DNA from: a virus
Lineage: Duplodnaviria; Heunggongvirae; Uroviricota; Caudoviricetes
Length of the DNA stretch: 13,692 nucleotides
IMG/VR virus record: IMGVR_UViG_2660238346_000020
Strand: one strand, 5' to 3'
Both the position numbers and the translations under genes were made by a program. The notes under the pieces are model-generated. The model saw nothing but the letters and a program-made list of their open reading frames with translations. It searched no databases and had not been told where the DNA came from. This document shows, in pieces, positions 1 through 13,692 of the stretch; positions within the stretch are counted from its first letter, which is position 1; the number at the start of each line of letters is the position of its first letter.

Positions 1-277
1 AGAACGCCTTATCCGGCCTACGGGAACAGTGCTTTTTGTGGGCCTGATAAGATGCGTTAAGCGTCGCATCAGGCATTATGGCGCAGTTGCCGGATGCGGC
101 GAGAACGCCTTATCCGGCCTACGGGAACAGTGCTTTTTGTGGGCCTGATAAGATGCGTTAAGCGTCGCATCAGGCATTATGGCGCAGTTGCCGGATGCGG
201 CATGAACGCCTTATCCGGCCTACGGGAACAGTGCTTTTTGTGGGCCTGATAAGACGCGTTAAGCGTCGCATCAGGCA
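1..277. repeat. Tandem REP/BIME-type repeats: about 2.7 copies of a ~101-bp unit (copies begin at 1, 102, 203), each containing two palindromic REP-like elements
   Basis: Direct: near-identical 101-bp units repeat at period 101, with point differences (gatgcg vs gacgcg; gagaacg vs catgaacg). Each unit holds the imperfect palindromes gcctgataagatgcgttaagcgtcgcatcaggc and gccggatgcggcg...cgccttatccggc, typical of E. coli REP sequences. The first copy may be cut by the window edge. Confidence 0.85.
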
Positions 278-283
278 ACAAAC

Positions 284-589
284 TCACGGGTGAGCCACAA
301 ACCGGGAAAGCCGCTGGCGCAGCAGGCGGTTTTCCTGCTTCAGGTGCGCAATATCATCCATTAACGTCAGCGCCACCGCGATCCCCGGCCAGTCCAGAGC
401 CAGTTCATGACGCAGGCGTACCGCGCGTTGCACCACAATGGCGGCATGGTCGTCAAATACCCAGGTTGTCTCCTGGATCTCACTCGGTTCAACCACCCCC
501 AAACCGACAATTTCATTCAACTCCTCTTCAGAGATGCCGGTATGCAGGCAAAATTCGGTAATAGTAAAAGTCACCGTAACATTAGCCAT
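284..589 (-). CDS. cbpM: CbpM, chaperone modulator of CbpA (101 aa)
   Basis: Translation [33 protein letters not shown]... matches CbpM as I recall it. ATG at 587-589 chosen over the upstream TTG of the listed ORF. Its ATG overlaps the cbpA stop (TAATG), the conserved cbpA-cbpM arrangement. Confidence 0.88.
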
Positions 590-1509
590 TATGCTTTCCC
601 CCAATCTTTACGTGGATCAAAAGACGACTGGGCGTCTGCCAGTTGCTGCCACAGCGCGGCAGTGTTTTCATCCGGTTTCGGCGGCATCACGATTTTCAGT
701 ACCGCATACAGATCGCCGGTCTGTTTTTTGCTCACCAGACCTTTGCCTTTAACGCGCAATCGTTGCCCGGCCTGGCTGCCAGGCGGGATAGTCAGCAAAA
801 TGCTTTCTTTCAGTGTTGGAACGGTGACTTTAGTACCCAGCGCCGCTTCCCACGGGCTAACCGGCACCACTATTTCCAGATCCTGGCCGACAATATCAAA
901 CAGCGGATGTGGCGCAATGTGAATCACCAGCCACAGGTCGCCATTTGGACCGCCGTTTTCGCCCGGCGTCCCCTGGCCTTTCAGGCGGATGCGTTGACCA
1001 TTGCCGACGCCCGCCGGGATCTTCACATTCAGCGTTTTCGGGATTTCCTGTTCGATCATGCCAAAGGCGTTATAAACCGGCAGGTTATAGCTGATGGTAC
1101 GCTTATGCTCAGTAAGCGTTTCTTCGAGGAATACCGCCACTTCGATTTCAATATCGTGGCCGCGTGTGGCGGGGCGTTGACGGCTCTGGCGGGCATGCTG
1201 ACCGAAAATTGACGAGAAGATATCGTCAAAATCTTCGGCGTTAAAACTCTGACCGTCGCCATGATGGAACTGACGGTTAAATTGCGGATCGTTGCGATGT
1301 TGCCACATCTGATCATACTCAGCGCGACGTTGTTCATCACTTAACACTTCCCAGGCTTCAGCGACCTCTTTGAAGCGGGCTTCGGCATCAGGTTCTTTGC
1401 TGACATCAGGATGGTATTTGCGGGCCAGTCGACGATAGGCGGTCTTGATTGTCTTGAGATCGTCCGTCGGTTTCACGCCCATGATGGCGTAATAATCCTT
1501 TAATTCCAT
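589..1509 (-). CDS. cbpA: Curved DNA-binding protein CbpA, DnaJ-family co-chaperone (306 aa)
   Basis: N-terminal J domain (DYYAIMGV...[32 protein letters not shown] with HPD motif) followed by DnaJ-like C-terminal domains; full-length ORF. Confidence 0.95.
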
Positions 1510-2043
1510 AGCGTTATCTCGCGTAAATCAACACAAATTGAAGGAACCCCTGTAAGGTAACTCCTATAAGTGTAGGGTAATCCTCAAAATTTCATATGCC
1601 AACACAGAATATGTTATTGAAATCATCGCGGAGGGGAGGTCGCCTCAAGGTGGGAGGAACATATTTTATTTACCTCACTCCTGAACTTTTGGCTCATGCT
1701 TACAAGTTAAACAATAAGGAAAGGAATGCACAACTCGACTATTTAAATCGTTATGCAATTTAATGATAAAGACATGTGCTAAAAACCATTTCTATTAGTC
1801 TCACATTCTTTTTTTATTGGTAATGGTAACGCCGCTGATTTTCTTTATAGCTACTGATGTAATCATTAGCGGCGTAAACGAGGCCGGGGCTAATCAGGCA
1901 TAGTTTGCGTCAAAACTTGCCTGTTTTTAAAGGGGAATATAGAAAAACAGGCGTTCAACGAGCCATTTTGCGAACCTGTTCCCGGAAAAATGACATATTT
2001 CTGTCACACTCTTTAATTATTGATAACAAAAGAGGTGTGAGGA
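1510..2043. promoter_or_regulatory. Divergent intergenic region that must carry the cbpA (leftward) and agp (rightward) promoters; AT-rich tract about 1690-1830
   Basis: Inference from divergent gene orientation and a 534-bp non-coding gap. No convincing -35/-10 pair identified by eye. agp has a good RBS (gaggtgtgagga before ATG 2044). Confidence 0.4.
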
Positions 2044-3285
2044 ATGAACAAAACGCTAATCGCCGCAACTGTAGCAGGGATAGTTTTACTCGCTTCAAAT
2101 GCTCAGGCACAAACCGTACCGGAAGGCTATCAGCTACAGCAAGTGCTCATGATGAGCCGCCATAACTTACGTGCGCCGCTGGCGAACAATGGCAGTGTGC
2201 TGGAGCAGTCGACGCCGAATAAATGGCCTGAATGGGACGTCCCCGGTGGGCAGCTCACCACTAAAGGGGGCGTGCTCGAAGTGTATATGGGCCATTATAT
2301 GCGTGAATGGCTGGCAGAACAGGGGATGGTGAAATCAGGGGAATGCCCGCCACCGGACACCGTTTATGCCTATGCCAATAGTCTGCAACGCACCGTCGCG
2401 ACCGCGCAGTTCTTTATTACTGGCGCATTCCCTGGGTGTGATATTCCTGTTCATCACCAGGAAAAAATGGGCACTATGGACCCCACCTTTAACCCAGTGA
2501 TCACCGATGATTCCGCCGCATTCAGTGAACAGGCGGTGGCGGCAATGGAGAAAGAGCTCAGCAAACTCCAGCTTACCGACAGCTACAAGCTACTGGAACA
2601 AATCGTTAACTATAAAGATTCTCCTGCGTGTAAAGAGAAGCAACAATGTTCGCTTGTAGATGGCAAAAATACCTTTAGCGCGAAGTATCAACAAGAACCG
2701 GGCGTTTCCGGGCCGCTGAAAGTCGGCAACTCGCTGGTAGATGCGTTTACTTTGCAATACTACGAAGGTTTTCCGATGGATCAGGTGGCCTGGGGAGAAA
2801 TCAAATCTGACCAGCAGTGGAAGGTGTTGTCGAAGCTGAAAAACGGTTACCAGGACAGCCTGTTTACCTCACCGGAAGTGGCGCGCAATGTTGCGAAACC
2901 GCTGGTCAGTTATATCGACAAAGCCCTGGTCACCGATCGCACCAGTGCACCGAAAATCACGGTATTAGTTGGGCACGACTCCAACATTGCCTCTCTGTTA
3001 ACGGCGCTGGATTTCAAACCGTATCAGTTGCATGACCAGAACGAACGCACGCCGATTGGCGGCAAAATCGTTTTCCAGCGTTGGCATGACAGCAAAGCCA
3101 ATCGCGACCTGATGAAAATTGAATATGTGTACCAGAGTGCGGAACAGTTACGTAATGCCGATGCGTTAACCCTGCAGGTACCTGCGCAGCGCGTGACGCT
3201 GGAATTAAGCGGTTGCCCGATAGATGCCAACGGTTTTTGCCCAATGGATAAGTTTGATAGCGTATTGAATGAAGCGGTGAAATAA
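2044..3285 (+). CDS. agp: Periplasmic glucose-1-phosphatase, histidine acid phosphatase family (413 aa)
   Basis: N-terminal signal peptide ([22 protein letters not shown]) and histidine acid phosphatase active-site motif RHNLRAP; full-length match to Agp as recalled. Confidence 0.95.
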
Positions 3286-3292
3286 CAGAAAA

Positions 3293-3315
3293 CTCCCCCG
3301 CGTGAAGCGGGGGAG
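3293..3315 (-). terminator. Stem-loop between convergent agp and yccJ; intrinsic terminator mainly for the minus-strand yccJ-wrbA transcript
   Basis: Direct: ctcccccgc (3293-3301), loop gtgaa, gcgggggag (3307-3315), a 9-bp GC-rich stem. On the minus strand the stem is followed by TTTTCTGTT; on the plus strand the trailing tract is less U-rich. Confidence 0.6.
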
Positions 3316-3322
3316 TCGCTGG

Positions 3323-3550
3323 TTAAACGTTTTTACGTTCGATGGTCTGTTCGCCCCAAAAAAGCGAATCTTTATCGGTCTTAGCAAAGGCTTTGACTAA
3401 CACTTCATCGCTACCTTCTTCCCAAATCTTTTCCGCCATTTTTTCGTCGTACCCGGCGACTTCGAAAATGGCCTCGGCTATTTCCGGCGACGTATTGCGC
3501 AGAGATGCCCATTCACCGACGTGATGAGCTTTCGCTTCTTGAGTTGGCAT
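3323..3550 (-). CDS. yccJ: YccJ, small conserved protein of unknown function (75 aa)
   Basis: Full-length [40 protein letters not shown]... with AGGAGG RBS, directly downstream of wrbA as in E. coli. Confidence 0.88.
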
Positions 3551-3570
3551 GCGTATCCTCCTGTTGAAGA

Positions 3571-4149
3571 TTAGCCGTTAAGTTTAACTGCCAGACCTGC
3601 GACATATTCCCCTTGATAACGAGCAATAGACAGTTCTTCCTGGCTGGGCTGGCGTGAACCGTCACCGCCTGCGATGGTGGTTGCGCCGTACGGCGTACCG
3701 CCGCGAACCTGTGAAACGTCAAATAATTCCTGCGCTGCGTAGCCAATGGGGACAATCACCATGCCGTGATGCGCAAGGGTCGTCCAGGTGGATGTGATGG
3801 TTTGTTCCTGACCGCCGCCAGTACCGGTGGAACTAAAGACGCTCGCCAGTTTTCCGTATAGTGCGCCGGAAGCCCACAGGCCGCCCGTCTGGTCGAGGAA
3901 GGTACGCATTTGACCGGACATGTTACCAAAGCGGGTAGGTGTACCAAAAATAATGGCGTCGTAATCGGCCAGTTCTTGCGGGGTTGCAACCGGTGCAGTT
4001 TGCGTTTTACCGCCTGCTTTTTCAAATAATTGCGGCGGCATGGTTTCCGGTACACGCTTAACGACAACTTCTGCGCCATCCACTTTGCTTGCACCCTCAG
4101 CAACTGCGCGTGCCATCGTTTCAACATGTCTAAGGATATGCTTTATCAT
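3571..4149 (-). CDS. wrbA: WrbA NAD(P)H:quinone oxidoreductase (flavodoxin-like) with a prophage-derived replacement N-terminus (192 aa)
   Basis: From [37 protein letters not shown]... to the C-terminus it reads as WrbA. The first residues MIKHILRHV replace the canonical MAKVLVLYYSMYGHI recalled for K-12, which contains the flavodoxin FMN phosphate-binding loop. The ORF is intact but the product is probably non-functional or altered. Confidence 0.8.
4112..4131. other. Approximate prophage/host junction (att core) inside the 5' end of wrbA
   Basis: Inference: the sequence leftward of about 4125 matches the recalled K-12 wrbA 5' coding sequence (ttgaaacgatggcacgcgcagttgctgagggtgc on the minus strand); rightward of about 4130 it diverges and runs straight into the integrase 3' end. 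Exact core limits need alignment to an uninterrupted wrbA. Confidence 0.5.
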
Positions 4150-5456
4150 TTTGAAAAATATAATTTTATTTCATCCTCCTGGTCACTTTGGGGCACGTCT
4201 GGGGCACGGGCATTAAGGACATTATTCAGCATAGCAACCTGAGTCACGCTGCACTCAGGCATCCATGCACCATAAACATTGTAGACCATGCTGGCGCTGG
4301 AGTGCCCCATCTGTGATGCAATAAATGTCGGGTTTGCTCCGGCAGATAAAGCCCAGCACGCATAAGTATGGCGTGACTGATATGCTTTCCGGGCTCTTAT
4401 ACCCGCTCTTTTCATTGCTGAGTCCCATGTTGCCCCGATGGAGCTTACCGCATAGTTAATACCCGCCTTGTGATTCTTGCGAACGATTTGCGGACAGAAA
4501 ACAAAAGTGCACTCGTGCAAAATTGTTCTTCCGTACTCGCGTAATTTAACGGTGATCTGATGCTGCCTGCCAAGACGAGTAAGCATCGCCTGGTTTTTAA
4601 GTGCTTCAATGGCTGGTGCCAGAAGATGTATAACCCGGTCGGTGCCAGCATCAGTCTTTGGTAGCGTAAAATCACCTATTTTTGTAAAATTTCTTCGCAC
4701 TGTTATCGTGCCAACTTTCAGGTCGATATCCTCCCATGCAAGTGCGGCAATTTCACCATGTCGCATCCCCGTAAAAACAGCCACTGTCCAGAGGTTTTTG
4801 GTCTGTTGATGATGACAGGCATCAATGAGGCGACCAAACTCCTCTCTGGTCAGTGGATCTGGCACAGGTTTTGATTTCCTCAGTGGTGTTATTGAATTAA
4901 ACGGGTTTTTCTCCAGATACCCGTTTTCAGCGGCAAAGCTGAACATCCCGGCAGTTGTTGTCATGTAATAGTTTACCGTGGGGACTGTTCTTCCTTTGTT
5001 GGTGGAAGTGTTTTTCCTGCTTTCCTTTTCCCCAGTCAGTAAATCTTTCCTGATGAACAGCAAATCCTCTTTTGTAATCGAGGATGCCAGTCTACCCACG
5101 CCAAGCCTCGGTAGCATATTTTTCATCACTGATTGATAACGATTTAAGGCGTTACTACTGATTTCCATTGCTTTCAGAGTAAGCCATTTCTGTGCCAGTT
5201 CACCGACGGTGATATCTTTTTTTACCAGGCCAAATAGCTTCAGGTTAGGTGAGTCAGGGAATCGCTCGGCATAATCAAACGTTCCTGTTCTGATTGCAAA
5301 GCAGACCGAAGCCCTTAACTCACCAGCGATCTTTCTGTTTTTCGGTGTATCGGGCACGCGAAGATTTTCGCGCACTCGTTTACCCCTGTACTTAAACGTT
5401 ATTCGGAGTTTTCCTCCGTGATTTTCAACGCCGGCTGGATAGGCTGAATTCGCCAT
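4146..5456 (-). CDS. int: Phage integrase, tyrosine site-specific recombinase (436 aa from the ATG at 5456)
   Basis: C-terminal catalytic region with the conserved recombinase residues ([11 protein letters not shown]; SRHTYACW...[13 protein letters not shown]). ATG at 5454-5456 has a strong AGGAGG RBS 4 nt upstream; the listed ORF extends 8 codons further to a GTG. The stop TGA overlaps the wrbA ATG. Confidence 0.9.
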
Positions 5457-5508
5457 TGTTCCTCCTGCGTCCAAGAGCACGCTCAGGTTATACTCTTATG
5501 GACAAGAA

Positions 5509-5793
5509 TTAAACATCCTGAGATGGTAAGGGTTGGTTTTTAATCCAGGTGTTGATGGTAGGAAGATGATAGAGACATTCGCTGTTTTTCTTTGGCGTTC
5601 CGTCGGGGGCGATTTGTTTATATTCTCTGCCGTTCATCCACGCAGCGTCCCTGGCGCGTAATATGGTTCCTTTTCTCAGGCCTGTTACAGCCATTAAAAG
5701 CTCCAGTGTTACCCATTCATTCGCATTTATCTGTACAACAGGTGTGATGACTGGTTGAATGCCATGGCTATGTTGGTTTACGAACTCGCGCAT
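5509..5793 (-). CDS. xis: Putative excisionase / small DNA-binding protein immediately upstream of int (94 aa)
   Basis: Position directly upstream of int on the same strand, small size, basic residues (LRKGTILRARDAAWMNGREY). The assignment is positional; no strong sequence match recalled. Confidence 0.55.
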   Translation of the reverse strand: MREFVNQHSHGIQPVITPVVQINANEWVTLELLMAVTGLRKGTILRARDAAWMNGREYKQIAPDGTPKKNSECLYHLPTINTWIKNQPLPSQDV

Positions 5794-5810
5794 AAGTTAC
5801 CTCCGCATAT

Positions 5811-5837
5811 GTAAGAAAAAACCGCCCGAAGGCGGTT
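5811..5837 (-). terminator. Intrinsic terminator on the minus strand between orf86 and xis
   Basis: Direct: aaccgcc (5820-5826), loop cgaa, ggcggtt (5831-5837). On the minus strand the stem is followed by TTTTCT. Confidence 0.6.
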
Positions 5838-5838
5838 G

Positions 5839-6099
5839 TCAGTTGATTGATGTGCGGCGCATTTTTCGAAGGCTGGCAATATGCTTTTCCTTCTCAATTT
5901 CCGCTTTAATCATATGTAGTTCGTTGTGATCGATTCGCTCAAATTCTGCATTAAATGAGTTAATTGATGCGGCTCTGGTTTTCCCATCCAGCCTTCGGAA
6001 GATCACCTGTGTCAGCGTTACCTTGCAGACTTGAACCGGATAGTTGTTGGCGTCGACGAAGGACTGCCCGCGCTGGATCAGAACGAACACAGGTAGCAT
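5839..6099 (-). CDS. Hypothetical small phage protein in the xis-exo accessory slot (86 aa)
   Basis: ORF in the position lambda uses for the ea/orf60a accessory genes. The AAGGA Shine-Dalgarno abuts the ATG with no spacer, so the start (or the gene) is uncertain. Confidence 0.35.
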   Translation of the reverse strand: MLPVFVLIQRGQSFVDANNYPVQVCKVTLTQVIFRRLDGKTRAASINSFNAEFERIDHNELHMIKAEIEKEKHIASLRKMRRTSIN

Positions 6100-6137
6100 T
6101 CCTTAATTGTCATATCATTTGCACCTCGTTGCTACGG

Positions 6138-6813
6138 CTATCGCCATTGCTCCCCAAATACAAAACCAATTTCAGCCAGTGCCTCGTCCATTTTTTCGAT
6201 GAACTCCGGTACCATTTCGTCAAAAACCTCCATGTATTTTTCATCCCGTTCGACCACGACATAATGCAGGCCTTCACGCTTCATACGCGGGTCATAGTTG
6301 GCAAAGTACCAGGCATCTTTTCGCGTCACCCACATGCTGCACCTGGGCCATGTAAGCCGACTTTATGGCCTCGAAACCACCGAGCCGGAATTTCATGAAA
6401 TCCCGGGAGGTAAACGGGCATTTCAGTTCAAGGCCGTTGCCGTCACTGCATAAACCATCGGGAGAGCAGGCGGTGCGCATACTTTCGTCGCGATAGATGA
6501 TCGGGGATTCAGTAACATTCACGCCGGAAGTGAACTCAAAGAGGGCTCTGGCGTCGTTCTCGTACTGTTTTCCCCAGGCCAGCGCTTTAGCGTTAACTTC
6601 CGGAGCCACACCGGTGCAAACCTCAGCCAGCAGGGTGTGGAAGTAGGACATTTTCATGTCAGGCCATTTCTTTCCTGAGCGGGGTTTTGCTATCACGTTG
6701 TGAACTTCTGAAGCGGTGATGACGCCGAGCCGTAATTTGTGCCACGCATCATCCCCCTGTTCGACAGCTCTCACGTCGATCCCTGTACGTTGCAGGATAA
6801 TGTCCGGTGTCAT
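6138..6813 (-). pseudogene. exo: Lambda-type exonuclease (Red-alpha, exo) disrupted by a frameshift near 6335/6336
   Basis: ORF 6292..6813 encodes Exo residues [31 protein letters not shown]...SAYMAQVQ and then runs out of frame ([14 protein letters not shown]). ORF 6138..6335 in another frame encodes the Exo C-terminus [27 protein letters not shown]...[10 protein letters not shown]. Against lambda exo as recalled (..AQVQYSMWVTRK..), about 5 nt (tacag) are missing between cag and catg. Confidence 0.8.
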
Positions 6814-7595
6814 GCTGCTACCTTCTGCTCTGTGACTTTCTGTTTCAGGAATCCAAGAACCTTCACAGCTTCAGCCTGTGTTAGTTCTGAAGATGTGTAA
6901 ATGTTGCGGCGAAAAATCTGGGAACAGAGCGGCAACAGGTCGTCATCCCACGTTTTTTCCATGGAAGTAAGAAGGGCGTTAATTTCCGACATGGTTTCTT
7001 CGTTAACCGGGGTGATGTCGCGTTCCGGCTGACGTTCTGTAGTATATGCAGTATTTTCGACAATACGCTCGGCTTCATCCTTGTCATAGATGCCAGCAAA
7101 TCCGAAGGCCAGGCGAGCACACTGAATCATGGCTTTGTGCCGTAACATCCGTTTGGGATGCGACTGCCACGGTCCGGTGATTTCTCTGCCTTCGCGGGTT
7201 TTGAATGGTGTGCGGCGACATTCATCCATCCACTCGGTAACGCAGATCGGGTGATTGCGATCTTTGCGGTAAATCCGGCATGTACAGGACTCATTGTCCT
7301 GCTCAAAGTCCATGCCATCAAACTGCTGGTTTTCATTGATAATGCGGGACCAGCCATCAACGCCAACCACCGGAACGATGCCGTTCTGCTTGTCAGGGAA
7401 GGCGTAAATTTCTTTCGTCCAGGGATTAAGGCCGTACTGGTTGGCGACGATCAACAATGCGATAAATTGCGCATCGCTGGCATCACCTTTAAATGCCGTC
7501 TGGCGAAGAGTGGTGATTAGTTCCTGTGGGTCGACAGAATCCATGCCGACACGTTCAGCCAGCTTCCCTGCCAGCGTTGCGAGTGCTGTACTCAT
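6810..7595 (-). CDS. bet: Red-beta single-strand annealing protein Bet (261 aa), intact
   Basis: Near-identical over its full length to lambda Bet as recalled ([66 protein letters not shown]...KVAA). The stop overlaps the exo ATG (ATGA). Confidence 0.95.
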
Positions 7596-7600
7596 CCGTT

Positions 7601-7897
7601 TTATACCTCTGAATCAATATTAATTTGGTGACGGGCGATGGTTTCAGCCATGTAGCGGATGTGTTCTGCCATGCGTTCCTGAAAATCGACATCGTCATCA
7701 AATGCACGGGAAATAGCTTTTTTGCTGGCCCCGTGACGTTGCAGATTATCGATGCATAGCGATTCAAACAGGTGTTGGGGCAGACCTTTTTCCAGGTCGT
7801 CTGCCAGCTCAGCTTCAGTTTCTTCACGGGCAATTTGCTGGTAGTGTCGTGCCCATGACTGCTCTTCAATGCGATCGGGGATAAGCCAGGCATTCAT
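7601..7897 (-). CDS. gam: Gam, RecBCD inhibitor (98 aa, GamS-length form)
   Basis: Matches lambda Gam (..[44 protein letters not shown]...[24 protein letters not shown]). Confidence 0.92.
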
Positions 7898-9033
7898 GAT
7901 TTATCACCTCCGAAATTTTCAAGCCTGTTGGCAATCATGATGGCGATATCAGGGATTGCTGGCGCTGTGGCTATACATGCGGGGTTGGCGCACAAACCAT
8001 AGACGGCGGCAATCACGAGCTGTCTTTTCCAGTCGAGAGTTACTGGCTCAGAATTGGCGTCATCGCCGGACGTATCACTGCCTGGCTCGTTCTGAACAAC
8101 GGTTTCGCCCTCCTGAGCGGCATCAACAGAGTTTTCCTGAATGATCTTCTCCTCAGTTTGTGCTGAGTCTTCTCCATCAGCGGCGTCATTTTCTCCAAAA
8201 GTTTCTGTGTAAGTGCTATCGCCCATTACCGCACTACAGTCAGGGCAGTTACCCCCGCCAGTCTGACCACAGACGCGGCAGTTTTTTTCCAGCTCCGGTT
8301 GCGCTACTGGCCCTGGCTGTTGCTCTTCTGGCCCGTTTTGTTGCGTATCCGGGCTGTTTTGTCCCGCTTCTGGGGCAATTTGTTCCACTTTGGACTGATT
8401 CTGGTCCTCAGTGTCGCGAGTCTGGATCCCCTTCACCCACTTCGGATCAGCAGGGTTACTGATGCCTTCAACGAATTCTCCACGCGAGGCAGCCAGTAAT
8501 TTGTCGGCATCGACTGGATTTTTTGGGGGGATGTTTTCCCTGGCTTTATTGAGTTCCTCCCTCAGTTCCTGGTATTTCGTTTCTACAGATGAGACATTTT
8601 CCAGTGATTGCGTGTCCTCATTATGTTTAACTGGAATTTCTTCCACTGATTCAGGCGCTGCCTGTTCATTAGCCATTGTGTCCGATGCTTGTTGCTTTTC
8701 TTCATCGCCATGTTTTCCTTCTGCTGTTCCGCGCTGCGGCATCGGTGCTGATGAGCGACCGCAGGCAATTTCCACGATTTCCGGATCCGGGTTAGCGTGA
8801 TCGGTTTCGGTCAACACTTTGTTGAGATATTCAGTCACGCGTGCCGGGATGGCCTCAATGCCGATTGGTGCTTCTTTCACGGAAGCCACCACAATGGCGC
8901 GGGAATAATCCAGCCCACCGGGCATGGCGATAAATTTGTCGCGAAAAACAGAAAAGGGCGGCTTATTCTCTGACACGATTTCTTCAACGCGTTTTGCGTG
9001 TGCTGGGTGCAGGTTATAAATATCCACATCCAT
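7894..9033 (-). CDS. Hypothetical phage accessory protein, 379 aa: N-terminal domain, long acidic/Gln/Pro-rich low-complexity region, CxxC-x7-CxxC zinc-ribbon-like motif, hydrophobic C-terminal segment
   Basis: Long ORF whose stop overlaps the gam ATG (ATGA), implying co-transcription and coupling. Motif [15 protein letters not shown] encoded at about 8230-8290. No recognisable family. The frame stays open a further 50 codons upstream (to 9183) with no start codon. Confidence 0.55.
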
Positions 9034-9249
9034 TGAACGGGCCAGAACGCCGGTGGCTACATCTCGTGCGAGTGATGTCTTATCATGTTTGAATCCTTCA
9101 CCACGATCGGTAATATTTCCGCCGCCAGCGTTAGCACCGGAAGGCGTACGGGTAATGCCTGAAACATAATTTCCGTAAAGCAGTCAGGACACTTACTTGC
9201 TCTTTTATGAACACTCTTTTATGAAAATTGAAACGGAGAATACTGCCAG

Positions 9250-10650
9250 ATGAGTCATCAGTGTTCACTTTCTGAACTGAATGAAAACCTGGTGCCTTTC
9301 ACTGCCAGGCAGATTAAGTCCTCATTAATCTGGTGTGCAGAGGATGTCAGAAATCCAGACGAGCTGCAAAATGCCTGCAGTTATATTATCGATCCTGGCA
9401 GTACAGCTTCTGCCAAAGTGTTCCATGCAGAGCGCTATGGTGGCAGTGGTATTCAGCGTAATGGAGGTGGTGCACGTTGTGGGTTTGATGGTAACTACCA
9501 GGTTAAAGGAATAGGAAGTAATCCGTTGGTTGGCGAAGGTACTGACGAACGTCATTCTAATGGTGCACTCGGCGCTGTTCATGCAATATATGAGGCTTTG
9601 TGGGGAGAAGTACTGGCTCAAATATTACCTTATAGTGCTGTGCGGGTTCGGGCGGTTTTACTTACAGATCTCTATACTGAAAAGGCATTTGAGCGCTCCG
9701 GTAGGAAATCACGAAGAGCCCTGTTGGTACGTGAGCCTGTTGTTCGCCCGGCGCATTTTGAACGGGCACCTTACTTCCAAGTAAAACCGGAGTATTCCAG
9801 TCAGTTAATTCACGATGCCTGTCGGGTTAGATCTGTGATCCACAAGCTGCCAGGATATCTACCTGTACCACCGGAAGAAATTGATGCTGAAGCACGAACT
9901 GATCCCCGGATTTATTGCATTGAGGGGTTATGTGAACTGGCACGTCGTGAGGCCTGGCAAATGGCATTTTGTCGAACACGTTTCCTGAGATTGACAACTT
10001 CTCCTTCTAATATTGCAATGGATGGCAGATTAATGGATTTTAACGGACTCAGTTGTCTGTTTCCGGGAGATTCCCCAGCTGATTTTGGGTATAAACTAAG
10101 ATTAGCTGAACTGGCAAAAGAACCGATGGTACTTATGCAAGGGCTGTCTGATCTCTGCTTGTATATCGGAAAATATATGTTTGACCCTGACTTCACTCTT
10201 GCAGCCCGTTTGAAGGTTGAGGAGATATTTCAGAAAACTTTTCATGAAGCATGTTATTACTGTTATCTAGAACTGTTGGGTATTCCTGGAGAATTTATAA
10301 CACAAAAAGAGATACCTGATATATTGAAAGAACTGGTTAACAGTTTTGTTGCATTACTCAATAAATACTGCGAGAAATCACATGCCCAAGATATTGTCAA
10401 TCAGGATGGTTCACCATTGCAAAAGTTGGTTGTGACGCTAATCCATCATAGGCATAATCAAAAGCAGGCACTGAATAGTAGCATCAAGAATGATGTTTAT
10501 TTCACCGTTGCACAACAGTGTTTTTCCCAGGCCATCCACTGGCTGACGCAAGGCAGTACCAGACGTCAGATAAATGCCTCATTACTCCTGAAAGAAATTG
10601 AACATCATACCATGAAAAGGCTGCAACCCAGGGAAGAGCTGAGGAAATAG
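9250..10650 (+). CDS. mchC: Microcin maturation protein, MchC/MceJ-like (466 aa); assignment by operon context
   Basis: Large ORF with SD (acggag) immediately upstream of the HlyC-family acyltransferase gene and the CvaA/CvaB-family exporter genes, the arrangement of siderophore-microcin (H47/M/E492) clusters. I cannot confirm homology from memory of the MchC sequence. Confidence 0.5.
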   Translation: MSHQCSLSELNENLVPFTARQIKSSLIWCAEDVRNPDELQNACSYIIDPGSTASAKVFHAERYGGSGIQRNGGGARCGFDGNYQVKGIGSNPLVGEGTDERHSNGALGAVHAIYEALWGEVLAQILPYSAVRVRAVLLTDLYTEKAFERSGRKSRRALLVREPVVRPAHFERAPYFQVKPEYSSQLIHDACRVRSVIHKLPGYLPVPPEEIDAEARTDPRIYCIEGLCELARREAWQMAFCRTRFLRLTTSPSNIAMDGRLMDFNGLSCLFPGDSPADFGYKLRLAELAKEPMVLMQGLSDLCLYIGKYMFDPDFTLAARLKVEEIFQKTFHEACYYCYLELLGIPGEFITQKEIPDILKELVNSFVALLNKYCEKSHAQDIVNQDGSPLQKLVVTLIHHRHNQKQALNSSIKNDVYFTVAQQCFSQAIHWLTQGSTRRQINASLLLKEIEHHTMKRLQPREELRK

Positions 10651-10653
10651 AAT

Positions 10654-10800
10654 ATGTGCGAAAAAATTGCCATCCTGCTGGATAATCATGGCGATGATCC
10701 CCTTTTTTTACAAGAAGCAATTTCTGATATGAAAAATTTTATGCTTAAGTTTTCCAGAGATGCATTTGGATATCTTGAACCGATAAGAAACACAGTGTAA
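10654..10800 (+). CDS. Unlisted 48-aa ORF between mchC-like and mchD-like genes (MCEKIAILLDNHGDDPLFLQEAISDMKNFMLKFSRDAFGYLEPIRNTV)
   Basis: Direct: ATG 3 nt after the mchC stop with GAGGAAA 7 nt upstream; ends 25 nt before the mchD ATG. Below the length cutoff of the ORF track. No double-glycine leader and no Gly/Ser-rich core, so it does not look like a microcin precursor. Confidence 0.3.
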   Translation: MCEKIAILLDNHGDDPLFLQEAISDMKNFMLKFSRDAFGYLEPIRNTV

Positions 10801-10825
10801 TAAATATATAAGGGAAATAGTAATC

Positions 10826-11278
10826 ATGTCTTATATAAGGGAAACCATCAGAGGAAAAGATGAATGGACTGTTTATGAACAGATCGGTTTTGCGGTCAGT
10901 TGTATGCTCTACAATCGTAATTACAGTCTGTATCCGGTGTTAACCATTCAATACTGGACTGAATATGCGATACAGCATAATCAGATTAAATTCCTGTTTG
11001 ATTCACGAGGTTTTCCACTGGCGTATATTACTTGGGCATATCTTGAGGCTGATACAGAAGCGCGCCTGCTCAGGGATCCAGAATTCAGGTTGCATCCGTC
11101 TGAATGGAATGAAGATGGAAGGATCTGGATTCTGGATTTCTGTTGTAAACCAGGCTTTGGTCGAAAAGTTATTGACTATCTCATACAGCTTCAGCCATGG
11201 GGAGAAGGAGAAGTACGATGGTTAAGCAGGCGAAAGAAAATTGTGACATACATCCCTGAGCGGCTGCATAAAACGTAG
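10826..11278 (+). CDS. mchD: HlyC/toxin-activating acyltransferase family protein, MchD/MceI-like microcin maturation factor (150 aa)
   Basis: Alignable by eye to HlyC: AIQHNQIKFLFDSRGFPLAYITWAYLEADTE vs HlyC [30 protein letters not shown], and WNEDGRIWILDFCCKPGFG vs W.SGDRKWFIDWIAPFG. No RTX toxin gene nearby, consistent with the microcin-type paralogue. Confidence 0.7.
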   Translation: MSYIRETIRGKDEWTVYEQIGFAVSCMLYNRNYSLYPVLTIQYWTEYAIQHNQIKFLFDSRGFPLAYITWAYLEADTEARLLRDPEFRLHPSEWNEDGRIWILDFCCKPGFGRKVIDYLIQLQPWGEGEVRWLSRRKKIVTYIPERLHKT

Positions 11279-11430
11279 TACCTCTGAAGATACAGAGATA
11301 ATTGTAAATTACGGGGTAAATGCATCGCTGATACTATTTTGACAGGACTCTGTATTTTCTGGCTTTGATTATAGCATTTCGGTTAACCAGTGAAGGTATT
11401 ACAGGAAAAGTGTGAGTAAGAGGAGCTATT

Positions 11431-12705
11431 TTGTTTCTTCAGGATGCTTTAGAAAACAGAAAAATGAAGTGGCAGGGACGGGCAATATTACTTCCCGGAA
11501 TACCACTATGGTTAATCATGCTGGGAAGCATAGTGTTTATTACGGCATTTCTGATGTTCATTATTGTTGGTACCTATAGCCGCCGTGTTAATGTCAGTGG
11601 TGAGGTCACAACCTGGCCAAGAGCTGTCAATATATATTCAGGTGTACAGGGATTTGTTGTCAGGCAGTTTGTTCATGAAGGACAGTTGATAAAAAAAGGG
11701 GATCCTGTTTATCTGATTGACATCAGTAAAAGTACACGTAGTGGTATTGTCACTGATAATCATCGTCGGGATATAGAAAACCAGCTGGTTCGTGTGGACA
11801 ACATTATTTCCCGTCTGGAAGAAAGTAAAAAAATAACGCTAGATACCCTGGAAAAACAACGCCTGCAATACACAGATGCGTTTCGTTGCTCATCAGATAT
11901 TATACAGCGTGCAGAGGAAGGGATAAAAATAATGAAAAACAATATGGAGAATTACAGAAACTATCAGACAAAAGGGCTGATTAATAAAGATCAGTTAACT
12001 AACCAGGTGGCATTATATTATCAGCAACAAAACAATCTTCTTAGCCTGAGCGGACAGAACGAACAGAATGCCCTGCAGATAACCACTCTGGAGAGTCAGA
12101 TTCAAACTCAGGCAGCAGATTTTGATAACCGTATCTACCAGATGGAACTGCAACGGTACGAGTTACAGAAAGAACTGGTTAACACTGATGTGGAGGGCGA
12201 AATCATTATCCGGGCGTTGACTGACGGGAAAGTTGACTCCCTGAGTGTCACTGTCGGGCAAATGGTCAATACCGGAGACAGCCTTCTGCAGGTTATTCCT
12301 GAGAACATTGAAAATTATTATCTTATTCTCTGGGTCCCGAATGATGCTGTTCCTTATATTTCGGCTGGTGACAAAGTGAATATTCGTTATGAAGCCTTTC
12401 CGGCAGAAAAATTTGGGCAGTTCTCTGCTACGGTTAAAACTATATCCAGGACTCCTGCGTCAACACAGGAAATGTTGACCTATAAGGGAGCACCACAGAA
12501 TACGCCGGGCGCCTCTGTTCCCTGGTATAAAGTCATTGCGATGCCTGAAAAGCAGATTATCAGATATGGCGAAAAATACCTCCCTCTGGAAAATGGAATG
12601 AAAGCCGAAAGTACACTATTTCTGGAAAAAAGGCGTATTTACCAGTGGATGCTTTCTCCTTTCTATGACATGAAACACAGTGCAACAGGACCGCTCAATG
12701 ACTAA
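11431..12705 (+). CDS. mchE: CvaA/MchE-family membrane fusion protein (HlyD family) of the microcin type I secretion system (424 aa from the TTG start)
   Basis: Near-identical to CvaA as recalled (M F . [56 protein letters not shown]...). N-terminal TM helix then coiled-coil periplasmic domain. AGGAG RBS 6 nt before the TTG. The 3' end overlaps the mchF ATG by 8 nt. Confidence 0.9.
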
Positions 12706-13471
12706 CGGGAATTTCAGACAAATTATAAATCAGCTTGATATGCGCTGGCGACGTCGTGTTCCGGTTATTCATCAGACGGAGACCGCTGAATGTGGACTGG
12801 CCTGCCTGGCAATGATATGCGGTCATTTTGGTAAGAATATTGACCTGATATCTCTTCGCCGGAAGTTTAATCTCTCGGCCCGTGGAGCAAACCTTGCAGG
12901 AATCAATGGAATAGCGGAGCAGCTGGGGATGGTCACCCGGGCTCTTTCACTGGAGCTGAATGAGCTTGGTGCCCTCAAAATGCCGTGTATTCTCCACTGG
13001 GATTTCAGTCACTTCGTCGTGCTGGTCAGCGTAAAGCGTAACCGTTATGTACTGCATGATCCGGCCAGAGGCAGAAGATATCTCGGTCGGGAGGAAATGA
13101 GCCGGTATTTTACGGGCATTGCACTGGAGGTCTGGCCCGGAAGTGAATTCCAGGCGGAAACCCAGCAGACCCGCATAAGTCTCCGTTCACTGATTAACAG
13201 TATTTACGGTATTAAAAGAACACTGGCGAAAATTTTCTGTCTGTCAGTTGTAATTGAAGCAATCAATCTGGTAATGCCGGTGGGGACTCAGCTGGTTATG
13301 GATCATGCGATTCCGGCGGGGGACAGAGGGCTGCTGACGCTTATTTCTGCTGGCCTTATGTTCTTTATATTGCTCAAGGCCGCGGTGAGTATGCTGCGTG
13401 CATGGTCCTCACTAGTTATGAGCACGCTCATCAATGTACAGTGGCAGTCGGTGATGCTGCCAACTTACTGA
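12698..13471 (+). pseudogene. mchF: CvaB/MchF-family bacteriocin ABC transporter, 5' fragment only: C39 peptidase domain and first TM region (about 251 native codons), truncated by IS1
   Basis: [50 protein letters not shown]... (C39 catalytic Cys in ECGLAC and His in HFVVL) matches CvaB through ...LINVQWQS. From 13450 the frame reads IS1 terminal sequence (VMLPTY*). Transmembrane and ATPase domains are absent from the window. Confidence 0.88.
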
Positions 13472-13692
13472 TTTAGTGTATGATGGTGTTTTTGAGGTGC
13501 TCCAGTGGCTTCTGTTTCTATCAGCTGTCCCTCCTGTTCAGCTACTGACGGGGTGGTGCGTAACGGCAAAAGCACCGCCGGACATCAGCGCTATCTCTGC
13601 TCTCACTGCCGTAAAACATGGCAACTGCAGTTCAATTACACCGCTTCTCAACCTGGTACGCACCAGAAAAGCATTGATATGGCCATGAATGG
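13450..13692 (+). mobile_element. IS1 insertion sequence, left end with terminal inverted repeat; continues beyond the window
   Basis: Direct: GGTGATGCTGCCAACTTACTGATTTAGTGTATGATGGTGTTTTTGAGGTGCTCCAGTGGCTTCTGTTTCTATCAGCTG is the canonical IS1 terminus and insA upstream region. Confidence 0.92.
13505..13692 (+). CDS. insA: IS1 InsA (partial, runs off window end); GTG start
   Basis: Translation [63 protein letters not shown] matches InsA, with two substitutions against the variant I recall. Not in the ORF track because no stop lies within the window; the listed ORF 13476..13688 is in a different frame. Confidence 0.88.

Follow-up and report, generated by a model that had tools for sequence, protein, structure and literature searches.

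The cryptic prophages of Escherichia coli K-12 (Rac, DLP12, Qin and e14) have kept an int-proximal arm, have lost most of the phage by deletion, and carry additional point and IS lesions. Lambdoid prophages of the Stx type (Sepvirinae), e.g. PPwrbA_EH2201 and the Stx1a/Stx2a-converting phages, occupy the wrbA gene and comprise roughly 60 kb. The microcin H47/M island of strains 95-3322, CU42ET-1 and AHB3 has the gene order mchS3-mchI-mchB-mchC-mchD-mchE-mchF-mcmA, and other strains, CFT073 among them, have been reported to carry truncated mch clusters.

The locus described here combines parts of these systems. The analysed stretch (13,692 nt, referred to as the window) belongs to a contig of a draft E. 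coli assembly. Its positions 4131-9176 constitute the attL-proximal arm of a lambdoid prophage integrated in wrbA, which resembles the K-12 cryptic prophages in the lesions listed above and abuts a partial mch island. The following features were identified:

3571-4149, minus strand: wrbA (Pfam FMN_red); identity to the intact wrbA of 95-3322 ends at window position 4130
4114-4130: attL flank/core; chromosome/prophage boundary at 4130/4131
4146-5480, minus strand: int, tyrosine integrase of wrbA-integrating lambdoid phages (Pfam Arm-DNA-bind_2 and Phage_integrase)
5509-5793, minus strand: xis, excisionase (Pfam DUF1233)
5839-6099, minus strand: DUF4222 protein, "orf86" (Pfam DUF4222)
6138-6813, minus strand: exo (lambda exonuclease, YqaJ) pseudogene (Pfam YqaJ)
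6810-7595, minus strand: bet (RecT family), full length (Pfam RecT)
7601-7897, minus strand: gam (host-nuclease inhibitor), full length (Pfam Gam)
7894-9176, minus strand: 3′ 62% of a RecE-family gene, about 427 of 690 codons (NCBIfam PRK09709; homologue comparison)
9176-9182: joint; last phage base 9176, first mch base 9178
9178-9249, plus strand: last 72 bp of the native mchB-mchC spacer (homology to mch islands)
9250-10650, plus strand: mchC (NCBI name MchC; mch island homology)
10826-11278, plus strand: mchD, HlyC-like acyltransferase family
11431-12705, plus strand: mchE, HlyD-type adaptor
12698-13451, plus strand: 5′ third of mchF (C39 peptidase domain and first part of the membrane domain), cut by IS1
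13450-13692, plus strand: left end of IS1 (inverted repeat GGTGATGCTGCCAACTTACTGAT and start of insA)

The left boundary is that of an integrated lambdoid prophage, with an att boundary within wrbA and adjoining int and xis genes. It lies at the same site as in the wrbA Stx-type prophages, with which the int-xis segment shares 94.6% identity, and here as there phage-borne codons keep wrbA open: the first codons of the gene come from the prophage end, giving a product of 192 aa (198 aa when intact). Records of wrbA-type phages carry an annotated 7-bp insertion duplication at the att position. Translation of the integrase yields 436 aa with the ATG at 5456 as start codon and 444 aa with the GTG at 5480. 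An index of the collection has the identical 436-aa protein in 953 blocks, and in all 10 of the places listed it adjoins wrbA. Compared with the wrbA Stx-type prophages, however, the window holds only about 5 kb of roughly 60 kb, and stx as well as the immunity, replication, lysis and structural genes are missing from it.

The initial annotation had placed int, xis, orf86, exo, bet and gam correctly, as judged from their Pfam domains. The exo, bet and gam genes form a Red-type module in the lambda order (YqaJ, RecT and Gam domains). In exo, which is intact in relatives (226 aa), a 5-bp deletion at about position 6337 causes a frameshift, so that two ORFs (173 aa and 65 aa) take the place of the gene. 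Unlike int-xis, this module comes from a mosaic partner other than the wrbA Stx-type prophages: the DUF4222-exo-bet-gam-recE segment is 97.4-99.7% identical, and identically ordered, in Escherichia phage PhiR5_2 and in the JNEC-KY204 prophage adjoining ynfG. These two differ from the window in having (i) a 226-aa exo, (ii) a 690-aa recE followed by kil, N, cI and cro, and (iii) another integrase (1,164 bp) and integration site. In close relatives with the same integrase as the window, dicB/kil, N, cI, cro and cII directly follow the recE-family gene. As the initial annotation noted, the window has no kil, N, cI or cro beyond the arm, nor any replication, lysis or structural gene. The window also contains neither attR nor any other second att copy (the att flank occurs only at 4114-4130), and with the immunity, replication, lysis and morphogenesis genes absent as well, it does not hold a complete lambdoid prophage.

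The last phage ORF had been described as a gene of its own, orf379 (7894-9033), whose frame stays open for 50 further codons upstream of the ATG at 9033, with no ATG, GTG or TTG, up to a stop about 65 bp before mchC. Both the open codons and the stop are real, and so is the suspected loss of the true 5′ end. A search for homologues starting at the 9033 ATG, which would have spoken against a junction within the gene, found none; the homologues extend upstream and comprise 690 aa (L003, 8045-10117; PhiR5_2; and contig L017 of a sister isolate, in which the full-length recE is accompanied by dicB). The joint therefore falls inside the recE-family gene, 263 of whose 690 codons are gone. What had been called orf379 is only the stretch downstream of an internal Met and no independent gene. 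The full-length protein matches positions 1-598 of NCBIfam PRK09709 (877 positions) and the window fragment positions 241-598. This fragment (approximately residues 264-690) has no Pfam match, and the PF06630 region of the full gene (residues 56-197) is missing from it. The product lacks a nuclease domain; its homology to exonuclease VIII concerns the N-terminal part of that enzyme. In other strains (L026 and L027) the same recE gene, located beside cro, is shortened to 643 aa by IS1, an instance of independent decay.

On the other side of the joint, mchC, mchD, mchE and mchF are all recognisable, with 99.9% DNA identity, and mchC lies on the plus strand as proposed. In the microcin H47/M islands mchC-mchF are 99.2-99.9% identical to the window, with the same order and spacing; of their mchB-mchC spacer, however, only the final 72 bp remain in the window, and all island sequence before them is missing. 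The genes mchX, mchI and mchB are absent, mch homology beginning 72 bp before mchC (mchB ends 272 bp before mchC in the reference islands). The weak promoter suggested upstream of mchC does contain the TTGCTC and TATGAA hexamers, separated by 17 nt, but failed a standard sigma-70 scan; the pair is native mch spacer sequence and was not created by the joint. Two of the mch genes are damaged. In mchC, a G>T nonsense mutation at 10648 (codon 467) reduces the product to 466 aa, versus 516 aa for the gene with its native end at 10800. The mchF gene is interrupted by IS1 at 13449-13451, after 251 native codons, resulting in a fusion ORF of 257 aa that ends at 13471; the window contig terminates within this IS1.

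The initial annotation had assumed an abrupt junction, free of homology, within 9180-9250. Such a junction exists, but it is located at 9176/9178. Phage homology to every relative ends at 9176, up to which the sequence is 100% identical to the sister contig L017 (over 2,974 bp) and 99.9% identical to L023. The mch identity (99.86%) begins at 9178. Base 9177 (A) matches neither parent, and position 9182 carries an A in place of the T found in all other mch sequences. At the joint the parents have at most 2 nt in common (GC, 9180-9181). Neither an IS element nor an att copy lies near the breakpoints, and within several hundred bases the parents share no sequence of 10 nt or longer. The same joint is present in a sibling contig, CDRO01000207.1 (13,719 bp), which is not identical to the window. 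The only Ns in its 13.7 kb sit exactly on the joint, where the stretch reads CATAANNNNCGNNNCTGTCAGG; here it is 2 bases shorter than the window and has T instead of A at 9182. The joint was found in none of 5,426 complete E. coli genomes and in none of the GTDB species representatives. Bases 9170-9182 are unreliable; support for the exact joint is poor, and part of it may derive from the assembly.

We favour the view, with a probability of about 55%, that the joint is the scar of a real deletion, carried clonally or by a subpopulation. The relatives illustrate the probable starting point: a lambdoid prophage of about 60 kb in wrbA, and the microcin H47 island 36-43 kb downstream of this gene in the same orientation as in the window. 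In 95-3322, wrbA (minus strand) is at 1,184,289 and mchC (plus strand) at 1,220,814, i.e. 36 kb downstream; in CU42ET-1 the positions are 1,904,809 and 1,948,185 (same strands), i.e. 43 kb downstream. In both strains, whose genomes are complete, the order and orientation of wrbA and mchC agree with the window, and the mch genes are 99.8-99.9% identical. Since these genomes have wrbA and mchC in collinear order with matching orientation, one deletion would yield the joint. In a single illegitimate event, independent of homology, roughly 80-100 kb would have been deleted, with one endpoint within the phage recE-family gene and the other 72 bp upstream of mchC; the lack of an IS, att copy or repeat at the joint fits illegitimate recombination. 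The predicted losses are (i) the first 263 codons of recE, (ii) the remainder of the prophage (dicB/kil, N, cI, cro, replication, Q, lysis and morphogenesis genes, and attR), (iii) the chromosomal segment with the 5′ stub of wrbA, ymdF, rut, putAP, efeUOB and phoH (plus pga and dgcT where present), and (iv) the left part of the island through mchS3, mchI and mchB. Such a deletion would differ from those of the K-12 cryptic prophages in leaving the prophage and continuing through about 36-43 kb of chromosome as far as the adjacent island. It would also be recent, because near-identical sisters do not have it. The deletion proposed in the initial annotation is partly supported: the endpoints, the truncation of both partners and the collinear geometry are shown, whereas the joint itself may be present in all cells of the isolate, in a subpopulation or only in the assembly.

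The strongest alternative is that two contig ends, one in the phage recE gene and the other in the mchB-mchC spacer (23% GC), were falsely joined by scaffolding, gap filling or a few chimeric library fragments. Like its sisters, the isolate would then have recE intact and mchI-mchB-mchC in the native arrangement, and its prophage would be complete, or at least longer than the arm seen here. This would account for Ns confined to the joint in the sibling contig, for two versions of the joint that differ by 2 bases and 1 SNP (a clonal junction is expected to be clean and identical), and for the bases at 9177 and 9182 that fit neither parent. The assembly that includes CDRO01000207.1 (GCA_001373195.1) also contains a redundant contig of native type (L013), which duplicates positions 9178-11126 and continues into 9 nt of native upstream mch sequence. 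Contig L017, identical up to 9176, runs on into full-length recE. Mch contigs of the sisters (L010, L011, L014 and L015) have the native upstream spacer; all of the sisters' mch contigs begin 9-74 nt into this AT-rich sequence, which is evidently a habitual contig end, and in independent data sets of the same lineage (L033-L035) mchI-mchB are kept upstream of mchC. A four-piece chimera (L012) in one sister assembly ends in the same spacer and provides an example of a chimeric join at this site, and contig numbers above 1,400-2,600 indicate poor assemblies. On the other hand, a false join would rarely link chromosomal neighbours in the sole orientation compatible with a deletion; we put the chance of a random chimeric join being collinear and this close at roughly 1%. 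It would also have to produce identical endpoints in two non-identical contigs; 9176 is no contig end in the sister assembly, and no shared k-mer could have collapsed the two loci. A false join is a serious possibility, though on balance we lean against it.

It is unlikely that a deletion took place but its right endpoint is wrong, the true joint lying slightly upstream in the AT-rich spacer, or a short unsequenced segment lying between 9176 and 9178, with the gap misclosed. The Ns of inconsistent length at the joint, the native overhang of L013 and the ending of sister contigs in the 23%-GC spacer would agree with this, but the window contains no spacer sequence from upstream of 9178 and the phage sequence is clean up to 9176. 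A real adjacency created by a dedicated recombination route (Int/Xis acting at a secondary att site, an IS1 adjacent deletion, or Red (Exo/Bet) or RecA acting between repeats) is highly improbable: the int and xis ORFs are of full length, an IS1 lies 4.3 kb to the right within mchF and IS1 truncates recE in L026 and L027, but the joint has no IS end, the IS1 being located at the opposite extremity of the mch segment, attL is the sole att-like sequence, exo is frameshifted and the parents have in common at most the 2 nt at the joint, with nothing of 10 nt or longer within several hundred bases.

If the deletion is real, the consequences for both partners can be predicted. Excision of the prophage stub would be impossible because attR is missing, and so would its induction or expression from pL because the repressor/N/pL region is lost. 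The mch remnant would be unable to make or export a microcin, since it has neither mchB nor mchI, a stop codon interrupts mchC and IS1 splits mchF. We see about even odds for the complete scenario, in which a sub-lineage of E. coli lost the lytic and regulatory part of the prophage, the rut/put/efe/phoH(/pga) block and the structural and immunity genes of microcin H47 together, and retained a locked-in int-xis-bet-gam stub fused to orphan mchCDEF′. It would be a dated, clone-level case in which one event domesticated or erased both a prophage and the island next to it, and the isolate, also deprived of rut, put, efe and phoH, would carry a useful lineage marker.

Whether deletion or artefact, the event is an ordinary one, with little significance beyond annotation hygiene. 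We recommend that orf379 be annotated as a 5′-truncated recE-family pseudogene, that exo, mchC and mchF likewise be annotated as pseudogenes, and that the locus be counted neither as a prophage nor as a microcin producer. Abrupt junctions in highly fragmented draft assemblies call for read-level confirmation before any biological reading. Both joined partners were already decaying: the 5-bp deletion in exo, the nonsense codon in mchC and the insertion of IS1 into mchF are all shared by the sister isolates.

The initial annotation had described the int-to-gam arm of a lambdoid prophage abutting a microcin H47 (mch) locus, and gene and homology checks confirmed this basic observation. The window passes from phage to mch sequence between positions 9176 and 9178, within the following arrangement:

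35-4130, E. coli chromosome with cbpM, cbpA, agp, yccJ and wrbA (99.4% identity, with no gaps, to strain 95-3322)
up to 9176, phage sequence
9177, an A matching neither parent
9178 onward, mch sequence
9182, an A (T in all other mch sequences examined)

Identity with intact wrbA ends at 4130, and what follows from 4131 is a lambdoid prophage of the wrbA-integrating type, represented by its int-proximal arm. The int-xis part shares 94.6% identity with PPwrbA_EH2201 and with Stx1a/Stx2a-converting phages located at wrbA, and the DUF4222-exo-bet-gam-recE block (from 5817) shares 99.7% identity with a prophage of strain JNEC-KY204 and 97.4% with phage PhiR5_2. The exact integrase protein of the window is widespread: it adjoins wrbA in all 10 places shown, with xis, DUF4222, exo and gam after it each time and called bet and recE genes in nine. 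In the undisrupted early regions among these places, dicB/kil, N, cI, cro and cII come after recE. All the genes named in the initial annotation were found in the window by ORF and domain checks; int, xis, bet and gam are full-length ORFs. The exo gene (6138-6813) is a pseudogene, since a 5-bp deletion at approximately 6337, relative to the intact 226-aa gene, splits it into ORFs of 173 and 65 aa. The 173-aa product occurs on just seven draft-assembly contigs, of which six are from sister isolates, and thus serves as a marker of the clone. Two sister contig ends (L016, 1-100, and L020, 1-300; window 6585-6873) carry identical variant bases in the exo/bet overlap, which points to a putative second, paralogous lambdoid recombination module in the clone; such a module would make the exo/bet region harder to assemble.

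The reading frame interrupted at the joint belongs to a gene of 2,073 bp (690 aa), annotated as RecE-family/exodeoxyribonuclease VIII, whose full-length protein corresponds to positions 1-598 of the 877-position NCBIfam model, i.e. the N-terminal, non-nuclease part. The window retains the last ~427 of the 690 codons. The 50-codon open frame noted upstream of the ATG at 9033, and the stop codon some 65 bp ahead of mchC, proved correct when the sequence was checked. "orf379" (7894-9033) is not a separate gene, its ATG being an internal methionine. In two contigs from other strains carrying the same wrbA prophage (L026 and L027, 4871-7558), IS1 lies at the 5′ end of recE, of which 643 aa are left, abutting cro. 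The decay of recE there is independent of that in the window, and the loss of kil-N-cI is a separate event.

On the other side of the joint, identity to H47 islands starts at 9178, 72 bp before mchC (99.86% to 95-3322). Intact islands carry mchS3, mchI and mchB upstream of the equivalent point, and the mch side of the window is thus a fragment. In its mchC gene a G>T change at 10648 creates a stop codon (466 aa vs 516 aa), and mchF is interrupted at 13449-13451 by an IS1, inside which the contig ends. A 48-aa ORF covers the former C-terminus of MchC, and gene calling on independent Logan and ENA contigs that retain native mchI-mchB upstream likewise gives a 466-aa mchC. The inverted repeat of IS1 (13449-13692) lies at 13450-13472, and mchF is broken after its C39 peptidase domain. 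The annotated collection has the resulting 257-aa fusion ORF in 28 blocks, and so the IS1 insertion predates the phage-mch joint. In two ENA metagenome contigs with the same mchF::IS1 allele (L037 and L039), identity to the mch lineage of the window stops inside mchD, at the equivalent of 10956. Upstream of this break is an ORF of the transposase type (HTH_Tnp_1) in L037 and a partial ORF in L039, which suggests another mobile-element insertion.

Beyond 9176, recE goes on in the sister contig CDQW01000224.1 (...TTTCCGT/TCTGCCATTC..., the slash marking the breakpoint), and the native mch spacer (e.g. Logan ERR13951951_76 and strain 95-3322) reads ...TAATAAGGAAG/AAGCTGTCAGG... across its own. 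The two parents share no k-mer longer than 9 nt within several hundred bases of the breakpoints, and in register only the dinucleotide GC. There is no IS end or repeat at the joint, and no second att copy in the window. None of 5,426 complete E. coli genomes (RefSeq) contains the joint or spans both of its sides; its exact 38-nt sequence also gave no match among GTDB species-representative genomes, a weak test with one genome per species. Literature searches on the assembly and run accessions gave nothing, and one on wrbA, microcin H47 and prophages gave only an unrelated STEC comparison.

We favor a real deletion, clonal or confined to a subpopulation, with a probability of about 55%. The complete genomes of E. 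coli 95-3322 and CU42ET-1, whose mch genes are 99.8-99.9% identical to those of the window, share the gene order torD, cbpM, cbpA, agp, yccJ, wrbA(-), ymdF, rut, putAP, efeUOB, phoH, (pga, dgcT), island integrase ... mchS3, mchI, mchB, mchC(+), with wrbA and mchC separated by 36 kb in 95-3322 and 43 kb in CU42ET-1. In the window, the left flank of the upstream locus is fused to the right flank of the downstream locus with unchanged orientation; since the order and orientation of the flanks are those of the undeleted genomes, the joint has the polarity of a simple deletion. Given a prophage of ~60 kb, a length estimated from 61-kb phage records, a single event would have removed roughly 80-100 kb. 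The interpretation put forward initially is upheld in part: the joint has deletion-type geometry. The sigma-70-like pair noted upstream of mchC lies in the native mch spacer and fails a standard scan, which gave no sites at or near the joint at standard thresholds.

It is also possible, though less likely, that the joint is purely an assembly artefact. The window is part of a draft assembly, and two non-parental bases (9177 and 9182) occur at the joint. The only other contig with the joint, CDRO01000207.1 (GCA_001373195.1; 13,719 bp), matches the window elsewhere save for three IS1 bases; at the joint it reads CATAANNNNCGNNNCTGTCAGG, with no other Ns in the contig, and is 2 bases shorter than the window, with the native T at 9182. 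The same assembly holds a 1,958-bp contig (L013) that repeats 9178-11126 and begins with 9 nt of native mch spacer. The sister assemblies carry the exo 5-bp deletion, the mchC nonsense mutation and mchF::IS1, and these shared diagnostic lesions identify them as the same clone. In GCA_000936715.1, one contig (L017) is 100% identical to 6203-9176 and continues for 1,488 bp with the full-length 690-aa recE and dicB, and the mch genes of this assembly lie on a different contig (L011), which retains 74 nt of native spacer. Elsewhere in the clone, mch contigs begin 9-58 nt into the mchB-mchC spacer (23% GC), evidently a habitual contig end. A second copy of this spacer, considered as the cause of the contig ends and native overhangs, was rejected, as none was found in three island sequences. 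In contig CDRA01000722.1 (L012), positions 1-464 consist of zot-domain, phage head spike-fibre and ydiJ (core gene) pieces of 137-173 bp, which run into the mch spacer at a point 28 bp upstream of the joint of the window; this contig is a clear chimera, indicating that chimeric contigs occur in this assembly set. Independent data from the wider lineage (L033-L035) retain mchI-mchB upstream of the same mchC allele. The Ns, the mismatch between the two contigs, the presence of non-parental bases and the additional native-type contig are all signs that the reads are heterogeneous, or their support weak, precisely at this position. However, random mis-joining would hardly be expected to place the flanks collinearly, with the geometry of a deletion, and to give identical endpoints in two contigs that differ from each other, and we estimate the chance of a random chimeric join this close and so configured at roughly 1%. 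Tandem duplication and IS1-mediated transposition, considered as sources of novel and native junctions in one genome, were rejected given the deletion-type polarity and the lack of an IS end. A slightly misplaced endpoint or a dedicated recombination system takes up the small remaining probability. The most economical reconciliation would be that a sub-lineage recently underwent a genuine deletion and that the culture sequenced may have been mixed or contaminated, in which case bases 9170-9182 would be unreliable.

If the joint is real, the prophage is a stub without attR, repressor, N/pL, replication, lysis and structural genes, and so would be incapable of excision or induction; int, xis, bet and gam would be deprived of their phage promoter context, and the mch remnant would lack the microcin and immunity genes. 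This remnant is predicted to be defective whatever the nature of the joint, given the mchC stop and the IS1-cut exporter gene, and no working system is predicted in the window on either reading. The processes involved are ordinary: prophage and island decay, or draft-assembly joining.

Several minor features of the chromosomal flank were also observed. The prophage end (4131-4149) provides wrbA (3571-4149) with a replacement start and first codons (192 aa vs 198 aa), and the stop of int overlaps the wrbA start. Positions 1-303, in the torD-cbpM spacer, hold three tandem 101-nt units with REP-like sequence (99% and 76% identity to unit 1), and both 13.7-kb contigs, the window and CDRO01000207.1, start at the identical base within this array. 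Between cbpA and agp (1510-2043) there is no yccE, just a short spacer of low G+C content (38-44%). Strains 95-3322 and CU42ET-1 likewise lack the gene here, with a remnant annotated in its place; in other relatives it encodes 417-419 aa.

Follow-up and report, generated by a model that had tools for sequence, protein, structure and literature searches.

The exo gene (red-alpha) of a lambdoid prophage of Escherichia coli has lost exactly five base pairs, which divides its coding sequence between two reading frames, and the neighbouring bet and gam are intact open reading frames. The deletion is a derived state and is restricted to one near-clonal lineage of the host. Very probably, exo was broken by slippage in the wrbA prophage of that lineage, this copy yields no functional Red-alpha, and bet and gam are intact since the event is recent. 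The result is a genuine frameshift pseudogene, specific to the lineage and of a commonplace kind, in a very well known gene.

The exo deletion and its prophage setting

By its sequence, the window (the whole 13,692-nucleotide stretch of DNA analysed here) includes the left arm of a lambdoid prophage inserted at E. coli wrbA. The left 4.1 kb are E. coli core DNA (cbpM, cbpA, agp, yccJ, wrbA) that is 99.9% identical to several complete genomes, and the prophage genes follow from wrbA in the order int, xis, DUF4222, exo, bet, gam and a RecE-N-like gene. The features are as follows, in window coordinates.

3571..4149, minus strand: wrbA, the host gene with the attachment site; host homology stops at 4130
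4146..5456, minus strand: tyrosine integrase, 436 aa as called, with an open reading frame reaching 5480; abuts wrbA
5509..5793, minus strand: excisionase (DUF1233)
5839..6099, minus strand: DUF4222 gene, directly downstream of exo
6138..6335, minus strand: exo 3' fragment, 65 codons, Met162 to Arg226 (...GEQWR), in the other frame; putatively translated
6336..6340, minus strand: 5-bp deletion junction in exo, placed by alignment to ML35, lambda exo and intact-exo relatives; the frame beyond it is +1
6292..6813, minus strand: exo (red-alpha) 5' fragment, 173 aa, made up of 159 native codons and 14 out-of-frame codons before a stop; Pfam YqaJ, PF09588
6810..7595, minus strand: bet (red-beta), intact, 261 aa, 94% identical to lambda Bet
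7601..7897, minus strand: gam, intact, 98 aa (the length of GamS), 84% identical to lambda
7894..9176, minus strand: 3' part of a RecE N-terminal-like gene (PF06630), open reading frame 7894-9033; homology to sister contigs stops at 9176
9170..9182, no strand: join between the prophage and sequence upstream of mchC, probably made by scaffolding or gap-filling

The exo region (6138-6813, minus strand) appears in the open reading frame listing as two overlapping frames one base apart, in agreement with an earlier sequence-only reading that had placed the N- and C-terminal halves of exo in different frames. The upstream frame reads ...SAYMAQVQ before its 14 out-of-frame residues, and the 3' fragment by itself has no Pfam match. 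Aligned to exo of E. coli ML35, the closest intact allele among complete genomes, and to lambda exo (NC_001416 31348-32028), the window lacks exactly 5 nt, which the lambda reference contains; the intact sequence GGTGCAGTACAGCATG has become GGTGCAGCATG, and the sequence spanning the junction is GGCCCAGGTGCAGCATGTGGGTG. That reading had put a loss of about 5 nt at 6335/6336: the size is exact, and the site lies 1-4 nt away, at 6336-6340. It had also read the loss of the residues YS followed by a frame shift, and Tyr160 and Ser161 are indeed absent. Apart from the 5-bp indel, the exo coding sequence is 100% identical to that of ML35.

In context the deletion is GGTG[CAGTA]CAGCATG, with a CAG triplet on either side. 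Because of this flanking direct repeat, the deleted bases can equally be written CAGTA, AGTAC, GTACA or TACAG, and the junction can be placed anywhere in 6336-6340 of the plus strand. The arrangement of CAG...CAG around the deleted pentamer carries the signature of slipped-strand deletion, suggesting that replication slippage between the two triplets removed the 5 bp in a small near-clonal host lineage. We found no evidence for an IS excision footprint as the source of the deletion and of the contig breaks described below, and CAG slippage together with a second intact copy is the simpler explanation.

The operon resembles the lambda Red operon (exo-bet-gam, NC_001416 31348-33232) in gene order, overlaps and leftward strand, and after repair of the frame the window Exo is identical to lambda Exo at 220 of 226 positions. 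It differs from lambda in the 5-bp frameshift deletion in exo; in the DUF4222 gene, which replaces the exo-xis region downstream; in its int/xis, which targets wrbA and not attB-lambda; and upstream of gam, where lambda has kil and cIII and the window prophage has a 690-aa RecE-N-like gene instead. The full gene encodes a RecE family (Exonuc_VIII, PF06630) protein (positions 699-2771 of sister contig L004); the 379-aa C-terminal part of this protein that is encoded in the window (7894-9033) has no Pfam match and no recognisable nuclease domain.

Several other features of the window were recorded along the way. The wrbA reading frame stays open past 4130 to an ATG at 4149, overlapping the integrase stop codon, and the prophage appears, from this arrangement, to supply a replacement wrbA 5' end (192 aa). 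Immediately after the DUF4222 gene, a strong hairpin followed by a T-run (AACCGCCTTCGGGCGGTT TTTTCTT, 5837-5820, minus strand) probably terminates the leftward transcript ahead of xis and int. At positions 1-277 a 101-bp unit of REP type, familiar from E. coli intergenic regions, is repeated in tandem 2.7 times; for two of the copies Rfam naRNA4 (RF02564) scores 76.5 and 75.2 bits.

Past the join at 9176 lie four siderophore-microcin genes (mchC, mchD, mchE and mchF), and the last stretch of the window is IS1. Exactly at this join the sister assembly L002 (4541-4550) reads cataaNNNNcgNNNctgtcagg, a run that contains Ns, and the window differs from L002 there by a 2-nt indel and one mismatch, the only other differences being three mismatches in the terminal IS1. 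The native sequence upstream of mchC is found elsewhere, both on L023, another contig of the same assembly, and on five sister contigs, and sister phage contigs run beyond 9176 into the full 690-aa gene, dicB and N. The window is thus most likely a gap-filled scaffold of two contigs. A fusion of the prophage to the microcin island at about 9176, as a form of prophage decay, is probably artefactual in view of the Ns, the indel, L023 and the sister contigs. With the join probably a scaffold join, the window says nothing on whether the prophage is a remnant.

Two of the microcin genes carry lesions of their own. In mchC, a MceJ-like siderophore-microcin maturation gene (9250-10800), GAA has become TAA at 10648 (E467*, relative to the 516-aa product of E. 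coli 95-3322). The resulting 466-aa product occurs on 12 contigs of the lineage, including the Logan assembly ERR738834, and mchC is therefore a real second pseudogene. The C39-peptidase ABC exporter gene mchF is cut at about 13441-13451 by an IS1 that is 98.4% identical to IS1A/IS1B; the window ends inside this element (13441-13692), and mchB and mchI lie outside it.

Distribution of the deletion and the question of an artefact

Searched with an 80-nt probe across the junction, complete E. coli genomes gave 3,415 matching records (3,406 genomes, 4,748 places), and none of them has the deletion: every match was at most 94.1% identical, that is, carried the extra five bases. Each of the best 30 phage records listed likewise spans the five bases. 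Two further searches were uninformative: an exact scan for the junction in GTDB species representatives gave 0 matches, with one genome per species, and the 173-aa product is absent from the Logan assemblies, as is the Bet T129 allele of the lineage. The exact 173-aa product was found on 7 contigs from 6 draft assemblies (CDRO, CDQU, CDQW, CDQY, CDRA and CCCK). These assemblies are near-clonal: over 6 kb of host flank they show 0 differences, and Bet A129T is common to them. The same indel is indeed present in relatives, all of them close ones.

The sequence-only reading had offered a sequencing indel as an alternative. The identical product on the 7 contigs largely excludes this, as the junction is contig-internal and N-free (L002, L003, L004, L006, L007 and L012), with no N within about 180 nt, and random sequencing error is an unlikely source of the deletion.

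A broader artefact would be that exo at wrbA is intact and that the gap was made when contigs of two near-identical Red modules were merged or polished during assembly or sequencing. The contig that carries the deletion also carries the probable scaffold join, with Ns at the corresponding place in L002; single Ns occur in this region in several assemblies, and contigs of many assemblies break within exo and bet. Moreover, the junction is known only from ENA-style accessions of one or two submission batches (CD and CC prefixes), and the deletion is placed in the wrbA copy on the strength of contig continuity. In one of the assemblies, CDQU (GCA_000936775.1), there are 10 differences between contigs L003 and L017 over 280 nt of exo/bet (window 6558-6837), which means that the CDQU genome has at least two Red modules and, with two exo 5' sequences present, that its assembly paths through exo may be chimeric.

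Against this stand the N-free surroundings of the identical junctions and their occurrence inside short contigs of 837-923 nt (L006 and L007), which presumably were never scaffolded. The 3-nt CAG overlap is far too short to merge contigs, and the sequence context is not a homopolymer. Real mutations, the mchC E467* change and the IS1 in mchF, are recorded in these same assemblies. In two slightly more distant strains, in addition, contigs from the wrbA side stop at the junction, as a real indel polymorphism between copies would cause them to do.

L011 (CCQT01000139, assembly CCQT01): contig ends at window position 6336
L013 (AAQWXF010000144, assembly AAQWXF01): contig ends at window position 6338

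AAQWXF01 belongs to another accession series, pointing to a different assembly pipeline. The breaks suggest that deletion and intact exo coexist or that there is some other discontinuity, and their simplest reading is a fork in the assembly graph where the deletion allele parts from another, intact exo of the same genome. Weighing these observations, we consider the artefact unlikely, and a pipeline artefact shared by the assemblies behind the junction rather unlikely as well. Slippage in the wrbA copy would account for the junction, and a second Red module could possibly act on the defect by trans-complementation or repair it by gene conversion.

Age of the lesion and the state of bet and gam

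The DUF4222 protein is widespread (404 index blocks), and served to retrieve further contigs; these share the int-xis-DUF4222-exo-bet module with the window, but their exo is one continuous 226-aa frame. Among the wrbA-type modules of this kind, L041, L043 and L046 are identical to window 4339-7585, or the part of it that they cover, except at the 5-bp indel, at nt 7211 and at no more than one private SNP, and unlike the window they have an uninterrupted gene for a 226-aa Exo and Ala at Bet position 129. For the larger set with intact 226-aa exo (L040-L044 and L046), the differences are the indel, nt 7211 and 0-3 private SNPs over about 3.2 kb. The Red module of ML35, whose exo coding sequence matches that of the window save for the indel, also has the continuous 226-aa Exo and Bet A129. 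The near-identity of these intact-exo modules indicates that the exo deletion is derived and very recent, with a divergence from intact relatives of about 1 substitution in 3.2 kb.

Both downstream partners are full length, as had been proposed. The 261-aa Bet matches the RecT annealase family PF03837 over its full length (E=1.8e-33), and the 98-aa Gam matches PF06064 at positions 1-98 of 98 (E=4.8e-65) and aligns to residues 41-138 of lambda Gam, the GamS part. The description of the two proteins as near-identical to lambda is apt for Bet, at 94%, and overstated for Gam, at only 84%. In lambda, Bet can anneal ssDNA by itself, and RecBCD is inhibited by Gam. The window Bet conserves Leu223, Gln226, Ile227, Arg229, Phe249, Leu250, Gln252, Lys253 and Glu256, the set of C-terminal-domain residues touching Exo or SSB being taken from PMC6393309. 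Its one lineage-specific missense change, A129T (nt 7211), falls at a variable position that is Ala in all intact-exo relatives and Glu in lambda, and the T129 allele is found on only 8 contigs in a collection of 15 billion proteins. A promoter scan of 5800-9300 gave 2 sites against 3.1 expected, nothing above chance for an internal bet/gam promoter.

Intact genes beside a broken exo had been interpreted as differential decay of the Red operon. This is unsupported. With a lesion so young, the null expectation is that its neighbours are intact: at about 1 substitution per 3.2 kb, bet and gam would not be expected to have taken a hit as well. Nor is it remarkable that the first hit fell in exo, since exo makes up 39% of the exo+bet+gam target (681/1764 nt). 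On the preferred reading, bet and gam would be unaffected owing to the recency of a probably neutral event and not to active preservation.

The idea that exo was preferentially lost and bet and gam were kept by selection, either for a host or prophage benefit or because Exo is costly in lysogens, draws on the ability of Bet alone to support ssDNA recombination (PMC3945230) and on several independent exo lesions in other E. coli prophages with intact bet and gam. The other lesions are listed here.

Q157* (a CAG to TAG change three codons before the deletion site): L010 (9064-9744), L014 (3246-3926), L026 and L029
1-nt insertion: L030
Internal deletion: L028
5' truncation: L045
CCAT duplication with truncation: L031

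In the first six of these contigs (L010, L014, L026, L029, L030 and L028) the lesion in exo falls in or before codons 149-162, bet and gam are intact, and the 65-aa Met162 open reading frame is called separately, as in the window. Their lesions are independent of the one studied here, lying in other exo alleles and prophage backgrounds, and none has the 5-bp deletion. The Q157* allele was met both in an icd-integrated and in a wrbA-type prophage background, accompanied by the same linked SNPs in each, which hints that broken exo alleles may move between prophages by recombination. These lesions were found by searching exo fragments, however, so the sample is biased to exo disruption, and the reciprocal look-up, with a common Bet fragment (the abundant 105-aa partial P0034, always a truncation of this kind), gave contig-end truncations only; hence they permit no comparison of rates. 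The neutral probability of two independent first hits in exo is about 0.15 (0.39 squared), about 1 substitution in 3.2 kb leaves no time for selection on bet or gam to show, and the sole other derived change is a missense in bet itself. Selected loss is for these reasons improbable. We regard with the same scepticism its fuller form, in which exo is the preferred target of inactivation, Bet and Gam are kept as a host-beneficial module for ssDNA annealing and against RecBCD, and broken alleles (this deletion and Q157*) spread by gene conversion between co-resident prophages.

Expected effect of the truncation on Red recombination

The 5' fragment matches PF09588 at residues 24-160 (E=3.8e-27; profile positions 2-142 of 150), and the intact sister allele aligns end to end (residues 1-226) with the lambda Exo structures 1AVQ, 3SM4 and 6M9K at E of about 1e-153; a single-sequence AlphaFold model of that allele, with a mean pLDDT of 33.8, was too poor to use. 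A functional member of the YqaJ family (PF09588, PD-(D/E)XK) would need a continuous open reading frame of about 226 codons over the whole single-domain fold; the frame in the window breaks after codon 159, which makes this exo a pseudogene of the family and not a functional member. The 173-aa translation retains helix E and, at their expected positions, the catalytic and DNA-handling residues Arg28, Arg45, Leu78, Asp119, Glu129 and Lys131, Asp119 and Glu129 being numbered as in lambda Exo. Arg28, Arg45, Leu78 and Lys131 are named as lambda Exo residues in PMC11611040.

Translation would end after Gln159 and 14 unrelated residues, and the product lacks the last 67 residues of Exo, two of which, Leu184 and Tyr186, form contacts with the Bet C-terminal domain (PMC6393309). 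The break sits within the single-domain Exo fold (PMC11611040) and probably removes the fourth and last strand of the core beta-sheet. As the PD-(D/E)XK fold spans the whole length of Exo, loss of these residues would leave no functional Red-alpha, and we infer that the truncated protein is inactive. The inactivation of exo by a short deletion, as originally claimed, thus holds for the 5-nt frameshift as found, with loss of activity as its predicted consequence.

That exo still works, through +1 ribosomal frameshifting in the 43-nt overlap of the two frames or through reassembly of two separately translated fragments, is scarcely credible: the 3' frame does begin at the native Met162, with AGGTG 4 nt 5' of its ATG, and the 5' fragment does hold all catalytic residues, but in the overlap (6292-6335) neither a slippery heptamer or other slippery motif nor a prfB-like CUU-UGA context is present, an SD-like stimulator is missing upstream, a frameshift product would lose or replace residues 160-176 in a fold that the break interrupts, and the intact relatives (3,406 genomes; 3,415/3,415 matching complete-genome records in frame) are all single-frame. 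A programmed +1 frameshift or functional split gene is accordingly rejected on sequence context and want of conservation.

In lambda, deletion of red-alpha abolishes Red recombination on dsDNA as fully as deletion of red-beta, and Exo is dispensable once the substrate is already single-stranded (PMC3945230). Phage lambda without exo is viable, with stocks of about 1e9 against 1e10 PFU/ml (PMC3945230), so that loss of exo is no mark of a dead prophage. By analogy, we expect that this copy has lost recombination initiated at dsDNA ends and has kept its coding capacity for Bet and Gam; the prophage alone would be unable to resect dsDNA ends for Bet. The recET genes of the Rac prophage of E. coli K-12 form a prophage exonuclease/annealase pair whose activity hangs on the state and expression of the exonuclease gene. 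The RecE and RecT families differ in sequence from lambda Exo and Bet, and Rac recE is intact but silent, whereas the window exo is broken.

The case carries two cautions: with so young a lesion, intact neighbouring genes say nothing on selective retention, and the probable scaffold join would otherwise mimic a fusion of prophage and microcin island. The exo gene here should be annotated as a pseudogene, and the finding has little importance beyond that annotation. For the host lineage, it means that the wrbA prophage cannot by itself supply Red-alpha for recombination at dsDNA ends. A genome-wide excess of hits in exo over bet and gam, if it were true, would bear on the domestication of prophage recombination modules.

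Follow-up and report, generated by a model that had tools for sequence, protein, structure and literature searches.

In the microcin H47/M system of E. coli, MchC (SelO/YdiU-like) and MchD (HlyC-like) modify the precursors MchB and McmA at their Ser/Gly-rich C-terminus with a glucosylated derivative of enterobactin, whilst cleavage of the double-glycine leader and export fall to MchE (membrane fusion), MchF (ABC, with an N-terminal C39 peptidase) and TolC. E. coli Nissle 1917 loses its antagonism when mchEF or mchCD is deleted (PMC6776366). In the microcin E492 system of Klebsiella pneumoniae RYC492, MceJ-MceI couple the C-terminus of the precursor to glycosylated enterobactin, and export is the task of MceH-MceG (PMC7472721, PMC6071977); mceJ, mceI, mceH and mceG belong to another species and island, and are likened to the mch genes here by their homologous functions. 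Degenerate forms are on record too, as the microcin island of UPEC 536 has a truncated mchF and its export is judged lost (PMC7472721). As the island, the roles of its genes and its truncated and degenerate versions have all been published, the locus described below is already known and carries little weight as new biology.

Identity of the microcin block

The window (the whole stretch of 13,692 nucleotides that was analysed) has E. coli-like host genes; the assemblies behind the contigs compared include GCA_001373195.1. Positions 9178-13449 belong to the microcin H47/M genomic island of E. coli and comprise mchC-mchD-mchE-mchF': the DNA at 9178-13451 is fully colinear with mchC-mchD-mchE-mchF of E. 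coli 95-3322 (L001) at 99.9% identity (6 differences in 4274 nt), with the same genes, order and overlaps, 95-3322 standing here for the 5'-truncated form of the island known from Nissle 1917, CFT073 and ABU83972. This mch block is carried by approximately 293 of 5426 complete E. coli genomes, and in the window it is an ordinary known island in decay. An earlier, sequence-only reading had placed four co-directional genes here and assigned them to the class IIb microcin type mchCDEF; the gene positions agree with ours, and the assignment is right, given the DNA identity and the fact that 'MchC protein' is the name used both by RefSeq for near-identical loci and for the protein cluster at 99% identity. 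That reading had proposed BLASTP of the two products; the 466-aa product is 99.6% identical to MchC and the 150-aa product 100% identical to MchD. Compared with the 5'-truncated island, the window differs in a nonsense mutation in mchC (E467*), an mchF cut at codon 251 and the lack of mchI, mchB and mcmA in view.

Lesions in mchC and mchF

The first gene, mchC (9250-10650, plus strand), encodes a SelO/YdiU-fold maturation protein, an MceJ homologue, but is cut by a nonsense mutation. The 466-aa reading frame had been read as a gene of the MchC family; the family is correct, but the gene is not whole, as G10648T converts GAG to TAG at 10648-10650 and stops the 516-aa frame at codon 467, whilst the frame itself stays open to 10800. 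Codons 468-516 and the original stop (10651-10800, plus strand, in the frame of 9250 and colinear with L001 up to the gene end at 13623) are left untranslated, and the window holds no full-length (~516 aa) maturation protein of the MchC/MceJ type. None of the 293 mchC-carrying complete E. coli genomes has the E467* allele. It removes the last 50 residues of MchC, comprising two helices (pLDDT 88-95) and the invariant I473, from a C-terminal segment kept in 28 of 28 aligned MchC homologues of ~500-520 aa each; the closest homologues found outside E. coli share 57-75% identity. Judged from this conservation and the structural model, E467* probably inactivates MchC.

No Pfam or NCBIfam sequence profile matched MchC. 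Its AlphaFold model (pLDDT 82, pTM 0.87) was matched by Foldseek to structures of the AMPylating/UMPylating pseudokinases SelO/YdiU (PDB 6EAC, 6K20, 6LNA) with E 1.6e-11 to 1.3e-09, probability 1.0 and TM 0.57-0.63, in agreement with the SelO/YdiU-like fold predicted earlier (PMC3281104). The fold is common to both, but sequence identity is only 12-15% and, unlike SelO/YdiU, MchC pairs with an HlyC-like partner on a peptide C-terminus.

The two central genes are intact. Adjoining mchC, mchD (10826-11278, plus strand; 100% identical to reference MchD) encodes a HlyC-family acyltransferase, an MceI homologue, whose 150-aa product matches Pfam HlyC (PF02794, E 2.4e-11); with no RTX ORF within the window, the description of it as a HlyC-family acyltransferase without an RTX toxin was accurate. 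The 424-aa product of mchE (11431-12705, plus strand, TTG start; 99.8% identical to reference MchE) matches HlyD-family profiles and is a membrane fusion protein of the MchE/CvaA type.

By contrast with these, mchF' (12698-13449, plus strand) covers codons 1-251 of 698 and is 100% identical to MchF residues 1-251, its ORF continuing for 6 codons into an IS1 element before stopping at 13471. The Pfam match to Peptidase_C39 spans residues 21-149 (E 1e-40), whilst that to ABC_membrane is confined to profile positions 4-78 of 274; residues 252-698 are absent, and with them the whole ATPase domain and most of the membrane domain, leaving no complete ABC exporter (C39 peptidase, membrane and ATPase domains) in the window. 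The pair mchE-mchF', which overlaps by 8 nt, had been described as overlapping CvaA- and CvaB-family exporter genes; families and overlap are as described, but the CvaB-family gene is not whole. The left end of IS1 (13450-13692, plus strand) was read directly from its inverted repeat, GGTGATGCTGCC..., and the start of insA, and runs past the window edge; matching regions are annotated as IS1A-family transposase and a sister contig has a Zn_ribbon_InsA ORF. The mchF::IS1 junction is present in at least 24 contigs, every one of which ends inside IS1, and is absent from the 5426 complete E. coli genomes; a search for the reciprocal junction of the IS1 right end with mchF gave 0 matches.

We consider it very probable that 9178-13449 is a decaying fragment of the known H47/M island. 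The nonsense mutation stops MchC at codon 467 and IS1 interrupts mchF after codon 251; with these two cuts the locus is unable to export microcin, and maturation at the locus is probably lost too. Should the join of recE to mchC on its left (see below) be real, it would be one further deletion or rearrangement within the same decay. The UPEC 536 island is likewise a remnant with a truncated mchF, so that decay of this island has been documented before (PMC7472721), but what remains in 536 is the MccM precursor and immunity genes with truncated mcmM and mchF, and in the window the maturation genes and mchE. A promoter and terminator scan of the block returned no more sites than shuffled sequence.

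The left junction and the missing partner genes

Tblastn with MchB, MchI, McmA, MchS3 and the island glycosyltransferase and esterase (the latter two from L002) gave no match in the window, and a double-glycine leader pattern run over its six frames gave spurious matches only (inside wrbA and antisense to IS1). Precursor (mchB/mcmA), immunity (mchI/mcmI) and enterobactin glycosyltransferase/esterase genes are all lacking within the window, and the claims of the sequence-only reading that it contains no ORF for a double-glycine-leader precursor and no immunity, glycosyltransferase or esterase gene were borne out. Its further claim that the block is an orphan is doubtful, because contigs with both lesions carry mchI and mchB upstream and because the left junction resembles an assembly join. 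Three contigs of a sister sublineage (L011, L012 and L013) have both lesions together with mchS3, mchI and mchB at 100% identity and in native order, mchI and mchB lying intact and directly upstream of mchC; the upstream ISEc16-type IS3 element, mchS3, mchI and mchB are common to the sister contigs of the lineage and the 5'-truncated island. A precursor/immunity pair beside the cluster, which would have overturned the orphan claim, is thus very nearly what was found, albeit upstream in sister contigs and not on the IS1 side as had been envisaged. Contigs of the SNP sublineage to which the window belongs extend at most 74 nt upstream of 9178, and by extension from the sister sublineage mchB may be present in it as well.

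To the left of the block lies a truncated recE (exodeoxyribonuclease VIII; 7894-9176, minus strand; NCBIfam NF007259 positions 288-598 of 877), part of a lambdoid prophage integrated at wrbA. Some 790 nt of its 5' part is gone; up to 9176 the DNA matches the recE of complete genomes at 100% identity, and past that point it has no identity to it. On the other side, 9178-9249 (plus strand) is native island DNA, namely the 72 nt at the mchC end of the mchB-mchC intergenic region, colinear with L001 12001-12072. We regard the join itself (9170-9182) as doubtful: 9177 and 9182, two bases no more than 6 nt from the join, match neither parent, and the only other assembly to share the recE-mchC adjacency differs here, its contig CDRO01000207.1 having unresolved bases, NNNNCGNNN, being 2 nt shorter and keeping the native T at 9182. 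When native recE and island sequence are overlaid, 8 of 9 positions fit the N pattern of CDRO01000207.1, a fit that is suggestive at most (chance ~2 in 9), and the sole position at which the two native sequences agree is one of the two bases resolved in that contig. The prophage remnant had been said to occupy the place of the precursor genes; that adjacency is there as read, but it depends on the join at 9176-9178, which is NNNNCGNNN in the sister assembly.

We lean towards the view that the window lacks the precursor and immunity genes only because contigs were joined there, at 9176-9178, with low confidence; elsewhere, samples with the twice-damaged allele have an intact mchI-mchB immediately before it. 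Of the SNP sublineage to which the window belongs, five further contigs, namely a second contig (L007) of a join-bearing assembly and four contigs from other assemblies, retain native island sequence for 9-74 nt upstream of 9178; sublineage contigs break at variable points within AT-rich stretches, and a sibling assembly has at the same spot an upstream patchwork that is contiguous in no complete genome. The recE|mchC junction is absent from the 5426 complete E. coli genomes, exact and flexible junction patterns had no match in contigs of species-representative genomes or JGI metagenomes, and searching for identical copies of the truncated RecE' protein turned up the sister contig and otherwise nothing but unrelated contexts. 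An IS1-mediated deletion or inversion behind this junction was considered and rejected, as the junction has no IS end.

Other readings of the block

A real recE|mchC junction is possible, though we hold it to be improbable. Here, illegitimate recombination or deletion would have fused the island, at a point just ahead of mchC, to the wrbA prophage in this isolate, with loss of mchI, mchB and all that precedes them, leaving a true orphan remnant that would still be non-functional. Two assemblies put the same segments side by side within 2 nt, which makes a chance chimera less likely and suggests that some reads support the join; the prophage is decayed elsewhere too (a 5-nt deletion in exo besides the truncated recE), and the island lineage gathers lesions, sister contigs having a frameshift in mchE and an IS directly beside mchD. 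Against this, the two assemblies either leave bases unresolved at the join or differ from one another there, L007 from the same assembly shows the native upstream sequence, the junction was found nowhere else among samples, complete genomes and metagenome contigs, and the breakpoint is the point at which other assemblies of the sublineage run out of contig. A variant of the same idea, in which mchC'-mchD-mchE-mchF'::IS1 would travel in the wrbA-integrated lambdoid prophage as phage-associated cargo, or in which the intact mchD and mchE would have been retained to serve a non-canonical role, seems to us very unlikely.

The sequence-only reading had left a choice between a remnant and a trans-acting maturation and export module for a precursor encoded elsewhere in the genome, and of these the remnant stands, whilst a working module is very unlikely. 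Intact mchD and mchE would suit such a module, and truncated islands that rely on IroB or ClbP from elsewhere set a precedent (PMC6776366, PMC7472721), but MchF lacks residues 252-698, hence the entire ATPase domain and the greater part of the membrane domain, MchC has lost its last 50 residues by a cut within a conserved, structured region, activity is lost on deletion of either mchEF or mchCD (PMC6776366), and the nonsense allele is rare and limited to this decaying lineage. That the HlyC-like and exporter genes come from another system altogether, such as one that activates and secretes an RTX toxin or exports colicin V, can practically be dismissed: the generic Pfam HlyC, HlyD and C39 ABC profile matches would allow it, but the DNA of the whole block is near-identical to mchCDEF and the window has no RTX toxin, cvaC or cvi gene. 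An RTX operon of the hlyCABD type was ruled out specifically, with no RTX structural gene ORF in the window and 99.9% identity to the mch island.

Screening and base composition

For the decaying island fragment that we favour, the practical consequence is that a screen which calls a genome "microcin H47 positive" from the presence of mchC and mchF would be wrong for this lineage, because it has a nonsense mutation in mchC and an mchF disrupted by IS1, some members also having the mchE frameshift. An odd gene neighbourhood in a draft contig can likewise stem from contigs weakly joined where AT-rich sequence leaves a gap in coverage.

The GC content of 9178-13449 is 43.6%, compared with 50.9% in the host genes (1-4149) and 49.3% in the prophage. 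The deficit of 10-20 percentage points against the host genes given by the sequence-only reading was an overestimate, as it measures ~7 points on average and reaches 13 points only at 10001-11000, where GC falls to 38%.

Degenerate microcin H47/M island

Four open-reading frames run in the same direction within 9250-13471. The first (466 aa, 9250-10650) matches no Pfam or NCBIfam profile and belongs to a protein cluster named MchC by NCBI, the second (150 aa, 10826-11278) matches Pfam HlyC, the third (424 aa with a TTG start, 11431-12705) matches HlyD-type profiles, and the last (12680/12698-13471), which overlaps the third by 8 nt, contains Peptidase_C39 and the first quarter of ABC_membrane. 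Megablast (query 9000-13692) found the block 9178-13451 in ~293 of 5426 complete E. coli genomes, where its genes are annotated as MchC (or hypothetical), a toxin-activating lysine-acyltransferase, a HlyD family secretion protein and the mchF microcin export peptidase/ABC transporter, and the profile matches agree with the names from annotated complete islands. The block differs from strain 95-3322 at 6 of 4274 nt. Complete islands have the order mchS3, mchI, mchB, mchC, mchD, mchE, mchF, mcmA, with a glycosyltransferase and an esterase farther upstream in some (such as L002, a complete-genome island). The block is a degenerate form of the published MccH47/M island; both the island and degenerate versions of it are already known, strain 536 having a degenerate island with truncated mchF (PMC7472721), and mchF is likewise cut in the window.

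In the intact system, the precursor receives glycosylated enterobactin on its Ser/Gly-rich C-terminus through MchC and MchD, which are homologous to MceJ and MceI; the N-terminal protease domain of MchF cleaves the leader, and MchF exports the product with MchE and TolC (PMC7472721). Nissle 1917 loses antagonism when mchCD or mchEF is deleted and regains it on complementation (PMC6776366). The sequence-only reading held that the window has no precursor, immunity, glycosyltransferase or esterase gene. As tblastn with MchB, MchI, McmA, MchS3 and the island glycosyltransferase and esterase gave noise only, and a six-frame scan for double-glycine leaders returned only two spurious matches (a wrbA-internal piece and an ORF antisense to IS1), that statement is correct for the window. 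It had also put the GC content 10-20 points below that of the host genes: GC is indeed lower (43.6% for 9178-13449, against 50.9% in host genes and 49.3% in the prophage), but the deficit is smaller, ~7 points overall and 13 points locally.

Damage to mchF and mchC

Identity to mchF runs as far as 13449-13451 and gives way there to the IS1 terminal repeat GGTGATGCTGCCAACTTACTGAT, leaving residues 1-251 of the 698 in MchF. By profile search, the MchF left in the window lacks the ATPase domain and the greater part of the membrane domain, so the loss of export is evident at the level of sequence. At 10648 the window has T where both references have G, converting GAG (Glu467) to TAG (E467*). Reference MchC has 516 residues, and its end corresponds to window position 10800; a 48-aa ORF (10654-10800) is the remainder of the frame. 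The allele occurs in none of the complete genomes, a 61-nt site-centred probe matching 294 of 294 mchC-carrying records at 98.4% (one mismatch) and none exactly. The lost segment forms two modelled helices (466-480 and 484-506, pLDDT 88-95), includes the invariant I473, and is kept in 28 of 28 aligned homologues (~500-520 aa). Because E467* removes these conserved, confidently modelled helices, maturation has probably been lost too. The nonsense mutation and mchF::IS1 argue for a remnant, one of two possibilities the earlier reading had offered; nothing supports the other, a trans-acting module.

The MchC model, built from 28 homologues (pLDDT 82, pTM 0.87), matches YdiU and SelO structures (Foldseek E ~1e-11), confirming at the level of a model the distant SelO relationship predicted previously (PMC3281104).

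Native surroundings of the damaged allele

A product look-up placed the 257-aa MchF'-IS1 fusion in at least 24 contigs from isolates and metagenomes. Three longer contigs (L011, L012 and L013) have E467* together with the IS1 junction; upstream, the island in them is native and encodes MchS3, MchI and MchB with 100% identity to the reference proteins. SNPs separate two sublineages of the damaged lineage, the window's being known only from fragmented drafts. Judged from its contigs, the other sublineage continues to decay, through a deletion in mchE and an IS abutting mchD: L011, L013 and a further sister contig (L014) have an extra 1-nt deletion at the equivalent of 12239, which breaks mchE into two ORFs (270 and 147 aa), whilst in two metagenome contigs (L015 and L017) island sequence begins at the equivalent of 10956, inside mchD, after an element that carries an IS3-family HTH_Tnp_1 ORF, which points to insertion of an IS into mchD in part of the lineage.

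The recE-mchC join

Upstream of 9178 lie the 3' two-thirds of prophage recE (minus strand), with native recE identity ending at 9176. The junction is present in 0 of 5426 complete genomes and absent from both large contig collections; exact look-up of the 466-aa product gave 12 contigs, every one <20 kb, and among the contigs shown, CDRO01000207.1 alone shares the join. There it reads CATAA-NNNNCGNNN-CTGTCAGG, in the window CATAA-TTTCCGTAAAG-CAGTCAGG; the former is 2 nt shorter, has unresolved bases and keeps the native T at 9182, and the window's bases at 9177 and 9182 agree with neither parent sequence. A second contig of the same assembly covers 9178-11126 with native island sequence upstream, and in four further assemblies, which match the window exactly in mch sequence, 28-74 nt of the native sequence upstream are retained. 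Their contigs stop at differing positions within the AT-rich DNA that lies upstream of mchC and near 10700-11300, a pattern more in keeping with a loss of coverage than with a repeat boundary. In one sibling assembly (GCA_000947375.1, contig CDRA01000722.1), positions 1-464 are a patchwork attached 28 nt upstream of window 9178, with a phage head-fibre piece at 136-308 and other pieces; since none of the complete E. coli genomes has these pieces in one continuous stretch, the contig looks like a chimera. Together, the discordant, partly unresolved join, the native sequence in related contigs, the variable ends and the patchwork make the recE-mchC adjacency low-confidence. That it is common to two assemblies counts against an artefact, yet we lean modestly towards one; the orphan look reflects either such an artefact or a further deletion as the locus decays.

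The same recE occurs in an unrelated metagenome scaffold (L021, 93-2175) as two ORFs (320 and 379 aa), and the 379-aa product in the window can therefore also come from a frameshifted, otherwise complete recE.

Host genes and prophage

The left end (1-277) holds 2.7 tandem copies of a 101-nt unit (98% matches) upstream of cbpM/cbpA, with REP-like palindromic motifs read by eye. Between cbpA and agp, yccE appears to be missing from the window, with an AT-rich spacer (38% GC) in its place: among the full-coverage matches listed from complete genomes, the stretch corresponding to 1510-2043 is ~1.27 kb longer and has yccE annotated. The wrbA locus carries an integrated lambdoid prophage (3571-5480), whose integrase gene (4146-5480, minus strand) overlaps the end of a 192-aa WrbA-like ORF, and the prophage arm encodes int, xis-like, DUF4222, exo, bet, gam and recE'. 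Compared with the copy of this prophage in E. coli EC2, the window lacks 5 nt at 6336/6337; the deletion breaks the lambda-type exonuclease gene into two ORFs (65 and 173 aa), and the prophage recombination module is thus itself decaying.

Follow-up and report, generated by a model that had tools for sequence, protein, structure and literature searches.

At the right-hand end of the DNA analysed here, a 13,692-nt stretch that we call the window, lies what is very probably an export-dead pseudogene of mchF, the exporter gene of microcin H47/M, with the left end of an IS1 element placed after codon 251. During export MchF removes the leader, with MchE and TolC as required partners (PMC7472721). 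Transposition of IS1 would have put the left end of the element behind mchF codon 251, the reading frame runs six codons into IS1 and then stops, and any product would be a membrane-anchored C39 peptidase of 257 aa that lacks the substrate channel (TM3-6) and the ATPase. Because the channel and the ATPase are missing, no export via MchE-MchF-TolC is expected here and the route would be inoperable from this locus, as judged from the domain architecture of PCAT-type ABC exporters. A reading made earlier from the letters of the window (the sequence-only reading) had called the secretion system non-functional as encoded here, and with TM3-6 and the ATPase gone the same architecture argues for that view. 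Export could still be provided in trans if the genome has another exporter, such as cvaAB on a ColV plasmid.

Table 1. Coordinates of the features discussed, counted from the first letter of the window.
Feature	Position	Strand	Basis
Seam between prophage recE and the mchB-mchC intergenic region	9170..9182	.	Homology ends at 9176 (recE) and starts at 9178 (mch)
Premature TAG in mchC (GAG in FEX669)	10648..10650	+	Alignment to L001
mchE, HlyD-family membrane-fusion partner of MchF, intact, 424 aa	11431..12705	+	HlyD-family Pfam matches; FEX669 collinearity
mchF' pseudogene ORF, 257 aa	12698..13471	+	Translation; identity to intact mchF
C39 double-glycine leader peptidase domain, complete (aa 21-149)	12758..13144	+	Pfam PF03412, E 1.4e-40
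TM1 core (aa ~175-201) and TM2 core (aa ~210-236)	13220..13405	+	Kyte-Doolittle scan
IS1, first 243 nt; IRL 13450-13472; insA 5' part from GTG 13506 to window end	13450..13692	+	Identity, IRL pattern

The mchF remnant and its predicted product

The gene starts at 12698, reading ATGACTAAC..., and its 754 nt up to 13451 are 100% identical to the annotated full-length mchF of E. coli FEX669 and of two ST131 chromosomes. This answers the comparison with uninterrupted mchF that had been proposed as a check: identity is complete to 13451, and the intact protein has 698 aa. Translation of the 257-aa ORF gave native codons 1-251 of 698 (..INVQWQS), followed by the IS1-encoded residues VMLPTY (13451-13468) and a TGA at 13469-13471. 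The IS1 left end had been placed at 13450, straight after ..INVQWQS, and both the match to the left inverted repeat described below and this translation confirmed the coordinates. As a gene remnant, the region is assigned to mchF by its identity and by its synteny, downstream of mchC, mchD and mchE.

The peptidase part of the product is well preserved. Direct reading located the three catalytic codons of the C39 domain, C32 (tgt, 12791-12793), H105 (cac, 13010-13012) and D121 (gat, 13058-13060), and mchF' aligned to the solved C39 domain LahT150 (6mpz), to residues 11-238 of ComA and to residues 9-231 of PCAT1, the best PDB match being LahT150 (6mpz, E 1.1e-21). The retention of a C39 domain with its catalytic Cys and His, noticed from the letters, is borne out by the PF03412 match and by these codons. 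The transporter part is mostly gone. In the 257-aa product, the ABC_membrane match was confined to profile positions 4-78 of 274, its score of 23.8 bits fell short of the 28-bit cut-off, and Pfam gave no match to ABC_tran; in intact MchF, ABC_membrane is found at 179-444 (profile positions 4-272) and ABC_tran at 510-658. About 73% of the membrane domain and the whole ATPase are therefore missing from the mchF' product, in agreement with the claim that transporter core and ATPase had been lost. The hydrophobic cores of TM1 and TM2 are the sole remains of the six-helix membrane domain, and TM3-6 are absent; the sequence-only reading had correctly described a truncated membrane part, but counted about 1.5 helices where hydropathy gives two full cores. 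With respect to the PCAT architecture of the CvaB/MchF type, the product thus has the N-terminal C39 domain with Cys, His and Asp and lacks the six-helix TM domain and the C-terminal ABC_tran.

Retention of the truncated ORF as a working, membrane-anchored, stand-alone double-glycine leader peptidase appears very unlikely. The C39 domain and its Cys, His and Asp are intact, yet the nonsense, frameshift and IS lesions in the neighbouring genes mark a locus that selection has ceased to maintain. Isolated C39 domains, LahT150 among them, cut double-glycine leaders on their own in vitro, whereas PCAT1 shows stronger proteolysis when its peptidase is associated with the complete membrane domain, which is missing here (PMC6363468). 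The overlap between mchE and mchF would permit translational coupling, but the window as assembled contains no mchB, the seam in this assembly being unreliable. A promoter and terminator scan stayed at background level, with 10 promoter sites in 9000-13692 against 9.5 expected, and carries no information on expression either way. The earlier suggestion that a stand-alone C39 fragment could still cleave leaders is accordingly plausible as biochemistry (PMC6363468) and found no support at this locus. We give slightly less credence still to the more specific proposal that the remnant is expressed through coupling to mchE and acts as a membrane-tethered peptidase, cleaving its own or plasmid-encoded double-glycine precursors without exporting them; if true, this would mean altered microcin maturation, self-intoxication or immunity in the lineage. 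The reading that we retain is that of an export-dead pseudogene.

The mchF/IS1 junction and its recurrence

The element lies in the same orientation as mchF. The pattern GGTRATGNNNCCAACTTACTGAT occurs once in the window, with 0 mismatches, on the + strand at 13450-13472, whereas chance would give 0.01 matches, and the terminal inverted repeat GGTGATGCTGCCAACTTACTGAT was exact from 13450, as in an IS1-family end. Compared with the first 243 nt of the complete 768-bp IS1 of plasmid NZ_CP087565.1, the segment 13450-13692 showed 3 differences (98.8% identity); these 243 nt are all that is seen of the element in the window, which ends at 13692. An insA frame follows the left end, and the corresponding gene calls of sister contigs match PF03811 (Zn_ribbon_InsA). 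Native mchF continues ...CAGTCGGGTCTGTTT, and because the GG at 13450-13451 is common to IS1 and native mchF, the mchF/IS1 breakpoint is ambiguous by 2 nt.

The exact 257-aa product, tail from IS1 included, has index entries in 28 collection blocks. At least 24 contigs carry it; they come from NCBI, ENA and Logan, and its cluster entry (P0131) is present in all three sources. Ten retrieved contigs could be aligned straight across the junction and have 0-11 differences outside it; the invariance of mchF' among the retrieved contigs is an ascertainment effect, the contigs having been fetched by exact protein identity. The junction carriers are draft contigs of less than 20 kb from differing assemblers, and all stop inside IS1; among their sources are the runs ERR738834, ERR13951951, SRR29134264 and SRR13318136 and the assembly GCA_001373195.1. 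At the nucleotide level, the exact 50-nt left junction had 1 match in IMG/VR, the near-identical twin IMGVR_UViG_2660238352_000015 (CDRO01000207.1, 13,719 bp), which likewise ends in IS1, and 0 matches in GTDB representatives and in JGI metagenomes. The junction was absent from the complete E. coli chromosomes and plasmids, searched with a 995-nt query and then with a 130-nt junction query; the sole near match among these genomes and plasmids was a different event, cvaB::IS1, to which we return below.

The host is E. coli, since the core genes at 1-4130 (cbpM/cbpA, agp, yccJ, wrbA) are 99.8% identical to many strains. A non-coli Escherichia host was rejected; the early identity value of ~95% had been diluted by prophage DNA. 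After wrbA comes the left arm of a lambdoid prophage (int, exo, bet, gam and a RecE-family gene); the contig is listed in IMG/VR as viral, and its left half carries these prophage genes. From 9178 onwards the window is collinear with the mch cluster, beginning 72 bp upstream of mchC, and the mchC-mchF block is collinear with FEX669 at 99.2% identity. The joint between the two parts (9170-9182) is an unreliable scaffold seam. At this place the twin public contig reads NNNNCGNNN, a run of Ns, the window has one orphan base and a SNP at 9182 relative to native recE and native mch, and another strain (L006) continues the native mch sequence 58 bp upstream of the seam. A search for the rest of recE from IMG genome 2660238352, which bears on whether mchC-mchF'-IS1 is inserted into the prophage, matched 35 viral contigs, none of them from that genome. 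Neither the microcin gene mchB nor the immunity gene mchI is present in the window as assembled, with its unreliable upstream seam, and their lack may reflect assembly rather than biology. The source contig should accordingly be used with caution, as a scaffold with an unreliable internal seam.

A chimeric origin of the mchF/IS1 junction was weighed in the light of this seam. The source contig comes from a short-read draft and has a repeat at its end, and its other internal joint is an assembly seam. Against this, the same junction recurs in assemblies made independently, by different pipelines and from different samples (NCBI drafts, MEGAHIT-style ENA contigs, Logan contigs), and mchF breaks off precisely where a perfect terminal repeat of IS1 begins, so that we consider an artefact extremely improbable. 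An E. coli lineage has inherited this junction as a fixed allele.

Sequence expected beyond IS1

That IS1 truncates mchF after codon 251 stands as first proposed; that it does so by simple insertion was not established, every carrier contig ending in IS1. The extension that the sequence-only reading had recommended, towards the other IS1 end, a target-site duplication and the mchF 3' part, was pursued by searches and yielded none of the three, all carriers ending inside the element. A simple insertion would consist of a complete 768-bp IS1, a target duplication of ~9 bp (predicted GTGGCAGTC) and then mchF codons 252-698, with the right junction reading ...GAGTCATTACC|GTGGCAGTC|GGGTCTGTTTAAC and the right end of IS1 joined to GTGGCAGTCGGGTCTGTTTAAC. 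Simple insertion is the commonest outcome of IS1 transposition, and an independent IS1 in the homologous cvaB, 33 bp downstream of the equivalent site, is flanked by a 9-bp duplication, AGACTACCG (NZ_CP087565.1). The predicted right junction, however, had 0 matches as a 142-nt synthetic query in 5,426 complete E. coli genomes, and a right-junction pattern (IS1 end, 6-16 nt, mchF continuation) had 0 matches in JGI metagenome contigs and 0 in GTDB representatives. With the protein evidence given next, these results leave simple insertion a serious candidate whose chance we put somewhat below even.

Among the full-length MchF alleles retrieved, only the FEX669 allele (P0146, on 276 contigs) and P0150 share the first 251 residues of the window. 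On these two alleles we built 17 predicted 3' products, with a start placed inside IS1, as partials cut at a contig edge or from four internal starts, and looked them up exactly in a collection of 15 billion proteins. None was found beside an IS1, whereas the 5' product is present on at least 24 contigs; the look-up has limited power, as a single differing residue in the 3' allele, or a different start picked by the gene caller, is enough to make it fail. Two of the 17 products do exist (P0147 and P0148), on unrelated contigs that carry no IS1: one is a frameshifted mchF and the other lies at a contig start. A further frameshifted mchF is P0130.

The alternative to simple insertion is an IS1-associated deletion or rearrangement, in which the rest of mchF, possibly along with mcmI and mcmA further on, would have been lost or moved and unrelated DNA would follow IS1, by an IS1 adjacent deletion or by recombination between IS1 copies. 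We rate this at slightly better than an even chance. The same negative searches for the right junction and the 3' products point to it, although the look-ups may have failed on a 3' allele differing by one residue. Other IS-linked erosion of the island is seen in sister contigs, and a median of 10 places per E. coli genome match the junction query, essentially IS1 copies that could serve as recombination partners; no contig crosses IS1, so the case has zero positive evidence. Our lean towards the 3' 64% of mchF being no longer adjacent to IS1, rather than still behind it, is a mild one.

P0006, a partial MchF of 451 aa that begins with residue 248 at the end of contig L013, was tried as a post-IS1 fragment and rejected: its contig starts 'TACAG...', just past the first base of codon 247, which is polymorphic (GTA/ATA). 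Breaks between residues 247 and 300 are seen in many MchF fragments of the database; their most likely cause is forking of the assembly graph where the sequence is polymorphic or has a paralogue (mchF/cvaB), rather than IS1.

Decay of the microcin island and comparison with known systems

The stop of mchE overlaps the start of mchF by 8 nt, with the same overlap in FEX669, where the mchE counterpart, upstream of mchF, is annotated 'HlyD family secretion protein'. The premature TAG shortens MchC from 516 to 466 aa and is present in all junction-bearing contigs that reach the position; MchC was called as 466 aa plus 48 aa in contigs L002-L006 and as 516 aa in the unrelated L016 and L017. Other lesions are found in some sister contigs: 12239delC splits mchE in L003, L005 and L007, and in L008 and L010 an IS3-family orfA abuts window position 10956, inside mchD. 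Contigs L003, L004 and L005 carry the same junction together with the full upstream island, including genes at the FEX669 positions of mchS3, mchI and mchB. Because these three keep the full island with the junction, the IS1 cut and the mchC nonsense codon are common to all of these sub-lineages and the other changes are sub-lineage specific. The microcin island is eroding, in the pattern of a locus that decays after losing its function.

The lesion is an ordinary IS1-truncated pseudogene in this eroding island, and the kind of event is already known, both the IS-mediated inactivation of bacteriocin exporters and the erosion of siderophore-microcin islands having been documented. Its scientific weight is small, and its use lies in annotation and typing. 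Since the remnant matches the first 36% of mchF at full identity, screens that use the gene as a marker could score strains carrying it as positive; in such strains export would be impossible from the locus, as far as domain architecture can tell, mchC is broken as well, and this assembly lacks the toxin gene.

Compared with intact mchF (FEX669, WP_021531193.1), the locus has the first 754 nt identical, the mchE partner with its 8-nt overlap, and the C39 domain; of the 698-aa MchF, everything after residue 251 is replaced here by six IS1-encoded residues. A truncated mchF is known from UPEC 536, which without a functional ABC/MFP pair probably cannot secrete, 5'-truncated siderophore-microcin islands from Nissle 1917, CFT073 and ABU83972, and an IS insertion from CA58 (PMC7472721). 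The present locus resembles these eroded islands in its piecemeal inactivation by truncation and IS elements and differs in breakpoint and element. Judged by titles and abstracts, the literature mentioning mchF, IS1 and 'truncated' contained no description of the codon-251 IS1 junction.

The closest parallel is the cvaB::IS1 insertion on p10_578_1 (NZ_CP087565.1), in the colicin V counterpart of MchF. It shares with our junction the IS1 orientation, an orthologous gene and the splitting of the C39 end from the transporter core. It is a separate and fully visible event, unique to p10_578_1 in PLSDB, with a 768-bp IS1, the 9-bp duplication already given and the 3' part of cvaB retained. The C39 domain of mchF', for its part, shares a homologous fold and the catalytic residues with LahT150 (6mpz), the ComA PEP and the PCAT1 peptidase domain, but isolated C39 proteins are engineered soluble constructs of ~150 aa, whereas mchF' is an accidental 257-aa fragment with two TM segments and a foreign tail.

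The recE/mch joint and lesions in the mch genes

Where the window joins the prophage recE gene to the mchB-mchC spacer, the near-identical public twin contig (CDRO01000207.1) shows NNNNCGNNN, and the joint itself carries an orphan base and a SNP at 9182. This joint is likely a scaffold seam; the adjacency of the prophage and the mch genes may then be only apparent, as may the absence of mchB and mchI.

Within mchC, the codon that reads TAG in the window is GAG in FEX669, an E. coli strain with an intact mchF, and MchC is shortened from 516 to 466 aa. The TAG is common to every contig that bears the mchF/IS1 junction and extends to this codon. Additional lesions in mchE and mchD occur on contigs with the identical junction: in L003, L005, and L007, a 1-nt deletion at window-equivalent position 12239 splits mchE into products of 270 and 147 aa, and in L008 and L010, an IS3-family orfA adjoins mchD at window-equivalent position 10956.

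Features and their coordinates
Feature	Sequence	Position	Remark
Tandem repeat	Window	1-277	101-bp unit, 2.7 copies, 98% match; upstream of cbpM
Lambdoid prophage integrase gene and wrbA	Window	3571-5480	
Prophage recE gene/mchB-mchC spacer joint	Window	9170-9182	
mchC	Window	9250-10650	Premature TAG at 10648-10650
Independent IS1 insertion in cvaB	NZ_CP087565.1 (L015)	4080-4865	

Partial MchF entries and the terminal IS1

Many protein-database entries labeled partial MchF start or stop between residues 247 and 300 (P0133, P0138, P0141, P0143, P0144, and P0006). These breaks look like a recurrent assembly break, probably located where mchF of the chromosome and cvaB of plasmids converge and diverge in sequence.

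In the final 60 nt of the IS1 part, the window and the twin contig differ at 13635, 13642, and 13671, and two of the three differences alter InsA residues (T to N and I to S). They probably reflect either noise at the end of the contig, where IS1 copies have been collapsed, or a variant IS1 copy.

Flanking genes and comparison with known arrangements

The integrase gene lies immediately beside wrbA and shares 4 nt with the 5' end of that gene; the family-profile match of the wrbA product begins only at profile position 13. The annotation of E. coli WG5::TT12A shows the same order of wrbA and integrase. WG5::TT12A carries yccE (about 1.26 kb) between cbpA and agp, whereas the window lacks it at 1668/1669, an arrangement matched at 99.8% identity by many E. 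coli genomes. The tandem array presumably resembles a REP/BIME-type intergenic repeat.

On plasmid NZ_CP087565.1, the IS1 in cvaB is flanked by a 9-bp target duplication, AGACTACCG, and the remaining 5' piece of cvaB has been trimmed to about 100 bp by IS26. This insertion lies 33 bp downstream of the site equivalent to the mchF junction.
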